DNA from: a virus
Reading direction: 5' to 3' (one strand)
DNA length: 64,000 nt
IMG/VR virus record: IMGVR_UViG_3300046457_000118
Coordinates: 1-64,000 of that record
Shown: one piece after another, positions 1-64,000 of the stretch
Position numbering within the stretch: position 1 is the stretch's first letter
Layout: every line of letters starts with the position of its first letter
Notes under the pieces: generated by a model
Databases searched by the model: none
What the model saw: the letters and a program-made list of their open reading frames with translations, nothing else
What the model was told of the DNA's origin: nothing
Position numbers and translations under genes: made by a program

Positions 1-1376
1 GTTGGTACCGAAGTCGTCCAGGGCACCTCTACACCAGTGGCGTCAGTCACCTTCTCCGTATGGCTTCCCACAGTGACTTCACTGGCATGGTGGCCTATCT
101 TGCCAATATTGCCTGATACGCGATGCTTAATGATGTGGGAGAACGACAAAGCCATCTTGAACCGCTGATCACGCATGATGATCGTGGTCTTGTTCAAGGG
201 CTGTCCCAGTTGTCTCCGGATGTCTGGCGACTCCTTCTGTTCGGTCGCACCATCATGGGCACTGGCCGAGATGAACATCTTGGTGAAGAAGTCGAACAGA
301 TATTTCCTCTCGACTTCATTCTCTGTCTTGGCCGGGACTGCTGCCATCAGCAGGGCTTGCTCAACGTCACCAATGTCAGGGTTCTCGTTGATGCTGTCAG
401 CAACCTTATCGTAGTCCATACCGATCAGCTTCAGCATCTTCTTGGTGGTCAGGTACTCTTGGGAATACTTGTCCGTGTTCGACTTATGCTTGTTATAGCG
501 GAAGTAGCCCCATGGGAAGAAGCTACCTGCCGTCGTCGGTGCCGTATCGAAGATGGCTTCGATGGTCGGATTGACACCCGAATTGAGTTGATACATCCAG
601 TAACCTGCACGAGTACCTTGCAGATACCTCACCTGAAAGTAGCTGGCTTCCGTGCTCACATCAGACGTACTCAGGCTTAATGTCGCCGTACGTGCCACTG
701 TGCTCGTGATGGTGACACCATCGACTACCTTGTCAGTGGACTCTTCCCAGCAGTAGGTGACCTTGATGTAGTCTTCCATGGCAGTCGCATCGATGATGAA
801 TGCCGGTGGCACCTTCAGGGACTGGGTATTGATCAGCTTTCGATCCGGAGAGTAGCCTGCATTCGGGGCAGGTGCCCACACATCCATCGAACCATTGGCA
901 ATCTCACCAACGCTCGCTTGCACCACAACTGGCTGCATATTGGAGAGGTAGACCTTCTTGCCATCGACCATCAGGCTGTTGTCACGGGAGTCATAGGCGT
1001 GATCCCGCACCAGTTTAAGCCATCCCAGATGCAGCAGATTGACCGGACCAAGCTGGTAATAGGTGATGGAGTCCACCGGGCCGACTTCGACTTCGATGGC
1101 GTGTTCCACCACATCCTTTCCAGTCACCGACGAGTAGGAGTTGCCTGATGGGAGGCCGAATGTGTACTTGTCACGCCCATAGCGGTATAACCGGTCCATC
1201 TTGGTGGCCAGACCCGCCACCAACTCTTCCATCACATACTCAGTGGTCTGGCTACTGTGGTCCATCAGGGCATGGATAGCACCTTGTTTCAGGGCACTGG
1301 GCACCATGTTGTTGTCAATGACCCGTGCTACTTGTGTGCCAACTGTCGTGATCTCGCTACTGCCGAAAAGTCCCAT
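1..1376 (-). CDS. N4 gp53-like virion structural protein (3' end runs out of the window)
   Basis: Not in the ORF track. Read manually from ATG at 1376: MGLFGSSEITTVGTQVARVIDNN...YTFGLPSG...SINENPDIGDVEQA; the part I translated is open. Synteny downstream of the gp54-like gene. Confidence 0.75.
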   Translation of the reverse strand, partial: MGLFGSSEITTVGTQVARVIDNNMVPSALKQGAIHALMDHSSQTTEYVMEELVAGLATKMDRLYRYGRDKYTFGLPSGNSYSSVTGKDVVEHAIEVEVGPVDSITYYQLGPVNLLHLGWLKLVRDHAYDSRDNSLMVDGKKVYLSNMQPVVVQASVGEIANGSMDVWAPAPNAGYSPDRKLINTQSLKVPPAFIIDATAMEDYIKVTYCWEESTDKVVDGVTITSTVARTATLSLSTSDVSTEASYFQVRYLQGTRAGYWMYQLNSGVNPTIEAIFDTAPTTAGSFFPWGYFRYNKHKSNTDKYSQEYLTTKKMLKLIGMDYDKVADSINENPDIGDVEQALLMAAVPAKTENEVERKYLFDFFTKMFISASAHDGATEQKESPDIRRQLGQPLNKTTIIMRDQRFKMALSFSHIIKHRVSGNIGKIGHHASEVTVGSHTEKVTDATGVEVPWTTSVP

Positions 1377-1392
1377 GATCCCTCGCTACATA

Positions 1393-1420
1393 GAAAAAAG
1401 GGAGCCATCAGGCTCCCCTT
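1393..1420 (-). terminator. Rho-independent terminator
   Basis: Minus strand GGGGAGCC-TGAT-GGCTCCC followed by TTTTTT. Confidence 0.8.
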
Positions 1421-1437
1421 ACCAGCATCTCACCCTG

Positions 1438-2598
1438 TTACGGAGCGACGACGTTGATACCTGCCCGCAGCTTCGACAGGACCAATCCCATCGTGGCATC
1501 GTCCAGTCCCTGAGTCAGGTTGGCTTGCCACTCGTTGTCGGTCATGCGCAGCGTCTTCCACACATCGATGTACAGACTGGCCGCTTTTTGCTCCCCATCC
1601 CGCTGGAAACCAGCGGTTTGAGCGGCATACAGACCCTTCTGGCGACCGATCACACTGTCCGAATCCACACCCAGGGACAGGACTTGTGCCTTTTCCGTGG
1701 CCGTCTTCTGGTTTAGCAGCGTGAGTTCCGCAGCCGATTTCAGCGTGTTCTGCTGTGTGTAGTCGAACTCGGCTTGCGCCTTGCAGACATTCGCTTCGAG
1801 CAATCGCTTCTCGACTTCGGCGTTGATCACCTGTTGCGTGGCGGTCAGTACCTGCTTGTCCAGCAGTTCACCTTGCTTCGGTACCAGCAGCGTTTCCGCA
1901 TCGGTCTTGGCCTTGTTCGACGTGATCAGTGCGGTTTGCGCATCGATCTGGGTACCTTGCTTACCGAGATTCGTGGCCTCGGCAATGAGGTTCAGCTTCT
2001 GCTGCGTTTGTACCGCAGTCTGAGCGTCGATCATCAGCCCCTGTTTCGGGACGTTCAGCGTTTCAGCTTCTACCTGAGCCGACTGCTTGCCGATCAGGAT
2101 GGTCTGGGCATCGATCTGTGCACCTTGCTTCGGCACATTCAGGATCTCCGCATTGACCTTGGCCGCATTGGCTTCGAGCAGATGCTGTTCGTAGATGATG
2201 TTGGCGCGCTGTGCATTGGTCAGTTCGATCTCAGCACGTACCTTGTCCACCTGAGCCGAAACCAGATCACGCTCGATCACTGCCGTCAATGCCTGTTCTT
2301 GCAGGATTTGCAGTTGAGCGTTGGCCTTCAAAACTTCGACATCAGCCAGGGCGATCTGCTTTTCCAGCAGCATCAGTTCCAGCGTAATGCGCTGCTTCGT
2401 CGTGACGAAAGCCAGAGCATTCTGCATGGACGACTCAAGCTGGCCGAGGTAGACCGTGGCGTATTCCGGGCCACGGATCGTACCCTTGCCATACTGGTCT
2501 TCGAGGTGAATCTTCGCTGCACGCATCAGCGTGTCGAAGGCACCCGCACCGTCCAGCTTTACTTCGGTCAGGTCAGATAGCTTGATTTCCGTTGTCAT
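1438..2598 (-). CDS. N4 gp54-like structural protein, coiled-coil with 28-aa repeats
   Basis: 386 aa, GAFDTLM/YATVYLG N-terminus, Q/A/L-rich heptads, synteny after MCP and gp55-like gene. Confidence 0.7.
   Translation of the reverse strand: MTTEIKLSDLTEVKLDGAGAFDTLMRAAKIHLEDQYGKGTIRGPEYATVYLGQLESSMQNALAFVTTKQRITLELMLLEKQIALADVEVLKANAQLQILQEQALTAVIERDLVSAQVDKVRAEIELTNAQRANIIYEQHLLEANAAKVNAEILNVPKQGAQIDAQTILIGKQSAQVEAETLNVPKQGLMIDAQTAVQTQQKLNLIAEATNLGKQGTQIDAQTALITSNKAKTDAETLLVPKQGELLDKQVLTATQQVINAEVEKRLLEANVCKAQAEFDYTQQNTLKSAAELTLLNQKTATEKAQVLSLGVDSDSVIGRQKGLYAAQTAGFQRDGEQKAASLYIDVWKTLRMTDNEWQANLTQGLDDATMGLVLSKLRAGINVVAP
1807..2142 (-). repeat. Four tandem 84-bp (28-aa) coding repeats
   Basis: Units LNVPKQGAQIDAQT..., LNVPKQGLMIDAQT..., TNLGKQGTQIDAQT..., LLVPKQGELLDKQV..., each 28 aa. 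Confidence 0.8.
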
Positions 2599-2605
2599 GG
2601 CTTAC

Positions 2606-3193
2606 TTATTCCATGCCAGCGGCAGCAGCTTGCTGACGGGCCAGTTCCTTCAGTTCGGCAGGCGTCAGCGGTGGCAGCACCTGAATGTTGAATTCCGGGA
2701 TACGCTTCATGCGACGGACATTCTGGATGCCCATGGCACTCTTGACACGTTCGTTGTAGAACACCGGGCATTCACGGGCCACGAGCATGTCATACATGAT
2801 CTTGGGGAGGTGATAGCCTTCCGGCGTGTTGAACGGGACGAATTTCTTTTGCGTCGGTAGATTGCGGTTACCCACGGTGATGATTTCACCATTCCATTCC
2901 CGCTTGGCCGGGTTCATGCAGACGACGTTGACACGGACCAGTGCCAGTGCCTCGTCACGCATCTTCTTGATCTTGCCTGCTTGCGACAGCGGTGCATCTT
3001 CAGCCGTCTTGGCCACATCCGATCCAGCATCCAGAGCAGCGATATGTTCTTTGATTTTCTCGGACAGCTTCTCGGCACTGATCGACGGATGGAACTTGAC
3101 GCCCAGCGTGTTGGCCTTCAGCTTCAGGGATTCGAGGACCATGGCGTCCATCACTGCTGCATCGTTGGCTTCTTGGTTTTCCAGATCGGACAT
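2606..3193 (-). CDS. N4 gp55-like protein
   Basis: Likely start MSDLEN at 3193; motifs LGVKFHPSI, CMNPAK, LPPLTPAEL; directly after MCP. Confidence 0.7.
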   Translation of the reverse strand: MSDLENQEANDAAVMDAMVLESLKLKANTLGVKFHPSISAEKLSEKIKEHIAALDAGSDVAKTAEDAPLSQAGKIKKMRDEALALVRVNVVCMNPAKREWNGEIITVGNRNLPTQKKFVPFNTPEGYHLPKIMYDMLVARECPVFYNERVKSAMGIQNVRRMKRIPEFNIQVLPPLTPAELKELARQQAAAAGME

Positions 3194-3219
3194 AGTGTTA
3201 CCTATTAAATTCGGTTGTG

Positions 3220-3248
3220 AAAAAGGGTGGAGCCGAAGCCCCACCCTT
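3220..3248 (-). terminator. Terminator after major capsid gene
   Basis: AAGGGTGGGGC-TTCG-GCTCCACCC-TTTT. Confidence 0.8.
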
Positions 3249-3254
3249 GTGCCA

Positions 3255-4442
3255 TTACAGCTTGGCAGCGGTCAGGATCAGGCCCATGCGTTCCGGACGC
3301 AGAGCCATGAAGCCGTAGAACCACTTGATCGACATGAAGCCGGTCTCACCGTACGGGTCATTGCGATCCGCGGTGTCCAGACCCGGCTTCTTGTGCTTGA
3401 TGTCGAACTTGACCGTCTTGCCATCGGTCTGGAAGCCAATGGTGGTGAACGAGCCATCACCGATGACGAGGATCGGCATCACGTCGAACTTGTTGCCGGT
3501 CTCGTAGTGCAGGCCAGCTTCGGCCGAGGCATCAGCGCCAGCACCAGCCCAACGCAGCATTTCCGGTGCCACGACGAAACGGAACGGACCGACTTGGCCG
3601 ACTTCGCCATTCAGGGTGGTACCACCAGCGGCGTACTTCTCGACGTGGACGAAAGCGCGCTCGTCGTGGAAGTCCTTCATCTTCTCCAGCGTCGGCAGCA
3701 GTTCGTTGCCGATGTAGGCGATGCGGGCACCAGGGATGACCTTGGTGTCCACCAGACGGGTACCGGTGATGGCCGTGGTGTGCTTCGGCGTACGGTTATT
3801 GTCCAGATCGATGGACAGGGCCAGCAGGTCTTTGTACTCCACCACGTCATCGGCACCGATGGTGGCCTTCGAGGTGGCGTTACCAGCGTAACGGACGACA
3901 CCAGCAGCCGACAGCAGGTCGATTTGCAGCATGTCTTCGGTGATTTCGAGGGCACCGTTGACCATCTCGCGGTTGATGTGCATTTCGAGGTCTTCGTCCG
4001 AGTCGAAGTCCAGCGACTCTTTCGTGTACTCGTCGAAGAAGCCGAGCTTCTCGAAGGTGCCGGTGATTTCCTTGCGGGTGAAGCCGACACGGTTGACACG
4101 GCCACCGGTTTCCGACAGCAGCGGCAGCTTGCCGTTGATGGTGCCGATGTCCTTGCTCGAACCGTACAGGTTGCCGTTGGCGATGACAGCACCAGCAGCG
4201 TCGAGACCTTGCGAGTTGACATTGGCGTCGTCCAGCAGCGGCAGGTAGTGGTACTGCTTGATTTCCTTGCCGGAGTTCTTCGGCATTGCGCGCACGTCAG
4301 CCAGTTGGCTGAAGACCTGAATCTTGCGTGCTTCGATCAGCGCCTTCTTGTAGTAGTAATACTTGGTGAGTTGATCACCCATGGTGGCATTTGCACCATT
4401 CTTGTCAGTACCGTACTGACGTTGAGTCGTATCGAGAGCCAT
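3255..4442 (-). CDS. Major capsid protein (N4 gp56 family)
   Basis: 395 aa; MPKNSGK, YLPLLDDANVNSQGLDAAG, GNLYGSSKDIG, GRVNRVGF, DPYGETGF motifs typical of N4-like MCP. Confidence 0.95.
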   Translation of the reverse strand: MALDTTQRQYGTDKNGANATMGDQLTKYYYYKKALIEARKIQVFSQLADVRAMPKNSGKEIKQYHYLPLLDDANVNSQGLDAAGAVIANGNLYGSSKDIGTINGKLPLLSETGGRVNRVGFTRKEITGTFEKLGFFDEYTKESLDFDSDEDLEMHINREMVNGALEITEDMLQIDLLSAAGVVRYAGNATSKATIGADDVVEYKDLLALSIDLDNNRTPKHTTAITGTRLVDTKVIPGARIAYIGNELLPTLEKMKDFHDERAFVHVEKYAAGGTTLNGEVGQVGPFRFVVAPEMLRWAGAGADASAEAGLHYETGNKFDVMPILVIGDGSFTTIGFQTDGKTVKFDIKHKKPGLDTADRNDPYGETGFMSIKWFYGFMALRPERMGLILTAAKL

Positions 4443-4457
4443 ATAGTGTCCTTTGGT

Positions 4458-5708
4458 TTACTTGAATTTGGAAATGTCCAGCTTGAGCAGGTCTTCGTCA
4501 CTCATTGCCAGCGGATTGAAATTCGCAGGGAGCTTCGAAGTGGGTGCTGCTGCACGTGTCGGGCTTGCGGCCTGACGTTGCTTACGGCGGTTGTCGTCGT
4601 CAGCCTGCTGCGGTTTCGGTTCCACAACGACTTTCGCAGGGGCCGCTTGTTGGCTCGACGGGGCAGCTTTCCCCGTCAGATGCGCAAGCTCGCCGCTCTC
4701 CATCATTGCGATACCGACTTGCCGGTATGCTTCCAGATCGGACAAACCAGTCAGGCGACCGAAGGTACGTTCACGCTCGACCTTGCCGATCACTGCATCG
4801 AACACGCCAGCCTGAATGTGCTGGGTAATGTCTTGCAATGCCTTCGGGTTCTGCGCAATCAGCGCACGGCTATCTTCATCCCACTGCTTACCGATGACGG
4901 TGAGGGTACGATCAAAGCCTTCTTGCCCATCGAGGGACTCAAAGACTTCATCCAGTGCCTGTTCTTCACGGGTGATACGGTGGTTGCCGGGCTTGTAGTC
5001 GCCTGCTTTCTCCACAGAGATATCCAGAGGATCGATCCCTGCGTCTTGGACCAGCTTACTGATCGCCTCAGGCTTCTTGGAAGCCACATCGATCAAGAAG
5101 TTGATACGGTCTTCACTCAGAAGATTGGCTTTTTCAAGCATCTTCATGAGGTTCAGATTCGGTCGAAGGGCGGCCATCTTCTTGTTGTAGTTGGCGCCCA
5201 TCTGCATCAGTTGGATGGCTTCCGATGCCGATTGCACTTTCATTTCACGGCCATTGGCCTTGAATGGTGCAGTGATCGCAGCATGGAATGCCTTCAGATC
5301 GCCATCAGCAGGAGTTGCAGGTGCAGTTCCAGTTGGCTTTCCGTCGGCCGATTGGCCATCTGCATCTTTCTTACCCTTGTCGGCAGCGGTTTTTGCGGCG
5401 TCGTTTGCGTCGCCAGCAGTATCCTTTTCACCATCGCCACTCGACTTAGCCTCAGTACCGTTGGTCTGATCTTCCTGCGGGGCTGGGTCAGTGTTTTCAT
5501 CGGTTTCTTCCGATTTGGTGGCAGTGCTCTCGGTCTTGTCGGTGGTCTCACCGGCGTTGTCCTGTGCTTCGACTTCTTCCGTCTGAGTTTCAGTCGAAGT
5601 CTCGGTAGTTGGTGCGTCTTTGGTACGCAGCTTGCTGACATCCAGATTCAGGATATCTTCATCCGACATGTTTGCCAGATCGTTCTCAGTCACGGTACCA
5701 GCCATCAT
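4458..5708 (-). CDS. N4 gp57-like protein (scaffold or tape-measure-like)
   Basis: Acidic N-terminus, PFKANG, LMQMGANY, C-terminal NPLAMSDED. Confidence 0.8.
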   Translation of the reverse strand: MMAGTVTENDLANMSDEDILNLDVSKLRTKDAPTTETSTETQTEEVEAQDNAGETTDKTESTATKSEETDENTDPAPQEDQTNGTEAKSSGDGEKDTAGDANDAAKTAADKGKKDADGQSADGKPTGTAPATPADGDLKAFHAAITAPFKANGREMKVQSASEAIQLMQMGANYNKKMAALRPNLNLMKMLEKANLLSEDRINFLIDVASKKPEAISKLVQDAGIDPLDISVEKAGDYKPGNHRITREEQALDEVFESLDGQEGFDRTLTVIGKQWDEDSRALIAQNPKALQDITQHIQAGVFDAVIGKVERERTFGRLTGLSDLEAYRQVGIAMMESGELAHLTGKAAPSSQQAAPAKVVVEPKPQQADDDNRRKQRQAASPTRAAAPTSKLPANFNPLAMSDEDLLKLDISKFK

Positions 5709-6046
5709 TCGCCTCCCATCGAGAGTTCGGCGTAGGTGTCTTCATCGTTGGACAGAGTACGGTCAGCGATGTCGGCTTGGATGTGGATGCAGCGCAGGAA
5801 ACCTGCCAACGAACCGATTGCATCGATGTCCTTGACGATTGCAACTTGCTTGACTTCGGACTGCATTGCAGCATCTGCCTTCAGGTGTACCAGACGGACA
5901 GCTTCGTCCTTCATATACAGTTGGCCGATGATTGCTTGGTAATCGGAATTCGATTCCAAGCGTTTCAGCGTCTTGGACAGTTCGATCAGACGCTTGTTCT
6001 CTGCGATGCTGCGTTCAAGCTGCATCAGTTCATGTTTGGAGGTCAT
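5705..6046 (-). CDS. N4 gp58-like protein
   Basis: 113 aa between portal and gp57-like gene; EAVRLV motif. Confidence 0.7.
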   Translation of the reverse strand: MTSKHELMQLERSIAENKRLIELSKTLKRLESNSDYQAIIGQLYMKDEAVRLVHLKADAAMQSEVKQVAIVKDIDAIGSLAGFLRCIHIQADIADRTLSNDEDTYAELSMGGE

Positions 6047-6134
6047 TAAGTTTCTACCATTGCTTGTTGAAGGTAATAGAAGCGGCTATGAATACGCCGC
6101 TACTATAGTTCAGATTTTCGTTTCTGTGAAGAAT

Positions 6135-8270
6135 TTATTTCTTGGCAGTAGTCTTTTTCTCCGTCTTGGCCTTGACATGGCCCTTCACAACTTCCAATGC
6201 CATATTCGCGTGCGCCTGTGCACCCTGCTTTTGCAGGTCACGTTCCTGCTTCACACCCGACTCTTGTTCCACGAAGTCGAGGTTCATCTGGTCGGTGGTG
6301 GCACGCAGATTCTCGGCCTTGGCTTGCTCGGTATCGGTCTTTTGAACGGTCAAACCGGCTTCTGCACGAATCTTGGCGGCTTGTGCTTGGAGATTGGCGA
6401 CTTCGAGTTGTACCTTGGCCATTTCCAATTGCTGCATCTGCTGCTGCATCGGATCAGGTTGCGGTTGGTATTCCTCGATACGCTTGGCGAGGTCAGGCAT
6501 CTTCTTCAGACGGCAGATGTCCGACAGGATGATCTTGCGCATGCCAGGGTCTTCATTCGGCCCCATGGTTTGCAAGAGGAAGCCAAGGTCTTGAGCCTTG
6601 CTGTTGTCTTCTTCAGCCGTACTGATCGAGAGTCGCAGATCGTAGTTACCGGCCAGATCATCCCGGCGAATCTGCACGAACTGGTCATTGGTGACCCGAA
6701 TGACTTCTTCTTCCGACAGGAATACCGCGTTCATGGCAATGATCTTGCGACCGATCTCGATCATGCCTTGTGCCAGACGACGCAGAATCCCTAATTCACG
6801 CTTGGATGCAGCATCCAGCGCACCACGTACGCCAGCAGCCACGTCACCCAGAGCCGCTCCGGACACGCCTTGGGAGTACGACTTCACACCAGTCATCGAC
6901 TCGGCTTCCATCTGCTGCAACTGCACCATGAACTGGGCCGATGCGGGAATCTCCGGGTAGGTATGCATGAAGATACCTTGTCGCGGATCGATATTCGGGG
7001 TGTACTCGTAGTCCTGACCCGCTTCATAGCGACGACGGTTGGTCGTATCCAGCATGTTCTTGGCCATACCGGTCTGACCGTTGGCCGATTTGCCCATGAT
7101 GTCGATCATGCCGCGTGTGACCGCACCAATGATCTTCTGGTTGTCTTCCAACAGGGCACCATCCGGCTCGCCATACACGGACTTGCGGACTGGCAGGTAC
7201 TGAACAATGACGAACGGTAGTTTCTTGTCCGGCATGGGGTTCTCTTCCATGCGGATCAGCGTATTACCCACCCACGAAGCCACGATAGGCTTGACGATGC
7301 CGCTACCATCGATGTCTCGATAGCCCCAGTACTCGGTCACTACGAACTTGGTACGTGGTTTGTCGATGAAGTTGAAGTTGGCACCACCATCCGAGGGTGC
7401 ATGGTCCGGATCAGACAGCGGTGAATTGCTGTTGATCATGATGAAGTCCAGATTCTTGTACCGGCCATCCTGCTTCAGTTCGGACAGCGAAGACTCGAAG
7501 GTAACAGCGACGAAACGAGCCTTGTTGATGTCACCCTGACACATCGGATCGACCACCACGTTACGGAAATCCATGATCTCCAAGGTGGGACGATTCACAG
7601 CCAGACGGGTCTTCTCGACTGTCTGGGTACCGATCTGATTCGGACGATACGGTGCACCATACTGCTGGCTCAGTTCCAGTGCCTTGGACACATGGTCTGG
7701 TACATCGACTTGCCCACCCTGTTGCAGCATCGCAGCCTGCTGGAGTTGGGGCGCATAAGAGTCATCCTGTACAAACTCGAACTGCGGTACATCCTCGTTG
7801 TACTTTTCTTCGATGGCTTCCCAGCCTACACGGACGATCACCGTACCTTCGTCGGTAGGAGCACGAACGTACTCATCGATGAACTTCACCTTGTCGATCT
7901 GGGTATTGAACTGGTAGTTCAGCACCATCTCGTTCTGGATCGCCCCTGCCTTGTCTTCCCAACTTACCGGATTGACATTGAAGATGTCAGGACTGGACAG
8001 GAAGGGTTCCGACAGGGCGGCGTAACGCCACTCGGCCTGCTTGCGGATCAGACGAGGAACGATCTGGGAACTGCCCTTCGGAGCATTGGCCTTGGCCTGT
8101 CCCTGCGCGTTGTAGTTGTCGAGCCAGCCATTGATCTTTTGTACTTGTGTTGCGTGAATCGGACGCGCATCTTCCATGTCCTGCTTCAACTCACGCAATT
8201 CGGGGATTTTGGCCCAGTCCACCAGCTTATCTACGGTGCCGATGCCATCTGTTTGCTCAGGAGTGATCAT
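6135..8270 (-). CDS. Portal protein (N4 gp59 family)
   Basis: PRLIRKQAEWRYAALSEPF, GEPDGALLEDNQ, RGALDAASKRE, ISTAEED. Probable start MITPEQ at 8270. Confidence 0.92.
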   Translation of the reverse strand: MITPEQTDGIGTVDKLVDWAKIPELRELKQDMEDARPIHATQVQKINGWLDNYNAQGQAKANAPKGSSQIVPRLIRKQAEWRYAALSEPFLSSPDIFNVNPVSWEDKAGAIQNEMVLNYQFNTQIDKVKFIDEYVRAPTDEGTVIVRVGWEAIEEKYNEDVPQFEFVQDDSYAPQLQQAAMLQQGGQVDVPDHVSKALELSQQYGAPYRPNQIGTQTVEKTRLAVNRPTLEIMDFRNVVVDPMCQGDINKARFVAVTFESSLSELKQDGRYKNLDFIMINSNSPLSDPDHAPSDGGANFNFIDKPRTKFVVTEYWGYRDIDGSGIVKPIVASWVGNTLIRMEENPMPDKKLPFVIVQYLPVRKSVYGEPDGALLEDNQKIIGAVTRGMIDIMGKSANGQTGMAKNMLDTTNRRRYEAGQDYEYTPNIDPRQGIFMHTYPEIPASAQFMVQLQQMEAESMTGVKSYSQGVSGAALGDVAAGVRGALDAASKRELGILRRLAQGMIEIGRKIIAMNAVFLSEEEVIRVTNDQFVQIRRDDLAGNYDLRLSISTAEEDNSKAQDLGFLLQTMGPNEDPGMRKIILSDICRLKKMPDLAKRIEEYQPQPDPMQQQMQQLEMAKVQLEVANLQAQAAKIRAEAGLTVQKTDTEQAKAENLRATTDQMNLDFVEQESGVKQERDLQKQGAQAHANMALEVVKGHVKAKTEKKTTAKK

Positions 8271-8338
8271 ATTTGCCCAGAGGTAAGTTATACTCTGAGG
8301 CATTATCCCATAGTATTTCCCCCCATCAAGGAGTTTCC

Positions 8339-8764
8339 ATGAAGATTCAATTGCTTCGTCCGAACGTACTCGTCCCAACTCGTGGTACCGATCATGCAGG
8401 AGGCTATGACATCTACATGCCAGAAGCGGGCATCATGATGTCGGGCCACACGTACAAGGTTGGACTGGGTTTCGCTACTGCGATCCCACGAAACCATGTG
8501 GCATTGATCCTGCCGCGTTCGGGAATTGGATCGAAGCATGGGATTGAACTGAACAACACCTGCGGAGTGATCGATGCCGACTATCGGGGGGAATGGTTTG
8601 CCACTCTGAACCAGAAAGCAGGTCACAATCCTCTGGCATGGAAGGCCAGCGAGCGGCTGCTTCAGTTCATCGTGGTTCCTGTCTGGACGCCAGACTTAGA
8701 AGTGGTATATTCGCTCGATAGTACCGAGCGAGGTACCGGTGGCTTGGGTTCGACCGGTCAATAA
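8339..8764 (+). CDS. dut: Trimeric dUTPase
   Basis: Motifs AGGYD, PRSG, GVIDADYRGE, RGTGGLGSTG; RBS ATCAAGGAG before ATG 8339. Confidence 0.93.
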   Translation: MKIQLLRPNVLVPTRGTDHAGGYDIYMPEAGIMMSGHTYKVGLGFATAIPRNHVALILPRSGIGSKHGIELNNTCGVIDADYRGEWFATLNQKAGHNPLAWKASERLLQFIVVPVWTPDLEVVYSLDSTERGTGGLGSTGQ

Positions 8765-8778
8765 CAGAACCCACCATG

Positions 8779-8805
8779 AAAAAAGCCCCTGATAGGGGCT
8801 TTTCT
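8779..8805. terminator. Bidirectional terminator between convergent genes
   Basis: AAAAAAGCCCCT-GAT-AGGGGCTTTT. Confidence 0.8.
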
Positions 8806-8810
8806 CTTTC

Positions 8811-9536
8811 TTACACCCAGCCCATGCGGCGTATCCGGCAGTTTTCCGTAGAGTGGTCCGCTTCCACGTTCTTCATCTCCAACATCTGGCAGGCCTGCTC
8901 ATATTTCTGGGCATAGTTGTTCCCCATGTTGAACTCGTTCTGCATACCCAGCGGGTTGTGCACCCGCGAAGCCACGAAATACAACAGGGCTTCAAGATGG
9001 GTATAGGGCAGTTCGACCTCGATACGAGCCGGATCGAAATATCCCATGGTCACCGCCAGTTGGGCATGGTTTTGCCGGTAGACCAGCGTGACATCTTCGA
9101 GAGGATGGTCCTTGGTGGGCGGTGGAATCCGCAGGGACTTGATCGAAGGCGTGAAATAGCTGCACGGATCGTCTTGGCGGTTCAGTGACAGGTCACGCTG
9201 ACAGGTATCCAGCACCCTTTCAACCTTGATCAGCGTGTCGTCATTGAACGGCTCGCTTGCACTATCGATCAGATAGCGGTTCACCTGTGCCGAACGACGG
9301 TTGTTCACGGCAAACTTGTCGTCGAGCGCGTACACAAGCTGTCCTTCGACTGGACGCAGCAGGATTCGCCCTTCTTTCAGCGTGAACCGCGTGAACAACG
9401 CCGTCAAACCAAGGTTGATATGGGCCAGCACCGCTGGATAGTTGGCTTCCGTGATGGAACCCAAGGTTGCACCACCAATAGCCAGCATGCGGAACTCGCC
9501 ATGCGTCAGTTGATTGAAGATTTCGGAGAGTTTCAT
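8811..9536 (-). CDS. N4 gp67-like virion (adaptor) protein
   Basis: 241 aa, INLGLTALFTRF, LEALLYFVASR, C-terminal GWV; follows terminase. Confidence 0.75.
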   Translation of the reverse strand: MKLSEIFNQLTHGEFRMLAIGGATLGSITEANYPAVLAHINLGLTALFTRFTLKEGRILLRPVEGQLVYALDDKFAVNNRRSAQVNRYLIDSASEPFNDDTLIKVERVLDTCQRDLSLNRQDDPCSYFTPSIKSLRIPPPTKDHPLEDVTLVYRQNHAQLAVTMGYFDPARIEVELPYTHLEALLYFVASRVHNPLGMQNEFNMGNNYAQKYEQACQMLEMKNVEADHSTENCRIRRMGWV

Positions 9537-9543
9537 AGGTTCC

Positions 9544-11157
9544 TTACACGATATATGACGAGAGTGAACTGGCTATCGGTTCATCAGTGTCCAAGGACCA
9601 GTAGCCTTCTTCCTTCTCGGTTACCAGTGTCTCTTCGGATGGCTTCCAGGCGTTCATCAGGGACAGCATCGAGATGGTGTCGATGAAATCGTCATGCTTG
9701 GAGCGGAAACCAGAGACTGAAGCCAAGGACAACTCATTGACCGCTTCCGCAATTGTCTCATGGGTCTTCATTTCCAGAGGGAAAAAGATCATGCCAGACT
9801 TAAACCATGGCACCACGATGTTGAAGCGCACCAGTTTCTGCGTATTTGGCCGCAAACCCGGACGGTTGCTGTTGTTGTGGCTGGCCAGTGGGAAGTGGAT
9901 GTTCTTGTCCAGCATCTGTTCCTGCAAGAGTTGGACGAATCCCTCCTGTTGACCGGTCACTTCGATGCCGACCCCCTGTGGTTTGTACACTTGAGCCAGT
10001 CGGAACAACTCTCTCAGGTTCAATGCCATGTCCTGACGCTTGCATATCCCATCCACCCAGAACCATTGGCCGATGTTGTTGTATGCCCAGACACTGATCA
10101 CACTGAAGTCAGCACTCTGCTTCACTGAAGTGGCGAAGTCCGTCGTGATATAGAAGTTGAACCGGCCCTTATTGTTCACCACCTGCTCACGCTTGTACCA
10201 GCGCAGGTCACCATCCACGATCAACCGGTCTTCTTCCGACATGATGCGCAGCATAAGCTCTTGGTTGAAGGTCTCAACCTTGCCTAACTTCACTGCATCC
10301 TCATACTGACGCTTCACATAGTCGAACGTAAAGCGGTCAGGCCAGCTTCCTTGGAACTCTTCACGGCTACAAGGGAACTGCTCACATACCGGGAACACGT
10401 TGACAGCCCATGCACCTGACTCCACAGCCTTGTACAACGGGTCTTTGGCATTAAACGGCGTACCTGACCAGATGATCATGTTCCGCTTCGGGTGCAGTGC
10501 ATAGTTGACCGCCTTGTACACCGTATCCTCAACCGACGCGATCACGGTCGCACTACGTGCGTCCTCATCGCTGATCAAGTCATCGAGCACGGCAAGGTCA
10601 GGTCGCTTACCCATTTCCTTGGCACCACGCACACCCGTCTTCGCACCATAGCCCTTGACCACCAAGGTCTTGCCCTCGGCGTTCTTGAACTCCCAACGGA
10701 CATCCGTAAAGCGTGCCTCCGGCACCCATTTCTTCAAGAAGTCAGAGTTCTCATACCTGAATTCCAAGTTCTTCCGCATGTTCTTGACGCCGTTCTCAAT
10801 AGAGTCAGACACATACAGTGCCAAGTCCACCTTGCCGAAGCCAGGAAGCTCACCATAGCAAGCCAAGAACAGGAACAGGTATTCCCCCATCAGGGTAGTC
10901 TTGGCAATACCCCGGTGACACAGGTTGATGATCCGCTTGCCACCCTGCGTCAGCGTATCCAGCATCTTGTAGTGCACCAGAGGCGTCAGGTTCTCTTCCC
11001 CATCCTCCCCGTTCACCAGCTTGATGAAGGTCACAAACAGCAGGGCAAACTCGGACGGCACATACCCCGGATCAACCCGGTAGTTGGTCGAGTTCAGATA
11101 CTGTTCAACTGTCCAAGGTGCAACCGTCTCAATGACCTCTTGTACGCTATGGGTCAT
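9544..11157 (-). CDS. Terminase large subunit (N4 gp68 family)
   Basis: HRGIAKTT Walker A, LAVLDD Walker B, TDFA and HDDFID nuclease residues. Confidence 0.95.
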   Translation of the reverse strand: MTHSVQEVIETVAPWTVEQYLNSTNYRVDPGYVPSEFALLFVTFIKLVNGEDGEENLTPLVHYKMLDTLTQGGKRIINLCHRGIAKTTLMGEYLFLFLACYGELPGFGKVDLALYVSDSIENGVKNMRKNLEFRYENSDFLKKWVPEARFTDVRWEFKNAEGKTLVVKGYGAKTGVRGAKEMGKRPDLAVLDDLISDEDARSATVIASVEDTVYKAVNYALHPKRNMIIWSGTPFNAKDPLYKAVESGAWAVNVFPVCEQFPCSREEFQGSWPDRFTFDYVKRQYEDAVKLGKVETFNQELMLRIMSEEDRLIVDGDLRWYKREQVVNNKGRFNFYITTDFATSVKQSADFSVISVWAYNNIGQWFWVDGICKRQDMALNLRELFRLAQVYKPQGVGIEVTGQQEGFVQLLQEQMLDKNIHFPLASHNNSNRPGLRPNTQKLVRFNIVVPWFKSGMIFFPLEMKTHETIAEAVNELSLASVSGFRSKHDDFIDTISMLSLMNAWKPSEETLVTEKEEGYWSLDTDEPIASSLSSYIV

Positions 11158-11849
11158 GGAGTCACATCTTTCATGTCTTGATCCAGCACCAACCTCTGAT
11201 GGGCCACTGACTGTGCATCGACCAAGCCAGCCTGAATCTGTCCCTGTTGTTGCTTGGCCAGATCGATCATGGCTTGCCTCAACACATTCAACGAACTGTC
11301 TTCAGGCATGTTCACCTGCAACTCCATCTTCTTGGATTCCGGTGGCTTCAGTTGCGTCAGCACACTGTTCAAGGCCGTAGCCCTCACCATCTCGCTCTTG
11401 GCTGTCTTACCCAAGATGAACTGCTCATTCAGTGCCTCCTGCCACATCGCAGCATTCAACACATGCGTCGGCACCAAGGTCTGTGCCAGTATCAGGTTCA
11501 CCAGCTTGCCCTTGTTGTACGCAGTGATGTACGAAGCAATGTCCTTCGCTGCCACACCATCAGCAACGAACTTCTGATACTTGTCAGGGAAGGTCTTGAT
11601 GTAGGCGTCCTTGTCCGAGTGCCCCATCACCTTGAAGCCAACGTAACGAACCGCGTCCAAGTACTGGGGAATCTGGAACTTCCCTTCCTGTAGTACATGG
11701 GTGTAGCTGATCAGGTTCTCTTTGTACAACTCCATTTCCTCTGGCGAGGAAAGGGTCTGGTTGATCTGGTCAATCAAGGACTGATTGACATGCTTCTTCA
11801 TCTTGTCAGGTAGGACAAGCTTGAACTGATCTTCGGTGAGGATGGACAT
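11154..11849 (-). CDS. N4 gp69-like protein (candidate small terminase)
   Basis: 231 aa directly upstream of TerL; YLDAVRYV, AYIKTFPDKY, YNKGKLV. Confidence 0.7.
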   Translation of the reverse strand: MSILTEDQFKLVLPDKMKKHVNQSLIDQINQTLSSPEEMELYKENLISYTHVLQEGKFQIPQYLDAVRYVGFKVMGHSDKDAYIKTFPDKYQKFVADGVAAKDIASYITAYNKGKLVNLILAQTLVPTHVLNAAMWQEALNEQFILGKTAKSEMVRATALNSVLTQLKPPESKKMELQVNMPEDSSLNVLRQAMIDLAKQQQGQIQAGLVDAQSVAHQRLVLDQDMKDVTP

Positions 11850-12110
11850 GGTTACCTTATCGGCTGTTTATAGTCGGCAAGGTTACCACAAGGAAATCAG
11901 GAAGGAAATGCTACTGGGAAATTATTATATTTTTTGCAAGAAAAGTCTGGGATATTTTTGCTATTTGCCTACGGTTGTAGTGCACAAAATTTAGGCAGAA
12001 GATTTTGGGAAAATTTCATTTTTGCCTACGATGGTAGTACTTACAGCAGCGAACTCAAAATCTAAAACACCCCCCCCCCCATTAAGGTTTTAGGCTCTCC
12101 TGTGCTGTGT
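11850..12110. repeat. AT-rich non-coding region at the probable genome terminus, with imperfect direct repeats and a C11 tract
   Basis: Strand switch between late and early genes; TTTGCCTACG occurs twice, TGGGA...TTTTTGC three times; poly-C at 12070-12080. Confidence 0.6.
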
Positions 12111-12121
12111 GGTATGCATGC

Positions 12122-12136
12122 GTACGCTGCGCGTGT
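12122..12136 (+). promoter_or_regulatory. Virion-RNAP-type hairpin promoter
   Basis: ACGC-TGC-GCGT; template strand has a C-GCA-G triloop as in N4 GNA-loop promoters; precedes first early gene. Confidence 0.7.
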
Positions 12137-12189
12137 AGTACGGATGGAGTGATCATCCATCTATCAACTAACCTATAGGAGTAGTCATC

Positions 12190-12441
12190 ATGCAAGCATT
12201 CTGGTCTGCGTTCGCTCAGTTCTTTGGTATGCTCACCTCGCTGTTCAGTGCAGGTGAGAAGGCAGCACGTACGTTGGATAACATCGCAGGTGTGGGTGAG
12301 ATCAAGTCCTCCACCTATCTCAAGGAAGCAGTGCATGACCAAGAGGTAGCAGTGGATGAATTCAAGTTCGCTCGTGAGAAGCGGGTTGCTGAACTCAATG
12401 CCAAGCGTGCTGCTCTGACTGCACCTGCTGCCAACCCGTAA
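12190..12441 (+). CDS. First early protein, hypothetical
   Basis: 83 aa, RBS TAGGAG, followed by a TTCG-loop terminator. Confidence 0.8.
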   Translation: MQAFWSAFAQFFGMLTSLFSAGEKAARTLDNIAGVGEIKSSTYLKEAVHDQEVAVDEFKFAREKRVAELNAKRAALTAPAANP

Positions 12442-12445
12442 TACT

Positions 12446-12471
12446 AGAGGGGCTTCGGCCCTTCTTCTTTA
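12446..12471 (+). terminator. Terminator
   Basis: GAGGGGC-TTCG-GCCCTTC followed by TTCTTT. Confidence 0.7.
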
Positions 12472-12492
12472 TTCAACCTCAAGGAGCTAACC

Positions 12493-12672
12493 ATGAAGTT
12501 CTATCTCTATCTGGCTTTGACCACGCTGTTCATGTTGCTGGCTATCCCATCGCTGTTGTTCGGCTTCAAGCTGGCTCAGATGTATAACCTGATGGTATTG
12601 GTCCCGATTCCTGCCATGTTCTGCTGTGTTGGTATTGCATTGTTCGGCCATAAGCTGGAGCAGTGCGCATGA
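12493..12672 (+). CDS. Small two-TM early membrane protein (59 aa)
   Basis: Not in track. RBS CTCAAGGAG; MKFYLYLALTTLFMLLAIPSLLFG... Confidence 0.7.
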   Translation: MKFYLYLALTTLFMLLAIPSLLFGFKLAQMYNLMVLVPIPAMFCCVGIALFGHKLEQCA

Positions 12673-12673
12673 C

Positions 12674-12706
12674 TATCGGATACCTTCGGGTATCCATAGT
12701 TTATTC
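12674..12706 (+). terminator. Terminator
   Basis: GGATACC-TTCG-GGTATCC with T-rich tail. Confidence 0.65.
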
Positions 12707-12772
12707 ACACACTACACACATCACACACTCAGAGACAGCCAGTCATAGGCAGTCATCCAACACTGTTCATCC

Positions 12773-12788
12773 ACCATCCTGCGGAGGT
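12773..12788 (+). promoter_or_regulatory. Candidate vRNAP hairpin promoter
   Basis: ACC(A)TCC-TGC-GGAGGT, followed by hairpin ATAGGA...TCCTAT and RBS. Confidence 0.45.
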
Positions 12789-12822
12789 AGATAGGAGTTC
12801 AATCATCCTATAGGAGATAAGA

Positions 12823-12939
12823 ATGCGACTGAAGTGTCACTTCACTGCTTTCACCACCATGTTCACAATCATCGTCATCAACATTGTCACCCTGTCATAC
12901 CTCCTGATTACCGATACTCAACCGATATGCTACACATGA
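12823..12939 (+). CDS. Small hydrophobic early peptide (38 aa)
   Basis: Not in track. RBS TAGGAG; MRLKCHFTAFTTMFTIIVINIVTLSYLL... Confidence 0.5.
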   Translation: MRLKCHFTAFTTMFTIIVINIVTLSYLLITDTQPICYT

Positions 12940-12998
12940 TCAGTTGGTAAGCACTCACACTCTTAACATATCAACATCTACTTGTATTGGAGATAACT

Positions 12999-13151
12999 AT
13001 GTACTCTTGCGTGATCTATGTATGGCCTGATGGTACGTGGTGCTATGACGATGAACTTCATGAGATGACGTACATGTCAGATGACTATGTACGCATTGAA
13101 GTTGGTCCTGACCAGACTGTTGATGAAGTATTGCGTGCTACACGCTACTAA
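12999..13151 (+). CDS. Small acidic early protein (50 aa)
   Basis: Not in track. RBS GGAG; MYSCVIYVWPDGTWCYDDELHEMTYMSDDY... Confidence 0.7.
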   Translation: MYSCVIYVWPDGTWCYDDELHEMTYMSDDYVRIEVGPDQTVDEVLRATRY

Positions 13152-13166
13152 CTAAAGGAGACAACT

Positions 13167-13424
13167 ATGAACGAACTCATTCAAGCAGAATTGATGCTGG
13201 CTGATCTTGACCGCATCATCAAGGCATCACTGATCAATGACTATGCTGTCGTAGTTGCCACCAACAAACGCATCGTGATCCGCTTCACCAAGGAACATCA
13301 TGCCAACATCACGGTCCACAATCTCAAGCGTGAACACCGTATGAATGGCAACTACCATCCTCTGAACTTCCAGATCGAGAAGGGATTGCGGTCCACCTAC
13401 TACTATCTGCAAGTGCAGGTATAA
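13167..13424 (+). CDS. Hypothetical early protein
   Basis: 85 aa, RBS AAGGAG. Confidence 0.75.
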   Translation: MNELIQAELMLADLDRIIKASLINDYAVVVATNKRIVIRFTKEHHANITVHNLKREHRMNGNYHPLNFQIEKGLRSTYYYLQVQV

Positions 13425-13427
13425 CCT

Positions 13428-13619
13428 ATGGAGACACCTATGGACGACCATGACGAACATCATGAGCACACTGACATCTTCATTGCTGTCTTTAACAAGA
13501 AGGGCGTACTGAAGGCATCAGACGAACTCTGTTCCTGTAAGCTACCCTATCTGGACATGCGTGGCTTCCCTTATGGATGCTCGATCTCCATCCTTACCAT
13601 CCCGACTTCCATCCATTGA
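13428..13619 (+). CDS. Hypothetical early protein
   Basis: About 60 aa; possible alternative start at 13440 after GGAG. Confidence 0.6.
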   Translation: METPMDDHDEHHEHTDIFIAVFNKKGVLKASDELCSCKLPYLDMRGFPYGCSISILTIPTSIH

Positions 13620-13624
13620 ATGAG

Positions 13625-13639
13625 GGCCACTCCGTGGCC
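13625..13639 (+). promoter_or_regulatory. Candidate vRNAP hairpin promoter
   Basis: GGCCAC-TCC-GTGGCC (template loop GGA). Confidence 0.5.
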
Positions 13640-13666
13640 TTCTTCGCATTACCTCTCAAGGACTAT

Positions 13667-13891
13667 ATGAAGAACCTCAAGCACTTTGCACTGGCTTGCC
13701 TGTGCTATTTCACCATCATCATGTTGATGGAATGCTTCAACCTGATGAATGACAAACCTTTCATCTATGCGGACATCGAGTTCTTCTCGATTTCCTTGGT
13801 CATCATGATTCAAGGTGCATTGGGTATCTACCATGCCATCATGATGTTCCACGTACATGATGAATACTTCGACCTGAAAGAAATCGACTGA
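13667..13891 (+). CDS. Two-TM early membrane protein
   Basis: Start MKNLKHFALACL after TCAAGGAC RBS; two hydrophobic segments. Confidence 0.7.
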   Translation: MKNLKHFALACLCYFTIIMLMECFNLMNDKPFIYADIEFFSISLVIMIQGALGIYHAIMMFHVHDEYFDLKEID

Positions 13892-14088
13892 TGCAAAACA
13901 TTGACCAATCTGAAGCTGCTCACATGCCTGATGCGCAGTTGATCCACGAATGTTGGATCTTGGGTTACACGTATCAAGATTACGTGACCAACTGTGAGTT
14001 GTTGAATCGTAGTCCGATCAGTAAGGAAACTTTTCACAGCATATATCGCAACTACGAAACCATGAGCATCAGGGCCAGAATGCCATGA
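13891..14088 (+). CDS. Hypothetical early protein
   Basis: 65 aa, TGATG translational coupling. Confidence 0.6.
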   Translation: MQNIDQSEAAHMPDAQLIHECWILGYTYQDYVTNCELLNRSPISKETFHSIYRNYETMSIRARMP

Positions 14089-14113
14089 AAAGGCCGTAAC
14101 ACTGCTCTACCAT

Positions 14114-14126
14114 CACGCTGCGCGTG
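14114..14126 (+). promoter_or_regulatory. Virion-RNAP-type hairpin promoter
   Basis: CACGC-TGC-GCGTG; shares ACGCTGCGCGTGTA with the 12.1 kb copy. Confidence 0.7.
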
Positions 14127-14185
14127 TACAACGGTGCTCGAACAATCGGGCACTCTCACTTAATCCATCCTTCCCGGAGATCATC

Positions 14186-14503
14186 ATGAATCAACTGTTC
14201 CAACCGAAATTCGCCAATCCTTCCGCTCCTGCTGCTGCAACGGTTACTAAAGAAAAGTGGATGAAAGACGGCTTCCTGAACTTCGATCTGCCTGATCCGC
14301 GTTCGGCTGATGGTTTCGCCAAGTTCGGTTCCATCGGTATCGATCTGAAGAATGTCCGTCATCGCAAGCTGATCGAATGGCTGCTGGCTGATGGTGGTGC
14401 TCACTACAATGATCGCATCAAGGTCGTGCAGCAATCGTTCCGTATCACCTTCCGCACTGCCGAGAAAGACGAGTCCGTCGGCTTCGTTCTGCCGGGCATG
14501 TGA
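14186..14503 (+). CDS. Drc / N4 gp2-like ssDNA-binding activator of RNAP II
   Basis: W..DGFLNFDLP...KFGSIGI...KLIEWL resembles LUZ7 Drc; located just before RNAP II genes. Confidence 0.6.
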   Translation: MNQLFQPKFANPSAPAAATVTKEKWMKDGFLNFDLPDPRSADGFAKFGSIGIDLKNVRHRKLIEWLLADGGAHYNDRIKVVQQSFRITFRTAEKDESVGFVLPGM

Positions 14504-14513
14504 TGTGCCGATG

Positions 14514-14546
14514 CCGCTGGCCCTTCGGGGTTGGCGGTATCTTTTT
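14514..14546 (+). terminator. Terminator
   Basis: CCGCTGGCCC-TTCG-GGGTTGGCGG followed by TATCTTTTT. Confidence 0.75.
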
Positions 14547-14602
14547 GCTTGCTCTGCCCTGCGGGTGTACGCGGGTATTACCTATAACTCAAGGAGAACA
14601 AT

Positions 14603-14770
14603 ATGAACGTGCAAGAAGCCATTAAGAGTCTGGAACTCACGAAACATACTGAAGCCAAGCTGATGGTATATATACAGACTGGTCCTTATAGTTGGGAATG
14701 GAAAGAAGTGACTCACTTCGTTTCATTAGCAACATCTGAACATGGTGTGATCATTGATGTGAACTACTAG
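14603..14770 (+). CDS. Small hypothetical protein (55 aa)
   Basis: Not in track. RBS ACTCAAGGAGAAC; MNVQEAIKSLELTKH... Confidence 0.7.
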   Translation: MNVQEAIKSLELTKHTEAKLMVYIQTGPYSWEWKEVTHFVSLATSEHGVIIDVNY

Positions 14771-14779
14771 GAGAACAAC

Positions 14780-15706
14780 ATGATCATCGGTGAAATCAAC
14801 GAAGCCATTGCCTACATCAATCAGGAAGCCAACGAGAAGCGATACAACCGTAAGCATATCGATGGCTATATCCGTGACGAGATCAACGCCAGTCCCATGC
14901 TGACAGAGCGTGTGGACATTGGTGTCGCCATGTTGGAACACTGGATGTCCTTGGACTGGTATGAGTCCAAGCGCAAGCGACTGGATCAGTTGCATGGACT
15001 GGACCTGCGTGAGTTGGTCATGGACCTATTCGTGGGTCTGTCCTACTTCATCCGTGAGGAACTGTTTACCAGTGTCACGGCACAGTTGGCTGGCAAGCTC
15101 AGGTTCAGTGATAAGCCTGAAGCCATCAAGACCACAGCAGAGATCATCGCTGTGCTGTCCAAGATGGATGTGTTTGCCATCACCAAGAAGACCAAGCAGT
15201 CATCCCTGATGCTGGTCAGCTACCTGCCACTGTCACCCAAGCTGAAGGACTTCATCGACCAGAGCGAGTATCTTCCACCCATGGTGTGTGAGCCTAGGAA
15301 ACTCACCAGTAACTACAGCAGTGGCTATCTCAGCCACAATGACAGCCTGATCCTGAAGGCAGGCAACCACCACGATGGTGACATCTGCCTCGACGTGCTC
15401 AACCTGATGAACAGGGTGAAGCTGTCGTTGAACTTGGAGTTCCTCAGTACGGTCGAGGAAATGCCGAGTGAGGCACCGAATACGCAAGAGCAGTTGGATA
15501 ACTGGAACAGGTTCAAGAAGCAGTCGTATCGTTTCTATGAACTGATGGTGAGTCAGGGTAATTGCTTTTATCTGTGCCACAAAGTCGATAAAAGAGGTAG
15601 AATATACGCTAGCGGATATCATATTTCAACCATGGGATCGTCCTTCAAGAAAGCGTCCATCGAGTTGCATAAGAAGGAGTTTATTGAAGGCGTTCCCACC
15701 TCATAA
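14780..15706 (+). CDS. RNA polymerase II subunit 1 (N4 gp15-like)
   Basis: LPPMVCEP and DKRGRIY (T7-family DxRGR motif). Confidence 0.9.
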   Translation: MIIGEINEAIAYINQEANEKRYNRKHIDGYIRDEINASPMLTERVDIGVAMLEHWMSLDWYESKRKRLDQLHGLDLRELVMDLFVGLSYFIREELFTSVTAQLAGKLRFSDKPEAIKTTAEIIAVLSKMDVFAITKKTKQSSLMLVSYLPLSPKLKDFIDQSEYLPPMVCEPRKLTSNYSSGYLSHNDSLILKAGNHHDGDICLDVLNLMNRVKLSLNLEFLSTVEEMPSEAPNTQEQLDNWNRFKKQSYRFYELMVSQGNCFYLCHKVDKRGRIYASGYHISTMGSSFKKASIELHKKEFIEGVPTS

Positions 15707-15716
15707 GGAACCTTTG

Positions 15717-16376
15717 ATGGCGAAGCCAAAGAAGAATGTGGTAGGCGAAGTGTATGGGCGCTTAACCATCACAGGTGACGCACCTTACCGTACCAAAGAC
15801 CGTCGCGTGTACGTTCAGTGTGAGTGCGGTAATGCCAAGGATGTGCTCTTAGGTGATCTGCGTAGGGGCGATACCGTGTCTTGTGGTTGTTACCTTAAAG
15901 AAGTAATCATGGTACATGGTGACGCCACTACACGCCTGTACAAAATCTTCAAGGGTATGCATAACAGGTGCTGCCTACCATCCACTACTCGCTATGTCGA
16001 GTACGGTGGTAGAGGCATCCGTGTCTGCCCTGAATGGCACGATTATGAAGTGTTCCGGGCATGGGCACTAACGCATGGCTACGAAGATACCTTGAGCATT
16101 GACCGTAAGGACAATGACAAGAATTACGAGCCAGATAACTGTAGGTGGATACCGAAAGGCCATCAACAGCGCAACAAGCGTGTAATAGGTGCCTCATCCC
16201 AATACGTCGGTGTTACCAAGTGCAAACAAACCGGACGCTGGTTAGCCATGATCAAGGTCGATGGCAAACAGAAGAATCTTGGTCGCTATGACACTGAAGC
16301 GGAAGCAGCAAAAGCACGCGATAACTATATCGTGGTGAATGCATTGGAGCATTACATCATGAATAACATACTCTAA
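15717..16376 (+). mobile_element. Free-standing HNH homing endonuclease with C-terminal AP2 domain
   Basis: YGRLT, CECG, SCGC, YGGRGI, SIDRKDNDKNYEPDNCRW, then YVGV...NLGRYDTEAEAAKARD. Confidence 0.88.
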
Positions 16377-16392
16377 CTCAAGGAGAAATACC

Positions 16393-17655
16393 ATGAAAAG
16401 CTTCACAGGTTGGGAATACATGCTGATCGACGTGGCCAATAACTATGGTCATGACAAGGAACTGTTCGAGACCCGTATCGATTGGGCTAACAGGCATATG
16501 CATGAACTGGAAGCCATTGCAGGTGCTGCGGATAACTATCCTCAGTACTGCAAGGGTGTGATGGCCATCCGTGCAGCCATGCGTGGTGAAGCCATTGGCC
16601 ATACGGTGGCATTGGATGCCGTGTGTTCTGGCATTCAGATCATGTCGGCACTGACTGGTTGTATTACTGGTGCAACAGCGACTGGATTGGTGGATCCGGA
16701 TCGTAGGGCTGATGCTTATGGGCAATTGCAGGCCATGATGCAGGGTGAACTGGGTATGGCATTCACCGTATCGCGTGGTGATGCCAAGGATGCGATGATG
16801 CCCATGTTCTATGGCAGCAAGAAGAAGCCAGTGGAGATCTTCGGGGAAGGTACCGAAGAACTCAGTGCCTACTACCGTCAGGTGAAGGAACTGGCACCAG
16901 GTGCTTGGGAAGCTCTGCAAACCCTGCTTGCTTCGTGGCAATCACATGCTCTGGTGCATGAATGGAAGCTGCCTGATGGCTTCCATGCCCGTATCAAGGT
17001 CATGACCAAGGTGACGGCTGATGATAGCCGTAGCCGTATCGAGGTGGACGAGTTGGATGGTGCCACCTTCACCTATGAGTACAAGATCAATGAGGCTACC
17101 GAGCGTGGTGTCAGCAATGCAGCCAATGTAATTCACAGTATTGATGCGTGGATCATGCGTAGCATGCACCGTCGCTGTAACTATGACAAAGCCATGGTGG
17201 AAGAAGCATATGGTATGTGTCGTGGTACGCTGTCTGATCGTACTGTATTCGGTACGCAGCGGGTATGTGATGAGACTGACGACAGGATCACCTACTATAT
17301 GCAACAGTACGAGCGCAGTGGCTTGGCTGATGTGGTGATCTTGCCGTACATCGACATGTACAGTGTAGAGAGGTTGAGCAATCAGCATCTGCAAGACCTA
17401 ATCCGCATCATGGATAGCATGCTCAAGCACCCACCCTTCGAGTTGATCACGGTGCACGACGAGTTCAGGTGCTGCCCGAACTACATGAACCATGTGCGTC
17501 AACACTACATCGACATCTTTGCCGAGATCGCGGACAGTGATCTGCTGGGTGACATCCTGTCCCAGATTCATGGTTTCCATGGTCAGGTGCACAAGCTGTC
17601 TGGTCCGGGAGAGTTGTCGGCATTGATCCGGAACAGCAACTACAGCTTGTCTTGA
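16393..17655 (+). CDS. RNA polymerase II subunit 2 (N4 gp16-like)
   Basis: Motif A LDAVCSGIQ, motif B RGDAKDAMMPMFYG, AANVIHSID, motif C VHDEF. Confidence 0.93.
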   Translation: MKSFTGWEYMLIDVANNYGHDKELFETRIDWANRHMHELEAIAGAADNYPQYCKGVMAIRAAMRGEAIGHTVALDAVCSGIQIMSALTGCITGATATGLVDPDRRADAYGQLQAMMQGELGMAFTVSRGDAKDAMMPMFYGSKKKPVEIFGEGTEELSAYYRQVKELAPGAWEALQTLLASWQSHALVHEWKLPDGFHARIKVMTKVTADDSRSRIEVDELDGATFTYEYKINEATERGVSNAANVIHSIDAWIMRSMHRRCNYDKAMVEEAYGMCRGTLSDRTVFGTQRVCDETDDRITYYMQQYERSGLADVVILPYIDMYSVERLSNQHLQDLIRIMDSMLKHPPFELITVHDEFRCCPNYMNHVRQHYIDIFAEIADSDLLGDILSQIHGFHGQVHKLSGPGELSALIRNSNYSLS

Positions 17656-17662
17656 TAGCAAA

Positions 17663-17698
17663 ATGGTATTACCCTTCGGGGTAATACCACTTCTTTTT
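17663..17698 (+). terminator. Terminator
   Basis: TGGTATTACCC-TTCG-GGGTAATACCA followed by CTTCTTTTT. Confidence 0.85.
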
Positions 17699-17713
17699 CC
17701 CAAGGAAACCATC

Positions 17714-18034
17714 ATGAACCAAGCACAGATCGATGCATTGGTCCGTCAGCATTTGCCTGATTGGGCCATCAAACGGGCCAATGGACTGGAACTGGGTGCC
17801 CAGTTGCCTACCCGAGATGGCCGCAAGACCGGGAATGCCCACATCGTGGACATCAAGCCAGCCGAACGAGGCCGTATGGGCTTGAGCTACCTGATCCTGA
17901 CAGATGCCGGGAACAGCTTCATCATGAGTGAGCCGGAGGTACTGGCCCAGTACTATCCACCCGAGTTCGTGGGTGATGTGCAGGCCATCATTGGCAAGTT
18001 CTGGCGTCACTCTGAACCATTACTGGTAGCGTAA
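17714..18034 (+). CDS. Hypothetical protein
   Basis: Start MNQAQID after CAAGGA; GAQLPTRDGRKTGNA motif. Confidence 0.75.
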   Translation: MNQAQIDALVRQHLPDWAIKRANGLELGAQLPTRDGRKTGNAHIVDIKPAERGRMGLSYLILTDAGNSFIMSEPEVLAQYYPPEFVGDVQAIIGKFWRHSEPLLVA

Positions 18035-18040
18035 GACAGG

Positions 18041-18055
18041 GCACGCTCCGCGTGC
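18041..18055 (+). promoter_or_regulatory. Virion-RNAP-type hairpin promoter
   Basis: GCACGC-TCC-GCGTGC; template GGA triloop as in N4 P2. Confidence 0.7.
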
Positions 18056-18057
18056 TG

Positions 18058-18141
18058 GCGTGAGAACGTTCTGTCGTTCTCCTTGAGTGGAATCCTTGAT
18101 TCCTTTGGGAGTGGTCCTTGACTGGTCCACTCTCTTTTTTT
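18058..18141 (+). ncRNA. Candidate small RNA with three UCCUUGA anti-RBS motifs
   Basis: Promoter hairpin, three stem-loops and a T7 tail; TCCTTGA at 18080, 18093 and 18115. Confidence 0.55.
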
Positions 18142-18188
18142 ATCCCTCGACTGTTGGCCTGACTAAGACAGTCATTAAGGAACTGTCC

Positions 18189-18497
18189 ATGCTACTCAAA
18201 TCCATACTAAACAAAGTGATTCGTTATGTAAGCGAACACCCGACCGACGAAGGATGCATTCGTATCCGTCAGTGCGTACAGCAGAGTAATCGAACGTTGG
18301 ACGAGTTTATTTATGCGCTCGATATGCGTGAGATTGGGCTGCTACGTGATCTGGTGCCATTGGCATTCCCACGTCACCTAAGACCACCAGTCGAGTTGGT
18401 TCTGTTCCAGAACAACTTGGGTGCATGGCGTTTGGACCCTAAGCTGAAGGAGACAGTCAATAGTGATGACTCCCTTACAACTATGAGAAGTCAGTGA
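18189..18497 (+). CDS. Hypothetical protein
   Basis: Start MLLKSIL after TAAGGA. Confidence 0.65.
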   Translation: MLLKSILNKVIRYVSEHPTDEGCIRIRQCVQQSNRTLDEFIYALDMREIGLLRDLVPLAFPRHLRPPVELVLFQNNLGAWRLDPKLKETVNSDDSLTTMRSQ

Positions 18498-18586
18498 GAA
18501 CTTCTCATTAAACCCATACCGATAAACTAAAAGTCAGAATTTTTGAATTCTGGCGATAGAAACCCGATACCCTAACGAGTACCCAC

Positions 18587-18826
18587 ATGACCCCATCCGA
18601 TACCCCTATTGACCCATGCTCACCCGAAGGGGTGAAGCAGGCCGGCCTCCGTCCGGTGCGCTTGGGGCTGTTCCCTTCACTGGACAGCCTCGACGCCGTG
18701 ATTGATCTGGGCCTGTCCCAGTTACCGATCACCAACCCCAATCAACTGGTAGGCCTCCTGATGACCTACCACAACAGTCTCGTGCAAGTCATCGAGAAGG
18801 AACAGGAACATGAAGCGCCTGCTTGA
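18587..18826 (+). CDS. Conserved N4-like small protein
   Basis: LFPSLDSL..V...SQLPI...L...LMTYHNSL pattern. Confidence 0.65.
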   Translation: MTPSDTPIDPCSPEGVKQAGLRPVRLGLFPSLDSLDAVIDLGLSQLPITNPNQLVGLLMTYHNSLVQVIEKEQEHEAPA

Positions 18827-19082
18827 TCTGAACGCATTCGATGTGCTGTCTCAGATAACCACTGTCCACCATGGATTGTTATCTGTTGAACAACACATGC
18901 GTTACCTGATGTTCATGCAAGCGATTGCGGAGATGTCAGAAGCGCATGGATGGCGCAGTAAGAAAGTCATTGATCAGCTTGATCCACTTATCTTGGAGCA
19001 TAGTGGTGAAGCTGAAATCGACTACAGCTTGTTGAGTAGATATGCACGTCTCGCTGACCTTACATTCAACCTTCTACATTAA
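18810..19082 (+). CDS. Hypothetical protein
   Basis: 90 aa, RBS AGGA. Confidence 0.65.
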   Translation: MKRLLDLNAFDVLSQITTVHHGLLSVEQHMRYLMFMQAIAEMSEAHGWRSKKVIDQLDPLILEHSGEAEIDYSLLSRYARLADLTFNLLH

Positions 19083-19091
19083 GGAACGAGT

Positions 19092-19250
19092 ATGAACAAG
19101 AAGCTGCTCGACCTGATCAAACAGAAGTTCATTGAACGTTTACAAGCCAAGACTGGCTGGGGACGCAATGATGTCATCAACGAATACCAAGACGCTGTGA
19201 ATGAATCTCTGCTGGAACTGATGGACCAGCAATCCAAACCAACTGAATAG
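19092..19250 (+). CDS. Small hypothetical protein (52 aa)
   Basis: Not in track. RBS TAAGGA; MNKKLLDLIKQKFIERLQAKTGWGRN... Confidence 0.7.
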   Translation: MNKKLLDLIKQKFIERLQAKTGWGRNDVINEYQDAVNESLLELMDQQSKPTE

Positions 19251-19258
19251 GACACAAC

Positions 19259-20305
19259 ATGACCTTGACCGTCAATATTGCAACCGCCAAGCGCATGGCC
19301 CTCAAGGGTCTGCTGGCTGGCTTGGTACCGATGCTGTGGGGACCGCCTGCCATCGGCAAGAGTGCGATCACGCACCAGATCGCCCAAGAGAACAAGCTGT
19401 TCCTGATCGATGAGCGCCTGTCGGACTGTGATCCCACGGACTTGAAGGGCTACCCTTCGGTCAACGACAAGACCGGCAAGGGCTTCTACAGGCCCATGGA
19501 GACCTTCCCGCTCGAAGGTGACCCGTTACCCTTCATCGCAGGCACGAAGCATCCCTACGAGGGCTGGCTGCTGTTCCTCGACGAACTGACCAATGCCGAC
19601 GATGACGTACGCAAGGCTGCATACAAGCTGATCCTCGACCGCAAGGTGGGCCAGCGTAACCTGCACCCGAACGTGGCCATCGTCTGTGCCGGTAACGGTA
19701 TCGAGCACGGTGCCATGGCCAACGAACTGGGCACGGCCATGCAGTCGCGTCTACTGCACATCGACATCGAACTGGACTTCAAGACGTGGATGTCGTGGGC
19801 CATCGAGAACCAGATCGACCAGCGCATCCGTGACTATCTGAACTTCACCCGTGGCGAGAAGCTCTACACCTTCAAGCCAGATCACACCGACAAGACCTTC
19901 GCGTCGCCCCGTACCTGGGAATTCGCAGACAAGTACATCAAGGTCCATGGCTTCGATGACCAGGACATCTACCCGTCGCTGGCAGGCGTGGTCAGTCCCG
20001 GTGTGGCCGCAGAGTTCATGCAGTTCTGCACCGTCTACAGTACACTGCCGAAGATCGACACGATCCTGCAAGGTCCGGACTGGGCACCTGTTCCCGATGG
20101 CTTGTCTTCGATCTTCGCCCTGTGCGGCAATCTGGCTGCGGCCATGAATACGAGTAACGCGGACAAGCTGATGGCTTACATCAAGCGCCTGCCCCCCGAG
20201 TTCATGATCGTCACCATGATCGATGCCATCAAGCGTGACCAGACGCTCAAGCAGAACAGCCAGATTCGCTCGTGGGCCATGCAGAACGGCCACGAGTTGT
20301 TCTGA
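19259..20305 (+). CDS. AAA+ ATPase, MoxR-like (N4 gp24 family)
   Basis: GPPAIGKS Walker A, LLFLDE Walker B, AGN sensor, SPRTW. Confidence 0.9.
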   Translation: MTLTVNIATAKRMALKGLLAGLVPMLWGPPAIGKSAITHQIAQENKLFLIDERLSDCDPTDLKGYPSVNDKTGKGFYRPMETFPLEGDPLPFIAGTKHPYEGWLLFLDELTNADDDVRKAAYKLILDRKVGQRNLHPNVAIVCAGNGIEHGAMANELGTAMQSRLLHIDIELDFKTWMSWAIENQIDQRIRDYLNFTRGEKLYTFKPDHTDKTFASPRTWEFADKYIKVHGFDDQDIYPSLAGVVSPGVAAEFMQFCTVYSTLPKIDTILQGPDWAPVPDGLSSIFALCGNLAAAMNTSNADKLMAYIKRLPPEFMIVTMIDAIKRDQTLKQNSQIRSWAMQNGHELF

Positions 20306-20381
20306 CACGACGCGACGTATCCTCCCATACGTCGCCGGGAGATGGGCAGCGCATCTCCCACCAACCTCACAAGGAAACCTT

Positions 20382-20759
20382 ATGGCCAAGAAGACGCCAG
20401 TACTTATTGTGGAAGAACCGAAGCCATGGTCACTGACACAGGCAGACATCGATTCCATCACCGATGCTGAGTATGCGCGTGGCACAACCCGGTTGCTGCC
20501 CCCTGTCGATGACATCCCTGATGTGTACTTCGGTCCATTCAAGGGCTATGGTGCAGGCAATGTGTACTTCCGTATTGCAGATGCCATGTACGTGGGAGAG
20601 GAACCTCCCATGGGTGATATCGAATTTAAGGAAGGCTTTACCGGTGAAGGTGTGGAGCGTCTGTTGACCGCACACCTGCGTTCGGTAGAGCCTGAACATC
20701 AACACAAGATGGCAGGCATGGCTTACATGATCGCCACCATCATGACCATCACGGAGTAG
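20382..20759 (+). CDS. Hypothetical protein
   Basis: Start MAKKTP after CAAGGA; C-terminal LRSVEPEHQHKMAGMAY. Confidence 0.7.
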   Translation: MAKKTPVLIVEEPKPWSLTQADIDSITDAEYARGTTRLLPPVDDIPDVYFGPFKGYGAGNVYFRIADAMYVGEEPPMGDIEFKEGFTGEGVERLLTAHLRSVEPEHQHKMAGMAYMIATIMTITE

Positions 20760-20761
20760 AC

Positions 20762-21814
20762 ATGAACAAGGATACACAGCCGACCGGCGATCTGACGGAT
20801 GAGCGAATCAAAGAAGCTGCGCGAGAGGGCGAACGCCGAGGCCGCGCCGTTATCGACAACCACCTGCAAATGATGGAAACGAACCGGCACTACCGCGAGC
20901 GCATTTTTAACGCCATCGTTGAGCACGACGCCAAAGAAGGACTGCACAGGTTCGTCCACCTCGCGGGCCACTCACAGGCAACCAAGGCGCAAGCAGTGCC
21001 GGAAGGCTTCGCACTGGTGCCAATTGAGCCGACGCAAGAGATGTTCGCTGCTGCACGCACATCGACACCTGGAAGCAACACGGAAAAGCTGCTGATGGCC
21101 AACTACTGGCGGAACATGCTTGCCGCCGCTCCTACCGCACAGGAAGTCACCCAGCAGGCAGCGCCGGACCTGCACATGATTCAACTGCGCCTTAAGCAGA
21201 TTCTGAATCCAGCACTGGGCCAGCTTTCTGCTCAATGGATGGCTGCTGATGCGCTTTATTACCTGACCAAAGACGATAGTTTTGCAGATATTGCGGACAG
21301 TCTAATGACTCAGCAGGCAGCGAAGGCCGAGACAGCCGAGCAGGCGAAGCCTGAATTGACGGTATGGGAAAGCGCGATGCCCGAGTCGAACGGCAAGTCG
21401 AACTTCACCGCCGTCCTGCACCGCAAAGACAGCAAAGGGTTCGATCTGTTCACCGATGGCTTCCAGTTCGCACGCTCCGAGTATCCCGACCGGGTGCGCT
21501 ACGAGGCCGACTTCATGCGTTGGCTGATTGGCGAGCGCGCCGAGCGGCCGGAACTGTGGGACGACTGCTACGACATGGACAAGCACAGCGGTTATGTCGC
21601 CCCTACTACCAGCACCGTGAGCGCGTCAGATGAAAAAGCCGTTTCAGATGTGTTGATCGATGCAGCACTTGAGGCAGCGGCGCAACTCTGCGACCGCTTC
21701 GCTGACCGTGACATGCACCCAGCAGAGTGCGCAGGTGCAATCAGGATGATGAAGCGCACCCGCACCGCAGCTCAAGCTGCTGCCGATGCAGAGAAAGGAC
21801 AGCACAATGGATAA
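20762..21814 (+). CDS. Mosaic Ea22/Eaa-like protein of temperate-phage type
   Basis: Modules VPEGFALVPIEPTQEM...MLAAAP and AMPESNGK..RSEYPDRVRYEAD..RWLIGE. Confidence 0.6.
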   Translation: MNKDTQPTGDLTDERIKEAAREGERRGRAVIDNHLQMMETNRHYRERIFNAIVEHDAKEGLHRFVHLAGHSQATKAQAVPEGFALVPIEPTQEMFAAARTSTPGSNTEKLLMANYWRNMLAAAPTAQEVTQQAAPDLHMIQLRLKQILNPALGQLSAQWMAADALYYLTKDDSFADIADSLMTQQAAKAETAEQAKPELTVWESAMPESNGKSNFTAVLHRKDSKGFDLFTDGFQFARSEYPDRVRYEADFMRWLIGERAERPELWDDCYDMDKHSGYVAPTTSTVSASDEKAVSDVLIDAALEAAAQLCDRFADRDMHPAECAGAIRMMKRTRTAAQAAADAEKGQHNG

Positions 21815-22010
21815 CCAGAATATGCCGCGCGTAACCGAGCAGGTGGATGAGCGGGACGCGGCGCGCTATCGCTGGCTCATGGACAATCAGTGGTGCGTCG
21901 AATGGAATGACTCGTTCTACGACCGATCCTCGCACGGCCCCAACTGGACCGCTACAAATGCAATCGACGCAGCAATTGCCGCCAGCGCGGCACAGGAGAA
22001 GAAGCCATGA
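21807..22010 (+). CDS. Hypothetical protein (DAARYRWL family)
   Basis: RDAARYRWL...AIDAAIAA pattern common in proteobacterial prophages. Confidence 0.65.
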   Translation: MDNQNMPRVTEQVDERDAARYRWLMDNQWCVEWNDSFYDRSSHGPNWTATNAIDAAIAASAAQEKKP

Positions 22011-22198
22011 AACTGATAGCAGCCTGTGCCGTGCTGTTACTGGGTGTTGCCATTCCTATCGTCTACCACGACCACATCACTTCCAGCACTGTTGCCAAGG
22101 TACGTGCCTGTGCATCTCGTGGTGGCAGGGTGCAGACTGACTTCCATCCCCACCAATGCATCGGTGCGAAAGGAGCAAACAGTGAGAAGAATGACTGA
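22007..22198 (+). CDS. Small exported or membrane protein
   Basis: N-terminal hydrophobic segment, C..RGG...C; ATGA overlap. Confidence 0.6.
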   Translation: MKLIAACAVLLLGVAIPIVYHDHITSSTVAKVRACASRGGRVQTDFHPHQCIGAKGANSEKND

Positions 22199-22373
22199 AC
22201 GCCGCAAGGGACCAACATGGTTCTGGATGCTGGTCGGCTGGGTATTCACGGGTGACCGTCGCTCTGGCATGGATCGACGCGAGACTGACATCGAGTGCCT
22301 GCAATACGGTTGCAAGGGACCGTGCAACCAAGGCGACCGTACCTGCAAAGGCAAACCAATCAAGAGGGAGTAA
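22191..22373 (+). CDS. Small Arg-motif/Cys-rich protein (60 aa)
   Basis: MTERRKG-hydrophobic-DRRSGMDRR-C...C...CNQG...C. Confidence 0.6.
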   Translation: MTERRKGPTWFWMLVGWVFTGDRRSGMDRRETDIECLQYGCKGPCNQGDRTCKGKPIKRE

Positions 22374-22375
22374 CC

Positions 22376-22714
22376 ATGGACAAGTTGAAGTACAATCCGA
22401 ACCGTCCCTTCATCTACACCTACTACGGCCCTTCACAGGGCCGTGGTCGCAAGAAGCCTGTCGTCATGCGCTACCGAGGCAGCAACATCGGAGAGATCGC
22501 TGCCAACATGGTGCGCTGGATGACCCGCAAAGCCAAGGGTGCTGCCGTGGTCGGTGAAGTGCATGACGAAGAGTATGGTGAGTTGCTGCTGGTGGCCACC
22601 TACTTCCCCGGTGAGAAGTTCCAGATCGTCTTCGAGCAAGACACCACCAAGAGGGTGTATGTCACCCGCTTAGACGACGCCGATCTGAAACTACTCGATC
22701 CCATCAAACCATAA
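22376..22714 (+). CDS. Hypothetical protein
   Basis: Start MDKLKYN after GGGAG. Confidence 0.7.
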   Translation: MDKLKYNPNRPFIYTYYGPSQGRGRKKPVVMRYRGSNIGEIAANMVRWMTRKAKGAAVVGEVHDEEYGELLLVATYFPGEKFQIVFEQDTTKRVYVTRLDDADLKLLDPIKP

Positions 22715-22762
22715 CAACAGGCTCATCGACAGGTGAGCTTTTCACATTCCTCATTGGACACA

Positions 22763-22780
22763 GGCGACGCTCCGCTCGCC
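22763..22780 (+). promoter_or_regulatory. Candidate TCC-loop hairpin promoter, after a terminator at 22731-22752
   Basis: GGCGA(C)GC-TCC-GCTCGCC. Confidence 0.4.
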
Positions 22781-22809
22781 GTCTTGGAACCGTCAACCTG
22801 AAAGCTCCC

Positions 22810-23922
22810 ATGGATACCACAAAACTGAACCGTGAAATGGGGAAGACCAAGGTACTGCTGATGTCGAAGCCGAACGCAGTCTTCTTCTCCACCCTCGTCC
22901 TCGGACTGAAAACCGTCTGGGATGACAGTCAGCCCACCGCCTATGTGAATGGCCGTGTGGTTGGCTGGAACTCTGGCTTCTACCTGTCCCTCGACCGTGA
23001 GGAACGGGTATTCGTACTGTGCCACGAAGCCCTGCACGTCATCTGGAAGCACCTGCTACCGGCACGCTGGCAAGGCAAAGTCCTGCGCATCTGGCAGGCT
23101 GCATGCGACTTCGCCATCAACAGCACGCTGGTGGACTATGGCTTCAAGATGCCGAAGGTCGGTCTGTATGATGCCCGCTTCAGAGGCATGAGTGCAGACG
23201 ACATCTACACCCTGTTGGTGAAGGAGAACTACCAGCCGCCACCGGACATGATGGAAGACCTGCGCCAGCCTGAACAGGACGCGGCTACCCATCAACTGGA
23301 AGTACAGGACATGCTCTTGCGAGCTACTACCGTAGCCAAGATGTCGAGCCGTGGTGCTGGCCTGATCCCCAGTGATATCCAGATTATGCTCGATGCGCTG
23401 CTTGATCCCAAGCTGCCATGGACCACGATCCTGCATCGCTGGCTGAATGCCCGTATCCGGACTGGTTACGACTACTCCAAGCCGAACCGCCGCTATCTGC
23501 CGGACATGTACCTGCCCAGTAGGTCGAGCAAGGGGCTAAAGGATCTGGTCGTGTTCATGGATGTGTCTTGTTCGGTCGAAGACTTCCAGTTCAATGCCAT
23601 GGTGTCGGAACTGTCTGGCGTATTTAAACGCTTCAAGCCAAAGATCACCCTCGTGACCTTCAACACCGTGATCACGGGTGTGCACCACATCAAGTCGATT
23701 GCTGAACTGAAGCAAGTCGAGTTCCGTGGACGAGGTGGTACCGATCCGGAGTGCATCTTCAACTGGATCGAGGAACACAAGCCTGATGCTTCCATCATCT
23801 TCACCGATGGTGAGTTCGACTGGCAGCGGGACACCCTGTCACGAGAGGTCGTCTGGATCATCAACGACAATCCCCATTTCGAGCCTCGCTTCGGCAAGGC
23901 CATCCACTACGAGACCCGATAA
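22810..23922 (+). CDS. Metallopeptidase-like plus vWA domain protein (N4 gp25 family)
   Basis: HEALH zincin motif, PNRRY, DVSCS MIDAS-like, GRGGTD, FTDG. Confidence 0.88.
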   Translation: MDTTKLNREMGKTKVLLMSKPNAVFFSTLVLGLKTVWDDSQPTAYVNGRVVGWNSGFYLSLDREERVFVLCHEALHVIWKHLLPARWQGKVLRIWQAACDFAINSTLVDYGFKMPKVGLYDARFRGMSADDIYTLLVKENYQPPPDMMEDLRQPEQDAATHQLEVQDMLLRATTVAKMSSRGAGLIPSDIQIMLDALLDPKLPWTTILHRWLNARIRTGYDYSKPNRRYLPDMYLPSRSSKGLKDLVVFMDVSCSVEDFQFNAMVSELSGVFKRFKPKITLVTFNTVITGVHHIKSIAELKQVEFRGRGGTDPECIFNWIEEHKPDASIIFTDGEFDWQRDTLSREVVWIINDNPHFEPRFGKAIHYETR

Positions 23923-25172
23923 TGACTGATACCGACGACATTGAATTGACCGTCGAGCAGAGTGTAGCACTGGATTTCTTTTGCCAGTTCCTGATGGACC
24001 CGGACATGCCTGTAATGAGGCTGTCCGGTTACGCAGGCACCGGCAAGTCCACCTTGGTGCGTATCCTGCTCAAGCGTCTGGATGGCTACATGAAGATGTG
24101 GGAGTTGCTGACCAGCGACCGTCCCGATCTGGAAGTCGCCTTGACCGCCACCACCAACAAGGCAGCGGAAGCCTTACATGACATCACCGGCAAGACGGTC
24201 ACCACCATCCACAGCTTCCTTGGCTTACGTCCCGTAAGGGATGCCGGTGGTCAGATGAAACTGGTACCTGCCAAGCGGGCATCGGTCAAGTTCGACTACC
24301 TGCTGTTCGTCGACGAAGCCAGCATGATCGATCCGGAATTGTTGGGACTGATCTTCCAGCAAACCAAGGATTGCAAGATCGTGTTCATGGGTGACAAGGC
24401 GCAGCTACTGCCGGTCAAGCACAACAAGGCTCCTGTCTTCGAGGCACCCTTCCCGGAAGCAGCCCTGACCCAAGTGGTACGTCAGGCCGCAGGCAGTCTG
24501 ATCAATGCACTGGCCACCCAGTTTAGGGAGACCGTTGCTACTGGTATCTGGACACCCTTCGAGCCGGATGGCCAAGCCGTCATCCATCTGGACCGGGAGG
24601 CATTCGATCAGGCAGTCATGACCGAGTTCAACCGTCCGGACTGGCACTATGCCGACTCGAAGGTGCTGTCGTTCACCAACCACCGTGCGATCACTTACAA
24701 CAACGCCTTGCGTGACTTCATCAAGGGCAGTCCGGAACTGCAAGAGGGTGACTACGCCATCTGCAACAGCTATGTCCGGGTGGGTGAGCACAGCATCAAG
24801 ACCGATGCCATGGTCAAGATCACGTGCATCGAAGACCCTTGCGAAATCCATGCAGTGCAGGGACGCTACGTCACCATCAACGAGCATGTCCGTGTGTTCG
24901 CACCATACAACCCACAGGACATCCGGCGCATGAACGACTGGGCCACCAAGCAGATGAACTGGAAGGTACAGCGTGAAGTGGAAAGCTGGATCGATCTGCG
25001 TGCAGCCTATGCCCAGACCGTTAACAAGTCGCAGGGTTCCACCTACGACAAGGTGTTCATCGATATCGATGATATTTCCACCTGCACCAGTGGGAACACC
25101 ATCGCTCGCCTGATGTACGTGGCCGTATCGCGTGCACGTCATCAGGTCTACCTGACAGGAGATTTTGGATGA
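23922..25172 (+). CDS. SF1B Dda/RecD-like DNA helicase
   Basis: GYAGTGKS, DEASM, GDKAQL, TVNKSQGSTY, YVAVSRAR. Confidence 0.93.
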   Translation: MTDTDDIELTVEQSVALDFFCQFLMDPDMPVMRLSGYAGTGKSTLVRILLKRLDGYMKMWELLTSDRPDLEVALTATTNKAAEALHDITGKTVTTIHSFLGLRPVRDAGGQMKLVPAKRASVKFDYLLFVDEASMIDPELLGLIFQQTKDCKIVFMGDKAQLLPVKHNKAPVFEAPFPEAALTQVVRQAAGSLINALATQFRETVATGIWTPFEPDGQAVIHLDREAFDQAVMTEFNRPDWHYADSKVLSFTNHRAITYNNALRDFIKGSPELQEGDYAICNSYVRVGEHSIKTDAMVKITCIEDPCEIHAVQGRYVTINEHVRVFAPYNPQDIRRMNDWATKQMNWKVQREVESWIDLRAAYAQTVNKSQGSTYDKVFIDIDDISTCTSGNTIARLMYVAVSRARHQVYLTGDFG

Positions 25173-25453
25173 AAGACAGCGAGCTTTTACGGCGTGTACA
25201 CAGCAAGGTTAGAACCTACAACCACATTTTCATCTGCCGAGCCATTGACAGCATACGTGCGCCCATGGAGCAGAAACAATCGCTCATCCAATGGGTGATG
25301 CAGATGTTGGCAGGGTACTACACCTACAATGATTGGCTCCGCTATCAGCATCCCAAGCGGTATGCCAAGATGCGTTTAGGTGACTTCAAATATGCTCGCC
25401 TTGCTTGGCTTGACTGGATGATTGCCTACTGCGAGAAGGAGGAAGCCAAGTGA
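25169..25453 (+). CDS. Hypothetical protein
   Basis: 94 aa, FIC...ARLAWLDWMI; ATGA overlap. Confidence 0.7.
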   Translation: MKDSELLRRVHSKVRTYNHIFICRAIDSIRAPMEQKQSLIQWVMQMLAGYYTYNDWLRYQHPKRYAKMRLGDFKYARLAWLDWMIAYCEKEEAK

Positions 25454-25755
25454 ACACGATCATCCCCAAGTCGGACATACGACAAGACGAAGCGGTCAAG
25501 CCACAACCGTATGTCCGCATCCGTAAGATGTGGAGTCGTAACAGTGGTTGGGCACAGTACTCTTGGCTGTACTACGTTGATCTGGTCAATCAGTTCGGTG
25601 TGCCATGTAGCTTCAAGTTGCATGAGTATGGTTTGGGCGAGAACGAGGCATTGTGTATTGCCACCAACCAGTCACATTTCTTCGGCTGGACCATCAAGCG
25701 TTTCGAAGAGGACCGCAAAACCACGGTGGTCCTGAAAGAACTTCCCTCACCCTAG
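25450..25755 (+). CDS. Hypothetical protein
   Basis: 101 aa, GTGA overlap, RBS AGGAGG. Confidence 0.65.
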   Translation: MNTIIPKSDIRQDEAVKPQPYVRIRKMWSRNSGWAQYSWLYYVDLVNQFGVPCSFKLHEYGLGENEALCIATNQSHFFGWTIKRFEEDRKTTVVLKELPSP

Positions 25756-25854
25756 CCTTGTGCGCAAAAGCAATGGACATTTCCGACTGGAAGTGTACCA
25801 TTGCAGTCTTCCCCCAAGACCGTGCTCAAGGTATCCCCCTACCGAGAGACTCCC

Positions 25855-26385
25855 ATGGCTCAAACCAATCGACTACCACTCGAAGTGCGTCCTGCTGTCC
25901 GTGACGCGATCCTGTCCTATCTCTATGAGAAGGACACCGAGATGGCCCATGACATCCTGTCGGGCATCATCGACGAGCATTGCAAGCTGACAGGCTCACG
26001 TGACCGGGCCTTCATGTACCTGAACCGTGTGCACCAGCCAGCCTTGGCTCCCAAGCGGTTGCTTGCACCTGACCTGCATCCAGACCTGTACGAACGCATG
26101 AACGCCTACCTGCTGGATCGCATGCGTGTCGAGCGAGAAGAGAAACTGGTCGTCAAGAATTTGCTGACGGCAGTGATGAATGCGTCTGACTCGCCAGAAG
26201 ACTGGGCACGTTTGCTGCCTCCTGCATTGTCATTAGTGGTGCCTAAAATAATGTGGGATATCCGAGTAAGTTCCATATTGCCAATTGCACACATGACAGA
26301 CGAACAGATCGAGGCATGGCAGGCCAAGCAGGAGCGTGCATTGAACATCCTCAAGGGCCGTCTGGCCCTGAACCTCATCTTCTAG
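25855..26385 (+). CDS. N4 gp38-like hypothetical protein
   Basis: 176 aa between helicase and polymerase. Confidence 0.6.
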   Translation: MAQTNRLPLEVRPAVRDAILSYLYEKDTEMAHDILSGIIDEHCKLTGSRDRAFMYLNRVHQPALAPKRLLAPDLHPDLYERMNAYLLDRMRVEREEKLVVKNLLTAVMNASDSPEDWARLLPPALSLVVPKIMWDIRVSSILPIAHMTDEQIEAWQAKQERALNILKGRLALNLIF

Positions 26386-26392
26386 GAAACCC

Positions 26393-26584
26393 ATGCAAGT
26401 CGAAACCATCGTACTCACCGTACGTGTCGAGCAGGTCTGTGACAAGTGCAAGGAAGGCGTGATGCGTCCTTCCGGCATGGCACTCATGTCCAGTCCTGCC
26501 AAGTATCCACACTTCTGCACGGTCTGTGGTGCCCATGAAAACTTCAACAAGACGTATCCGGCCATCGAATACCGAGACGCCTGA
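26393..26584 (+). CDS. Small zinc-ribbon protein
   Basis: CDKC...YPHFCTVC. Confidence 0.75.
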   Translation: MQVETIVLTVRVEQVCDKCKEGVMRPSGMALMSSPAKYPHFCTVCGAHENFNKTYPAIEYRDA

Positions 26585-26601
26585 TTCATAAGGAGACCAT
26601 C

Positions 26602-29301
26602 TTGCATCATCTCGACTTCGGTGGCGACGCACCGTATCCCGTTGCGCTCCTGTTCAAGCCCGGTGCGTTCAACAAGAACGATCTGGTTCGCTACTATGTC
26701 GAACCGCTCATCACTCTCGGCATAGCGGCCACCGATCTCGTTGCCTTCACCCTCGATGTGCAAGGCAAGAAGGTCACGGCACCCGTGGCCAAGGCCTACC
26801 TTGAAAACCTGCTGCCTGCACTGGATTCACTGGGTACCAAGTACCTGTACGTGTGTGACAGCGAGTATTTCAAGGTGATGACCAAGGCCAAACAGGCCGA
26901 TCCCAACATCGGCTATGCCCTGCCCTGTACCATCAAGGGCTATGAACACATGACCGTGGTGCTGGGGGTGAACTACCAGCAACTCATCTACGATCCACGG
27001 GTACAGGACAAGCTGGACCTGACCCTGACCGCACTGGGCACGGCTGTCACGGGCACCTACATGGCCCCTGGCACTGGCATCATCCACGAGGCAGTGTACC
27101 CAGAAGGCTCCAGATCGATCCGAGAGGCGCTGGAAGCCCTCATGGAGTACCCAACCCTCACCTGCGACATCGAGTCCTTCTCGCTGCGTTTCTGGGACGC
27201 TGGCATCGGTACGATAGCTTTTGCTCCGGACCGGCACCGTGGCGTAGCGTTCCCGGTGGACTACCAGCCGCACAAGATCATCTGTCCGGAAGCGGAAAGG
27301 AGAGAGGGCCATGGCCGCTATGTGCCCAACCTCGAAGTGCGAAGCCATCTGAAATGGTTCTTCGAGAACTACCAAGGCAAGCTGATCTTCCACAACGCCA
27401 ACTATGACGTGAAGGTGATCGTGTATGTGCTGTGGATGCAGAGCCTGCTCGACACCAAGGGACTGCTGGATGGCTTGGAGATCATGTGCCGGAACATCGA
27501 GGACACCAAGATCATCGCCTATCTGGCCACCAACTCCACCGCAGGCAATGTGCTGCGGCTGAAGGCACTGGCACAGGAGTTTGCCGGTAACTGGGCGGTG
27601 GACGAGATCGCGGATATCCGCATGACGCCCTTGCCTCAACTCCTGCAATACAACCTTGTGGACTGCCTATCCACATGGTACGTGTACACCAAGTACCGTC
27701 CCATCATGGTGGCTGACCAGCAGGAAGAGTTGTATGCCGGCCTGATGCTGTCCTCGATGCGCTTGATCGTGCAGATCGAACTGACCGGCATGCCCATGTC
27801 CAAGCGTAAGATCGCGGAAGGCAAGGCCAAGCTGGAAGCTCTGCGTGACAAGTACGAAGTGATCATTCGTGCCCACCCGCTCGTGGACAAGTACGAGACA
27901 CTGGCAACCGACTTCAAGTGGGAGAAGGACTTCGAGGACCGTAAAGCCAAGGCCAAGAACCCGGACAAGATCAAGCCAAAGGACAGAGCTACCTTCCCTC
28001 GCCATGTGTTCAACCCGAACAGTGGCGATCAGGTCAGGGACATCGTGTACGACAGTACCATGATGGACATGCCGATCCTTGACCTGACTGATAGTGGTCA
28101 AGCAGCGACCGGTGCCGATACCTTAGAGAAGCTGCTGCACCATACCGAGGATGCCAGCTACAAGGAGTTCATCGAGGCATTGACGGACTTCAGTGAGGTG
28201 TCGAAGATTCTCTCGACCTTCATCCCAGCGTTCGAGGGTGCCATCAACAAAGACCCAAGGACGCCTGATGTGGTCTGGCTGCATGGCAGTCTGAACCTTG
28301 GTGGTACGGTGTCTGGCCGCTTGTCGTCCAGCGATCCGAACCTGCAAAACCTGCCGTCCAAGTCCACCTTCGCCAAGCTGATCAAGGAGATGTTCATCGC
28401 TCCGGAAGGCTGGCTGTTCGGTGGTGCCGACTTCAACTCGCTGGAAGACATGATCAGCGCCTTGACCACCAAGGACAGCAACAAGCTGAAGGTCTATACC
28501 GATGGCTTCGATGGGCACTCGTTGCGGGCAGCGTACTACTTCAAGGAGGACTTGGAAAAGGAAGGTATCTTCATCGACCTGAACGATCCGAAGTCGGTCA
28601 ACCAGTTGAAGAAGATGGCTTCCACCGGCAAGGAGCATCCGTTCCGCCAGGACTCGAAGGCTCCTACCTTCCTGCTGACCTATGGAGGCACTTACCACGG
28701 CATGATGTCCAACCTTGGCTGGCCCAAGGAAATGTCCATGGCCATCGAGGCGAACTACCACAATCTGTATCAGGAATCGGATCGGTACGTGGCACGTCGT
28801 CTGGAACAGGCCACTCACGATGGCTACGTCACCGTGGCTTTCGGTCTGCGAGTCCGGACACCCCTGCTCGCGCAGGTCGTGTGGGGTTCGTCCCGCATGC
28901 CCAATGAAGCCAAGGCAGAAGGAAGGACTGCCGGTAACGCCATGGGCCAGTCGTACGGTTTGTTGAACAACCGTGCTGCGGTGGACTTCATGCGTAAGGT
29001 CTGGGCTTCCAAGTATCGCTACGACATCAAGCCAGTCAATCTCATTCACGATGCCGCGTACTTCGTATGGCGTGACAATGCCGAGGTTACTGAGTTCGTT
29101 AACCGTGAACTGATCGCCTCTATGCGCTGGCAGGAACTGCCGGAGATTCAGCATGATCAGGTCAATCTCGGTGCGGCTCTGGACATCTTCTGGCCAAGCT
29201 GGGCAAACGGTATCACCCTATCCAACGACTGCGACCAAGCCACCATCATCAAGGTGTGTGAGGAAGCCACCAATGAGTACTATGGAAAGGAGGCAGCATG
29301 A
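26602..29301 (+). CDS. Family A DNA polymerase with 3'-5' exonuclease (N4 gp39)
   Basis: CDIES, HNANYD, YNLVD, SGRLSSSDPNLQN, DFNSLE, RQDSKAPTFLLTYGG, IHDA. Confidence 0.95.
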   Translation: MHHLDFGGDAPYPVALLFKPGAFNKNDLVRYYVEPLITLGIAATDLVAFTLDVQGKKVTAPVAKAYLENLLPALDSLGTKYLYVCDSEYFKVMTKAKQADPNIGYALPCTIKGYEHMTVVLGVNYQQLIYDPRVQDKLDLTLTALGTAVTGTYMAPGTGIIHEAVYPEGSRSIREALEALMEYPTLTCDIESFSLRFWDAGIGTIAFAPDRHRGVAFPVDYQPHKIICPEAERREGHGRYVPNLEVRSHLKWFFENYQGKLIFHNANYDVKVIVYVLWMQSLLDTKGLLDGLEIMCRNIEDTKIIAYLATNSTAGNVLRLKALAQEFAGNWAVDEIADIRMTPLPQLLQYNLVDCLSTWYVYTKYRPIMVADQQEELYAGLMLSSMRLIVQIELTGMPMSKRKIAEGKAKLEALRDKYEVIIRAHPLVDKYETLATDFKWEKDFEDRKAKAKNPDKIKPKDRATFPRHVFNPNSGDQVRDIVYDSTMMDMPILDLTDSGQAATGADTLEKLLHHTEDASYKEFIEALTDFSEVSKILSTFIPAFEGAINKDPRTPDVVWLHGSLNLGGTVSGRLSSSDPNLQNLPSKSTFAKLIKEMFIAPEGWLFGGADFNSLEDMISALTTKDSNKLKVYTDGFDGHSLRAAYYFKEDLEKEGIFIDLNDPKSVNQLKKMASTGKEHPFRQDSKAPTFLLTYGGTYHGMMSNLGWPKEMSMAIEANYHNLYQESDRYVARRLEQATHDGYVTVAFGLRVRTPLLAQVVWGSSRMPNEAKAEGRTAGNAMGQSYGLLNNRAAVDFMRKVWASKYRYDIKPVNLIHDAAYFVWRDNAEVTEFVNRELIASMRWQELPEIQHDQVNLGAALDIFWPSWANGITLSNDCDQATIIKVCEEATNEYYGKEAA

Positions 29302-29486
29302 CCCTCTTCGATTGGCTCATGACATGGGAGAAGATCGATCTTGCCAAGGCACTGGCCCAGCATGCAAAGGAAAAGGCCCACCTCTTGGATGAGGTGGACC
29401 GCCTGGAACATGAGGTGTTCTGGATGAAAGTCGCTGACCGAAACCAAGGAGAACAAAGTGAAGTACACACCCGCTCAAATGACTGA
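29298..29486 (+). CDS. Small hypothetical protein
   Basis: 62 aa, ATGA overlap, AGGAGG RBS. Confidence 0.6.
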   Translation: MTLFDWLMTWEKIDLAKALAQHAKEKAHLLDEVDRLEHEVFWMKVADRNQGEQSEVHTRSND

Positions 29487-29739
29487 CTGGGTTCAGACCG
29501 CAGAACAACCTCCTGTCCACCATGGAGAGTACAACGCTTCAGTCCTGAAGTCGAGTGTGCTTGTCCGTTGGTGGAATGGGGAGTACTGGTCCGAACCCTA
29601 TATGGACACCTTCTCGGAAGAGTCCAAGCAACGACTTCGCCGTAAGCGTTCCATGAACGACCCACGAAATATTTACTACCGTGGCTTGCGGGTCAAGCCT
29701 CGGGTGCACAGCATCCACTACCTCCTACCTCTCAAGTAA
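29458..29739 (+). CDS. Hypothetical protein
   Basis: PPVHHGEY...RWWNGEYW...YRGL. Confidence 0.65.
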   Translation: MKYTPAQMTDWVQTAEQPPVHHGEYNASVLKSSVLVRWWNGEYWSEPYMDTFSEESKQRLRRKRSMNDPRNIYYRGLRVKPRVHSIHYLLPLK

Positions 29740-29748
29740 GGAAAGCAT

Positions 29749-30246
29749 ATGGCAATGACCCCTATTCACGGTGACGCTACAATCGGACAGACGCGAAGGC
29801 TGTACAACATTTGGCGTGGAATGCGTCAGCGTTGCACTAACCCCAAGGCATCCTACTATGCCATTTACGGTGGTAGTGGTATTACAGTCACTCCTGAATG
29901 GGATGACTATCGTACCTTCCGTGAATGGGCGTTGTTGCATGGGTATGCCGACCATCTCACTATTGAACGCCGTAACGGCACGAAGAACTATGAACCGAAT
30001 AACTGCTACTGGGCAGACAACAATACGCAAGCAGCCAATAAACGTAAGCGTGACGGCCAGACTTCGCAGTTCATCGGCGTAGCTCCGAACAAGAAAGGCT
30101 GGCAATCCTATGTCAGCTTTAAAGGGGTACGAACTCACCTTGGCACCTATCCAACGGAGTTGGAAGCTGCACAGGCACGCGATACCTTCATAAAACAAAA
30201 CAGCTTGCCCCACAAGCTAAATTTTGAGGACACATCATGCAAGTAA
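29749..30246 (+). mobile_element. Second HNH-AP2 homing endonuclease
   Basis: WRGMRQRC, YGGSGI, TIERRNGTKNYEPNNCYW, FIGV...HLGTYPTELEAAQARD. Confidence 0.85.
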
Positions 30247-32687
30247 GTGAGCAGAAAGATTTTGTGACACATGCCGTCATTGGCGGCGGTCAGACCATCG
30301 ACTTCGGGATTTCCAACAGTGCCGAGTTCTTCAACATCCTGTCCTCGACCTTGTACAAGGATCAAATTCTGGCAGTGGTACGTGAAGTGCTCTGCAATGC
30401 GTGGGATGCCCATATCGAAGCTGGCTGCACCGACAAGCCAGTTGAAATCACTTTGACTGACGACAAATTCGTCATCAAGGATTTCGGCAAGGGTATCCAC
30501 CGGGATGACATGGGCCTGATCTACGGCACCTATGGTAACTCGACCAAGAAGAACGATGGCAAGCAGACGGGTGGCTTCGGCCTTGGCTGCAAGGCACCGT
30601 TTGCGTACACCGATCACTTCGAGGTCCAATCGAACCATGATCATGTGCGTACCATCTACAACCTGTCCAAGTCGAGTGCACAGGCTCAAGGCAAGCCAGG
30701 TATCGTACCGATTGCCAGCTTTCCATCCTTGGAGACTGGCTTGCAGGTGTCGATCCCTGTCTTGAACAGCGATGACCATCGCCGCTTCCGTCACCTGATC
30801 CGTCGCATCGTCCGTAATGGCGACATGAACATGAAGCTTAACGGTGAGCAGTTGCCTCGTCTCGGATTCGATACGAGTGCGGCCAACGTCATGATCACAC
30901 TCGACGAGTCTGTCATCGACAACCAGACCCGCATCATGGTCCGGTACGGCAACGTGATCTATCCGGTGGACAAAGCCAATGAACTGGCCAACCTGTATTC
31001 GCGGATCGTCGATCATCTGCACAAGATGAGCCACTACGACAGGAAGTACAGCATCATCTTCCAGGCACCGCCGCACTCCATCGCCGTCACGCCAAGCCGT
31101 GAATCGCTGTCGATGCAGGGACATACCACCAAGACCCTGACCACGTTATTCAGTGACTTCCTGACCATGGTGGCACAGGACTTCCCGCTTGTATGCGACG
31201 AGTTTGCCATCGCTGCGGTGGACGAAGCGGTCAAGGAAGAACGCATCGACAACCTGCTTGATCCGGAGGGACGCTTACCCATCAAGAAGGCTAATGCCTT
31301 CGTGCCATCGCGTATCACCGATCTGATCACGATGGCTCGTCGCTTCATGGAGACGAACTACCCGCAGGATATCCAGTTTCGCAAGCGTGACATCGCCTAC
31401 CGGCTGAAGGAGATGGTCAAGGCCAAGCAACTGGATCGTGGCTTGGTGCAGACCTATCTGCGTGCACTGGATACGGTGGCCGGTCATGGCACTTACAACC
31501 GTCAAAGCAGCGACTGGTTGCAGAAGCATGTGATAGGTCGTCTGGCAGGCAAGCTGATCAAGTCCGGCCTGCTGGTAGACAAGTTGTACGTGTTCGATCC
31601 GGAAGACCAGAATGCTCCACGAGGCTACAACCGTGGCAAGGCAGAAGTTCCGATTGTCCATGCAAGCAAAGTCTGTCCACAGCATCTGTTCAATACCTTG
31701 CCTTACCTGCGCAACATCGTGGTGCTGGCGACCTCTACCCATAACTTGGGGGAACGCTGCAAGAAACATGATGTCTTCAAGAAGCTGGGTGCTTCCACTG
31801 GCTTCGTGTTCTACCATGTCGGCCTGAAGAAATCGGACCGGGAACAGGCAGTCGCCTTCTTCCAAACCACAGGCATGCAAGTGGTGGACCTGACCTTCAA
31901 GCAAGAGTGGGAGATCGAGAAGTACAACGGTGTGCCTGTGACGCTGGCACCTCGCAAAAAGGCCAAGAAAGGTGTGGCTTGCCTAACCAGTGTCCTAGCG
32001 GATAAAGGCTCGATTTACCTGTCGAACTTCATGGAAGAGGATGCTGCCCGCATCGAGAATCCCGAGTTCATGGTCGAGGTATCGCTGCGTAATGACGTGT
32101 CCAAGCACTCATTGGGTTACGACTGGAATGGTGTGGCTTCACGCTATGTCGTTGACCTGTTCGGTGACAAGGGCGGCATCACAAACAACTCGGCCATCAT
32201 GGAGAAGTGGCTGGCTACCGGTGCCAAGAAGATGATCGACTACGTGCAGGAGAAGGTTTGCCTGTACATGACAACCAGTCCCACGATCCAAGAGTACTGG
32301 CAGTACAACTTTGATCGGGTGCAGGCGATTGATGGCATGAGCTACTCAAGTCTGCATGGCACGATCTATGGCAATAAAAAGTTGCGTGCTGAGTACGGGC
32401 TGGTGGACAACCTGACCGAAGAAGACAAGAAGTACATGTGCCTGTGGGACGTGCTAGTGAACAAGCACTATCGGTACTCCACCACACCTGCGGAAGTACT
32501 CAAGGTCAAGGAACACTTGAAGAACATCCCCATTCATCAGGCCAACCTTGATCTGGTAAAGAAGTTCAAAGGCAACAGACTACTTAATGTGATCAATGAT
32601 CATGGTTTGTCCAGCATCATCAACAAAGGTAGCCCTACCGAAGCAGAGGAAGCCATCGCCCTGCTCAATCGCATCCTCAACAAATAA
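30237..32687 (+). CDS. rIIA: rIIA-like protein (GHKL ATPase N-terminus)
   Basis: LSSTLY, REVLCNAWDAH, DFGKGI, GGFGLGCK, PSRESL. Confidence 0.88.
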   Translation: MQVSEQKDFVTHAVIGGGQTIDFGISNSAEFFNILSSTLYKDQILAVVREVLCNAWDAHIEAGCTDKPVEITLTDDKFVIKDFGKGIHRDDMGLIYGTYGNSTKKNDGKQTGGFGLGCKAPFAYTDHFEVQSNHDHVRTIYNLSKSSAQAQGKPGIVPIASFPSLETGLQVSIPVLNSDDHRRFRHLIRRIVRNGDMNMKLNGEQLPRLGFDTSAANVMITLDESVIDNQTRIMVRYGNVIYPVDKANELANLYSRIVDHLHKMSHYDRKYSIIFQAPPHSIAVTPSRESLSMQGHTTKTLTTLFSDFLTMVAQDFPLVCDEFAIAAVDEAVKEERIDNLLDPEGRLPIKKANAFVPSRITDLITMARRFMETNYPQDIQFRKRDIAYRLKEMVKAKQLDRGLVQTYLRALDTVAGHGTYNRQSSDWLQKHVIGRLAGKLIKSGLLVDKLYVFDPEDQNAPRGYNRGKAEVPIVHASKVCPQHLFNTLPYLRNIVVLATSTHNLGERCKKHDVFKKLGASTGFVFYHVGLKKSDREQAVAFFQTTGMQVVDLTFKQEWEIEKYNGVPVTLAPRKKAKKGVACLTSVLADKGSIYLSNFMEEDAARIENPEFMVEVSLRNDVSKHSLGYDWNGVASRYVVDLFGDKGGITNNSAIMEKWLATGAKKMIDYVQEKVCLYMTTSPTIQEYWQYNFDRVQAIDGMSYSSLHGTIYGNKKLRAEYGLVDNLTEEDKKYMCLWDVLVNKHYRYSTTPAEVLKVKEHLKNIPIHQANLDLVKKFKGNRLLNVINDHGLSSIINKGSPTEAEEAIALLNRILNK

Positions 32688-32696
32688 AGGAAACCA

Positions 32697-34565
32697 ATGA
32701 ATACCATTCGCATCGTGGCGGCTGTCGTCGATACCCGGCAGCTCACCATCTACAAGGAAGACGGTAGCACCATGCTGATCCCGCAAGGCGATCCGCGTCT
32801 GCGTCGTATCCTCGAAGTCGCTACCCCGCAGTTGCAGTCGCAGGGATGGGCCGACGTGGAAATCTCGGAAGTGGCAGAGAACAGCTATGCCGACTTTCAA
32901 GAACAGTCGAAGGGCATCCGCTTTTTTCGTGTGGCGAAGGAACGACTCAAAAAGCTGCTCAAGCTGGAAGATACTCCCAACAACGGTCACGTTGAATCGC
33001 AGGTGGTAGGTTCGGTGCCTAAGCCCCCGTCGCCTGCCGCCACTGTCCAACCGGCTACGCCGGTCGGCGTGGCTACGGCTCCGGTGGCTACAGAGGATGA
33101 TGACACTGTACCGGTACTGACGGATGTGTTGGTGCAGGGTACCGATGATCAGGAAGAGACCTTCGAGCCAGTCGAACAGGTACCGGAAACCAAGGTCGAA
33201 CAGACCATGAGTGCCATCGACGAAATTATCGCCCATGCTGTGCCGGTCACGGACCCGAACTTCCATGAGCGGGACATCGTGAAGCAGCGTCCGATGGCAA
33301 TCGGCGGCTCGACCTCGAATGATCACCCGAACGACTCGGCAGAAGACACCATCATCGCCGTGGTCAACGACAAGGTGATCCCCGGTGTCGAACTGATCAA
33401 GTCGCAGTTCGGTCGTGCGGCCAAGATGGGTTCGACCAAAGGCGTTGAGCGTTTCCTCGAACGTCTTGCCGGTGTCATCGAGTCGCGGTCGCACTCGGTC
33501 GAAGACCTGCTGAAGTTCATGGAACGTGCGGACCTGCCCATCGCTGACGACGGCTCGATTATCATCTACAAGGTACTGCGTCGTTTCGGCGACAAGTACG
33601 TGGACTGCCACACCGGCAACGTCCAGCAGTGGGTGGGTGCCTACGTCTGCATGGACCCTTCGCTGGTGGACCGCAACCGCAACAACGAGTGCAGCAATGG
33701 CCTGCACGTCGCTCGCCGTGGTTACATCAGTGGCTTCAGCGGTAACGTCTGCGTGCTCGCCAAGCTCGCGCCGGAAGACGTGATCACGGTCCCGACCTAC
33801 GACGCCAACAAGATGCGTGTCTGCGGATACCACATCCTGAAGGAACTGCCGGATGGCCTGTACTCGCTGCTGAAGTCCAACCGTGCCATCACGCAGACGG
33901 ACGATGGCAAGCGTATCCTCGCTGATGCCATCAGTGGCAACCACGTCCGGAAGACGCATGAGGTCCGCATCACCGGTAGCAGGGGTGCGGGTGTCATCGT
34001 CAAGGACATCCCGAAGGATGAGGAACCGGCTCCGATCCTGACACCGGAAGCTCCGGCAGAAGTGGAAGCCATCCCGGATGATCACAGCACGGCTGACAAG
34101 CCTGTCGTACCGGCTGAAGTCGAGCAGGTGGCACAGGCTACCCTGACCCGTAAGGAGCAGGCACAGAAGCTGTACGATCTGTGGCAGCAGGCCAGTACGG
34201 AGGCCGAGAAGTCCACGGCTCTGGATGCACTGGTGCTGTTCAAGAAAGCGGCCAAGGTAGGCTGGGATCGTCTCGGTATTCCTGATCCGACTGCAACTGG
34301 AGCCATTGCACCACAAGGTACACCAGCCAAGATAAAGCTGACTACCGCAGCCAAGCAGACTGCTCCGGTCAAGCAGGCTCTGCCTGCTGCGTCGGAAGGC
34401 TCCCCTCGTGAGCGTATCGCCAAGCTGATGGAGATCGGTCTGGACTCCGCTGGCGTGGCCCAGAAGGTCTACGACATCAAGAAGGCGTCGAAGAAAAGCT
34501 GGGAAGTCCTTGGCTTGACAGGAGAACAGTCGGCCAAGGTGCTCAAGGCTATCGGAAAGGAGTAA
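32697..34565 (+). CDS. rIIB: rIIB-like protein
   Basis: DLPIADDGSIIIYK, VDCHTG, ECSNGLHV, KMRVCGY. Confidence 0.88.
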   Translation: MNTIRIVAAVVDTRQLTIYKEDGSTMLIPQGDPRLRRILEVATPQLQSQGWADVEISEVAENSYADFQEQSKGIRFFRVAKERLKKLLKLEDTPNNGHVESQVVGSVPKPPSPAATVQPATPVGVATAPVATEDDDTVPVLTDVLVQGTDDQEETFEPVEQVPETKVEQTMSAIDEIIAHAVPVTDPNFHERDIVKQRPMAIGGSTSNDHPNDSAEDTIIAVVNDKVIPGVELIKSQFGRAAKMGSTKGVERFLERLAGVIESRSHSVEDLLKFMERADLPIADDGSIIIYKVLRRFGDKYVDCHTGNVQQWVGAYVCMDPSLVDRNRNNECSNGLHVARRGYISGFSGNVCVLAKLAPEDVITVPTYDANKMRVCGYHILKELPDGLYSLLKSNRAITQTDDGKRILADAISGNHVRKTHEVRITGSRGAGVIVKDIPKDEEPAPILTPEAPAEVEAIPDDHSTADKPVVPAEVEQVAQATLTRKEQAQKLYDLWQQASTEAEKSTALDALVLFKKAAKVGWDRLGIPDPTATGAIAPQGTPAKIKLTTAAKQTAPVKQALPAASEGSPRERIAKLMEIGLDSAGVAQKVYDIKKASKKSWEVLGLTGEQSAKVLKAIGKE

Positions 34566-34568
34566 TCC

Positions 34569-34838
34569 ATGAGCGACTTCAACACCAAGGTGCAAGGCAT
34601 ACCTTGTGTGTGCCGAGTCACCCACTACCGGCCTGCTGTACCGGGCCGGATCAGTGGTCCACCGGAAGACTGCTATCCGGACGAGCCTTCAGAGTTCGAG
34701 TTTGAACTCCTGAACACCAGTGGCAAGGGTGCACCGATGTTCTGGCTTCAGAAGAAGGTGACCGACGAAGACGAAGCCAGATTGCAAGATGAGTACGAAG
34801 CCCATGTCACTGCCATCAAGCATGGGATGGACTTCTGA
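34569..34838 (+). CDS. Conserved phage hypothetical protein
   Basis: GIPC...SGPPEDCYPDEPSEFEFE...WL. Confidence 0.75.
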   Translation: MSDFNTKVQGIPCVCRVTHYRPAVPGRISGPPEDCYPDEPSEFEFELLNTSGKGAPMFWLQKKVTDEDEARLQDEYEAHVTAIKHGMDF

Positions 34839-34993
34839 TGGAACCTTACGATCCCATCTACTTCGACTTGGTTAAACAGGAAGGCAAGCTGTCACCTGAA
34901 TTGGAAAGGCTTTACCAGTCCCTGAAGGCCATGACCGAATCGAAACCTGAACCGTATCGGCATCCGTTCCTGAACGGTGAAACTCAAGAGTAA
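34838..34993 (+). CDS. Small hypothetical protein (51 aa)
   Basis: Not in track. TGATG coupling; MEPYDPIYFDLVKQEG... Confidence 0.55.
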   Translation: MEPYDPIYFDLVKQEGKLSPELERLYQSLKAMTESKPEPYRHPFLNGETQE

Positions 34994-35046
34994 TCAATCC
35001 CGCTCCCTCGGCAACGAGGGGGCATCATCCCCCCAAAGAGGAAACC

Positions 35047-36363
35047 ATGAAACAACAGAAGACGTATTTCGCGTGGATCAACGACCATTCCGGTTCGATG
35101 CAGGACATTGCCCAAGCGGCCCTGAAGGACTTCAACGCGAACATTGAAGCAGTCGTGCAAGCCACCAGTGACAAGAAGTTGGACGCCATCGTGTCCGTGA
35201 TTCGTCTGGGCATCGGTGATTCGGGGCGTGGTGTCGAGCGCACCATCGTGAACTCGAATCCCCATGTCCTGAAGCCGATGGAGGACTGGCCAACGCCGGG
35301 TGGTACACCGCTGTATGATGCCATCGGCAATGCCATCGAACTGGGTGAATCCCTGCCGGATGCCAAGGAAGACCATGTGTCCTTCCTGATCACCATCACC
35401 ACGGACGGAGATGAACTGCATTCGCAAAAGTACAACGGCTTCACGATCAAGAAGCGGATCAAGGAAATGCAGGATACCGGTCGCTGGACCTTCGTGTTCC
35501 GTGTCCCGGCATCGTGTGTCGATGCAGTCAAAGACCTTGGCGTCCCGTTGGACAACATCCAGGCGTGGGATGTCAGTGAGAAGGGCATGGCCCAATCGAC
35601 CGCTGCAACCGCAGCCGCCATCGATTCCTACGTCACCACCCGTGCATCCGGCAAGAAGGCGACTGGCGGCTTTTTCGCCAATGCCACCAACGTCAACCTC
35701 GCCCAACTGGACGATGTATCGGCCCAGTACAAGCTGTACGTGGTGCCGGATGTCGATGCCGATGACGGCATGATGATCAGTGCCTTCATGCTGCGTCATC
35801 GCATGCAGTACCTGAAAGGTGCAGCCTTCTACCAACTGGTGAAGACCGAATCGAAGGTCGGTCCGGACAAGGCGATCCTGATCCAAGAGCGCACCACCGG
35901 CAAGGTGTACGGTGGCCAGCAGGCACGTGACATGCTGGGCATCCCACGCGGTCAGAACGCACGTCTGCATCCGGGTCAGCTTACCGGCTACAACGTGTTC
36001 ATCCAGTCCACTTCGTGGAACCGCAAGCTGCCCAAGGGTACTGGCGTGCTGTACAACGACAAGCTGGGTGTGCCGTTCACGCAGGAAGAACTCGACCGCT
36101 TCACGCTGCCCGCTGCACCGAAGGTCGTTCCCTCGGCACCGGTCTCGGCTATGCTGCCGGAAGTGAACAACACCAGCGGCAAGCCGGTGAAGTCCACTAT
36201 GCCGATCACGCAGCCATTGCAACCGGTGTTCTACAACACCCGTGACGATGCGCGTCGTGACAAGCAGATGAACGGTGCCGACTACATCGATCTGGGCAGC
36301 GACAAGCCAAAGGGTCAACGCTTTCAGCAGACCAAGCGTCCAAGCCACAAGCAGACGGCGTAA
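35047..36363 (+). CDS. vWA-domain protein with unknown C-terminal domain
   Basis: DHSGSM MIDAS, GTPLYDAI, TTDGDE; C-terminal YLKGAAFYQL..K.E..., FIQSTS.NRKL. Confidence 0.8.
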   Translation: MKQQKTYFAWINDHSGSMQDIAQAALKDFNANIEAVVQATSDKKLDAIVSVIRLGIGDSGRGVERTIVNSNPHVLKPMEDWPTPGGTPLYDAIGNAIELGESLPDAKEDHVSFLITITTDGDELHSQKYNGFTIKKRIKEMQDTGRWTFVFRVPASCVDAVKDLGVPLDNIQAWDVSEKGMAQSTAATAAAIDSYVTTRASGKKATGGFFANATNVNLAQLDDVSAQYKLYVVPDVDADDGMMISAFMLRHRMQYLKGAAFYQLVKTESKVGPDKAILIQERTTGKVYGGQQARDMLGIPRGQNARLHPGQLTGYNVFIQSTSWNRKLPKGTGVLYNDKLGVPFTQEELDRFTLPAAPKVVPSAPVSAMLPEVNNTSGKPVKSTMPITQPLQPVFYNTRDDARRDKQMNGADYIDLGSDKPKGQRFQQTKRPSHKQTA

Positions 36364-36371
36364 AAACACAA

Positions 36372-36485
36372 AAGCCACCTCGTGGGTGGCTTCGGTGTAG
36401 ATAAGGATCACCTTCCTTTCGGTAGTTGATGCGTTGCTCTAAGTAAATAATATTTGCTCAGGGTACTAGCGTCAACTACTTTTTT
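36372..36485 (+). other. Structured convergent intergenic element (short hairpin, 16S-tail-like motif, long G-U hairpin with T6)
   Basis: AAGCCACC/GGTGGCTT; GGATCACCTTCCTTTC; GTAGTTGATGC...GCGTCAACTAC followed by TTTTTT. Confidence 0.5.
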
Positions 36486-36772
36486 CCTGCAAGGGCGGCA
36501 GTCCGACAGATGTTGTACTGACCGCCCACTTCCACCAGCTTGCTTACCGTGGCACCGAAGGAACCGTCACTGAGCGGCGTCAGTTCCGGACACGCTGCGA
36601 TCACCAACGGGTCCGGTCTTGCCGGTAAGGGCTGCGTTGATGTTGCGCAGGACTGAAGGGTCATTGACACAATCATGATAAACAGGATTGTCTCTAACGA
36701 TTGTCTCCACTTGCCCTTTGATGGTCGTGTTGCGTACCACGATCTTACTGATTGCATCTGCTGCTCCTTCAT
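36476..36772 (-). CDS. o-spanin (Rz1-like lipoprotein); true start probably downstream of 36772
   Basis: Lipobox LQSC after hydrophobic stretch, Pro-rich CPEL..L, overlaps i-spanin in another frame. Confidence 0.75.
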   Translation of the reverse strand: MKEQQMQSVRSWYATRPSKGKWRQSLETILFIMIVSMTLQSCATSTQPLPARPDPLVIAACPELTPLSDGSFGATVSKLVEVGGQYNICRTAALAGKK

Positions 36773-36923
36773 TCGCCATTTTGCGAGTATCTTCGATAAC
36801 CTGCTTCAGTTCAGCAGCCTTGGCTTTGTCCGAAGAGGACTTGTAGTCCATGCCAAACCAGAAAGCACCGATTACCGAAGCTATCCACAAGAACACGACG
36901 ATCAACAGTTCATTGATCTTCAT
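36567..36923 (-). CDS. i-spanin (Rz-like)
   Basis: N-terminal TM, coiled coil, PVY.DC; follows endolysin. Confidence 0.8.
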   Translation of the reverse strand: MKINELLIVVFLWIASVIGAFWFGMDYKSSSDKAKAAELKQVIEDTRKMANEGAADAISKIVVRNTTIKGQVETIVRDNPVYHDCVNDPSVLRNINAALTGKTGPVGDRSVSGTDAAQ

Positions 36924-37576
36924 GCCGCATCCCGTTCCAGCGTGTTCAGGGCTGTGTTGGTGGCGTACACACGTTCACTGTAGCCAACGGCATCACCGAT
37001 CTTGTCGGTCATTTTGCCAAGGTTGATGATGTCGGCTACCTTGTCCATCTTGCCCAGTTCAGCCTGTACCAGTGCTCCGGACGTAGCGAAGAACCATCCA
37101 GCCGAACGCATGGCACCTTCAGGAGAACGCAGCCAATCACCGATCTTGGCAGGCTGGATACCGAAGTAGTCAGCCGCCAGGAGTTGGTTCTTCTTGCCGG
37201 TGATCTGGAAGCCACCCGAACCACGATAACGCCAGCCATCGCCGGACTCCGGTGTGCCGTTACCCATGCGACCGGCGTACACGAAGTTCGCCAGTGCTTC
37301 CGGGTTACGGACGTAAGGCAGCGTCATGTCACGTGTCCTGAAACGACTGGGCCAGACTGCCATCAGGCGTTCCGGCGTCGTGTACATCAGGTTCTCGGCC
37401 ATGCGGGATAGGGAGTTGGTTTCCACCGACATCTCGGCCAAGAAATGGGCCACAGCACGGGTGGAACCGATCTTGAATTCGTCCAGTGCCTTGTTGATAT
37501 GGGGGAGGTATTGATTGATCACTGCCGGGCCAGCACCCGACATGATCTTGCCAAGTTGGAGTGCTGAGACTTGCAT
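36920..37576 (-). CDS. Endolysin, GH19 (chitinase/lysozyme-like)
   Basis: HFLAE...E...ENL.Y, ALANFVY..RMGN, GDGWRYRG.G..QITGK.N; ATG overlaps holin TGA. Confidence 0.88.
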   Translation of the reverse strand: MQVSALQLGKIMSGAGPAVINQYLPHINKALDEFKIGSTRAVAHFLAEMSVETNSLSRMAENLMYTTPERLMAVWPSRFRTRDMTLPYVRNPEALANFVYAGRMGNGTPESGDGWRYRGSGGFQITGKKNQLLAADYFGIQPAKIGDWLRSPEGAMRSAGWFFATSGALVQAELGKMDKVADIINLGKMTDKIGDAVGYSERVYATNTALNTLERDAA

Positions 37577-37962
37577 CACATGGCTTCCTTGATGTCTTTG
37601 GCGATCTCGGAGATGTCCTTGTTCTGGTTCTTCTGGATGTAGTTGAAGACCCAGCGTACCAAGGCCCATCCCGGCAAGCCAGCCGCAAAGATGATGCCGA
37701 TGACTGTCATGTTGCCAGTCGCCGTGCCCATCATGGATTGCAGTTGGTAGTGCTCGATGATGAAGGAACCACCGCAGACAGAGGCGATGACCGTGGAGAT
37801 AAGGCCTACAGCCCACTCCCTTGGACTACGTGGTGTCAACATGCACATGACAACGAGGGCGGATAGGCCAGCACCGATGCCTGCCAAGCCTCCAAGTGCC
37901 TTGAAGCCAAAGACACCTGCTGCGGTGCCGGAAATAGGTTCACTCATTGCTTGATCTTTCAT
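37576..37962 (-). CDS. Holin (3 predicted TM) with dual Met start (37962 and 37947)
   Basis: Hydrophobic segments, PRSPREW, GLPGWALVR, charged C-terminus; first gene of lysis cassette. Confidence 0.78.
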   Translation of the reverse strand: MKDQAMSEPISGTAAGVFGFKALGGLAGIGAGLSALVVMCMLTPRSPREWAVGLISTVIASVCGGSFIIEHYQLQSMMGTATGNMTVIGIIFAAGLPGWALVRWVFNYIQKNQNKDISEIAKDIKEAM

Positions 37963-37984
37963 GGTGGGTCGCCAGTGGTTGTGG

Positions 37985-38110
37985 ATGGTGGGTACACCCG
38001 GTGAAGCACTTCACGAGATAGTCCCGTTTCATGCTCCACCGATCCCTTCTGGCGAAAGGAGGACCAGCCATTGCAGCCGGTCATTTGGTGTATCTGCCGT
38101 GGTGGGCAGA
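37985..38110 (-). ncRNA. Four-way-junction structured RNA in lysis-cassette leader
   Basis: Closing helix TACACC/GGTGTA and three arms, with G-U pairs only on the minus strand. Confidence 0.55.
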
Positions 38111-38225
38111 GGGACAAGTGAACTAAAGCACATACAAATGCCTTCCGAGTGGTGTAGAAGGCATTTTACCCTGCCTGAGAGCAATAATTAACTCTCAGAA
38201 TCATTTTGTTCAGGATTTTTGCACA

Positions 38226-38252
38226 TAAAAAAGGAGCCCGAAGGCTCCTTTT
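38226..38252. terminator. Terminator after tail-fibre gene (bidirectional shape)
   Basis: AAAAAAGGAGCC-CGAA-GGCTCCTTTT. Confidence 0.85.
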
Positions 38253-38269
38253 GTCAGGCTGCTAATGGA

Positions 38270-41200
38270 TCAATGTGGTACTTGGTCCAAGTCGGTACGT
38301 ACCGATGGCGTAGCCGTCGATCCGGTAGCCGGGAAGGCTACCAAGGTCGGGTCCACATCGACCGTCTGCGGCTGCGGTTGCTGGGCATCCGGGAAGATCG
38401 TGTTGCCTGCCATCGAGTCGGTCGTGCCCTTCTTGGGAGTGATACCACGCACAGTCTGATCCCAGCCTTCCGGACCAATCGTGCCACCCCGCGTGTAGTA
38501 CAACTCGAATGGCGTGACCATCACACACTTGGCCGAGCCGATGAATACGCAGTCCACGAACTTCACGACAGCAGTGCCACCACCTGCCTGAATGACCCAC
38601 GTTTCGCTGAAGTTACCTCCTTGGCTGTTGTCGAGCACACAGTTACGGAAGATGTACTCCTGTTCGGCCTGGAGGTTACCCTCCTGTCCGATACCGATCA
38701 TGTTGCCCTGCGTTGTACCAGGCTTCTTGCGAATGATGGTATTCACCACATGGATGACACCACCGTTCGGCACATCGAGTTCACGAGAATTCATGGCACC
38801 TTCAAGATGGCAGCGATCCAGCAACACGAAGTTGGCACGGGTCTTGAAGTCGTGGCCTTCTACCGCATTGATGTACTGGTTACGCAGGCCATGGTAGCGA
38901 GCACCGTGATTCAGGTAGATGTTGTGGGTCTGTCCCTTCTCGGCAGTCTGGTAGGCGATGCCATTACCATCGAACACGCAGTCGATGTGCTCGATGTTGA
39001 ACTGACCTACCGGAGCCGTATCGGCAGGCTGGACCACACCGCACAACTGGCCATTGTTGCAGTTCGTGGTTTTTACACGCTGCATGACCAGCTTCTGGAC
39101 ACCACCGTTGTAACGCACACCCGAGATGGTTTCGTCCACATCATTGACGGCACCATCAAACCACAGGTCACGGATAGTGACATTGCCAGCTTCAATGTTG
39201 AGCAGACCCTTGCCCCATGCCGCACGAATCGTCTTGTCCATGTGCAGCTTGGGGATGGAACCCAGTTCAGGGGCACCAGCAATCGTGTAGGTACCGGGCT
39301 TTGTCAAGGCTGCGATAACCTCACCCATCTGACCGTCACGAGTCACGTACAGCGTCTGGCCATCTTGCAAAGCCGTGTAACCAGCGGCCATGGTTTCGTA
39401 GGTAGCCAAGCCAATCCGCACCAGTCCGGACACGGTATAGGTACCGACATCTGCATGGCAGAAGAAGAATCCAATTGAACTGTAGACGCCATCCATGTAG
39501 GAGATCATGTTGGGCGACGTGCTGAACACAGGTGCCGCATTGTTCTGGAAGCGGTACTTCTTGTCCAACGTGATCGTACGACCACCCGAGATATCCTGCT
39601 GAAACAGGAAGCTGTAAGTGGTACCGGGCACAGGATTCTTGACCGGTGGCAGCGTCAGATTCGCATCCAGCTTGACAAGGAACAGATTGCCCAACGTACC
39701 GTCGATACGGTCAAGCTGTGCCTGCGTCGTGTTCTGGATGATGACCTCACCCATGACACCACTACCACCCGATCCACCACCACCACCCGAGGAAGCCAAG
39801 GTATCCAGTGCGGTCGCCACGGTACCTGTACGGTGACCCACCAAGGTGGAGCCGTTCGGTCCTGCCAGTGCATCGAACTTGGCATCGATCGCTGCCTTTG
39901 CTGCCAGCACCTGTCCTTTGGCTTCAAGGATTTGCGCCAGAATGGCTTGATCGACTGGTACCGTCGTGGAGATAGAATCCACCACGATGTCCTGCAAGCG
40001 CACCACCGTAGGCTGGTCCACATCCGGCACATAGAACAGGTACACCAAGCCAGCTTCAGATACCGGGTCTTCCATGATCGCGTAGTACGGCGTATCGCAA
40101 GAGACCAGTTCCAGAATCTGCTTGCCATTGGCATCCGTCATACCTTCGATCAGGCGCGGCATCATCACACCATCAACCTGATTCGTGAAGTCCGCTGCCT
40201 TGAGTTGCACCTCGAATCGGCTGTTGGCGATAGGGATATTCTCAGGCGTAATGAAGTGGAACTCTACCAGCGTACCTTCACCTGTCGTCGGCTGTGGATC
40301 AGGCAGAGGATTGGTAACCACCTGCGCTGCCACACTGAAGGTAATGGTGGCCGATTTGGTCGGGTCCGCTACACTGGTAGCGGTGATCGATCCTTGCTGT
40401 ACTGCCGAAGTGGCCACGGGTGCAGTCAGGACACCACCGGCCGTGATGTTGCCCAGCGTGGTAACCCAGGTGACTGCCTGACTTGGGTTATTCGTGCCCT
40501 GTACGAAAGCCGTCAGGTTATATTGGGCACCGCCCTGCAATACCGAACTAAACGATGCCAGTGTGACACCGGTAACGGTTGGCTGTTGCGGCTCAGGATC
40601 AGGAATCACCACCACGAGGGCAGCAATCGTCACCGTGGCCGTACCGAACTTGGTCGAGTCGATCAGGCTTGCAGCCTTGATGGTTACCGTCTGAATCACA
40701 TCAGTCGGTGCCGGTGGCGTGAACACGCCTGCACTGGTGATGGTCCCTGCCGTCGTAGTCCAGCGTACTCCTTGGCTTGGGTTGTTGTCACCATTCACCA
40801 CCGCAGCGAACGTGGCAGCGCCTGTCGCCGTGGAAGGGCTGACCGTCACACCCGTGATGGTAGCAATCGGTACCGGGTCGGTCACTGGCGACTGAGGATA
40901 GCCCGTGATACCGAGGATGGTCACGGCACTGGCACCGGCCTGTGGCAGACTGGTACCGTCTGCATTGGTGAAGGTCAGGATACCCGCGTCATAGTTGCCC
41001 GGTCCCAGATAGACCGAGGCCGTGAACGTATTGGGCGTGACGAGCTTGTTGATCGTCAAGTCCAGACTCTGGGCAATGGCGCCGTTCGGATTGGCGGTTA
41101 GTGCCGGGATGACCAGCGTACCGGAATCTGCATTGGCACAGGTACCGTGCAACGTATAGACCTGACCGCTGATCGGGTCTTGCACCACACTCAGGGCACG

Positions 41201-42478
41201 ACCACCCACGATCTCGCAGCCACCGACATCATTGATGGTTTGCGTGTTGTAGGCAGCGTTGGCGACGAATCCAGCTACCGTGTATTTGCCCACTTTGCAG
41301 CCAGTCAAGACGGCAGAGAAAATACCGCTACCGAAGGTGGCCGGGACATCGATTTGCGACACGGCGTTGTTGCCTATCACCCCGGCAGCAGCAAGGAGAG
41401 ATACCCGTGCACTGTCGATCAAGCCAGTGTAGGTACCTTCCACCGTGACCTGATTACCTGCCACCGTGATCTTGGTAATTTTGCCGGTAGGTGCTGCCAG
41501 AGCCTGCGGATATTCCCAGGCACCGATATCGGCACTGGTGCCCATCTGGCGATTACCGCTGATGGTGGACAGGTTGGTATTACCCGGTGCAGCACCAGTA
41601 TCGATCAGCGGCGAACCCGCCTTCAGGCGCAGGTCATAGGTCGGATCGACGAACACGTCAGTCACCAGAAGATTTTTCAGGTGACCGGTACCGTTCGTGG
41701 TGAACGACCCATCCGAAGCACAGTGGTCATACGTGCCGTACTGCGGGAACATGGTGAGGTCTGCACCGAACACGGCACAGTTGCGCATCACCTTGCTGGC
41801 GTAATAGCTGCCATAGCCCGAGTAGAAGCCAAAACCACCTCGTGCCAGACCGGGCAGGCGGTGGATGGTGTTGTTCTCGCACAGTGCCGGAGAGTTGTCC
41901 GACCACAGACGCACACCATGGCTGTTGGCCGACTTGAGCACGATCTGATTGTTGCGGAAGGTACCGGTAGCAACCTGATTGGCGAACGAGGTAATGACAG
42001 TCGGATCGGTACGCGCATCCGTGCCTGAGTACTCGATCAGGTTGTTCTGGACAGTCGCGTTTGCATTGCCCACACCAAAGGCACCACAGACACCCGTGCC
42101 ACCGCAGTCGATTTGCAGACCTTCGATAGTAAGGTATGCATTGACGGCATTGAACATCACGACACCGTTCAAGGTGCCCCGGAATGCCACACCATTGGCC
42201 GGGTTGTAGCGCAGCGCATTGGTGAGGGAGTTCGGATTGTTGGCATAGCCCTGACCCGCAGCCGGACGAATGGTGATTGTATGGCTTGCATCCGTGATCT
42301 TGTTGGGCAAGGAGATTTGCGAGTTCTGGATGAACTCGGAATCGTTGTACAACTCGATGACATAAGACACATCGGCCGTCACCAGATTGGCAGGAATTGC
42401 CGCCCATGCCGCAGCGATGGTGGCGTAGTCCCGGCCAGATGTGGCGCTACCTACCTTGAGAGTAACGAGAGTAGTCAT
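38270..42478 (-). CDS. Multi-domain tail fibre/tailspike (two beta-helix-like domains, Ig-like repeats)
   Basis: Start MTTLVTL at 42478 after AAAGGA. Pectin-lyase-like N-domain ending DLRLKAGSPLIDTG..DIGAWEY; two Big2-like repeats; fibre-anchor-like domain; C-terminal HNIY..GHDFKTRA beta-helix. Confidence 0.7.
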   Translation of the reverse strand: MTTLVTLKVGSATSGRDYATIAAAWAAIPANLVTADVSYVIELYNDSEFIQNSQISLPNKITDASHTITIRPAAGQGYANNPNSLTNALRYNPANGVAFRGTLNGVVMFNAVNAYLTIEGLQIDCGGTGVCGAFGVGNANATVQNNLIEYSGTDARTDPTVITSFANQVATGTFRNNQIVLKSANSHGVRLWSDNSPALCENNTIHRLPGLARGGFGFYSGYGSYYASKVMRNCAVFGADLTMFPQYGTYDHCASDGSFTTNGTGHLKNLLVTDVFVDPTYDLRLKAGSPLIDTGAAPGNTNLSTISGNRQMGTSADIGAWEYPQALAAPTGKITKITVAGNQVTVEGTYTGLIDSARVSLLAAAGVIGNNAVSQIDVPATFGSGIFSAVLTGCKVGKYTVAGFVANAAYNTQTINDVGGCEIVGGRALSVVQDPISGQVYTLHGTCANADSGTLVIPALTANPNGAIAQSLDLTINKLVTPNTFTASVYLGPGNYDAGILTFTNADGTSLPQAGASAVTILGITGYPQSPVTDPVPIATITGVTVSPSTATGAATFAAVVNGDNNPSQGVRWTTTAGTITSAGVFTPPAPTDVIQTVTIKAASLIDSTKFGTATVTIAALVVVIPDPEPQQPTVTGVTLASFSSVLQGGAQYNLTAFVQGTNNPSQAVTWVTTLGNITAGGVLTAPVATSAVQQGSITATSVADPTKSATITFSVAAQVVTNPLPDPQPTTGEGTLVEFHFITPENIPIANSRFEVQLKAADFTNQVDGVMMPRLIEGMTDANGKQILELVSCDTPYYAIMEDPVSEAGLVYLFYVPDVDQPTVVRLQDIVVDSISTTVPVDQAILAQILEAKGQVLAAKAAIDAKFDALAGPNGSTLVGHRTGTVATALDTLASSGGGGGSGGSGVMGEVIIQNTTQAQLDRIDGTLGNLFLVKLDANLTLPPVKNPVPGTTYSFLFQQDISGGRTITLDKKYRFQNNAAPVFSTSPNMISYMDGVYSSIGFFFCHADVGTYTVSGLVRIGLATYETMAAGYTALQDGQTLYVTRDGQMGEVIAALTKPGTYTIAGAPELGSIPKLHMDKTIRAAWGKGLLNIEAGNVTIRDLWFDGAVNDVDETISGVRYNGGVQKLVMQRVKTTNCNNGQLCGVVQPADTAPVGQFNIEHIDCVFDGNGIAYQTAEKGQTHNIYLNHGARYHGLRNQYINAVEGHDFKTRANFVLLDRCHLEGAMNSRELDVPNGGVIHVVNTIIRKKPGTTQGNMIGIGQEGNLQAEQEYIFRNCVLDNSQGGNFSETWVIQAGGGTAVVKFVDCVFIGSAKCVMVTPFELYYTRGGTIGPEGWDQTVRGITPKKGTTDSMAGNTIFPDAQQPQPQTVDVDPTLVAFPATGSTATPSVRTDLDQVPH

Positions 42479-42489
42479 AAGTTTTTCCT

Positions 42490-45288
42490 TTATTTCGGGC
42501 CGAGTTCGGTAGGTGGCAGCAGCGGACCATGCCCCGGATGCAGGTAAGCCATCTGGTAAGCCAGACCGGCATTGCGCTTGACCAGATAGTCGTCGTAGTA
42601 GCCCTGCATCTTGTCGATGGCCGCTTGCAGACGAGTCTGTGGATAGTCCGGGAAGTAGTCCCGACGCGCCTTCAGGTACTGCATGTACAAGTGAGGGCAC
42701 CCGAAGTGTTCCTCTGCACGACCGTCATAGGCAATGAAGAAGCTCTTGAAACGGAAGGGCGTACCCATGTCCTTGGTCTGTTGACGGGTCAGGGATGGAT
42801 CAGCCGGAGGCATGTAGGTATCTAGCATCACCTTCTGTGCTGCCCAGTCAGCAGGAACATCGGCAGGCGTGTACTGACCTGCCGTCTTGCCCGTGATTGC
42901 AGCCGGGTAGTAGCAGTCACGCATGTCCGTGTCCATGACGTAATCGATGACAAACTTGTCCAGATTACGGATCATCATGTCCAGAGCATCACGGCACTTG
43001 TAGGAGCGTGCACGCATGGCAGCGAACAAGCCGAACTGACGCATGAGCACCAGCGTATGCACGACGTAGAGACCCAGTGAACCACCAGCCGACTGGTAGT
43101 TGTTCCCCGATGCCGTAATCAGCGTACCAAGGTTGCGGATCGCAACTGAGTTAAACGACTGATCGTTATCGACGAAAGCTGGCTTGTAGATCATGTCGTA
43201 CATCAGTTCGAGTTCGATCTGCATACGCGATTCGATCTCTTCCTTCGAGAATCCGAGCCTGTGTTCGGTGGCCAGTTTCCAAGCCACGACATAAGCCAGC
43301 AAACGCCATGCGTGAATACGCTGGTTGTAATAGCCGATTGGACTGGCCGTAGGCGCTGCCTCACCAAGCGACGACAGCCATTGCGTCTCAAAATCATGAC
43401 GCGCAGCGATGGCATGCATGGGGCTGTTGGCCATGATCGCCCACAGACCGGCATTACAGTAGCTGTGCAGTGCATCCCGGTTCCAACCCGAGTAGTACAT
43501 GAAGCCTTCCGGATCGTTGTGGATCTTCCAGCGAGCCTTGCCGTTGACCATACCGCAGGTGTCGATGGTGATTTGCGGACCACCGGGTTGGCCGAGCGGT
43601 GCATAGGCATACTCATTACCATAATAGGAACTGACGAAGAATGCCTTGCCCTGCAAGATGTCTGCCTTCGGCAGGGAATCGAAGGTCTTCACATCACGAA
43701 TCCAGTGATTCGAGTGATTGAAGTAGGCCATTGCCCATTCTTCAGCCATGTCTCGAATCGGTACCAGGCCTTCAGGACGCTGCCAGTTCGGATTGGAAGC
43801 CAAGATAGTCAGTACCGTAGGCGATGTGGCACGGTCAAAACGTACACCACCCATACCCGTGATCCAGTCATGACCACTGACCGAGCCAGCCCGATACTTG
43901 TAGCCCATCGCGCGATACCACGGATAGTGGTCACGATTCGTGAACATGGTCGGATCACGCGGACGTGCCTCATAGGCCGTCAGATAGGTGTCGTCCAGTG
44001 CCTGATCATTCTTCAGCGGATAAGGAGGAAGGACAAACCAGTGAGCCTGACTGTCAAGCTGGGTGTCACTGCTATTCGTCATCGGGAAGAAGGCATTGGC
44101 ACTGCCACCCGCCTTGGCACCGAATACAGGATGGTCATAGGCATACGACTCCACACCGGGCATCCATTTACCTATCTTGGACGACAGACGGGTCCGCATG
44201 TTCTGCCACGGCAGCATCTGCGCACAGTTAAAGCGTGGCATGGCCGGTTCGGTCAGCGTCTGCACTTCGGACAGAAGTGGCGAGTTGATCGCTACCGTTG
44301 GCTTGTCGTTGAATGCCTTCCACTCGTGGGTGAAGACGACGGTGCCATCAGCCAGTTCCAGAGTGACCTTGAACGGTGGCAGCACAGTACGGTCAGCCAC
44401 ATCGGCATTGGAACAGTCACCGTAGGTGTAAGGCCACGTAGCTGCACTGATCAGAGGGTACTGGGCACGGATGAAGGTATCCATGTAAGGATATGTGGCC
44501 CAGCGTTGATAGGGCGCGAAGGACAGCAGCATCTGCTCCAGCGGCATCACCCCATTCTCGGTGTTGTAGTTCGATGCAATCATCAGCAAACCACCCAACT
44601 CGAAGCGGCGTGGTGCGATGGGGCTGGTCCACTTGATCGTATCGTCAAGCTCGTAGATCGCCACGTCACCCGTCTCGGATGCCATACCGGCGTTCTGGTA
44701 CACCCAGTCATCTTGGCGATTGGCTTCGAGGAATCGAGCGGTGCCTACCAATACAGGGCTGGACTCATTGGCACAGTCCCACAGCTTGACAACAGTGGGC
44801 GTGACGGAGCGGATCGGAGGCGCCACTGGACCGGTACCGGAAGGCATCAGGCGAGGCGCCTTGGCACCGGCACCCGATACGAATGCGAACCCGACATTGG
44901 GCGCACCGGTAGGATTGGAAGGCAACAGGTAGTCTTTACCCGAGCCGATCAGGCCAAGCGATGCCTGAAACCATTCGCCATTACCTTCCATACGCAGGGC
45001 TGCGGTACCCGTGGACAGGTCTTTGGCGAGGTTGACGAGGAAGCCACTGAGCAAGCCCAGGCTGGTGATATTGCCCGAAGTGACTGCGAAATCACCGGAC
45101 GAACCGATGTTGAGGAATTCCGTGCCCGATACGACAGGATCGGCACCACCGGCTGGATCATGGTAGCAACGAAGACGACGGGTGTTGCCAAGAATGGTCT
45201 TGAGCTTGGTAGCCCAGTCCAGCTTGGTGGGCGTGAGGGCAAGTTGACCGCCCAGACCCGTACTGAATTTGAATGTTGAAGTTGTCAT
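42490..45288 (-). CDS. Large hypothetical tail-associated protein (932 aa), possibly enzymatic
   Basis: RBS AGGAAG, within tail module, rich in W/Y/H, no family recognised. Confidence 0.55.
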   Translation of the reverse strand: MTTSTFKFSTGLGGQLALTPTKLDWATKLKTILGNTRRLRCYHDPAGGADPVVSGTEFLNIGSSGDFAVTSGNITSLGLLSGFLVNLAKDLSTGTAALRMEGNGEWFQASLGLIGSGKDYLLPSNPTGAPNVGFAFVSGAGAKAPRLMPSGTGPVAPPIRSVTPTVVKLWDCANESSPVLVGTARFLEANRQDDWVYQNAGMASETGDVAIYELDDTIKWTSPIAPRRFELGGLLMIASNYNTENGVMPLEQMLLSFAPYQRWATYPYMDTFIRAQYPLISAATWPYTYGDCSNADVADRTVLPPFKVTLELADGTVVFTHEWKAFNDKPTVAINSPLLSEVQTLTEPAMPRFNCAQMLPWQNMRTRLSSKIGKWMPGVESYAYDHPVFGAKAGGSANAFFPMTNSSDTQLDSQAHWFVLPPYPLKNDQALDDTYLTAYEARPRDPTMFTNRDHYPWYRAMGYKYRAGSVSGHDWITGMGGVRFDRATSPTVLTILASNPNWQRPEGLVPIRDMAEEWAMAYFNHSNHWIRDVKTFDSLPKADILQGKAFFVSSYYGNEYAYAPLGQPGGPQITIDTCGMVNGKARWKIHNDPEGFMYYSGWNRDALHSYCNAGLWAIMANSPMHAIAARHDFETQWLSSLGEAAPTASPIGYYNQRIHAWRLLAYVVAWKLATEHRLGFSKEEIESRMQIELELMYDMIYKPAFVDNDQSFNSVAIRNLGTLITASGNNYQSAGGSLGLYVVHTLVLMRQFGLFAAMRARSYKCRDALDMMIRNLDKFVIDYVMDTDMRDCYYPAAITGKTAGQYTPADVPADWAAQKVMLDTYMPPADPSLTRQQTKDMGTPFRFKSFFIAYDGRAEEHFGCPHLYMQYLKARRDYFPDYPQTRLQAAIDKMQGYYDDYLVKRNAGLAYQMAYLHPGHGPLLPPTELGPK

Positions 45289-45382
45289 GCACTGGCTTCC
45301 TGTGGAGAGAAGTGATGTTGCGGGGAACCATGAGGTAGGCGGACACTATTGTGCCATGGAATATATTTCCGTAACACAAGAA

Positions 45383-45967
45383 CTACCACTGAATCGAGTC
45401 CAAGTCCTGTGCACTCTGGGTTGCATAGATCATCTGACGCAACTGAGCCGCTTTCGAGAAGGCTTGGGCCACCTGATTAGCCTTGGCTACTTCGATGGCC
45501 ACGAAGTCTTCCGCGTTCAAGGTCACCACTGTGTTGTTGGCCAAGATGAACTGGGCTTGGAAGGTCGAGCCTGTTGCGAGGGCAGACTTGCTGATCGAGA
45601 TGTAGGTAGACAGCCGACGTTGGGCATTCAGATCCCCATCGAACACCATGCCGTTGTATTCGAACACACCGAACTCCACAGCAGAGCGGGCCGACTTGAT
45701 CTGGGTCCACTTCAGGTCTTGAAGTTGGGCCAAGGTACGCGGGTCCACCCAAGTCTTCAGCGTATAGTCAAAGACGAACTGGGGTCCGGGTTGTGCTGGT
45801 ATCTCCACCAATGTACCAGTAACCACATCGACATAGTGTTGATGGTCTCTGGATTCGACAGGAAGAACGTATTCACCCTCTTGTGCCTGCATGGTGAGCA
45901 CTTCATCCTGACACACACCTGAACGAAGGATACGTCCTTCAGAGTCATATACGGTAAAAGGTGTCAT
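45383..45967 (-). CDS. Tail fibre assembly-type protein (DUF4376-like C-terminus)
   Basis: P.P....FDY..K.WVDPR, KW..IK..R...EFG.F, LANNTVVTL. Confidence 0.7.
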   Translation of the reverse strand: MTPFTVYDSEGRILRSGVCQDEVLTMQAQEGEYVLPVESRDHQHYVDVVTGTLVEIPAQPGPQFVFDYTLKTWVDPRTLAQLQDLKWTQIKSARSAVEFGVFEYNGMVFDGDLNAQRRLSTYISISKSALATGSTFQAQFILANNTVVTLNAEDFVAIEVAKANQVAQAFSKAAQLRQMIYATQSAQDLDSIQW

Positions 45968-47583
45968 CGCTTGACCTCAAGAGCATTGATGATGCGGCTG
46001 GTTGCACCGCCATTGACTGACTGTGAATCCAATGAATTGATGCAGAGTGTGTAGGTATGGTTGCCTGCACCAGGTGCATCCTGTATCTGGAAATACACGT
46101 TGCCACGCATACCTTGGTTAGTCGCAGTGACTGGACCATCACAAGTGAACAGTTGGACACCATCACGGTATAGCGCCAGATTCCACTGGGAGACTACGAC
46201 AGTACCTCCCGGAGTACCATCAGGTCCGTCTGTGCTGTATCCAGGGGGATCGACCGCACAACCGAAGCCAATGAGCACAGGGGCACCGCTGGACTGGAAT
46301 GTCAGGGTCTGTACCGTGTTCGATCCGGGATTGATCGTTGCCCTGCCAGCGGAATACGCCGAGACCGCCGTAGTGACCGCATTACCAGCGATCTTGAGCG
46401 TGTCGATGTCGGCTTCACGGATACGTGCTTTATCTATATAGACGACATCACCATCGATGATGAATGGCTTGATCTTCTCTATACCGGTACGACCAATCCA
46501 AAATCGATCCACATCAAAACCGGCCTCAACGATAGTGCCATCGTTGGCGATACCGAAGCCACCAGCCAAGCCATTCACCAAGGTCATGGCAGTCCAGATG
46601 GCAGACACCCGACCCGTCTCTTGATCAATCTTGGCCGCCAAGCCCATCTGGCCTGTTGCACTATCCCCATTCAAGGTGACTTCAACCGTCGTAACCTTCT
46701 GGGCCAGTGCGTGGGTACCATTCGCCAACGAAGTATCCAGTTCCTGCACGGCAGATGCTGCACCATCCACATCCGTACGCAAGGTACTGAGGTTGGTGGC
46801 CAGTGCGGTAGTCGGATCGATGTTGAGCGTCTTGATATCAACGATGGCGCCCTTGGCATCCTGTACTTCCGCATACAGGGCGTTGTACTGCTCCACTGTG
46901 GCAGAACTGTCTTGAAGACGGATGGTCTTCTCTTCGAGGATCGCGGCCATGGCATCATCGACTGCCGCAGCAATGATGTCGAGTTGGCTGACAAAGGCAC
47001 TGTCCGCATCCTGACGCTGGGTGATCTCCTGTCCAATGAAAGTCATGGAGTCGGCAAGACCATTCTGTACCGATGCCAGTGCAGTCTGAAAGGCTGCATT
47101 GCTGGCCAACCGATCTTGAATCTCTTGGTAGATGGCTTGGTTGGTCAGTGTGATACCACCGATGTCTTGACGCAGGGCTTCAGACAGGATGCCACTGTCA
47201 ATCAGACCGGTCAGCGTTTCCAGAGTCTGCCTCGACAACGGTTCAGCCGTCGCCATGACAGGTCCAATACGCTCTCCGCGCGTCCCATGGATCGATACAA
47301 CCTCGACCCAATAGAAGTAATCGGTATTGGAAGTGACTTGTACCTTGTCCAGATAGCTACTGCCCCCTGCATGTTCCAACAAGACAGCCGTTGCATAGTC
47401 TTCGGACGTGCCCCGATATACATCGGTGTAGGCCACCGCATGCGGATTGATCAGCGGGTAGCTCCACGACACCATGATGCCGCCATAGACCGTGCGGGCA
47501 TGCAGGGTGATGTTGTTGTCTGGATCACCGGGTTGAGGGCCACCCCAACCACCCGTACCACAGACGTTGTTTTCGCAAGACAT
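45964..47583 (-). CDS. Tail protein with FN3-like domain, coiled coil and J-like C-terminus
   Basis: Start MSCENN after GGAG; YFYW, VNGLAGGFGI, FDVDRFWI, PFIIDGDVVYIDKARI. Confidence 0.75.
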   Translation of the reverse strand: MSCENNVCGTGGWGGPQPGDPDNNITLHARTVYGGIMVSWSYPLINPHAVAYTDVYRGTSEDYATAVLLEHAGGSSYLDKVQVTSNTDYFYWVEVVSIHGTRGERIGPVMATAEPLSRQTLETLTGLIDSGILSEALRQDIGGITLTNQAIYQEIQDRLASNAAFQTALASVQNGLADSMTFIGQEITQRQDADSAFVSQLDIIAAAVDDAMAAILEEKTIRLQDSSATVEQYNALYAEVQDAKGAIVDIKTLNIDPTTALATNLSTLRTDVDGAASAVQELDTSLANGTHALAQKVTTVEVTLNGDSATGQMGLAAKIDQETGRVSAIWTAMTLVNGLAGGFGIANDGTIVEAGFDVDRFWIGRTGIEKIKPFIIDGDVVYIDKARIREADIDTLKIAGNAVTTAVSAYSAGRATINPGSNTVQTLTFQSSGAPVLIGFGCAVDPPGYSTDGPDGTPGGTVVVSQWNLALYRDGVQLFTCDGPVTATNQGMRGNVYFQIQDAPGAGNHTYTLCINSLDSQSVNGGATSRIINALEVKR

Positions 47584-47659
47584 ACATACGCTCCAAGTGA
47601 GTGACCACTCCGGAGGAACCTTGTACAGTAGCGTTCCCCCCGAGAAGTTGACCACTGGA

Positions 47660-47686
47660 ATTATCTCATTGTTCTATGTATGTCAA
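47660..47686 (-). promoter_or_regulatory. Sigma70-type late promoter for tail module
   Basis: TTGACA-15 nt-GATAAT with extended TGn. Similar TGn-10 boxes occur before portal (ATGGGATAAT) and the 932-aa gene (ATGGCACAAT). Confidence 0.45.
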
Positions 47687-47719
47687 GCAACTTTTCTTAC
47701 CCCATACAAAGGACCATCC

Positions 47720-48025
47720 ATGGCAATGAATCCGTACAATTTCGCTATCACTTGTCGTGCCTTGATGGAAGGGGCATCCGTACAGGACATCGTTAAGTTC
47801 ACCGGGCTGCATACCATATCGGCACGCCGGTTCATCCGTCAGGCCTACCTTGATGGCTTGCTGTATGTCTATGACTGGGCGAGCGACGCCAAGGGGAACC
47901 CAAGCATCCGGATTTTCCGGTTCAAGCAGTCCGATGCCGACACGGATGCCGTGCGTCCGGTCAGTGATGAGACCCGTGCGCGTTACCCAGTCGGTCATCC
48001 AAGCCATTTGGCAATGAACGGCTGA
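47720..48025 (+). CDS. Small HTH-like protein
   Basis: SVQDIVKFTGLHTISARRFI, W..D..G. Confidence 0.6.
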   Translation: MAMNPYNFAITCRALMEGASVQDIVKFTGLHTISARRFIRQAYLDGLLYVYDWASDAKGNPSIRIFRFKQSDADTDAVRPVSDETRARYPVGHPSHLAMNG

Positions 48026-48149
48026 GTAAAATTCCCCTCGCGTACGTTCAATTTCCGTGTAGCATTGCATCCTCCTTAAGTCGTTCCAGAGCCATGCGGC
48101 AAGTTTCGTATGGCTTTCCTTCCCCCATTGCGCCAAGAAAGGTCGCTTT

Positions 48150-50075
48150 ATGCCAGCAGCAGCCCATCTACCCACCCCCCTGCAAGAATTCGTCCACAAG
48201 AGCCGCTACGCCCGCTGGCGTAAAGACCTTGGCCGTCGTGAGACGTGGCCTGAAACGGTCCGTCGCTACGTGGACTACTTCTCCAACAAGTTCCCCCACT
48301 ACCCCACCGAGCGTGTCTACAACGCGATCCTGAACCTCAAGGTCATGCCGTCCATGCGGGCCTTGATGACGGCAGGACCAGCACTGGAACGCGATCCCAT
48401 GGCAGGCTTCAATTGCTCGTTCGTCGCCATCGACAACGTGCGTGCCTTCGATGAAATCCTGTACATCTCCATGTGCGGTACCGGTGTCGGCTTCTCGGTC
48501 GAACGCCAGTTCGTCTCACAACTGCCGGTCATCGGTGCCAGCATCGTCAACGGCAAGGTGCACATAGCGGACAAGATGGCCAAGACGGATCACACCATCG
48601 TGGTCCGTGACAGCAAAGGTGGCTGGGCATCGGCATTCGCTGAATTGCTCGACTTCCTGTACCGTGGCTTCATCCCAAGCTGGAATGTGTCCAAGGTCCG
48701 TCCTCATGGTGCTCCGCTGAAGACCTTCGGTGGCCGTGCATCCGGTCCGCAACCGCTGGTGGACCTCTTCAACTTCTGTGTTGAAGTGTTCTCCGGTGCC
48801 GTTGGCCGCAAGCTGCAATCCATCGAAGCCCACGATATCGCCTGCAAGATTGCAGACATCGTGGTCGTAGGTGGCGTGCGTCGCTCTGCCCTGATCAGCC
48901 TGTCGAATCTGTCGGATGACCGCATGCGTGGTGCCAAGAACGGTCAGTGGTGGCTCACCGACCCGCACCGTGCACTGGCCAACAACTCGGCGGCATACAC
49001 CGAGCGTCCCGAGATGGAAATGTTCATCAAGGAATGGCTGTCCCTGATCGAATCGAAGTCGGGCGAGCGTGGCATCTTCAACCGCCAAGCGGTCATCAAC
49101 AAGGCACTGGAATCGGGCCGCCGTGACGCTACCAAAGTCATCGGTACCAATCCCTGTGCCGAGATCGCCCTGCGCTCCATGGGCCTGTGCAACCTGTCGG
49201 AAGTGGTCGTCCGCTCCGGTGACTCCATGGAAGACCTCGAAGAGAAGATCGAAATCGCCACCATCATCGGCACCTACCAGTCGATGCTGACGGACTTCCG
49301 CTACGTGCGTCCCGAGTGGAAAGCCAATCAAGAAGAGGAACGCCTGTTGGGTGTCTCGCTGACTGGCATCATGGATCACGAAGTGCTAGCTCACGTCAAC
49401 GGCCGTACGCGTACGTGGCTGCGTCATATGAAACAACATGGGATCAAGGTCAACAAGCAGTGGTCAGAACTGCTTGGCATCAACCAGTCGGTCGCTATCA
49501 CCACCGTCAAGCCATCAGGTACCGTCTCGCAACTGGTGGATTCGGCATCGGGCAAGCACGAGCGTTACGCCAAGTACTACATCCGTACCGTTCGAGCCGA
49601 CAAGAAAGACCCGCTGGCCCAACTCATGACCAAGCAAGGCTTTCCGGTCGAAGATTGCGTGAACAAGCCGGAAACCACATCGATTTTCTCGTTCCCGGTC
49701 AAGGCACCTGCCCACTCGGTATTTCGCAACGACCGTACGGCCATCCAGCAACTGGAACACTACCTGATGTTCCAAGAAGAGTGGTCGGAGCACAACGTGT
49801 CGAACACCATCTATGTGCGTGAGCATGAATGGATGGAAGTCGGCAACTGGGTCTACCAGAACTTCGACATGCTGGCCGGTGTCTCGTTCCTGCCGCACTC
49901 GGACCACACCTACCGTCAGGCTCCGTATCAGGAGATTGATGAAGCCACGTACCAAGAACTGCTGGCCAAGATGCCTGAGTTCAACTGGGATGAACTGACC
50001 AAGTTCGAGAAGGATGACACCTCGGTCAAGGTGCGTGAACTGGCTTGCACGGCAGGTGTGTGCGAGATGTTGTGA
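48150..50075 (+). CDS. nrdJ: Class II (adenosylcobalamin-dependent) ribonucleotide reductase
   Basis: PSMR, FNCSF, GTGVGFS, GGVRRSA, TNPCAEI, TVKPSGTVS, C-terminal CTAGVC; no beta-subunit gene nearby. Confidence 0.9.
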   Translation: MPAAAHLPTPLQEFVHKSRYARWRKDLGRRETWPETVRRYVDYFSNKFPHYPTERVYNAILNLKVMPSMRALMTAGPALERDPMAGFNCSFVAIDNVRAFDEILYISMCGTGVGFSVERQFVSQLPVIGASIVNGKVHIADKMAKTDHTIVVRDSKGGWASAFAELLDFLYRGFIPSWNVSKVRPHGAPLKTFGGRASGPQPLVDLFNFCVEVFSGAVGRKLQSIEAHDIACKIADIVVVGGVRRSALISLSNLSDDRMRGAKNGQWWLTDPHRALANNSAAYTERPEMEMFIKEWLSLIESKSGERGIFNRQAVINKALESGRRDATKVIGTNPCAEIALRSMGLCNLSEVVVRSGDSMEDLEEKIEIATIIGTYQSMLTDFRYVRPEWKANQEEERLLGVSLTGIMDHEVLAHVNGRTRTWLRHMKQHGIKVNKQWSELLGINQSVAITTVKPSGTVSQLVDSASGKHERYAKYYIRTVRADKKDPLAQLMTKQGFPVEDCVNKPETTSIFSFPVKAPAHSVFRNDRTAIQQLEHYLMFQEEWSEHNVSNTIYVREHEWMEVGNWVYQNFDMLAGVSFLPHSDHTYRQAPYQEIDEATYQELLAKMPEFNWDELTKFEKDDTSVKVRELACTAGVCEML

Positions 50076-50179
50076 AAGCTTGACTGGCCTGAAGTCAAGT
50101 TCGGGCCAGTGAATCTGTGGAGTCTTCCACGGTAATCACAGGGCACTTCGGTGCCCTACTTCCCCTCCCAAGGAATCCC

Positions 50180-50704
50180 ATGAACGACCGAGACAACCAT
50201 CAAAGCACAACAGTCCACTGCTCCGTTCCAGGCTGCTATAGCCCTCCCGTCTTCGCTGGCTTGTGCAACCTGCACTCGACCCGAGGAATTCACCAGACCG
50301 TGGATCAGCGAAAGGCAGAGGACCGCCGTGGCAATCGCCCCGAAATCGCTACTGACATCCCGGCAGGCACTACAGCAACCGCCAGTAATCCGGGATTTGC
50401 GATTGATGCTGCCACTATCTACAAATCCGATCTCAATACCACCAGTGCCATCGGCCATGACCGTCGTGGTACCGACGCCAAGATGTCGGAGAAGTACCCC
50501 AAATACTACAAGGACATCCCGGCAGGCGTTGATTCGCTCGACATCTACGCCGTGTGCCTCATGTTCAATGTGAACGATGCTGCCCTGTCGCATGCACTGA
50601 AAAAGATCATGCTGCCCGGTGTCCGTACTGGCAACAAGACCCGCCGTGACGACATCAAGGAAGCGCGTGACACGCTGAACCGTTGGCTTGAACTGCACAA
50701 GTGA
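50180..50704 (+). CDS. Zn-finger plus DUF3310-like domain protein
   Basis: CSVPGC...GLCNLH; YYKD..LDIY...HALKK..G.R..K..DIKEA. Confidence 0.55.
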   Translation: MNDRDNHQSTTVHCSVPGCYSPPVFAGLCNLHSTRGIHQTVDQRKAEDRRGNRPEIATDIPAGTTATASNPGFAIDAATIYKSDLNTTSAIGHDRRGTDAKMSEKYPKYYKDIPAGVDSLDIYAVCLMFNVNDAALSHALKKIMLPGVRTGNKTRRDDIKEARDTLNRWLELHK

Positions 50705-50711
50705 TCGTCAG

Positions 50712-50726
50712 GGGCACTCCGTGCCC
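50712..50726 (+). promoter_or_regulatory. TCC-loop hairpin (vRNAP-promoter-like)
   Basis: GGGCAC-TCC-GTGCCC, intergenic. Confidence 0.45.
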
Positions 50727-50759
50727 TTGCGTGAAACCATCAACCAACAGGTGAAGCCA

Positions 50760-51761
50760 ATGAACAAACGCTATGCCAATACGTCCAGTGTCCCGTTGTC
50801 ATTGGCCGTCTTCCTCGCTACCGACAACTACGACTACAACGACGACCCCTATACCATCAGTGCGACCACGCTGCTCAAGCCAACTCGCCAGATCGTGCTG
50901 TCGCAACGGGTACCCGCCAACAGTGTGACACTGGACCTCGTAGCCCAGATGAACACCCGCATGGGTTCGGCTGTGCACGATGCCATTGAACGCTCGTGGA
51001 AGGACAACTACAAGAACGCACTGGAAGCCATTGGCATTCCGAAGTTCGTCATCAACAAGGTCCGCATCAACCCGACCAATGCCGAACTGGCTGCTGATCC
51101 TGACATCATCCCGGTGTACATGGAACAGCGCATGCAACGCAATATCGGCAAGTGGACCGTCAGCGGCAAGTTCGACTTCATCGGTGAAGGCCGGGTGCAG
51201 GACTTCAAGACGGCGACGATCTGGTCTTACATGAATCAGGTCAACGCATGGAAGCAGATGATGCAGGGTTCCCTGTATCGCTGGCTCGATCCGAACAAGA
51301 TCACGCAGGATCAGATGGACATCATTCACATCTTCAAGGATTGGATGCCTGCGATGGTCGCTACCGACCCGAATTATCCGAAGCAACCCTTTGCCGTGCA
51401 GACCTTCAACCTGCTGCCCTACGACGAGACCGACCGATTCGTCAGTGTCAAGCTGGCGGAGATCGAACGCTGCATGGATGCTGACGATGCCGATATCCCT
51501 GACTGCGGTGAGGACGATCTGTGGCGTAGCAAGACGGTCTACAAGTACTATGCCAATGGCTTTGCCGGTGCCAAGAAAAGCTCGAAGAACTTCGAGGACT
51601 TGGCTTCTGCCAACCAGCACATGTACACCGAGAAGGGTGGCAAGGGTGAAGTCGTCACCGTGTATGGCACCGTCAAGGCATGCAACCACTGTGCCGCAGC
51701 CCCCGTCTGTGGCCAGCGTGAACGCCTGATCGCCTCGGGCCACCTGCTCAAGCAGATTTAA
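50760..51761 (+). CDS. PD-(D/E)xK exonuclease, Cas4/RecB-like, N4-conserved
   Basis: SATTLLKP, GSAVH, GKFD...DFK, C-terminal CNHC....VC. Confidence 0.8.
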   Translation: MNKRYANTSSVPLSLAVFLATDNYDYNDDPYTISATTLLKPTRQIVLSQRVPANSVTLDLVAQMNTRMGSAVHDAIERSWKDNYKNALEAIGIPKFVINKVRINPTNAELAADPDIIPVYMEQRMQRNIGKWTVSGKFDFIGEGRVQDFKTATIWSYMNQVNAWKQMMQGSLYRWLDPNKITQDQMDIIHIFKDWMPAMVATDPNYPKQPFAVQTFNLLPYDETDRFVSVKLAEIERCMDADDADIPDCGEDDLWRSKTVYKYYANGFAGAKKSSKNFEDLASANQHMYTEKGGKGEVVTVYGTVKACNHCAAAPVCGQRERLIASGHLLKQI

Positions 51762-51781
51762 TCAACCCCTAAAGGAAGACT

Positions 51782-51976
51782 ATGGAAATCGAAAATCTCC
51801 AATCAGCTATTGAAGAAGCTGAACGCTTTGTCAAGAAAGCCAAACAGTTGGAAAAGACATTTGATGCTGGCGGTCGTACCGCTGGCACCATCTACGGCTT
51901 TCCTGCTGAACAAGGTGCAGTCAAGCGTGCCAGCATGGACCTGACTCGTTCGCTGGCAAAGCTCCGTAATCAATAA
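51782..51976 (+). CDS. Small hypothetical protein
   Basis: AIEEAERF..KA, GAVKRASMDLTRSLAKLR. Confidence 0.75.
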   Translation: MEIENLQSAIEEAERFVKKAKQLEKTFDAGGRTAGTIYGFPAEQGAVKRASMDLTRSLAKLRNQ

Positions 51977-51985
51977 GGAGTCTCA

Positions 51986-54181
51986 ATGAAACCAATAGAA
52001 GACATGGAGTTTCATCCCATCGCAGAAGAAGTCGTCAAGATTCTCTGCGAGCGGACACAAAACTTCAGCCCCCTGTTCTTCCGGGTTTCGGTCGCCTACT
52101 ACTTTGCCAAGGTAGCCTCCATGATGCGTTGCTCGATTGTGACGCATGATCGTGGTGAGATCCCGGTAAGTTTGTATGCACTGAACCTCGGCACATCCGG
52201 TTCGGGCAAAGGCTTCTCGACCAACATCATGGAAGAACACGTTATCAAGGGCTTCCGTGAACGCTTCTTGAGCGAGACCTTCCCGTATCTGGTCGAACAG
52301 AACCTGCCCCGTCTGGCAGTCGAACGGGCCAACCGCAAGAATGCCAACATGAACAGCAACGGCATCATTGTTGATCCCGATGTCGAACTGGAACGTGTGC
52401 GCAAGGAGTTCAACGAATCGGGCACCATGGTGTTCTCGTTCGACTCCGGTACCACACCGGCAGTCAAGCAGTTGCGTCACTTCCTGTTGATGGCCAATAC
52501 TGGCTCGATCAATCTCGAAATGGACGAGATCGGTTCCAACCTGCTCGGCAATACCGAGGTGTTGACGGCCTTCCTCGAACTGTACGACAAGGGCTTGATC
52601 AAGCCAAAGCTGATCAAGAGTACGTCGGACAACCGACGCAGCGAAGAGATCATCGGCGGTACTCCTACCAACATGCTCTTGTTCGGTACGCCTGCCAAGC
52701 TGCTCGATGGTGGCAAGACAGAGGAAGAACTGTTCTCGATGCTGGAGACGGGCTATGCGCGTCGCTGCTTCTTCGGCTACTCGCGTGCCGGTCACAAGGG
52801 TGCCAAGCGTACGGCCAAGGAGGTCTACGACATGTTGACCAATCCCCAGTCGAACCAGTACATCCTTGGCTTGTCGGATCGTCTGGCACAACTGGCTGAC
52901 ATCTCCAATGCAGACAAGAAGCTGCTCATGACCGAAGAGGTCAGCTTGATCCTGTTGGAGTACAAGCTACTGTGCGAAGAGAAGGCCGAGGAACTGCCTG
53001 AGCATCTGGAAGTGCGCAAGGCTGAAATCAGCCATCGCTACTTCAAGGCGCTGAAGCTGGCCGGTGCCTATGCCTTCATCGACGATTCGCCGGAAGTCAC
53101 CGAGGAACACCTGTACAACGCCATCAAACTGGCCGAGGAATCGGGTGCAGCCTTCGAGAGCATCCTGTCGCGGGACAAGCCTTACGTCAAGCTGGCCAAG
53201 TACTTTGCCACCTGCAAAACTGATGTGACGCATGCTGACCTGATTGCCGATCTGCCCTTCTTCAAGGGTACGGCAAGCCAACGTGCAGAACTGATCGGGC
53301 TGGCCATCGCATGGGGCTACCGGAACAACATCATCATCAAGAAGTCGTTCAATGATGGGATCGAGTTCCTGCGTGGTGAGTCGTTGAAGGAAAGCCATCT
53401 GGACAGCATGATCCTGTCGTACAGCACGGACATCACCACGGACTACCTGAACGTGCGTGGACCATGGGAAGAACTGTACATGCTGACGCAGGCTGATGGT
53501 CACCACTGGCTGTCTCACCACCTGCAAGACGGTGACAAGGGCCAAGGTCACCGGAAGGAAGAGAACTGCCTGCCGGGCTTCAACCTGATCGTGCTGGATG
53601 TGGACGGTGGCGTGTCGCTGGACACGGTACGTCTGCTGATGAAGGACTACAAGTACCTCATCTACACCACCAAGAGCCATGTCCCAGATGATCCGCAACA
53701 GCATTGCTTCCGCCTGATCTTGCCGTCGAACTTCGAGTTGTCGATGACGGCTCCGGAGTACAAGGAGTTCATGGAGAACGTGTATTCATGGCTTCCATTC
53801 AAGATCGATGACCAAACCAATCAGCGTGCACGCAAGTGGCTCTCGTGGAACATGCACTACGAGTACAACGAGGGTCAGGTTTTCGATGTGCTGCCCTTCA
53901 TCCCGAAGACCAGCAAGAACGAGGAACGGAAGAAGCGTCTCGAATCGCAGGCTGACATGGACAACCTGCAACGCTGGGTCATCAACAACACAGGTGATGG
54001 TAACCGCAACAACATGCTGCTTCGTTACGCGATGATCCTGATGGACTCTGGTTTCAACTTCGGTGCCATCGATGACCACGTACGGGCGATGAACGACAAG
54101 CTCCCGGACAAGCTCGATGACAACGAGATCACGGCCACCATCATGAAGACCGTCGCCAACCGCATGACCGCACGACCATAG
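51986..54181 (+). CDS. DNA primase / P-loop protein (N4 gp43 family)
   Basis: GTSGSGKG, DEIGSNL, TGYARR, LDVDGG, YTTKSH, GNRNN PriCT-like. Confidence 0.88.
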   Translation: MKPIEDMEFHPIAEEVVKILCERTQNFSPLFFRVSVAYYFAKVASMMRCSIVTHDRGEIPVSLYALNLGTSGSGKGFSTNIMEEHVIKGFRERFLSETFPYLVEQNLPRLAVERANRKNANMNSNGIIVDPDVELERVRKEFNESGTMVFSFDSGTTPAVKQLRHFLLMANTGSINLEMDEIGSNLLGNTEVLTAFLELYDKGLIKPKLIKSTSDNRRSEEIIGGTPTNMLLFGTPAKLLDGGKTEEELFSMLETGYARRCFFGYSRAGHKGAKRTAKEVYDMLTNPQSNQYILGLSDRLAQLADISNADKKLLMTEEVSLILLEYKLLCEEKAEELPEHLEVRKAEISHRYFKALKLAGAYAFIDDSPEVTEEHLYNAIKLAEESGAAFESILSRDKPYVKLAKYFATCKTDVTHADLIADLPFFKGTASQRAELIGLAIAWGYRNNIIIKKSFNDGIEFLRGESLKESHLDSMILSYSTDITTDYLNVRGPWEELYMLTQADGHHWLSHHLQDGDKGQGHRKEENCLPGFNLIVLDVDGGVSLDTVRLLMKDYKYLIYTTKSHVPDDPQQHCFRLILPSNFELSMTAPEYKEFMENVYSWLPFKIDDQTNQRARKWLSWNMHYEYNEGQVFDVLPFIPKTSKNEERKKRLESQADMDNLQRWVINNTGDGNRNNMLLRYAMILMDSGFNFGAIDDHVRAMNDKLPDKLDDNEITATIMKTVANRMTARP

Positions 54182-54189
54182 GAGAAACC

Positions 54190-54393
54190 ATGAGTAAAGA
54201 ACTACAACCGCATCAACAACGTGTCGTCGATGAGCAACGTGAACTAGACACGAAGATCGTGGCCCTGCGCACGTTCATCAAAGGCGACATCTTCAACAAG
54301 CTGGATGTGCAAGAACAGACACGACTGGAACTGCAAATCGGCTACATGGAAGGCTACAGCAGCGTCTTGGGCCGTCGTATCGCTGCATTCTAA
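54190..54393 (+). CDS. Small conserved phage protein
   Basis: PHQQRVVDE..EL..KI..L..FI....F, Q...M..YS.VL..RI..F. Confidence 0.75.
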   Translation: MSKELQPHQQRVVDEQRELDTKIVALRTFIKGDIFNKLDVQEQTRLELQIGYMEGYSSVLGRRIAAF

Positions 54394-54397
54394 TCAG

Positions 54398-54412
54398 GCA
54401 CCCTCCGGGTGC
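54398..54412 (+). promoter_or_regulatory. TCC-loop hairpin (vRNAP-promoter-like)
   Basis: GCACCC-TCC-GGGTGC followed by a second hairpin CAGGCCGG...CTGGCCTG. Confidence 0.5.
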
Positions 54413-54468
54413 ACATTCGGAAAATACAGGCCGGTGTCTGCTGGCCTGTTCTCAACCAAGGAAACCAA

Positions 54469-55215
54469 ATGAGTGATGATACTCAAGTAACCAGCGTCAA
54501 TGACTTCCTCGTGGCAGTCGTAGGCAAATCCTCGACCGGCAAATCGGCTTCGCTGATGGGCATCGAGAACCCGGAAGGCGTGGCCTATGCCAACTGTGAA
54601 GCGGGCAAGAAGCTGCCCTTCCGCTCGAAGTTCAAGGAAATTACGATCACCGATCCCTTCCAGGTGATCCAACTCCTGCAAGAAGTCGAAGAGATGCCCG
54701 ACATCCATACCGTGGCCATCGACTCGCTGTCGTTCCTGTTGGAGATGTATGTTTCCCTGTACGTGGTCACCAACACGGCCAATGGCATGAAGGCATGGGG
54801 CGAGTTCGCCCAGTTCGTCAAGAACATGTTCCAGCAACACGTTGCCGCATCGACCAAGAACATCATCTTCATCTCGCACACCGCCGACAAGTATAACGAG
54901 TCGGAACTGGTGAGCGAAGTAGCAATGCCGGTGCAGGGTTCGACCAAGAACGTTGGCCTCGAAGCCTACTTCTCGCTGGTCATCGCCACCAAGAAGGTCA
55001 AGATCAAGGAACTGGAGAAGTACAAGAACCCCATGCTGACCATCACCGAGGAAGACCAGATCCTCGGCTACAAGCATGTGTACCAGACCCGCCTTACCAA
55101 AGAGACTTCGAACGAACGTCTCCGTGGTCCGATGGGCATGTGGTCGATCCAAGAGACCTACATCGACAACAACATTCAACACGTCATCAACCGTCTGAGG
55201 GAGTACTACGCCTAA
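54469..55215 (+). CDS. Sak4-like ssDNA-annealing ATPase (N4 gp44)
   Basis: GKSSTGKS, NCEAGKKLPF, IDSL, GLEAYFS. Confidence 0.85.
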   Translation: MSDDTQVTSVNDFLVAVVGKSSTGKSASLMGIENPEGVAYANCEAGKKLPFRSKFKEITITDPFQVIQLLQEVEEMPDIHTVAIDSLSFLLEMYVSLYVVTNTANGMKAWGEFAQFVKNMFQQHVAASTKNIIFISHTADKYNESELVSEVAMPVQGSTKNVGLEAYFSLVIATKKVKIKELEKYKNPMLTITEEDQILGYKHVYQTRLTKETSNERLRGPMGMWSIQETYIDNNIQHVINRLREYYA

Positions 55216-55279
55216 CTCTACTTGAGTGCTAGTACCCACTGATATACACTTCTGTCTCCCCAACCCGAAAGGAAATACC

Positions 55280-56035
55280 ATGAGTCTGCTCAAAGGACTG
55301 AAGAAAGACCCGACCCTCGCTGGCGAACGTGACACCGTAGGCGGTGGCAACATCCGTGAATCGGATGTGTACCCGCTGACCGTTTCGATGGCTTACCTGC
55401 AAAAGTCGTCCGGTGGCGCACTCGGCTGCTTCCTGACCTTCAAGGATGCCGATGGCAAGGAAATCAACCAGACCATCTACGTCACCAGTGGTGATGCCAA
55501 GGGCAACAGCAACACGTACACCGACAAGGACGGCAAGGAACACTATCTGCCGGGTTACCTGCAAGTGAATGGCCTGTGCCTGCTGTCCATCGGTCAGGAA
55601 CTGTCTGACCTCGAAGAAGAAGAGAAGACCATCTCGGTCTACGACTTCAACGCCAAAGCCAAGGTCATGAAGAAGATGCCGGTGCTGACCGCCCTGATCG
55701 GTGCCAAGATCAAGGCCGGTATCGTCAAGCAGATCGTCAACAAGAACGTCAAGAGTGACGACGGCGTGTACTACCCGACCACCGACACCCGCGAAGAGAA
55801 CGAGATCAGCAAGTTCTTCCGCGACGACGATGGCCTGACCGTGGCCGAGATCGAAGCCGGTACCACCGAAGCCACGTTCATGGACGACTGGCTGAAGAAG
55901 TTCAAGGGTCAGGTCATCGACAAGACCAACAAGGACGCCAAGGCACCTCCGGCTGGTGGTGCCAAGCCTGCTCCGGGTGGTGCACCGGCTGCGGCCAAGC
56001 CGAAGTCGAGCCTGTTCGGTAAGCCCGCCGCGTAA
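55280..56035 (+). CDS. ssb: N4-type single-stranded DNA-binding protein / late activator (gp45)
   Basis: YVTSG, YLPGY, REENEI.KFF, C-terminal SLFGK. Confidence 0.85.
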   Translation: MSLLKGLKKDPTLAGERDTVGGGNIRESDVYPLTVSMAYLQKSSGGALGCFLTFKDADGKEINQTIYVTSGDAKGNSNTYTDKDGKEHYLPGYLQVNGLCLLSIGQELSDLEEEEKTISVYDFNAKAKVMKKMPVLTALIGAKIKAGIVKQIVNKNVKSDDGVYYPTTDTREENEISKFFRDDDGLTVAEIEAGTTEATFMDDWLKKFKGQVIDKTNKDAKAPPAGGAKPAPGGAPAAAKPKSSLFGKPAA

Positions 56036-56056
56036 CTGTCTCCTGCGTTGTGCCTT

Positions 56057-56086
56057 GCTGCCCGGTGAAAGCTGGGCAGCTTTTTT
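56057..56086 (+). terminator. Terminator
   Basis: GCTGCCCGG-TGAAAG-CTGGGCAGC-TTTTTT. Confidence 0.85.
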
Positions 56087-56103
56087 AATCCCCAAGGAAC
56101 AAA

Positions 56104-56472
56104 ATGACCGATCAAGAAAACAATCTGCCGGATGGCATGGGCATCATGAACAACATCGACCAGATGGCTTTCCTCGTGGCCGAATGGTTCGAGAACGCCC
56201 ACAAGCAGGCCCAGATGGCTTACGAAGTGCCGGATGGTCAGCCGATCACCGTCACCTTCGAGAAGGATGGCAAAGCCGAGGAACTGGTCCTGACCGGTGA
56301 TCTGCTGAAAGGCTTCAAGGCAGGCTGCATCGTCTTGACGAATATCTTCGGCCAACTGCCGTTCGCCCGTGTGCAGGAACCGGCACCACTGCCGGAAGGT
56401 TTTGCGACCTACGAAGAACCGGCACTGAAGCTCGTGGCATCGAACGATGACCAACCTGCGTCGGGCAACTGA
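56104..56472 (+). CDS. Hypothetical protein
   Basis: 122 aa; GFKAG...FGQLPF. Confidence 0.7.
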   Translation: MTDQENNLPDGMGIMNNIDQMAFLVAEWFENAHKQAQMAYEVPDGQPITVTFEKDGKAEELVLTGDLLKGFKAGCIVLTNIFGQLPFARVQEPAPLPEGFATYEEPALKLVASNDDQPASGN

Positions 56473-57037
56473 CCGGTTCGTGGTGGTGGGTTTCGACCCA
56501 TCACTGCGTAACTGGGGCGTGGCCAAGGGTATCTATGTCCCTGCGGAGAAGAAGCTCGTCATCGAATACCTCGATGTGATCCATACCCAGCATGACGACA
56601 GCAAGCAGGTACGTAACAACTCCAAGGACTTGGAGACCGCACAGCAGCTTTGCAAAGGTGCCTGGGAGGCCTCAGAAGGCGCTCAGGCGATCTTTGTGGA
56701 AGTCCCGCATGGAAGCCAGTCCGCAAGGGCAATGGCTTCCTACGGCATCTGTGTAGGCGTTCTGGGAGCATTGCGTACCGCAGGCATCCCGTTCTTCGAG
56801 GTGTCCGAGTCGGAAGTCAAGAAGGCGACTACCGGCAACCGGAAAGCCACGAAGACCGAGACCATCGCATGGGCCATGGCCAAGCACCCCGAAGCTCCTT
56901 GGCCGATGTATTCCCGCAATGGTCAATTGTTGGTGTCCGAAGCCAAGGCTGAACACATGGCTGATGCTATCGGTGCCATCTACGCTGGCCTTGCCAGCAA
57001 ACCGTTTCAACAACTCATCCCCTTCATCACCCCTTAA
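56447..57037 (+). CDS. RuvC-like Holliday junction resolvase
   Basis: GFDPSLRNWG, FVEVPHGSQSARA, EHMADA. Confidence 0.85.
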   Translation: MTNLRRATDRFVVVGFDPSLRNWGVAKGIYVPAEKKLVIEYLDVIHTQHDDSKQVRNNSKDLETAQQLCKGAWEASEGAQAIFVEVPHGSQSARAMASYGICVGVLGALRTAGIPFFEVSESEVKKATTGNRKATKTETIAWAMAKHPEAPWPMYSRNGQLLVSEAKAEHMADAIGAIYAGLASKPFQQLIPFITP

Positions 57038-57047
57038 AGGAAGCACC

Positions 57048-57521
57048 ATGAAAATGCAACTGACCCAAGACGAAATCAAAGCCGCCATCGCCCGTTACGT
57101 CCATAACGTGATCGGCATCGATCTGACGTACAACGATCTGGCGATCAGCTTCTCGGCCACCCGTCTGGAAGGCACCATCGCCTTTCTGGACATCACCACC
57201 AAGACGAAAGCCGCTGTGTCTGCAATCGTGGGCACCTGCACGCCGACGATCCCCGGCTATTCGGAACCTGCCGAAGATGTCACGGCCATCGATGCGCCGG
57301 CACTGGCTGAACCGGTTGCCGATCCCGGTACGCCGGAAGTCGCTGCCGAGGCACAAGCGGAAGCCACGCTGAACGATCCGGTGCAACTGGCCGAGACCGT
57401 GGTGGAAGCCGAGCCGGAAGTCGTTGCTGAAGCCAGCATGACGGAAGAAGCTCCGGTTGCTGAAGTGGTACCGAAGAAGTCCACGGCCACGCTGTTCGGC
57501 AAGCCTGCGACTGCTGCCTAA
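57048..57521 (+). CDS. Acidic low-complexity protein with SSB-like C-terminal tail
   Basis: MKMQLTQDEIKAAI..YV; ends TLFGKPATAA. Confidence 0.7.
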   Translation: MKMQLTQDEIKAAIARYVHNVIGIDLTYNDLAISFSATRLEGTIAFLDITTKTKAAVSAIVGTCTPTIPGYSEPAEDVTAIDAPALAEPVADPGTPEVAAEAQAEATLNDPVQLAETVVEAEPEVVAEASMTEEAPVAEVVPKKSTATLFGKPATAA

Positions 57522-57524
57522 TCC

Positions 57525-57719
57525 ATGATGCTGATCTACGGTATCGTCGTCATTGCCATCATCGCAGGACTGTTCTTCGTGTCCATGCTGTTGTCGGCTG
57601 TGATGTCCGTGATCGGTGGTGTCATCGGTGCCGCCCTTGCGGGTGGTGCCGTGATAGCATGGATTTATCTCTGCTGGTGCGGTTACCGTGCCAACAGGAA
57701 AAAAGGTGTCCGCAGGTAA
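57525..57719 (+). CDS. Small membrane protein
   Basis: Long hydrophobic stretch and basic C-terminus. Confidence 0.65.
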   Translation: MMLIYGIVVIAIIAGLFFVSMLLSAVMSVIGGVIGAALAGGAVIAWIYLCWCGYRANRKKGVRR

Positions 57720-57729
57720 TTGCTGACCG

Positions 57730-58076
57730 TCACCCTCACGAAACGAGGGCAAACCTTTCAAATGGGTAGAGTAAAAATATCCCTCGGCATAAACGAGGGA
57801 CCACACAGAGAGGCTTTCTCGGATGCATAGGGGCATGCTCACATGTTCCCTTATAAGCCTGACACCTTGAAAGTCTCTCTGTGTGGTGACGTGCAATGCT
57901 GATGCACAGGCAGGCTCCCAGTTAATTCCTTTTCTGGCAGCTTGCTGTCGGTGGAGATGGATTTCCATGGGGGCCGACAAGCCGGATGAAGACAGCACCG
58001 GCCACCACTACATACCTGTTCCGGGAAGGATGGGTAAGCAGAAGAAGAAAGCCCCCTCACGGGGGCTTTTCTTTTT
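57730..58076 (+). ncRNA. Candidate ~340-nt structured non-coding RNA
   Basis: At least eight helices including an 18-bp stem; G-U pairs consistent with + strand; ends at terminator. Confidence 0.55.
58047..58076. terminator. Bidirectional terminator
   Basis: GAAAGCCCCC-TCAC-GGGGGCTTTTCTTTTT. Confidence 0.85.
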
Positions 58077-61000
58077 AGTTGAAGGGCATCGTTACTGCCT
58101 TGTACGTGGCCAGCGTACCGATGGCTTGTGGGTAAGTGAACACACCAGCTTCAAGCGGGTTGTTACCCAGTCGATGGTAGAAGGAAGAATCCATCACCGT
58201 CGGCAGATGCTTGAAGTAGTGCGACAAGGCCACCAGTCCCAGAGCACGTCCCGGATTACCCCGGTGCAGTGCCAGCAGCACCTTCTGGATACGCAGGTAG
58301 TACTTGGTGAACCTCACGAAGCCCATGTCGTTCAGGTACTGGGTACGGCGATCCGTGGGCACGTCATAGAAGATGAATGCCTCGGATGCCAACGAGACGG
58401 CTTCCTCCTTTGACATCGGGTCTTTCTTCTTGGTCGTCATGTGCTGGTACAGCGTATAGCGACCAAGGAAGTCCGAGATTTGGGCAGCTTCCGACAGCAA
58501 CTGGTAGACATAAGTTTCATGGCCCATGTACAACTGGTTGGCCACCGACTTGACATCCGGATTGATCCAGCTAGTCAGTTGCTCCGTACGCTTGTTGAAC
58601 TTCGACTTGTACGAGTAGATGTCGTCATCCATCTCCACATCATCCACGATGGTCGGCATCAGGCCCGCTTGGATCAGTTCATGCATCGGGTTCCTTGCCA
58701 GTGCATCCTTCAGCTTGGCTACCCGAGCTTTATCCTCATTCACGTTGCCGGACGTTCCGGTGTCGAGCTTGGTCTGCAATGCGAACAGTTCAGCACTGTC
58801 ACGCTTGTAGGCGATAGCGCCACGGAATGCAATGCGGTGACTGCGGAAGATTTCCGTCAAAGGTACACCGAAGCCATACAACATAGAGATGTTCGAGGTC
58901 ATGTTGCCCATCAAAGTGGACAGGTTCTTCACGACCACGATGTCCTTGGCTTCCTTCACCAGCCACTGCCACATCTCTTCGACAGTACGCAGACGCACCA
59001 TTGCACGGGCTTCACGCGACTTGAAGTCTTCCGGATCAGCATGGTCGGACAGCATCTTGCCGGTACCGAGGAAACTCAACACATCCCCCATCAGCTTCTC
59101 CCAACCCTTGCGTGCTTCACGATCCTTCTTCAACACATCCGTGATCGACAGCTTACGGTAGCCGAAGGTCATGTCCAGCAGATCGATACGCACCTGCATG
59201 GCATCCGACTTCCACACTTCACGGATGGTCTGCTTGGCCGACTCAGGCAGTAGACGATAGATTTCACGCATCTCCGGATCAGCCGAACGCGGACCCACTT
59301 CGATGAATGAACGGGGACGCTCGTTGAACTCCTTACGGTACTGTTCATACAGCGTTTCCACCACCGTGCGGTTCTGTTTAGGCGTGCCTTCCTTGTCGTA
59401 GATCGAACCTGCCATCGTGCCCATCAGCTTGTCGAAACGGTTGTCCCGGTCAAGCACATTATCCTTCACGTCATTGGCCATCATGTAGCGGTAGTTGACC
59501 TTATCACCCTGTGGATTGATGACAGGTACAAGGTACTCTTCCGTCACCTTGTCCGGTTCAATCGGATGGGTGAACATACGCTGCACATCGTCTGCCACAT
59601 TCTGGCCGATCTGGTGCATCATTTCCGCGTTGTATAGTCCTTGATCGCTGAAGAAGTCCAGTACGCCGTTGTGCTTGGTCGTACCCTTGGTATTCATCGA
59701 GGTCAGCGACATGCTGCCGGTCAGGTATGGTTGCAGACCCGAGCCATGACGTGCCATCAGGTAGTTACCACCTGCTTCCGGATCAGCCTTGGCTGTTGCC
59801 AGCTTCATGCCTTGACCAAAGCCTTGATCACGCAAGTCATCGAGTTCATCCTTACTTGCCAGACGCAGTTCGACATAAGGGTTGTAGACCTCCGGCAGAT
59901 AGCCCTTCATCATCAGGGCTTCCTGATCCTTGAACAGACGTTCCTTCGAGTCGGCTTGCAGCTTCTCGTGCAGCTTCAGGGCCATCTCGACACCGTTGCC
60001 CTCATCCCGTGCCATCTCCTTGGCCATCAGTTCACTGGCCGTCGTCTTCTCATCGGCATTCGAGTAATGCAGGGCATACAGCGATGCCAGATGATCGATG
60101 GCCGGTTCGAAGCGCATGGCATCCTGTGGCATTGCCTGAGTTGTGCCATACAGGCGTGCGATGGCATGGGCATTTTGCATGGTGTTGGCGGCTCGTGCCT
60201 TGCCATTCACCATCTTGTAGCCCAGTGCCTTGGCTGCATTCACGTAGTACATCTGGTGCGGCGACGTAGCCAGTTCCTGCGTCACATCGACGATGGCTTG
60301 GGACAGCTTGGCTTGGTCATTCAGCAGGGCATGCAAGTCCTTCATGTCCGTGTAACGGGACATCAGGGACGCCATGTCGGTGCGCAGGAACACGTTGCTA
60401 ACGGCCTTCTTCATGTCGTCCGTCAGGTTCTTGCCCTCATCGCTGAAGGACTCGATCAGTACCTTCGAGGTACCGGCGATCAAGTCCTTGCGCTTGCCTT
60501 CAAACAGCTTGGCCATGCGCAGCAGATGCAGGAACACTCGGTTGCCATCATGGGCACCACGAATCTCGTTGATAGTGTTGGCGAACATGCCGTTACTGTA
60601 GTGGAAGTGCTGGTCACTGAAGTCCTGATACGCCTGGACCACATGGTCCAGGCGTTCCTTGACCGTAGCCGACACCAACGAGCCAGTCATCTTCAGGTAG
60701 CCGTTCTTGGCTTCCTTGAAGAACTTCGAGTTGGCCACCTCATCGACCTTGTTACGTGCACCCTTGGCCACCGAATTGAGCATACCTTCGATGGCATTGA
60801 CGGTCTGCGACTGTTCCACGTTCAGGCGGGCACGACGCTTGGCTTCGATCATCACAAGCTGGGTTGCCAGCGAGTCCAGCTTGCTGTCTGCCTGCTCGCC
60901 CATGCGGGTCTTGGTCCAGCGACCGACCACCCATTGCAGGGCTTCCTGCAACATCTGGTTCAGCTTACCCAGCAGGGTATCGGCAAACTGTTCGTCCGAC

Positions 61001-64000
61001 TTCAGCTTGGTCTTGAATTGCAGCAGGGCGTTGATCTTCGGATTAACCAAGCCAAGGGACACGAAGCGCGACAGATAGTCCGTATTCGGCGTCAGGGCAA
61101 ACAGGAAGTCATATTCATCCTGCGTCAGTCCAGTACCGATCTGATCCTTCAGCTTGTCACGGGCTTCCTCGTACAGCTTGCCGAGTTCCTTGAAGGCCAC
61201 GCTGGTCACGCCATCGGCTCCCGACAGGGCAGCACGCATGGTCACTTCCACCTGTTCCAGCACGAAGGCCACCTGCTCGTTACCTGCCAAGCCATGGGCC
61301 ACCGCATCCAGAGCGAATGGTGCCGTGCCATTGGTCTGGGCATTGGCCCAGATCGAGGCGGCACCCAGCGTACTGGTGCTCATGGCATCCTGACCGAAGG
61401 CACCGTAGATCGGGCTGAAGGTCTCGATCAGGCTGCTCAACAAGCCACGCAGACGGACATCATCTTGAGGCGACAATGGGTTGTTGGCGTTCTGCCCCAG
61501 TTCATTGTAGATGTCTGCCGTGGTATAACTCTGGGCCGGAGTAGCGTGCATCAAGGTCAGTTTGACACGCTCTGCCTCATTACCACGTGACTGTTCCATC
61601 AACCCAGAAACGTTGTAAATGAGGATCGACAATGCACGTTCTTTCGTGTCGGTGGCATCACCAAAGAACAACTTGGTCATGGCATTGGCAAACACTTTCA
61701 TGGCCTTGACCAAACGATTGCCACTAGTGCGAGACACCGGATACACGATCTGTTTCAGGAACTCTTGGAACTCCGGATTCGCCATGCCCCATGCGGTGAA
61801 CTCCTGCACATCCGTCAAAGCACCCTTAAACTTTTCGGCACCCGGATAGTTTTTCACGTAGGTCAGTAGGTCTTCAAGGTCTTTGATAATAGATTTACTA
61901 GCCTTCGAGACAGGTGAATCAATCTCATGCGAGATGGCAGCATGCACCAATTCATGCAGCACAGTCTCAATGTTCATACCACTCGATGCAAAACCATCAG
62001 ATTTTATGTACACATGGCTTTGCTGCCCTTTAGGTGCCAGTACGAACCAGCCGCATGCCTCTGAGTTTGGTAAGGAAAGCACTTCACCGGGATTGGTAGT
62101 AGGCGTAATCAGGTTGACGAACAGGTCTTCCGGCAGCACCTTGGCAAGCTGTTTTGCCAGCATATTGTTGACGCCAGTAGTGTTCTTGACCATATAGTCG
62201 ATGGCTTCTTTGCCTGACAACGTGGCCTTGTCAGCGAACATTTTTTGTACCACCGGGTCCACTGCTCGCCACGTCGATACACCAAGACGACCGAACGGCG
62301 TCAAGCCAGTGCCATCAAGCGAATTCATGATGCGAGCAGTCTGCTCGATCTTCTCTGCCGTGTCAGGCTTACCTACCACAGCAGCTACTGCTGCCATGTC
62401 GGCGCCCTTGGTTTCCATGGTCGGAGCGGCATCAGCCTCTTCCATCGGTGCCGTCTCCACTGCCTTGCCATCAGCGAAGTCACGGATGACATCGAATGCC
62501 TTGTGGGCTTCGTCGCTCATCTCGGTGACCACCGACTTGATATCGGCAAGTGCCTGTTCACGGACCGACTTCGGTACCTGATACTGGCCACTCTCCCATG
62601 TGTACTGGTCCACCACGCCAATCTTGGCGATGGTCGAGAGACGCACACGATCTGCATTCACGGCATTGGCGATGGCCATGGCACGGATACCGTTGACAGC
62701 TTCGGCCACCGACATATCCTGACGCTCCTTGGCTTTGACCTTGTTGCGTGCACCAACGACTTCCTTCCACTGGGCCACGATGGCATTCACATCGGCCTTG
62801 TCGATTTCGCCGTCTTGGATACGCTTGGCCAGATCGGCAGCGATCCGCTCCACCATGTTCAGGGCTTCACGGGCAGGCGAGAACTTCGACAGTGCCTGTA
62901 ACGTCGCACGGTTGATGGCCCCAGCTGCATTCGCCACTTCCAACACACCATGACCGATCTCGTCGTGCACGTTCAGGGCTTCCTGCACCGAGGCCAGAGC
63001 CGAGTGCATCAGGAACGAGTCGAGCGAGTGGATCAGGTAAGGCGTACCTGCCACACCCGGACTCGTCTCCACACGGTCCATGCCCTTCATGTGCAGGTTC
63101 TTGCTGGAACTGAAGGAGCCATCAGGATTGGCCTTGCCATTGACCACAGGCGAAGCCAAGGTGATCTGCGATTGCAGCATCGGGTCATCCGAAAGCTGGG
63201 TTTCCTGCTTGCCCATGTAGATACCATTGGCCAGATCACCACCCATCGAGTAGGCGGTATGGACCACTGGCAGCATGCCCGTCAGCTTCTCGCGCACAGC
63301 GTCTTCTTGTGCTGAGGTCAGGTCGGTACGGGGCTTCTTCTGCCCCTTGCCCGTTTCTTCGGTACCTCCGGTCTGCTCACGCCATGCCAGATGATCCTCT
63401 GCGATCAGGTCTTGAATAGCCTTCTTGCGTGCTGCCTTGTAGGCCACTTCGTACATGGCAAAGCCTGCCTGCACCGTACGGTTCAGGTCACCACGGCGTT
63501 CGATGAAGGTAGCGAAGTAGGACTCCATGGCCTGCTTGACTGGCTCACCCATGATGCCTCGGAAGGCTGCACGCAGCAGTTCCTCGCCATCCTTGGAGAT
63601 CGGATGGTTCATGAGTTCAGCAGCCTTGACGTTCGTGTCGAACGGCTGGATGTCACCCTGAGACTTCATCAACACATTCATGGCATTCACGAAGCCAGAC
63701 ACATCAGCAGGCTTGCCAGCGTGTTCTTCCTTGGCCAGCTTCTCGATCTTCTTGTAGATGCTGTCGATGAACTTGTTCTCCATCGCCGTGATGGAACCCT
63801 TCAGCGACGAACCGAAGGCGAATGCCGTCAGTGGCGTCTTCACCAGATCACGACCTTCCTTGGTCACATCCTGATTGGCATCCTGTAGCGTGCCGAGGAT
63901 CGACTGCATGGCATCGAACGGAGCATCCTTGGTGACGTGCTTCAGCAGGTAGGATGCCAAGTCCTGATACAAGTCCTTGCCCTTGGTGTCCTTGCGCCAC
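58075..64000 (-). CDS. Virion-encapsidated RNA polymerase (N4 gp50), 5' part outside window
   Basis: More than 1,965 aa; motif B RDLVKTPLTAFAFG, YLIHSLD, motif C VHD, HELVH, DFLGRY..Y, FTKYYLRIQK C-terminus. Confidence 0.93.
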   Translation of the reverse strand, partial: WRKDTKGKDLYQDLASYLLKHVTKDAPFDAMQSILGTLQDANQDVTKEGRDLVKTPLTAFAFGSSLKGSITAMENKFIDSIYKKIEKLAKEEHAGKPADVSGFVNAMNVLMKSQGDIQPFDTNVKAAELMNHPISKDGEELLRAAFRGIMGEPVKQAMESYFATFIERRGDLNRTVQAGFAMYEVAYKAARKKAIQDLIAEDHLAWREQTGGTEETGKGQKKPRTDLTSAQEDAVREKLTGMLPVVHTAYSMGGDLANGIYMGKQETQLSDDPMLQSQITLASPVVNGKANPDGSFSSSKNLHMKGMDRVETSPGVAGTPYLIHSLDSFLMHSALASVQEALNVHDEIGHGVLEVANAAGAINRATLQALSKFSPAREALNMVERIAADLAKRIQDGEIDKADVNAIVAQWKEVVGARNKVKAKERQDMSVAEAVNGIRAMAIANAVNADRVRLSTIAKIGVVDQYTWESGQYQVPKSVREQALADIKSVVTEMSDEAHKAFDVIRDFADGKAVETAPMEEADAAPTMETKGADMAAVAAVVGKPDTAEKIEQTARIMNSLDGTGLTPFGRLGVSTWRAVDPVVQKMFADKATLSGKEAIDYMVKNTTGVNNMLAKQLAKVLPEDLFVNLITPTTNPGEVLSLPNSEACGWFVLAPKGQQSHVYIKSDGFASSGMNIETVLHELVHAAISHEIDSPVSKASKSIIKDLEDLLTYVKNYPGAEKFKGALTDVQEFTAWGMANPEFQEFLKQIVYPVSRTSGNRLVKAMKVFANAMTKLFFGDATDTKERALSILIYNVSGLMEQSRGNEAERVKLTLMHATPAQSYTTADIYNELGQNANNPLSPQDDVRLRGLLSSLIETFSPIYGAFGQDAMSTSTLGAASIWANAQTNGTAPFALDAVAHGLAGNEQVAFVLEQVEVTMRAALSGADGVTSVAFKELGKLYEEARDKLKDQIGTGLTQDEYDFLFALTPNTDYLSRFVSLGLVNPKINALLQFKTKLKSDEQFADTLLGKLNQMLQEALQWVVGRWTKTRMGEQADSKLDSLATQLVMIEAKRRARLNVEQSQTVNAIEGMLNSVAKGARNKVDEVANSKFFKEAKNGYLKMTGSLVSATVKERLDHVVQAYQDFSDQHFHYSNGMFANTINEIRGAHDGNRVFLHLLRMAKLFEGKRKDLIAGTSKVLIESFSDEGKNLTDDMKKAVSNVFLRTDMASLMSRYTDMKDLHALLNDQAKLSQAIVDVTQELATSPHQMYYVNAAKALGYKMVNGKARAANTMQNAHAIARLYGTTQAMPQDAMRFEPAIDHLASLYALHYSNADEKTTASELMAKEMARDEGNGVEMALKLHEKLQADSKERLFKDQEALMMKGYLPEVYNPYVELRLASKDELDDLRDQGFGQGMKLATAKADPEAGGNYLMARHGSGLQPYLTGSMSLTSMNTKGTTKHNGVLDFFSDQGLYNAEMMHQIGQNVADDVQRMFTHPIEPDKVTEEYLVPVINPQGDKVNYRYMMANDVKDNVLDRDNRFDKLMGTMAGSIYDKEGTPKQNRTVVETLYEQYRKEFNERPRSFIEVGPRSADPEMREIYRLLPESAKQTIREVWKSDAMQVRIDLLDMTFGYRKLSITDVLKKDREARKGWEKLMGDVLSFLGTGKMLSDHADPEDFKSREARAMVRLRTVEEMWQWLVKEAKDIVVVKNLSTLMGNMTSNISMLYGFGVPLTEIFRSHRIAFRGAIAYKRDSAELFALQTKLDTGTSGNVNEDKARVAKLKDALARNPMHELIQAGLMPTIVDDVEMDDDIYSYKSKFNKRTEQLTSWINPDVKSVANQLYMGHETYVYQLLSEAAQISDFLGRYTLYQHMTTKKKDPMSKEEAVSLASEAFIFYDVPTDRRTQYLNDMGFVRFTKYYLRIQKVLLALHRGNPGRALGLVALSHYFKHLPTVMDSSFYHRLGNNPLEAGVFTYPQAIGTLATYKAVTMPFN

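Follow-up and report, generated by a model that had tools for sequence, protein, structure and literature searches.

Beyond N4 and LUZ7, little is yet understood of how N4-like phages pass transcription from the virion polymerase that they inject to RNAPII, and the locus described here raises the question of whether a short RNA takes part in that step. The window, which is the whole stretch of DNA analysed, comprises positions 1 to 64,000 (64,000 nt) of IMG/VR virus record IMGVR_UViG_3300046457_000118. Within it, positions 18041-18141 had been read from sequence as the gene of a small RNA that represses early phage genes through their ribosome-binding sites (RBSs). We think that the locus is probably a module that marks the early/middle boundary in a LUZ7-like Schitovirus. 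The module itself is evident from sequence and comparison; we infer that it acts as a promoter, where transcription starts and how termination is balanced against read-through.

Organization of the locus

The locus contains the following features.

17714-18034, + strand: upstream gene of unknown function (phrog_9905); TAA stop at 18032..18034, with the hairpin starting 6 nt downstream
18041..18055, + strand: hairpin GCACGC-TCC-GCGTGC, putative DNA-hairpin promoter, from the sequence, the N4 rules (PMC4496689) and the description of LUZ7 middle promoters (PMC9163698)
18062..18062, + strand: putative transcription start G, 14 nt past the loop centre, from the Y-G rule
18062..18081, + strand: stem-loop 1, GAGAACG / CGTTCTC, from the fold; its 3' arm belongs to the 13-nt anti-RBS segment
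18076..18088, + strand: anti-RBS segment GTTCTCCTTGAGT, exact reverse complement of the RBS at 14587-14599
18089..18103, + strand: stem-loop 2, GGAATC CTT GATTCC, containing the second TCCTTGA (18093-18099)
18101..18107, + strand: TCCTTTG variant, mostly paired or stem-adjacent (mean unpaired probability 0.29)
18107..18141, + strand: intrinsic terminator GGGAGTGG / CCACTCTC plus T7; stem arms span 18107-18134 and T7 is 18135-18141
18164..18171, + strand: second copy of TAAGACAG; the first copy (18032-18039) overlaps the stop codon
18177..18191, + strand: RBS AAGGAA and ATG (18189) of the first middle-operon gene, from the sequence

The hairpin, the three stem-loops and the T7 tract of the original prediction were all located where it had placed them, as were its TCCTTGA copies at 18080, 18093 and 18115 (the + strand of the window holds 11 in total) and the TCCTTTG variant at 18101. 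The 8-nt direct repeat TAAGACAG flanks the module on both sides. The terminator has an 8-bp GC-rich stem (GGGAGTGG/CCACTCTC) with one G-U pair, a loop that holds the third TCCTTGA, and a U7 directly after the stem. A simple terminator scan missed it because the loop is 12 nt long. A second strong terminator is present at 17664-17700, downstream of the RNAPII gene, so that 18107-18141 is not the sole early stop.

It had been claimed that no plausible open reading frame (ORF) precedes the terminator, and we agree, since no RBS-bearing ORF fits in the element. We considered whether translation from GTG 18087 could give a leader peptide or an N-terminal extension and rejected this, because the site has no Shine-Dalgarno (SD) sequence and its frame crosses the terminator. 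A tRNA search found none, and Rfam at the gathering threshold gave no match; the only weak one, sbrA, scored 14.3 bits where the threshold is 45 (E = 2.6). A blastn search of 50,697 phage records with the 155-nt spacer as query gave no match.

A family of TCC-loop hairpins

The hairpin at 18041-18055 is one of a family of four sites with loop centres at 13632, 18048, 50719 and 54405. All are intergenic, GC-rich, 6-bp hairpins on the + strand that have a TCC loop and begin 4-7 nt past a stop codon, and the three others are 22-50 nt upstream of start codons. By our estimate, about 0.3 hairpins with any stem composition would be expected by chance. The LUZ7 genome contains exactly four intergenic TCC hairpins, and at all eight TCC hairpins of the two phages there is a Y-G step 13/14 nt past the loop centre. 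When 12 sites from 5 phages were compared, the loop and the outer G:C pair were constant and five of the six stem pairs varied on both sides, with the 100% pairing partly a matter of construction because the hairpins had been selected as perfect. A T follows 11 of these 12 hairpins. Because they sit just past stop codons and are so often followed by T, they could instead, or in addition, be RNA 3'-end elements. The other terminators of the phage are hairpins with TTCG tetraloops and T-runs, unlike the TCC hairpins. A search of IMG/VR with the exact hairpin sequence gave 82 matches, which were unrelated.

The stem at 18041-18055 has 6 bp, 5 of them G:C pairs, and with its 3-nt loop it fits the 5-7-bp stem of N4-type hairpins. 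On the template strand the loop is GGA (GNA-type) with a C:G closing pair. Extrusion and recognition of the N4 hairpins involve a template loop 5'-G-R-A-3' closed by C:G, together with -9C and -8G (PMC4496689); here, G18050 and C18051 of the non-template strand give template -9C and -8G, as the N4 determinants require. The N4 ruler (+1 is 8 nt after -8) puts the start on C18059, and a G stands 14 nt past the loop centre (+14), as it does in all eight sites of the phage and LUZ7. The four middle promoters described for LUZ7 are hairpins with a GC-rich stem no shorter than 6 bp and a loop of 3-4 nt, and transcription starts at a G about 15 bp farther on (PMC9163698). The TCC hairpins agree with this in stem, loop and predicted G start. 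Judging from number, shape and position, the TCC hairpins of LUZ7 would be its four published middle promoters.

From this comparison the TCC hairpins are more likely to be of the middle (RNAPII/Drc) class than of the vRNAP class, with the polymerase class uncertain because the N4 rule reads a GGA loop as a vRNAP (early) signal. Of the vRNAP-type promoter originally proposed, we therefore keep the hairpin promoter for a phage RNA polymerase and not the assignment to vRNAP, the middle class being more likely by analogy with LUZ7 (PMC9163698). The probable early promoters of the phage form a separate family (C-TGC-G..GTGTA) at 12127, 14118 and 14559 that have GCA template loops. No Drc homologue was found in the protein encoded at 14186-14503, which has neither similarity to LUZ7 gp14 nor a PHROG match. 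Its gene stands behind an early-type hairpin, as does LUZ7 gp14, and it is possible that a non-homologous single-strand-binding protein occupies the place of Drc.

A conserved unit behind the RNAPII genes

A protein search yielded six relatives with an RNAPII large subunit that is 72-78% identical. In LUZ7 and PA26, the RNAPII large-subunit gene is followed by a hairpin, 45-80 nt and then a terminator with a T-run. L002, a 72-kb metagenome phage, has the same hairpin-terminator unit one small gene further on. In more distant genera the terminator alone is kept at that position, and all Schitoviridae examined have a terminator downstream of the RNAPII genes. The hairpin sites that are syntenic in our phage and LUZ7 are past the RNAPII genes, before the exonuclease gene and at the primase/Sak4-like junction. 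A TCC-loop (template GGA) hairpin before the post-RNAPII terminator is common to at least four divergent lineages, and the promoter-proximal terminator is likely to be a control point of the early-to-middle switch.

The viral and genome contigs scanned contained no DNA from a close relative, and a metagenome scan gave relatives at 51-61% identity among the matches listed. In Zuri, P184, Ea9-2 and ZX86, the homologues of the upstream gene occupy other positions in the middle region and no TCC hairpin is near them, so that these loci were rejected as uninformative.

A promoter ahead of a terminator is an odd arrangement. One possibility for its conserved order is that early transcription that pauses or ends 60-90 bp further on unwinds the DNA behind it and so aids hairpin extrusion.

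Predicted RNA and roles of the module

The + strand of the element folds with -32.9 kcal/mol (z = -4.7), and 0 of 200 shuffles were equally stable. The assignment to the + strand in the original prediction holds, given the template GNA triloop GGA, the G-U pair in the terminator stem and the T7 after it. The predicted terminator-bounded product is about 80 nt long with a U7 tail, and its 5' end would be base-paired because stem-loop 1 begins at the putative +1. A discrete transcript of about 80 nt, as had been proposed, is plausible, since on the + strand a hairpin promoter precedes an intrinsic terminator. A search for an alternative antiterminator fold in the leader found none.

In the boundary module that we favor, the 15-bp inverted repeat would extrude as a DNA hairpin with a GGA triloop on the template strand, and a phage RNA polymerase would initiate from it. 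The analogy with LUZ7 makes RNAPII with a single-strand-binding cofactor the likeliest enzyme. Transcription would begin at G18062, and the first 80 nt would fold into three stem-loops, the last of which would be a strong intrinsic terminator. The segment may then have three roles. It would stop transcripts arriving from the early genes and so form the early mRNA 3' end; it would be a structured leader that RNAPII must read through to reach the 18-kb middle operon; and whenever termination occurs it would release an RNA of about 80 nt that is paired at its 5' end and finishes in U7. Between 18141 and 36400 there are no hairpins of the TCC class. Because the hairpin at 18048 is the only one ahead of the 18-kb middle operon, the segment is a leader/attenuator and early 3' UTR at least as much as it is a small RNA gene. 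What is retained of the free-standing small RNA gene is thus a plausible short, terminated RNA, but not as the sole role of the locus.

The four UCCUU motifs are a real, lineage-specific addition to this module. Their likeliest function, which is a conjecture, is pairing with AAGGAG-type early RBSs, above all those of the genes starting at 14603 and 16393. Such pairing could occur in trans through the short RNA or in cis through the early mRNA's own 3' UTR.

Complementarity to ribosome-binding sites

Over its full 13 nt, the segment at 18076-18088 is the exact reverse complement of 14587-14599, and it also matches the RBS of the RNAPII large-subunit gene over 12 nt (16376-16387). At the RBSs of genes starting at 12493, 13667, 14780, 8339 and 29458, the matches are 8-10 nt long. 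Both the long and the shorter matches had been reported in the original prediction and are present. Genes were taken from a codon-usage caller with some start codons fixed by hand. We used contiguous-match statistics and opening energies in place of RNAduplex without accessibility, which gave inflated values with huge internal loops.

Compared with 1000 dinucleotide shuffles, the counts of RBS matches gave P = 0.23 for at least 7 nt, P = 0.08 for at least 8 nt, P = 0.09 for 9 nt and P = 0.02 for at least 10 nt, and the longest match (13 nt) gave P = 0.01. With shuffles that kept the four TCCTT blocks, P was 0.83 at 7 nt, 0.55 at 8 nt, 0.39 at 9 nt and 0.017 for the longest match. Pairing beyond that of shuffled sequence, on which the idea of a repressor had been made to depend, was therefore seen for the long match (P about 0.01-0.02) and not for the counts of 7-9-nt matches. 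This bears out the caveat made at the time that short SD matches come cheaply. The strong matches share one segment and one family of similar RBSs and thus represent a single coincidence.

A second caveat, that the first seed is partly stem-paired, also applies, since the 3' arm of stem-loop 1 lies within 18076-18088. The duplex of the 13-mer has an energy of -20.5 kcal/mol with an opening cost of 8.9, leaving a net of about -11.6 kcal/mol after stem-loop 1 is opened. Every motif is half inside a stem, and opening costs 4-6 kcal/mol compared with -8 to -11 for a 7-8-nt duplex.

The occurrence of four TCCTT in 40 nt is unique on both strands of the 76-kb genome, with an expectation of about 0.003 per strand. 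The three heptamers, spaced 13 and 22 nt apart, are identical and their 4-nt flanks are all different, which suggests selection on the heptamer. A search for the three-heptamer pattern found only tandem repeats, apparently within coding regions. Matches of at least 8 nt were found at 5 of 14 early-gene RBSs and at 5 of 66 others (Fisher P = 0.012), an enrichment that arises in part because early SDs are of the stronger AAGGAG type. In LUZ7, PA26 and L002, TCCTTGA-type repeats are absent from the orthologous modules and the leaders can pair over at most 6 nt with the start regions annotated in the same genome; the L002 leader also has one 8-nt match, at an unverified ORF start.

Alternative explanations

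A free-standing trans-acting RNA of about 80 nt with three or four UCCUUGA-type seeds would block the RBSs of early mRNAs, including those for both RNAPII subunits, and perhaps AAGGA-type RBSs of the host. It would time the early-to-middle switch and, if made by RNAPII, exert negative feedback on RNAPII synthesis. The boundaries set by promoter and terminator, with the paired 5' end and U7 tail, are in keeping with this, as are the perfect 13-nt and 12-nt matches, the identical heptamers in a cluster unique in the genome, the early-RBS enrichment and the favorable net pairing of the 13-mer. By contrast, the match counts at 7-9 nt are at the level of both shuffle types, the strong matches come down to one segment, the motifs are half stem-bound and costly to open, the enrichment partly reflects SD strength, distant leaders lack the complementarity, Rfam offers no match, and the same promoter has to drive the middle operon too. 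We consider this explanation unlikely, and slightly more so in the specific form in which RNAPII makes the RNA and three UCCUUGA seeds silence early AAGGAG RBSs, those of both RNAPII subunit genes among them. The multi-seed repressor that had been proposed is not supported so far, with its short matches at the level of composition and its sole long match half in a stem, and the conservation of motifs expected of it was not seen in the three orthologous leaders. The statement that no such RNA has been described for N4-like phages agrees with our limited literature searches; the putative small RNAs of LUZ7 are at a different locus.

A little less likely again is that the motifs have no dedicated function and that there is no promoter, so that the segment does no more than close the early operon with a terminator and a 3' UTR of several hairpins. 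A local duplication of about 20 nt (GAGTGG..TCCTTGA..) would then have left the TCCTTGA copies behind, and the TCC hairpins would be RNA 3'-end or stability elements. The terminator past the RNAPII genes in every Schitovirus examined fits with this, as do the position of the TCC hairpins a few nt past stops, the T next to 11 of 12, and the lack of the anti-SD trait in distant relatives. GAGTGG(AA)TCCTTGA occurs both in stem-loop 2 and in the terminator's 5' half, consistent with duplication. However, the constant loop and covarying stems fit sequence-specific recognition of a DNA GNA triloop rather than a terminator, and the true terminators of the phage look different, with their TTCG tetraloops and T-runs. 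This explanation also does not account for the Y-G at +13/+14 in 8 of 8 sites, leaves the middle operons with no candidate promoter, and does not predict that the heptamers are kept perfectly while their flanks have diverged.

The anti-SD segment could also act in cis. On an early mRNA of about 14559-18141, the 3' UTR would fold onto 14587-14599 and the RNAPII large-subunit RBS and would limit translation or trigger cleavage. Pairing between the 3' UTR and 5' UTR of icaR mRNA in Staphylococcus aureus is a parallel. The element's own predicted early transcript carries the 13-nt and 12-nt targets as well as the RNAPII small-subunit RBS with its 8-nt match, and intramolecular pairing demands less affinity than pairing in trans. 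Nevertheless, the terminator at 17664-17700 should stop many early transcripts short of the element, cis pairing depends on the same single coincidence as the trans-acting RNA, and the trait is not kept in LUZ7, PA26 or L002. We regard pairing in cis as quite improbable.

Slightly more improbable is that the repeats are protein-binding sites, in RNA, single-stranded DNA or double-stranded DNA, for a factor that controls terminator read-through or hairpin-promoter activity. Such a factor is compatible with the placement of three identical heptamers, each in a different sequence context, directly between promoter and terminator, and with the read-through of terminators in LUZ7, which is stage-dependent (PMC9163698), but no candidate binding protein was identified, the orthologous modules lack the repeats and the spacing of 13 and 22 nt is irregular.

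A functional RNA from the minus strand, such as a CsrA/RsmA-type sponge with three CAAGGA, one AAAGGA and the GGA triloop, is very hard to credit: that strand folds well (-28.3 kcal/mol, z = -4.2) and has AUCAAGGAU-like GGA motifs, some in loops, but the + strand fold is more stable, the minus strand has neither a promoter-like site here nor a T-run past the last hairpin to act as terminator, the G-U of the terminator stem becomes a C-A mismatch, and the hairpins of the family are without exception oriented with the + strand genes.

Comparison with known systems

Taken as an early/middle boundary module, the locus suggests a search rule for middle promoters in uncultured Schitoviridae, namely a GC-rich 6-bp stem, a TCC loop and a Y-G at +13/+14. 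If the anti-SD repeats act on early RBSs, they would add RNA-based translational control to a programme that polymerases and single-strand-binding cofactors alone have explained until now; a trans-acting repressor, if real, would form a negative loop on RNAPII and be the first riboregulator within the three-polymerase temporal programme of a Schitovirus. If the repeats are inactive, the locus remains a compact natural promoter-terminator part for single-subunit phage polymerases.

Type I 3'UTR-derived small RNAs of enterobacteria, such as DapZ and MicL, are transcribed from a promoter of their own where a coding region ends and use the terminator of the mRNA. Like them, the RNA of the element would be about 80 nt long, start from a promoter right past a stop codon, share a U-tailed terminator and carry a seed against initiation regions. 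Their promoters are sigma-dependent, whereas that of the element is a predicted phage single-strand hairpin promoter that probably also drives the operon. Small RNAs with multiple anti-SD motifs include RsaE/RoxS, the alphaproteobacterial CcsR/'cuckoo' RNAs and the Betaproteobacteria toxic small RNA (RF02278). These resemble the element in having several C/U-rich anti-SD motifs on successive hairpins bounded by a terminator. Their motifs are wholly in loops and kept across genera, whereas those of the element straddle stem and loop and are absent in distant relatives; unlike these RNAs, the element is phage-encoded and has no Rfam match.

With promoter-proximal terminators and attenuators, and with the stage-dependent terminator read-through reported for LUZ7 (PMC9163698), the phage shares a terminator at most 80 nt from the predicted start that has to be read through for the operon to be expressed; as a difference, neither an alternative antiterminator fold nor a leader peptide was found in its leader. 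With the unit behind gp22 of LUZ7 and PA26 the phage shares a GC-rich stem of at least 6 bp, the TCC loop, a predicted G start about 14 nt past the loop centre, and a site past the RNAPII large-subunit gene and before an intrinsic terminator that ends in T7. LUZ7 also has further copies of the hairpin ahead of the exonuclease gene and behind the primase gene, as does the phage. The phage differs in that a small gene and an extra terminator part the module from the RNAPII gene, and in having two extra UCCUUGA stem-loops between promoter and terminator, which make the leader 80 nt long compared with about 48-62 nt in LUZ7 and PA26.

Hairpin 18048 shares with the vRNAP promoters P1-P3 of N4 (PMC4496689) the 5-7-bp stem, the GGA template loop, the C:G closure, -9C and -8G. 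P1-P3 lie at the left genome end and drive early genes, whereas the probable early promoters of the phage are of the GCA-loop family. The start G is 11-12 nt from the loop centre in N4 compared with 14 nt for the putative start in the phage. In LUZ7-like phages, the GGA class appears to belong to the middle polymerase.

Gene layout of the phage

The virus record is 76,358 bp long with 54.8% G+C, and the window is its first 64 kb. RNAPII subunits are encoded in it, as are an ATPase, an exonuclease, a primase, a Sak4-like protein and a giant virion RNA polymerase. This gene content identifies the source as an N4-like phage of the Schitoviridae. The large subunit of RNAPII is at most 48% identical to that of any phage in the annotated collection, where its closest counterparts are those of the Pseudomonas Litunavirus and Luzseptimavirus groups. 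From about 12190 the genes run rightward, following a left-end non-coding region at about 11850-12190. This region contains a run of 11 C at 12070-12080 (+); the first early-type hairpin described below follows about 45 nt downstream.

RNAPII genes of the phage
14780-15706, RNAPII subunit gene
16393-17655, RNAPII subunit gene (large subunit)

Between the two lies an ORF of 230 aa (15684-16376, +) with HNH-endonuclease and AP2-like motifs, as judged by eye. In several relatives, VL1, JWAlpha and pVco-5 among them, RNAPII genes are interrupted or flanked by homing endonucleases.

Two families of hairpins

A scan for perfect hairpins with 3-nt loops returned four GC-rich 6-bp hairpins with a TCC loop, centered at 13632, 18048, 50719 and 54405. 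All four are on the + strand, are intergenic and start 4-7 nt past a stop codon. The three sisters of the 18048 hairpin each have a start codon 22-50 nt downstream.

Sister hairpins of the TCC family
13625-13639, +, GGCCAC/GTGGCC, ahead of the gene starting at 13667
50712-50726, +, GGGCAC/GTGCCC, ahead of the gene starting at 50760 (exonuclease)
54398-54412, +, GCACCC/GGGTGC, ahead of the gene starting at 54469 (Sak4-like)

In all four, a pyrimidine-G step stands at +13/+14 relative to the loop centre, and the 18048 and 50719 sites also have GCGTGA at equal distance. On the template strand the loop reads 5'-GGA-3' with a C:G closing pair, which are determinants of hairpin extrusion and recognition in N4 vRNAP promoters (PMC4496689). 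The real terminators of this phage are different and have TTCG tetraloops followed by T-runs. The 50-nt leader after the 54405 hairpin contains a second hairpin (54434-54455). One further site, at 24231, is not of this class; it lies inside a gene, its stem is GC-poor and it has no pyrimidine-G step.

A second family, C-TGC-G(C/G)GTGTA, occurs exactly three times. A GG follows its loop centre by about 13-15 nt, and its template loop, GCA, is also a GNA triloop.

Short hairpins with a TGC loop, exact copies of CTGCG(C/G)GTGTA
12127-12137, +
14118-14128, +
14559-14569, +

All three precede early genes at the left end, and two of them come after terminators. These are probably the vRNAP early promoters of this phage.

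A probable promoter nested upstream of the post-RNAPII terminator

In both LUZ7 and PA26 the RNAPII large-subunit gene is followed directly by a TCC hairpin, 20-40 nt, a strong terminator with a T7 tract and the next gene. These units, at 8238-8307 in LUZ7 and 4252-4322 in PA26, are unannotated. Each would yield an RNA of about 48-62 nt from the inferred start. A 72-kb metagenome phage (L002; 53% RNAPII identity) has an equal arrangement one small gene further on, as does the window phage. At the post-RNAPII position of CB1, phiAxp-3, F22 and Philippe we found a terminator but no TCC hairpin. Judged by this distribution, what is conserved is a hairpin promoter nested immediately ahead of the terminator downstream of the RNAPII genes. 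The original prediction had read 18041-18141 as a phage hairpin promoter, a short structured RNA and a terminator on the + strand; this reading is supported, and the element now has its place within a conserved module of Schitoviruses.

In the window phage, a strong terminator with an 11-bp stem, a TTCG loop and a T-rich tail (17664-17700, +) directly follows the large-subunit gene, so the gene at 17714-18034 has a terminator on either side and lacks its own promoter. A perfect direct repeat, TAAGACAG, brackets the promoter-terminator module at 18032-18039 and 18164-18171. The L002 module is likewise bracketed, by ATCAGTAAC at 8732-8740 and 8812-8820, and the first copy sits at the upstream stop codon in both phages. 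We estimate the joint chance of bracketing repeats in both at roughly 0.005. They could be the footprint of cassette insertion, or a coincidence. The promoter-stem-loop cassettes of T4-type phages offer a parallel for such insertion.

Structure and pairing of the RNA

All sequence features that had been listed for the element were recovered at the same coordinates. The predicted fold of 18056-18146 (91 nt) has the three stem-loops exactly as proposed; at -32.9 kcal/mol (z = -4.7) it was more stable than every one of 200 shuffles. No tRNA was found in the element, no Rfam family matched it and no similar sequence was present among 50,697 phage records. TCCTTGA occurs three times within 36 nt of the element versus 11 times on the + strand of the window, and its four TCCTT within 40 nt are the single such cluster on both genome strands (expectation about 0.003 per strand). 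The three heptamers are identical whereas their flanks are completely different, which argues for selection on the heptamer, whether at the level of RNA pairing, of protein binding or of DNA.

Segment 18076-18088 is the perfect reverse complement of the ribosome-binding site (RBS) at 14587-14599 and matches 12 nt of the RBS of the RNAPII large-subunit gene. Positions -25 to +8 of 80 genes, called with a codon-usage model and manual fixes of some start codons, were searched for complementarity to the RNA. Shuffles either preserved dinucleotides or retained the four TCCTT blocks.

Matches between the RNA and the RBSs of 80 genes
RBSs with a match of at least 7 nt: 20 observed; dinucleotide shuffles, mean 15.4, P = 0.23; TCCTT-keeping shuffles, mean 24.5, P = 0.83
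RBSs with a match of at least 8 nt: 10 observed; dinucleotide shuffles, mean 4.9, P = 0.08; TCCTT-keeping shuffles, P = 0.55
RBSs with a match of at least 10 nt: 3 observed; dinucleotide shuffles, P = 0.02; TCCTT-keeping shuffles, P = 0.09
Longest RBS match: 13 nt observed; dinucleotide shuffles, P = 0.01; TCCTT-keeping shuffles, P = 0.017

All the long matches come from one RNA segment and from RBSs that resemble one another, with the form (ACT)CAAGGAGAAC, and so count as roughly one event. Matches of at least 8 nt are enriched in early genes (5/14 vs 5/66, P = 0.012), and AAGGAG-type SDs are stronger in early genes. Each anti-SD motif straddles a stem with an opening cost of 4-6 kcal/mol; for the 13-mer, the duplex is worth -20.5 kcal/mol vs 8.9 kcal/mol for opening.

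The leader RNAs of LUZ7, PA26 and L002, from inferred start to T-run, were complementary to annotated start regions of their own phage over stretches of 6 nt at most; L002 has one 8-nt complementarity, at an unverified ORF start. Stem-loops 1 and 2, like the UCCUUGA repeats, were added in this lineage. The proposal that the RNA is a multi-seed repressor acting in trans on early RBSs has one long match in its favour and failed the comparison with these leaders for conservation; beyond that match, our analysis neither excludes nor supports it. The best targets share a predicted early transcript with the element, so the data fit a fold-back in cis onto the RBSs of that transcript as well as they fit action in trans. 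A functional RNA from the minus strand is unlikely: its CAAGGA motifs resemble CsrA/RsmA sites and it folds well (z = -4.2), but it has neither a promoter-like site nor a terminator, its main stem is one base pair poorer and it opposes the orientation of the entire TCC hairpin family.

This phage has a second anti-SD-like string in a terminator region (36372-36485, +). This string, GGATCACCTTCCTTTC, is close to the 3' tail of 16S rRNA. It lies where the rightward middle block has its 3' end, with a hairpin on either side and a T6 run after it.

Proposed working of the module

From the + strand promoter, transcription would be expected to start at G18062, so that stem-loop 1 would begin with the first nucleotide of the RNA. 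Downstream of 18141 there is no other hairpin of the TCC class up to where the rightward block ends (about 36400), and a polymerase starting here would therefore have to read through the terminator. Such read-through would allow expression of the middle operon, including the ATPase and the DNA polymerase. This 80-nt stretch may then do three things: form the 3' end of those early transcripts that get past the first terminator (17664-17700), serve as leader for middle transcripts and, whenever termination wins, be released as a free RNA of about 80 nt. Neither an alternative antiterminator fold nor a leader peptide was found in the 80-nt leader. In LUZ7, stage-dependent terminator read-through has been documented, without explanation (PMC9163698).

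Comparison with LUZ7 and N4

Hairpin promoters and putative sRNAs have been described for LUZ7, with no such RNA at this locus in the literature searchable here. LUZ7 has exactly four intergenic TCC-loop hairpins with stems of at least 6 bp (8245, 9529, 35259 and 39361), all four with the pyrimidine-G step at +13/+14. Its published middle promoters are also four, GC-rich hairpins with stems of at least 6 bp and loops of 3-4 nt, and start at a G about 15 bp downstream (PMC9163698). We infer, on this close agreement, that the two sets are the same. Two of the four have gene contexts like those in the window phage, between primase and Sak4-like genes and ahead of an exonuclease gene. In 12 sites taken from five phages, neither the loop nor the outer G:C pair varies. 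Five of six stem pairs have changed on both sides, with pairing kept by construction because the sites were chosen as perfect hairpins.

Upstream of gp14 (Drc), LUZ7 also has two 5-bp TAC-loop hairpins 32 nt apart. This pair fits the published tandem early promoters, 33 nt apart (PMC9163698), and resembles the TGC-loop early sites of the window phage. The -9C and -8G of N4 vRNAP promoters (PMC4496689) are also present at the 18048 site.

Follow-up and report, generated by a model that had tools for sequence, protein, structure and literature searches.

A strongly folded orphan RNA element in the lysis-cassette leader of an N4-like phage

We describe an orphan RNA element with a pronounced fold, located in the lysis-cassette leader of an N4-like phage. 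The element is a cloverleaf at 37993..38092 (minus strand) of the window, by which we mean the whole 64-kb stretch of DNA analysed here, the first part of an IMG/VR record of 76,358 bp that CheckV rates as complete. RNAfold predictions, shuffled controls and comparison with the rest of the genome show that the structure is real, strand-specific and far beyond chance expectation, and it joins a kind of feature already known, namely structured leaders before holin genes. We tentatively propose, with a probability of about 0.45, that the element is the core of a lineage-specific, cis-acting non-coding 5′ leader that affects the translation or stability of the lysis mRNA.

A folded domain on the lysis-gene strand

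For a 111-nt core (38095-37985, minus strand), RNAfold returned a four-way junction as both the MFE and the centroid structure. A 6-bp closing helix pairs 38092-38087 with 37998-37993 and encloses three arms on the same strand: arm 1 (38082-38062), which has a 3-nt loop; arm 2 (38060-38043), in which an anti-Shine-Dalgarno-like strand is paired with a Shine-Dalgarno (SD)-like strand; and arm 3 (38041-37999), which contains a 3x3 GAA/GAA internal loop and ends in a CUA triloop. The arms comprise 8, 7 and 11+6 bp, and the junction is tight, with linkers of 4, 1, 1 and 0 nt, the last of which joins arm 3 to the closing helix. An earlier note on this DNA had given the sequence and pairings of 38092-37985 (minus strand) exactly as we find them, including the symmetric GAA/GAA loop of arm 3 and an anti-SD-like string, CCTCCTTTC, which lies at 38062-38054 and is mostly paired with GAAGGGA in arm 2.

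The core folds at -54.5 kcal/mol, compared to -32.2 +/- 3.6 kcal/mol for 200 dinucleotide shuffles (z -6.2, with 0/200 as good), whereas its plus strand reaches -37.7 kcal/mol (z -1.7). The fold is specific to the minus strand because 6/38 of its pairs are G-U, in agreement with the note's remark that the wobble pairs work on that strand only. Strand asymmetry and G-U pairs together indicate an RNA-level feature of the lysis-gene strand. They also speak against an element acting at the DNA level, be it a site of recombination or replication or a hairpin promoter of the N4 type, used by the virion or middle RNA polymerase: the much weaker fold of the plus strand is not what a DNA cruciform would give. 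The DNA hairpin promoters of N4-like phages have short stems and 3-4-nt loops (PMC9163698), and arms 1 and 3 do end in 3-nt loops; however, the region lacks the early-promoter-like motif that this genome repeats at 11965 and 12022 (TTGCCTACGNTNGTAGT), and lysis genes are late genes, a class for which N4-like phages rely on the host RNA polymerase (PMC9163698). We consider a DNA-level element exceedingly improbable.

Folding the whole 263-nt gap on the lysis-gene strand (z -6.1) gave six hairpins, of which the last three are the most stable and able to close into the four-way junction; the other three, also mentioned in the earlier note, lie upstream at 38198-38175, 38166-38136 and 38110-38093. 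We compared the z-scores, on the transcribed strand, of the 17 intergenic gaps of at least 90 nt in the genome, 11 of which are co-directional. At z -7.7, the 307-nt gap around the element is the strongest of these 11, while none of the other 10 goes beyond z -4.4 on the strand of the flanking genes, most values falling between 0 and -2.5. Among all 17 gaps, a comparable fold excess occurs elsewhere only in the convergent gap 57720-58074; paralogy of the two was rejected, with an alignment at chance, and no second copy of the element was found in the genome. After GC correction, the 110-nt segment 37981-38090 (minus strand) ranks 8th of ~5080 such minus-strand segments (top 0.2%), and other segments of the genome, some of them coding, attain similar GC-corrected MFE.

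The surroundings of the element affect its parts differently. The closing helix has a pair probability of 0.97 in isolation and of 0.22-0.36 with flanking RNA, the loss in longer transcripts being due to a competing local GGUG/CACC hairpin, whereas the three arms keep probabilities of 0.78-1.0 in all contexts tested. With robust arms and a closing helix that is marginal in context, it is safer to speak of three neighbouring hairpins with the potential to form a four-way junction: the tight junction that the earlier note had described holds as the MFE and centroid of the core, and its closing helix is not robust in context.

Both the marginal helix and the similar energies reached elsewhere in the genome would be expected if the structure were incidental, that is, if the gap were left-over spacer at the junction of the tail-fibre operon and an acquired lysis cassette, its hairpins acting only as tandem terminators or insulators or having no function, and the cloverleaf outline being a by-product of three GC-rich hairpins. 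We judge this somewhat unlikely: the z-score is far beyond those of the other co-directional gaps, the strand asymmetry indicates an RNA-level feature, the junction is tight, and the phage genome is compact, with gaps mostly <100 nt.

The leader between the tail-fibre terminator and the holin gene

The phage is N4-like (Schitoviridae-type), with a gene set that includes the virion RNA polymerase (phrog_2206, 1024 bits), rIIA, rIIB, DNA polymerase, portal and large terminase. A minus-strand operon of ~11 kb begins near 47,580, with a sigma70-like pair TTGACA/GATAAT at 47686-47660, and runs through tail-fibre genes to a gene for a 1402-aa fibre protein (38270-42478). This gene is followed, on the same strand, by a strong intrinsic terminator, 264 nt without a recognisable gene and the lysis cassette. 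The terminator (T1, 38227..38252, minus strand), recognised by reading the sequence and in the MFE fold of a wide context, has the defining parts of an intrinsic terminator, a 10-bp stem (AAAAGGAGCC / GGCUCCUUUU) with a UUCG loop and a U6 run, and is absent from the list produced by a consensus terminator scan. The cassette, also on the minus strand, consists of a holin-like gene (37576..37962; phrog_1024, E 2e-40), an endolysin gene (36920-37579; phrog_181, E 3e-51), an Rz-like spanin gene (36567-36923) and an Rz1-like spanin gene (36476-36772). As stop and start codons overlap between holin and endolysin and between endolysin and Rz (GTGATG and ATGA), translation of the cassette depends on the holin start site.

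Upstream of the element, the leader contains three hairpins (all minus strand). Hairpin 1 (38175..38198; 8 bp, 8-nt loop), found in the MFE and centroid folds of the 263-nt gap, overlaps a weak promoter-like pair that we read by eye, TTAATT (38191-38186) and TAAAAT (38168-38163) with 17 nt between them; the consensus promoter scan did not report this pair, nor did it yield a convincing promoter for the lysis-gene transcript. Hairpin 2 (38136..38166), present in MFE folds, is terminator-like, with an 11-bp stem followed by UUUGUAUGUGCUUU and a loop that carries UACACCAC and exceeds the limit of the terminator scan, which accordingly does not list it; the resemblance of hairpin 2 and T1 to terminators is a further point in favour of incidental structure. 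Hairpin 3 (38093..38110, UCUGCC-CACCAC-GGCAGA), also from MFE folds, holds the first leader copy of the motif CCCACCA and directly adjoins the closing helix, with a spacing of 0 nt. In GTTCAC and a CUGCC/GGCAG stem, hairpin 3 resembles a type I-F CRISPR repeat in degenerate form, or an RNA anti-CRISPR; however, 8 nt lie between the two, the 3′ handle differs, and no CRISPR-DR model matched at E <= 10, and the resemblance was discarded as a coincidence. No U-run follows any of the three arms or the closing helix, and the element itself is not an intrinsic terminator.

Composition and ensemble folding define a C-rich, G-poor spacer downstream of the element (37963..37992, minus strand), which contains copies 2 and 3 of CCCACCA. 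These 30 nt before the AUG comprise 17 C, 8 A, 3 G and 2 U (57% C, 10% G), with a mean unpaired probability of 0.67. Thus, three of the seven CCCACCA copies on this strand of the 76-kb genome lie within 145 nt of leader (Poisson tail 1e-6), in the loop of hairpin 3, immediately downstream of the closing helix and at the start codon, where the last base of the motif is the A of the first holin AUG, a threefold occurrence that is a new observation; the shorter CACCA occurs five times in the leader, and all copies are mostly unpaired in the ensemble. The earlier note had pointed to a CCA-like tail on the cloverleaf, and a CCA does follow the closing helix, but it belongs to one of these three CCCACCA copies.

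We found no sign of coding in the gap. None of five gap open reading frames tested occurs in the protein collection, and a six-frame tblastn search of the gap against 119 related loci was empty, on which ground a pseudogene remnant was rejected. The sole gap reading frame preceded by an SD-like motif (GAAGGGA), at 38032-37940 with 30 codons and a stop overlapping the second holin AUG, was likewise set aside as unsupported: its codon usage was judged non-coding, with a score of -0.27 between those of coding (0.35) and non-coding (-0.63) sequence, arm 3 sequesters its start, and no protein collection contains it. A further candidate, the leader as a duplicate of the holin 5′ end (both contain CATGAAA...GTGAA), was dropped with a local alignment score at chance. 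Most probably, the lysis mRNA carries the element in its untranslated leader.

The holin start region and the search for relatives

The holin-like protein contains three hydrophobic segments and ends in a charged C-terminus. It begins M-K-D-Q-A-M-S-E-P, with in-frame AUGs for M1 (37962-37960) and M6 (37947-37945). Two in-frame AUGs, K2, a multi-TMD holin and the endolysin and spanins that follow place the region among lambda-type dual-start holin regions, and we predict a class-I-type holin with a lambda-S-like layout and dual-start motif. No SD precedes the holin gene, and several other genes of the phage have AGGAG-type SDs; the cloverleaf ends 30 nt before the M1 AUG, where there is no SD to occlude. 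A helix between 38123-38114 and 37947-37938 that would mask the M6 AUG appears in MFE folds and was rejected, its duplex energy (-12.7 compared to -13.2 +/- 2.1 for shuffles) being at chance and equal to that of other places in the genome.

This holin family is common in phages and prophages of Burkholderiales (Massilia, Cupriavidus, Ralstonia) and Acinetobacter. Across 16 aligned homologues, the second Met is invariant, as are the residues that come after it, and the M-K-x3 extension is present in half (M-K-x4 in one). We compared 38 distinct start regions of homologues: in 25 of them the product begins M-K-x3-M, with the first AUG lying exactly 15 nt before the second. An SD-like motif precedes M1 in 0/25 of these, which are mostly C/A-rich at that place, often with CACCCAC or CCACC directly before the AUG. 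At 6/10 distinct viral-contig loci, a terminator-like hairpin with a T-run ends 2-17 nt before M1. We found no conserved secondary structure across the start regions of the family, and an exact-pattern scan of metagenome contigs with the 26-nt dual-start region returned nothing. We infer that the SD-less, C/A-rich, M-K-x3-M start region is the family-typical part and that this phage lineage has added the folded domain; the third CCCACCA copy corresponds to the family-typical pre-AUG motif, and copies 1 and 2 accompany the added folded domain.

Rut sites are C-rich, G-poor and unstructured, with a typical span of ~60-80 nt, and in lambda tR1 the segments rutA and rutB flank the boxB hairpin. 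The CCCACCA segments might, by analogy, make up a split rut site, its parts joined through the folded domain, at which Rho would terminate transcription inside a poorly translated holin gene unless ribosomes load. The spacer composition and its mostly unpaired state, the C-rich motifs on both sides of the folded domain and the SD-less, presumably weak start site are all compatible with such a Rho-dependent attenuator, as is the transcription of N4-like late genes by the RNA polymerase of the host (PMC9163698), on which Rho acts. We nevertheless regard the attenuator as improbable: composition is its sole support, the open C-rich stretch measures only ~30 nt, short of a typical rut site, and homologues that start 2-17 nt after a terminator have the same C/A-rich pre-AUG context without any folded domain, so that a translational role of this context fits better than Rho.

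Relatives of the element were sought at 80 viral-contig and 80 metagenome-contig loci encoding homologues with 43-59% holin identity. The gap sequence had no blastn similarity to any of these ~160 loci, and R1, a covariance model built from the single-sequence fold, found only itself, with no match at the 160 loci (one 11-bit hit, E = 2) or in four complete N4-like relatives. An exact-pattern scan of viral contigs with a 20-mer of arm 3 and a nucleotide search of a phage collection were also without match, and tblastn with the holin and a neighbouring 438-aa protein retrieved only distant phages. The closest holins (P0002-P0004), 68-73% identical, come from ENA/Logan contigs; those with P0003 and P0004 are ~78 kb long, a size typical of N4-like phages, and the one with P0002 measures 5.1 kb.

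At 33 distinct loci with a locatable holin start, the upstream gap is mostly 11-128 nt long, and two longer gaps, at loci L152 and L174, are unstructured (z +2.0 and +0.6). Since the homologue loci lack the fold, it is not needed by the holin family, and the sequence comparisons suggest a folded leader specific to this phage lineage. The earlier note had looked to covariation among homologous holin leaders as a check; at family level (43-59% identity), the homologues carry no such leader.

Five complete N4-like relatives, identified through the portal protein (identity <=61%), are all without this holin and endolysin, and the lysis module is therefore mosaic. This mosaicism, like the absence of the leader from holin homologues in other phages, is what incidental spacer would predict; the triple CCCACCA, which echoes the family-typical pre-AUG motif and is improbable by chance, is not.

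Several observations go against reading the gap as a functional leader. It is represented by one sequence only, with no homologue among the ~160 loci, and the module sits at a mosaic junction, where non-functional spacer DNA is plausible. The marginal closing helix, the lack of conserved structure in the start regions of the family, the chance-level helix over the M6 AUG and the failure of the scan to yield a convincing promoter point the same way.

Comparison with known RNAs and a proposed role

The Rfam search suggested in the earlier note matched no family, even at E <= 10: with 1.2-kb and 156-nt queries against Rfam 15, the best scores were 12-24 bits, compared to gathering scores of 33-229, and the models for tRNA (RF00005), tmRNA, C4, STnc100 (RF02076) and CRISPR repeats were not among the matches at that threshold. 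ARAGORN reported 0 tRNA or tmRNA genes in the window, the genome or the region (default and plain -ps), and calls obtained at -ps70 or in mitochondrial mode were treated as spurious. A tRNA cloverleaf has a 7-bp acceptor stem, a D-arm, an anticodon arm and a T-arm with a TTCRANY loop. The element has no T-loop, a closing helix of 6 bp rather than 7 and arm sizes unlike those of tRNAs, which bears out the earlier view that it is not a tRNA; its sole TTCG lies in the loop of arm 2 (TTCGCCA), with C replacing the conserved A58.

The cloverleaf could instead be excised from the leader as a tRNA-like RNase P substrate, giving a processed or stand-alone small RNA that would act in trans, or whose excision would make the mature 5′ end of the holin mRNA. 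In line with this, the fold is a four-way junction in which arm 3 continues into the closing helix through the 0-nt linker, and C and CCA follow the helix in the register of tRNA N73-C74-C75-A76. RNase P substrates, however, normally have a single-stranded 5′ leader, which is missing here because hairpin 3 adjoins the closing helix with 0 nt between them. Together with the empty Rfam and ARAGORN searches and the departures from tRNA anatomy, the CCA belonging to a motif that also occurs without a preceding helix and the failure to find a promoter or terminator of its own make a small RNA quite unlikely.

The phages P1 and P4 provide the precedent that the earlier note had invoked. Like the C4 and CI RNAs, the element is a small multi-helix phage RNA with a CCA-containing 3′ side; unlike them, it has no immunity-region context and no evident target complementarity, and it is embedded in an mRNA leader, whereas C4-type RNAs belong to an antisense operon. 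Without an Rfam match or a T-loop, and with a closing helix that is not robust, the analogy is weak, and for maturation by RNase P the anatomy is mildly unfavourable: hairpin 3 abuts a closing helix of only 6 bp, and no terminator or U-run follows to give a free 3′ end.

A more elaborate version would make the cloverleaf a tRNA-mimicking processing module, in which the acceptor-like helix and the C-CCA in tRNA register would direct RNase P, from the tRNA-maturation machinery of the host, to cut the read-through transcript at 38093/38092, freeing a stable ~100-nt RNA and creating a mature SD-less holin mRNA, with the extra CCCACCA copies serving as decoys for factor loading at the conserved pre-AUG motif; we think this very unlikely.

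Small RNAs are not foreign to this type of phage. The N4-like phage LUZ7 produces abundant small non-coding RNAs from an intergenic gap, one of them apparently by processing (PMC9163698), which is a point for a small RNA here too. Its late sRNA1-3, from the orf69-orf70 gap, resemble the element in being non-coding, late and intergenic, with lengths of up to ~250 nt, in an N4-like phage; however, they lie at the end of the replication gene block rather than in a lysis cassette, and R1 found no match in 30 kb of LUZ7.

We favour the cis-acting leader, which the earlier note had raised as a regulator of lysis timing and which the anatomy fits: the gap is non-coding, folds on the lysis-gene strand only and lies between a terminator and an SD-less, dual-start holin gene. 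The folded domain would act in cis. By locking G-rich segments into local hairpins, it could keep the C/A-rich platform for ribosome loading open, and it may at the same time form a stable 5′ domain of the lysis mRNA, possibly processed by a nuclease: arm 3, a ~20-bp helix with an internal loop, has the size of an RNase III site. Fold and tandem terminator-like hairpins together might hold holin synthesis low and late. LUZ7 expresses its late genes from weak promoters of the host sigma70 type, and >60% of its terminators are leaky (PMC9163698); by analogy, low, late holin synthesis would fit a phage type with host polymerase, weak promoters and leaky terminators (PMC9163698).

The nearest known system is lambda S, in which stem-loops on either side of the start region, an upstream 'sdi' stem-loop and an intragenic one, govern how initiation is divided between Met1 and Met3 and hence the holin:antiholin ratio and lysis time (10.1101/2025.05.14.654169); in N4 itself, gp62 has been described as reminiscent of a lambda-like dual start (PMC12642591). 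As in lambda, RNA structure here directly precedes a class-I-type holin gene with two in-frame starts, the longer product beginning M-K, and the lambda late leader (pR'-tR'-S, 44800-45200) is likewise strongly folded (z -5.5). The two leaders have no sequence or model similarity (the best R1 score on the lambda leader is 7.4 bits, on the wrong strand), and where lambda has a single small stem-loop over an SD, the present leader has a 100-nt three-arm domain that ends 30 nt before the AUG, with no SD.

RNase III hairpins such as the T7 R-sites and the lambda N leader offer a second comparison. The position is similar, in an intercistronic leader after a terminator and before a translation start, and the length and internal loop of arm 3 may be a further likeness; its 3x3 GAA/GAA loop, which could form tandem sheared G-A pairs, is not one described for T7-type sites.

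Lysis timing is a main fitness parameter of phages, and N4-type phages are known for delayed lysis; to our knowledge, there are few cases outside the start region of lambda S in which the control of holin synthesis at the RNA level is understood. The leader described here provides a compact test bed, in which a folded domain of 100 nt and a recurring C-rich motif accompany an SD-less dual start that is conserved in a widespread holin family, and it raises the questions of how an SD-less holin start is used and whether a lineage can add an RNA domain to retune such a start. If the fold is incidental, it serves as a calibration point, in that an intergenic z of about -7 in a phage, alone and without covariation, does not establish function.

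No RNA sequencing run is listed as containing the stretch. It is present in two public DNA sequencing runs, both of rhizosphere metagenomes and possibly the source samples, in which it is identical to the window, with no variants.

Paired start codons and repeats around the holin-like gene

Comparison of the window's holin-like gene with its homologues on viral and metagenome contigs (loci L003, L005, L006, L010, L045 and L125–L183) revealed a dual start, M-K-x3-M, that is conserved in 25 of the 38 distinct start regions of the phrog_1024 holin-like family and that here comprises the in-frame AUG codons M1 and M6 (37945–37962, minus strand). In these start regions, M1 is without a Shine-Dalgarno (SD) motif and mostly lies in C/A-rich surroundings (often CACCCAC/CCACC); codons 2–3 (AAR G) provide the sole SD-like motif for the second start. 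A terminator-like hairpin ends 2–17 nt 5′ of M1 at six of ten distinct loci checked. The 26-nt dual-start region (37938–37963, minus strand) differs by a single base from that of the L006 phage (L006:3001–3026), although the two holins are just 59% identical overall, which suggests that the start region is under nucleotide-level constraint. Annotations list the family under 'unknown function' or, for certain Acinetobacter phages, under 'ammonia monooxygenase'.

The folded leader of the holin-like gene contains three copies of CCCACCA within 145 nt (38100–38106, 37986–37992 and 37962–37968, minus strand), out of seven on the minus strand of the whole 76-kb genome, together with five copies of CACCA; every copy of either motif falls at mostly unpaired positions of the predicted fold. 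Inside the gene, 34–51 nt downstream of M1, lies a hairpin (GGCACC...GGUGUC; 37912–37929, minus strand), at about the same place as the downstream stem-loop of lambda S; the family alignment gives it no support as a conserved structure.

Origin of the lysis cassette and candidate promoters

On sequence comparison, the lysis cassette (36476–37962, minus strand) is a mosaic module common to temperate-type phages of Burkholderiales and Acinetobacter, because no homologue of the window's holin or endolysin was found in five complete N4-like relatives (G001–G005). The portal proteins of these relatives are 50–58% identical to that of the window.

A tail-gene operon ends at this cassette; 5′ of that operon, the hexamers TTGACA and GATAAT, 15 nt apart and with a TGn extension, form a sigma70-type pair close to the consensus (47660–47686, minus strand). 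In the divergent early region, TTGCCTACGNTNGTAGT, which contains a short hairpin, occurs twice on the plus strand, 57 nt apart (11965–11981 and 12022–12038), against 0.07 matches expected by chance; the two copies are candidates for a pair of early promoters, served by the virion RNA polymerase.

Other folded gaps

The strongest fold of any gap in the genome is that of 57720–58074 (z −8.2 on the plus and −5.4 on the minus strand), in which no similarity to the holin leader was found. Two converging units flank this gap, an operon on the plus strand and, with its 3′ end, the gene for the virion RNA polymerase; the gap probably holds stacked bidirectional terminators. The region 8271–8810 (minus strand) also ranks with the most stable windows, whichever strand is folded; it is a long, apparently non-coding stretch preceded by a strong terminator (AAAAGCCCCUAUCAGGGGCUUUUUU) and located upstream of the portal gene, whose start codon is uncertain.

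What the first reader, a model, noticed from the sequence alone, without database searches (positions are those of the whole stretch)
57730..58076. ~340-nt multi-helix non-coding RNA with an 18-bp stem and a loop-loop (kissing) candidate
Seen: this intergenic gap folds almost completely. It starts with two sibling hairpins CCCTC..AAACGAGGG (57733-57749, 57780-57800). An 18-bp helix CCACACAGAGAGGCTTTC/GAAAGTCTCTCTGTGTGG (57801-57818 with 57869-57886) encloses a further hairpin. Four more hairpins follow (GTGCA/TGCAC, GGCAGGCT/AGCTTGCT, GTCGGT/GCCGAC, GCCGG/CCGGC) and can be closed by GTGGTG (57883) with CACCAC (58003). That closing helix competes with the end of the 18-bp stem. Loop TGCTG (57897-57901) is complementary to loop CAGCA (57993-57997). 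Many G-U pairs point to a + strand RNA, and a strong terminator follows. Inference: a functional or processed ncRNA (RNase III-like stem, possible switch, intra- or intermolecular kissing). It may belong to an orphan proteobacterial-phage RNA family.
Basis: partly seen in the sequence, partly recalled or inferred. Interest (0 to 1): 0.72.

Follow-up and report, generated by a model that had tools for sequence, protein, structure and literature searches.

The report
tRNA-shaped phage RNA with kissing loops
The gene-free gap at the end of this N4-like phage's replication operon encodes a densely folded RNA whose core is a diverged copy of a tRNA-shaped RNA found in hundreds of unrelated phages and prophages; no RNA database I searched lists it, and its function is unknown.

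Summary
The 357-nt gap (57720-58076) folds far better than shuffled sequence (z -7.6 on the + strand, -5.0 on the - strand). It has no conserved ORF, tRNA or Rfam match, and it ends in a strong terminator.

The window is an N4-like (Schitoviridae) phage. The gap is an insertion at a variable spot between the RuvC-like gene and the convergent virion RNA polymerase gene.

The element is not an orphan. A covariance model built from 48 other phage copies, without this one, hits the window only at 57882-58009 (+), at 34 bits and E 5e-6.

The family has four parts:
- an upstream hairpin;
- a long covarying stem;
- a cloverleaf made of an acceptor-like helix (GUGGUG/CACCAC), arm a and arm b;
- a hypervariable middle.

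On 103 distinct copies, 98.7% of cells pair and 15 of 22 pairs show compensatory changes (0 of 500 shuffles reach this).

Copies lie in lambdoid late leaders (HK620, between qut and tQ), in N-gene leaders, in tRNA clusters and in other N4-like phages. Rfam 15 and RefSeq do not annotate the family, and I found no paper. Earlier agents of this scan found the same family in enterobacterial prophages.

Function is unknown. My best guess is a processed, stable scaffold RNA whose variable arms carry the activity.

The parts
57525..57719 (+). Last ORF of the rightward (middle/replication) operon: 64 aa, hydrophobic. Its TAA stop directly precedes the element.
   Evidence: No terminator lies between it and the element.
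57720..57732 (+). 5' flank UUGCUGACCGUCA. It is shared, with the next hairpin, by unrelated phage contigs.
   Evidence: CUG(A)CCGUC(A/U) precedes the identical 17-mer in L089, L094, L097 and L046.
57733..57749 (+). Hairpin H1: CCCUC-ACGAAAC-GAGGG.
   Evidence: Exact 17-mer found in other phage contigs, mostly beside tRNA genes. Hairpins with the ACGAAAC loop and covarying stems precede the long stem in some family members.
57750..57780 (+). A/U-rich linker (..GUAGAGUAAAAAUAU). Possible RNase E-type entry site (inference). On the - strand it supplies the U-run of a terminator-like site.
57781..57799 (+). Hairpin H2 (P0): CCCUCG-GCAUAAA-CGAGGG, abutting the long stem.
   Evidence: A 5-6 bp hairpin directly 5' of the long stem recurs in the printed sample of family copies.
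57800..57887 (+). P1: 19-bp stem (57800-57818 with 57869-57887) enclosing a 50-nt apical part. Its 3' strand overlaps the acceptor-like helix by 5 nt.
   Evidence: Single-sequence model R1 finds like units in L046, L097 (three), L092 and L085. In the family, 66 of 102 copies have a stem of 12 bp or more here, with 97 distinct 5' arms.
57882..58009 (+). tRNA-shaped core domain: the stretch matched by the family covariance model.
   Evidence: 34 bits, E 5.4e-6, the only hit in the 64-kb window, with a model built without this sequence; it folds alone into the cloverleaf (-57.0 kcal/mol).
57883..57888 (+). Acceptor-like helix, 5' strand GUGGUG.
   Evidence: helix 1: 5 of 7 pairs with compensatory changes in the family.
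57891..57907 (+). Arm a: GUGCA-AUGCUGA-UGCAC. Its loop holds UGCUG (57897-57901).
   Evidence: helix 2. Against the consensus GCGCA/UGCGC, this copy has a compensated U-A pair.
57908..57980 (+). Variable middle: two hairpins (57910-57945 and 57946-57979). This is the position that is hypervariable in the family.
   Evidence: 65 unrelated middles on one scaffold.
57981..58002 (+). Arm b: GCCGG-AUGAAGACAGCA-CCGGC. Its loop holds CAGCA (57993-57997), complementary to the loop of arm a.
   Evidence: helix 4: 4 of 5 pairs compensated; helix 3, loop-loop: 3 of 5 pairs compensated, all in L072.
58003..58008 (+). Acceptor-like helix, 3' strand CACCAC.
   Evidence: (16-mer CAGCACCGGCCACCAC identical in L097).
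58010..58041 (+). 3' linker. In the minimum-energy fold it pairs with 57720-57773, closing the whole gap. This long-range closure was not tested by comparison.
58042..58076 (.). Intrinsic terminator shared by the convergent units. The U-run is strong on the + strand and weak on the - strand.
58075..63999 (-). 3' part of the virion RNA polymerase gene (convergent, late).
   Evidence: phrog_2206, E 0.

Best explanation
The gap encodes a + strand structured RNA. It is co-transcribed at the end of the phage's middle (replication) operon and ends at the terminator at 58042-58076.

Its anatomy has three parts:
1. A leader with two small hairpins.
2. A 19-bp stem-loop (P1).
3. A 128-nt tRNA-shaped domain. 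A 6-bp acceptor-like helix stacks on the 5-bp stem of arm b. Arm a and arm b touch through a 5-bp loop-loop helix, in the place of a tRNA's D-loop/T-loop elbow. Two variable hairpins stand where the anticodon arm would be.

Shown: this is a diverged member of a very widespread family of phage RNAs that is conserved at the level of RNA structure.

Inferred: the RNA is cut out of the operon transcript. Candidate cut sites are the A/U-rich linker, the 19-bp stem (RNase III-like) and the 5' side of the acceptor-like helix (RNase P-like). It then persists as a stable small RNA. The near-invariant scaffold would provide stability and docking to a conserved host machine, and the hypervariable arms would carry the phage-specific activity.

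The confidence given (0.55) is for the whole statement. For the shown part alone (a real structured RNA element that belongs to this family) I would say about 0.9. For the inferred mode of action I would say about 0.35.
For: Fold and strand:
- z -7.58 on the + strand against -5.04 on the - strand.
- The G-U pairs work only on the + strand.
- In the family, the one-sided changes that keep a standard pair are mostly G-U or U-G wobbles.

Not coding, not a known RNA:
- No conserved ORF.
- No tRNA or tmRNA.
- No Rfam family.

Membership:
- Model R2, built from 48 copies without this one, hits only 57882-58009 (+), E 5.4e-6.
- L097 shares the same order of parts and an identical 16-mer.

Structure under selection:
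- 103 distinct copies, 98.7% of cells paired.
- 15 of 22 pairs have changes on both sides, against 1.2 +/- 1.0 in shuffles (0 of 500) and 2-5 in slid controls.
- The long stem is kept with 97 different arm sequences.

Breadth:
- 93 and more than 120 stretches in IMG/VR with two conserved patterns.
- 137 isolate phage records.
- 108 of 5426 complete E. coli genomes for one variant.

Transcribed context elsewhere:
- HK620: between the annotated pR'/qut and terminator tQ.
- Between Q and holin in 16-18 loci, and between a CI-like repressor gene and an N-like gene in 9-10 loci.
- Co-directional with neighbouring tRNA genes.

Same zone in other N4-like phages:
- L018, and E. coli phage PE007.
- LUZ7 makes abundant small RNAs from a non-coding gap in this zone (PMC9163698).
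Against: - There are no expression data for this phage.
- Processing by RNase III, RNase P or RNase E is inference only.
- This copy scores low for the family (34 bits against 60-89). It lacks the U of the consensus AUCAGC loop, so its loop-loop helix is shifted by one base.
- An N-CCA tail right after the acceptor-like helix is found in only 12 of 104 copies, and not here. A true tRNA-like 3' end is therefore not a family rule.
- The family sample was fetched with exact conserved words and aligned by the model. That limits the variation seen and leans the alignment towards the structure.
- Support for the loop-loop helix rests on one triply compensated copy (L072) plus wobble changes.
- No target of the variable arms was found in the phage genome.
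Confidence: 0.55

Rival explanations
1. It is a cis-acting anti-termination or anti-Rho RNA, like HK022 put. The folded nascent RNA would ride on RNA polymerase and let it read through terminators of long untranslated stretches such as late leaders, N leaders and tRNA clusters.
For: Family copies sit where lambdoid phages place antitermination signals. They lie behind pR'/qut and before the late terminator, and behind a boxA-like GCUCUUUAACAA upstream of N-like genes. Others lie in untranslated tRNA clusters. put shows that RNA alone can do this (PMC9378689).
Against: - In this window the element is the last thing before a strong terminator and a convergent gene, so there is nothing downstream to read.
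- The operon is expected to be read by the phage's T7-like RNAP II (knowledge of N4), not by host polymerase.
- put is about 70 nt with two stems, a different architecture.
- The carriers often also encode Q or N proteins.
Confidence: 0.12
2. It is only a processing and stability module of the mRNA. On this reading it is a 3' UTR full of hairpins, with an RNase III stem and a tRNA-like punctuation mark that protect or separate transcripts, and the RNA has no trans-acting role.
For: It lies at the 3' end of an operon before a terminator. It has a 19-bp perfect stem. Family copies occupy leader slots. An earlier agent's note, not checked here, places family copies in the slot where lambda has its RNase III-processed N-leader stem.
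Against: A generic stabiliser would not need a scaffold that is nearly invariant across lambdoid, N4-like, Ackermannviridae and other phages. It would also not need a conserved loop-loop contact. Relatives with the minimal layout do without any insert.
Confidence: 0.2
3. It is a decayed tRNA gene cluster: remnants of tRNA genes at a spot where relatives carry tRNAs, no longer functional.
For: Relatives carry tRNA genes between the RuvC-like gene and the vRNAP gene (L018, L023, L046, L048, L049, L073). The core has a cloverleaf shape. Some family copies enclose tRNA-like inserts that score on the Rfam tRNA model.
Against: ARAGORN and the Rfam tRNA model find nothing here. The scaffold has its own consensus, unlike tRNA D and T loops, and is kept by compensatory changes in over a hundred copies. 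Decay would not give z -7.6.
Confidence: 0.04
4. It is a DNA-level element: a mobile cassette, recombination hot spot or replication signal whose inverted repeats act in DNA.
For: It is an insertion relative to the minimal layout of relatives. The same element occurs at non-homologous places in unrelated phages. The conserved end blocks flanking a variable middle could serve as recombination anchors.
Against: Many substitutions keep pairing only as G-U on one strand, which a DNA cruciform would not tolerate. The orientation always follows local transcription. No flanking target duplications were seen in the window (direct reading; no systematic search). Mobility by recombination may explain its spread without being its function.
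Confidence: 0.05

Closest known systems
Unnamed tRNA-shaped RNA of phage leaders (example: coliphage HK620, AF335538 15994-16220, between qut and terminator tQ; unannotated)
   Same: Same order of parts: small hairpin, long covarying stem, acceptor-like helix UGUGGUG/CACCACA, arm a with a GCUG loop, variable middle, arm b (GCCGG/CCGGC) with a CAGC loop. The family model hits the window.
   Different: This copy is diverged (34 bits). It has a second upstream hairpin and two hairpins in the middle. Its loop-loop helix is shifted by one base. It sits at the 3' end of an N4-like middle operon, not in a lambdoid leader.
Canonical tRNA
   Same: Cloverleaf-like junction. The 6-7 bp acceptor-like helix continues into a 5-bp arm, about 12 bp stacked as in the acceptor/T-arm stack of tRNA (the stacking is inferred from the secondary structure). 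A two-base connector precedes the first arm. Copies lie among tRNA genes.
   Different: No anticodon arm and no D-loop or T-loop consensus. The elbow is replaced by a Watson-Crick loop-loop helix. There is no consistent CCA tail. ARAGORN and the Rfam tRNA model do not call it.
LUZ7 sRNA1-3 locus (orf69-orf70 gap of the N4-like Pseudomonas phage LUZ7; PMC9163698)
   Same: A non-coding gap of about 400 nt in the same genome zone, downstream of the gp46-like/RuvC-like gene and before the vRNAP gene. It folds strongly (z -6.2) and is shown by experiment to give abundant small RNAs.
   Different: No match to the family model and no sequence similarity. The strand and function of the LUZ7 RNAs are not given in the text I read.
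HK022 put RNA (putL, putR)
   Same: A phage RNA that acts without dedicated proteins. It lies in leader positions also used by this family.
   Different: About 70 nt with two stems, binding the beta' zinc-binding domain. It has no cloverleaf and no variable arm, and the context in this window does not fit antitermination.
Bacterial Y RNA-like RNAs (YrlA) and the tmRNA tRNA-like domain
   Same: Non-decoding tRNA mimics, some phage-borne, with a long stem extending the acceptor end (from my knowledge of Chen et al. 2014).
   Different: Neither the Rfam search nor ARAGORN's tmRNA search reports anything here. The conserved scaffold sequences differ. No Ro/Rsr or SmpB link was tested.
RNase III sites of phage mRNAs (T7 early region, lambda N leader)
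   Same: A long, nearly perfect stem between or after genes. Family copies occupy leader slots.
   Different: Cleavage is untested. The stem is only one module of a larger conserved RNA.

Membership tests
tRNA-shaped phage leader RNA family (unnamed; HK620 type) | Significant score with a covariance model built from other members only | tested here: met
   window 57882-58009 (+), 34 bits, E 5.4e-6 over 540 kb. It is the only hit in the window. One search gives E 9.5e-6 over 953 kb.
tRNA-shaped phage leader RNA family (unnamed; HK620 type) | Acceptor-like helix (U)GUGGUG / CACCAC(A) closing the domain | tested here: met
   GUGGUG 57883-88 with CACCAC 58003-08. The seventh pair is U-U here.
tRNA-shaped phage leader RNA family (unnamed; HK620 type) | Arm a: 5-bp hairpin two bases after the helix, with GCUG in the loop | tested here: met
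   GUGCA-AUGCUGA-UGCAC at 57891-57907, with a compensated U-A pair.
tRNA-shaped phage leader RNA family (unnamed; HK620 type) | Arm b: GCCGG/CCGGC hairpin with CAGC in the loop, directly followed by the 3' strand of the helix | tested here: met
   57981-58002. The 16-mer CAGCACCGGCCACCAC is identical to L097.
tRNA-shaped phage leader RNA family (unnamed; HK620 type) | Complementary loops of arms a and b (5 bp) | tested here: met
   UGCUG/CAGCA. The consensus register GCUGA/UCAGC gives 4 bp plus A-A here, and the shifted register gives 5 bp.
tRNA-shaped phage leader RNA family (unnamed; HK620 type) | Long stem whose 3' strand runs into the first bases of the acceptor-like helix, preceded by a small hairpin | tested here: met
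   19 bp (57800-18 with 57869-87) ending in ..GUGUGG, with hairpin 57781-99 abutting it.
tRNA-shaped phage leader RNA family (unnamed; HK620 type) | Transcribed, stable RNA | not testable with these tools
Only the annotated promoter and terminator around the HK620 copy are available.
Canonical tRNA | Cloverleaf with anticodon arm and D/T-loop consensus, called by tRNA finders | tested here: not met
   ARAGORN: 0 genes in the window. The Rfam tRNA model does not appear even at E up to 10.
tmRNA (one-piece or two-piece) | tRNA-like domain plus tag reading frame, called by ARAGORN or Rfam | tested here: not met
   None was found for a consensus copy either.
   no such match.
HK022 put RNA | RNA of about 70 nt with two stems, just downstream of an early promoter, reading through downstream terminators | tested here: not met
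   The architecture differs. Here the element is followed only by a terminator and a convergent gene. Binding to RNA polymerase was not tested.
LUZ7 sRNA1-3 | Sequence or structure homology to the LUZ7 orf69-orf70 gap | tested here: not met
   Model R2 has no hit in L083. The query region had no match in the phage collection.

The most novel reading that the evidence does not exclude
The family is a natural 'tRNA scaffold' system. A near-invariant tRNA-shaped frame, with an elbow made by kissing loops, docks to a universally conserved host machine such as RNase P, the ribosome or a tRNA-handling enzyme. A hypervariable arm, swapped freely between phages, acts as a programmable effector (decoy, guide or antisense) in phage-host or phage-phage conflict. 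The copy in this N4-like phage would be one such cassette captured at its RNA-gene hot spot.
Probability: 0.2. Interest if true: 0.9.

Novelty: new variant of a known kind. Interest (0 to 1): 0.66.

Why it matters
If the family is as undescribed as Rfam, RefSeq annotation and the searchable literature suggest, it is one of the most widespread structured phage RNAs without a name or a function. It occurs in textbook phages such as HK620, in clinical E. coli and Klebsiella phages, and in lytic N4-like phages. It would also add a new solution to tRNA mimicry, with a Watson-Crick kissing elbow.

This window extends the family beyond lambdoid leaders to an environmental N4-like phage. An N4-like relative, L072, supplies the only copy in which the loop-loop and acceptor-like helices are multiply compensated. 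The window also links the family to a conserved hairpin that marks tRNA clusters in unrelated phages.

Tractable carriers exist, so the function is directly testable.

Tried and rejected
- Rfam at gathering and relaxed thresholds, on the window and on family copies: only terminator-like noise and tRNAs.
- ARAGORN on the window: nothing.
- blastn against isolate phages with the window region: no match.
- blastn and nhmmer against 80 N4-like relatives: only the terminator and the 23-nt hairpin.
- tblastx for decayed ORFs: nothing convincing.
- The 18-mer of the long stem in IMG/VR: no match.
- A vRNAP C-terminus scan for close relatives: none. The closest RuvC relatives (87-70% identity) exist only in Logan assemblies.
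- Idea that the hairpin is a T3/T7-like or LUZ7-type RNAP II promoter: rejected. There are only three copies in the genome, and five of the other contigs that carry it have no vRNAP.
- Hammerhead-like reading of CGAAAC and CUGAUG: no Rfam ribozyme hit.
- Three Eremiobacterota matches to the hairpin pattern look like coding-sequence coincidences.
- N-CCA tail as a family rule: only 12 of 104 copies.
- Complementarity of the variable arms to the phage genome: only 12-mers, which I take as chance level.
- PasD/STnc100 prophage sRNAs share the Q-holin slot, but Rfam lists no STnc100 match on a consensus copy.
- Literature search by sequence words and by topic found no description.

Full report
**Setting.** The window is the first 64 kb of a 76,358-bp virus record. 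PHROG matches identify it as an N4-like (Schitoviridae) phage. They cover DNA polymerase, rIIA/rIIB, primase, SSB, a Gam-like protein, a RuvC-like resolvase and, on the other strand, the virion RNA polymerase. The rightward operon ends with a 64-aa hydrophobic ORF (57525-57719). The leftward vRNAP gene ends at 58075. The finding is the 355-nt gap between these convergent units.

**The observation.**
- The + strand folds to -158.6 kcal/mol, against -114.7 +/- 5.8 for dinucleotide shuffles (z -7.58).
- The - strand reaches z -5.04.
- Most helices have pair probabilities of 0.9 or more. The G-U pairs work only on the + strand.
- The gap has no tRNA or tmRNA, no Rfam family at gathering or relaxed thresholds and no conserved reading frame.
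- A terminator with a strong U-run on the + strand closes it.

**An insertion at a hot spot.** I collected 80 N4-like relatives through an alignment of RuvC-like proteins.
- The minimal layout is RuvC, then a protein of about 120 aa, then one of about 60 aa, then the vRNAP stop, all within about 600 nt.
- In other relatives this interval grows to as much as 2.7 kb.
- The extra DNA holds tRNA genes in L018, L023, L046, L048, L049 and L073.
- In other relatives it holds different strongly folding ORF-free stretches.
- None of the relatives shows sequence similarity to the window's gap beyond the terminator and one hairpin.
- In the N4-like Pseudomonas phage LUZ7, a 400-nt gap in the same zone yields abundant small RNAs late in infection (PMC9163698).

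**From one hairpin to a family.**
- The 17-mer CCCTCACGAAACGAGGG (57733-57749) occurs exactly in other phage contigs, often with the same CCG..-type 5' flank.
- Most of these copies lie beside tRNA genes.
- The five contigs checked are not N4-like. Two of the copies are Oxalobacteraceae proviruses.
- In several of them the hairpin is followed at once by a long stem, as in the window. A single-sequence model of hairpin plus stem recovers such units in L046, L097 (three in tandem), L092 and L085.
- L097 turned out to be collinear with the window through the whole 3' half. It has the same ..CUGUGUGGUGA end of the stem. Its next hairpin has a covarying stem and the same GCUGA loop. It also shares an identical 16-mer, CAGCACCGGCCACCAC.
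- Two conserved words from this comparison were scanned across IMG/VR.
- BLAST finds the core in 137 isolate phage records: Escherichia, Klebsiella, Salmonella, Erwinia, including lambdoid, N4-like and Ackermannviridae phages.
- One variant is present in 108 of 5426 complete E. coli genomes, almost always unannotated.

**Family anatomy.** In order, the family has:
1. A 5-6 bp hairpin.
2. A long stem with a variable apical part. This part is sometimes a T-arm or a whole tRNA-like insert that scores on the Rfam tRNA model.
3. (U)GUGGUG.
4. A two-base connector.
5. Arm a (GCGCA-GGCUGA-UGCGC).
6. A middle of 40-200 nt. It is unrelated between copies: 65 different middles sit on one scaffold.
7. 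Arm b (GCCGG-AGAUCAGCA-CCGGC).
8. CACCAC(A).

The helix GUGGUG/CACCAC runs directly into the arm b stem, giving about 12 bp as in a tRNA's acceptor/T-arm stack (the stacking is inferred). The loops of arms a and b are complementary where a tRNA has its elbow. This is why I call it tRNA-shaped.

**Objective membership.** Model R2 was built from 48 copies and excludes the window and L097.
- It hits the window only at 57882-58009 (+), with 34 bits and E 5.4e-6.
- It also hits L097 (E 1e-19).
- It hits three other N4-like phages: L018 in the same hot spot, L072 inside a tRNA cluster, and E. coli phage PE007 1.6 kb downstream of its RuvC-like gene.
- It does not hit LUZ7 or LIT1.

**Covariation.** I counted pairs on 103 distinct copies aligned to the model.
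- 98.7% of cells form standard pairs.
- 15 of 22 pairs show changes on both sides. Shuffles give 1.2 +/- 1.0 (0 of 500 reach the observed value). Slid controls give 2-5.
- Most one-sided changes are G-U wobbles, which fits an RNA of this strand.
- The loop-loop helix has three compensated pairs. All three come from one copy, L072 (AUCGA/UCGAU in place of GCUGA/UCAGC), which also compensates three pairs of the acceptor-like helix.
- The window's own copy loses the A-U pair of the consensus register and gains a U-A pair one step further on, giving UGCUG/CAGCA.
- The long stem upstream is kept (12 bp or more in 66 of 102 copies) with 97 different arm sequences. Its 3' strand regularly overlaps the first five bases of the acceptor-like helix, as in the window.

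Caveats:
- The copies were fetched with exact conserved words.
- The alignment is fitted to the model.
- Cells are not independent events.

**Fold in this copy.** Enforcing the acceptor-like helix costs 4.2 kcal/mol before counting the loop-loop helix. The isolated domain folds into the cloverleaf by itself.

**Context and function.**
- In HK620 the copy lies between the annotated pR'/qut and the late terminator tQ.
- In 16-18 loci it lies between a Q-like antiterminator gene and a holin gene.
- In 9-10 loci it lies between a CI-like repressor gene and an N-like gene, behind a boxA-like GCUCUUUAACAA.
- Elsewhere it lies among tRNA genes.
- It is always co-directional with its neighbours.

These are heavily transcribed, untranslated stretches. 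The near-invariant scaffold in very different phages argues for contact with a conserved host component. The hypervariable middle argues for a cassette-like effector.

I therefore favour a processed, stable scaffold RNA. The rivals are:
- a purely cis-acting processing or stability module;
- a put-like antiterminator, which fits badly here because only a terminator and a convergent gene follow;
- decayed tRNAs;
- a DNA-level cassette.

None of these could be tested functionally with the tools at hand.

An encoded N-CCA tail is enriched but far from general, at 12 of 104 copies, and is absent here.

**Novelty.**
- Rfam 15 has no model that matches.
- RefSeq annotates the E. coli copies only rarely, and then as hypothetical protein.
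- Searches of the paper library by sequence words and by topic found no description.
- PasD/STnc100 share the Q-holin slot, but Rfam lists no STnc100 match on a consensus copy.
- Earlier follow-up agents of this scan described the same family in enterobacterial prophage late leaders, also as tRNA-shaped, uncatalogued and of unknown function. I reached the family independently before reading those notes. Some of them propose a tmRNA-like module. Neither Rfam nor ARAGORN's tmRNA search reports anything of that kind in this window.

Noticed in passing
window 35005-35020 (+): A third copy of the CCCUCG..CGAGGG hairpin (loop GCAA). It lies 12 nt after a TAA stop and 26 nt before the ATG of ORF 35047-36363, and it is the only other copy in the 76-kb genome.
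   Followed up: partly
L046:5426-5547 (+): A tRNA-like structure (acceptor AAAGAGU/ACUCUUU, T-arm GCAAGUUCGAAUCUUGC) directly after the 17-mer hairpin, between tRNA-Arg and tRNA-Tyr. Neither ARAGORN nor Rfam calls it.
   Followed up: partly
L031:5115-5557 (+): The gap before the vRNAP stop of this N4-like relative ends in what looks like a tRNA 3' half (GGUUCGAUUCC ... CCACCA). ARAGORN does not call a tRNA.
   Followed up: no
L054:5112-5353 and L034:3521-3666: A different, mutually related, strongly folding element (z -7.3) occupies the same RuvC-vRNAP hot spot in other N4-like relatives.
   Followed up: no
L261:3725-3846 (variable middle): The variable arm of this family copy contains GCAGCUUAAUAA, which I recall as the end of the E. 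coli tmRNA tag frame. This is from memory and was not tested.
   Followed up: no
window 57801-57779 (-): On the - strand the second hairpin is followed by AUUUUUAC, a terminator-like site. Late transcripts that read through the weak - strand side of the main terminator could end here.
   Followed up: no
L097:1514-2130 (+): Three tandem hairpin-plus-long-stem units precede the tRNA-shaped domain in this soil contig, so the modules can be arrayed.
   Followed up: partly
L105, L125, L137, L173 and others (N-leader class): In this class the 3' tail ..CACCACACCACCAAAGC is complementary to the GCUUUGGGGUGUGGUG that precedes arm a. This extends the closing helix to about 16 bp, and a boxA-like GCUCUUUAACAA lies upstream.
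   Followed up: no
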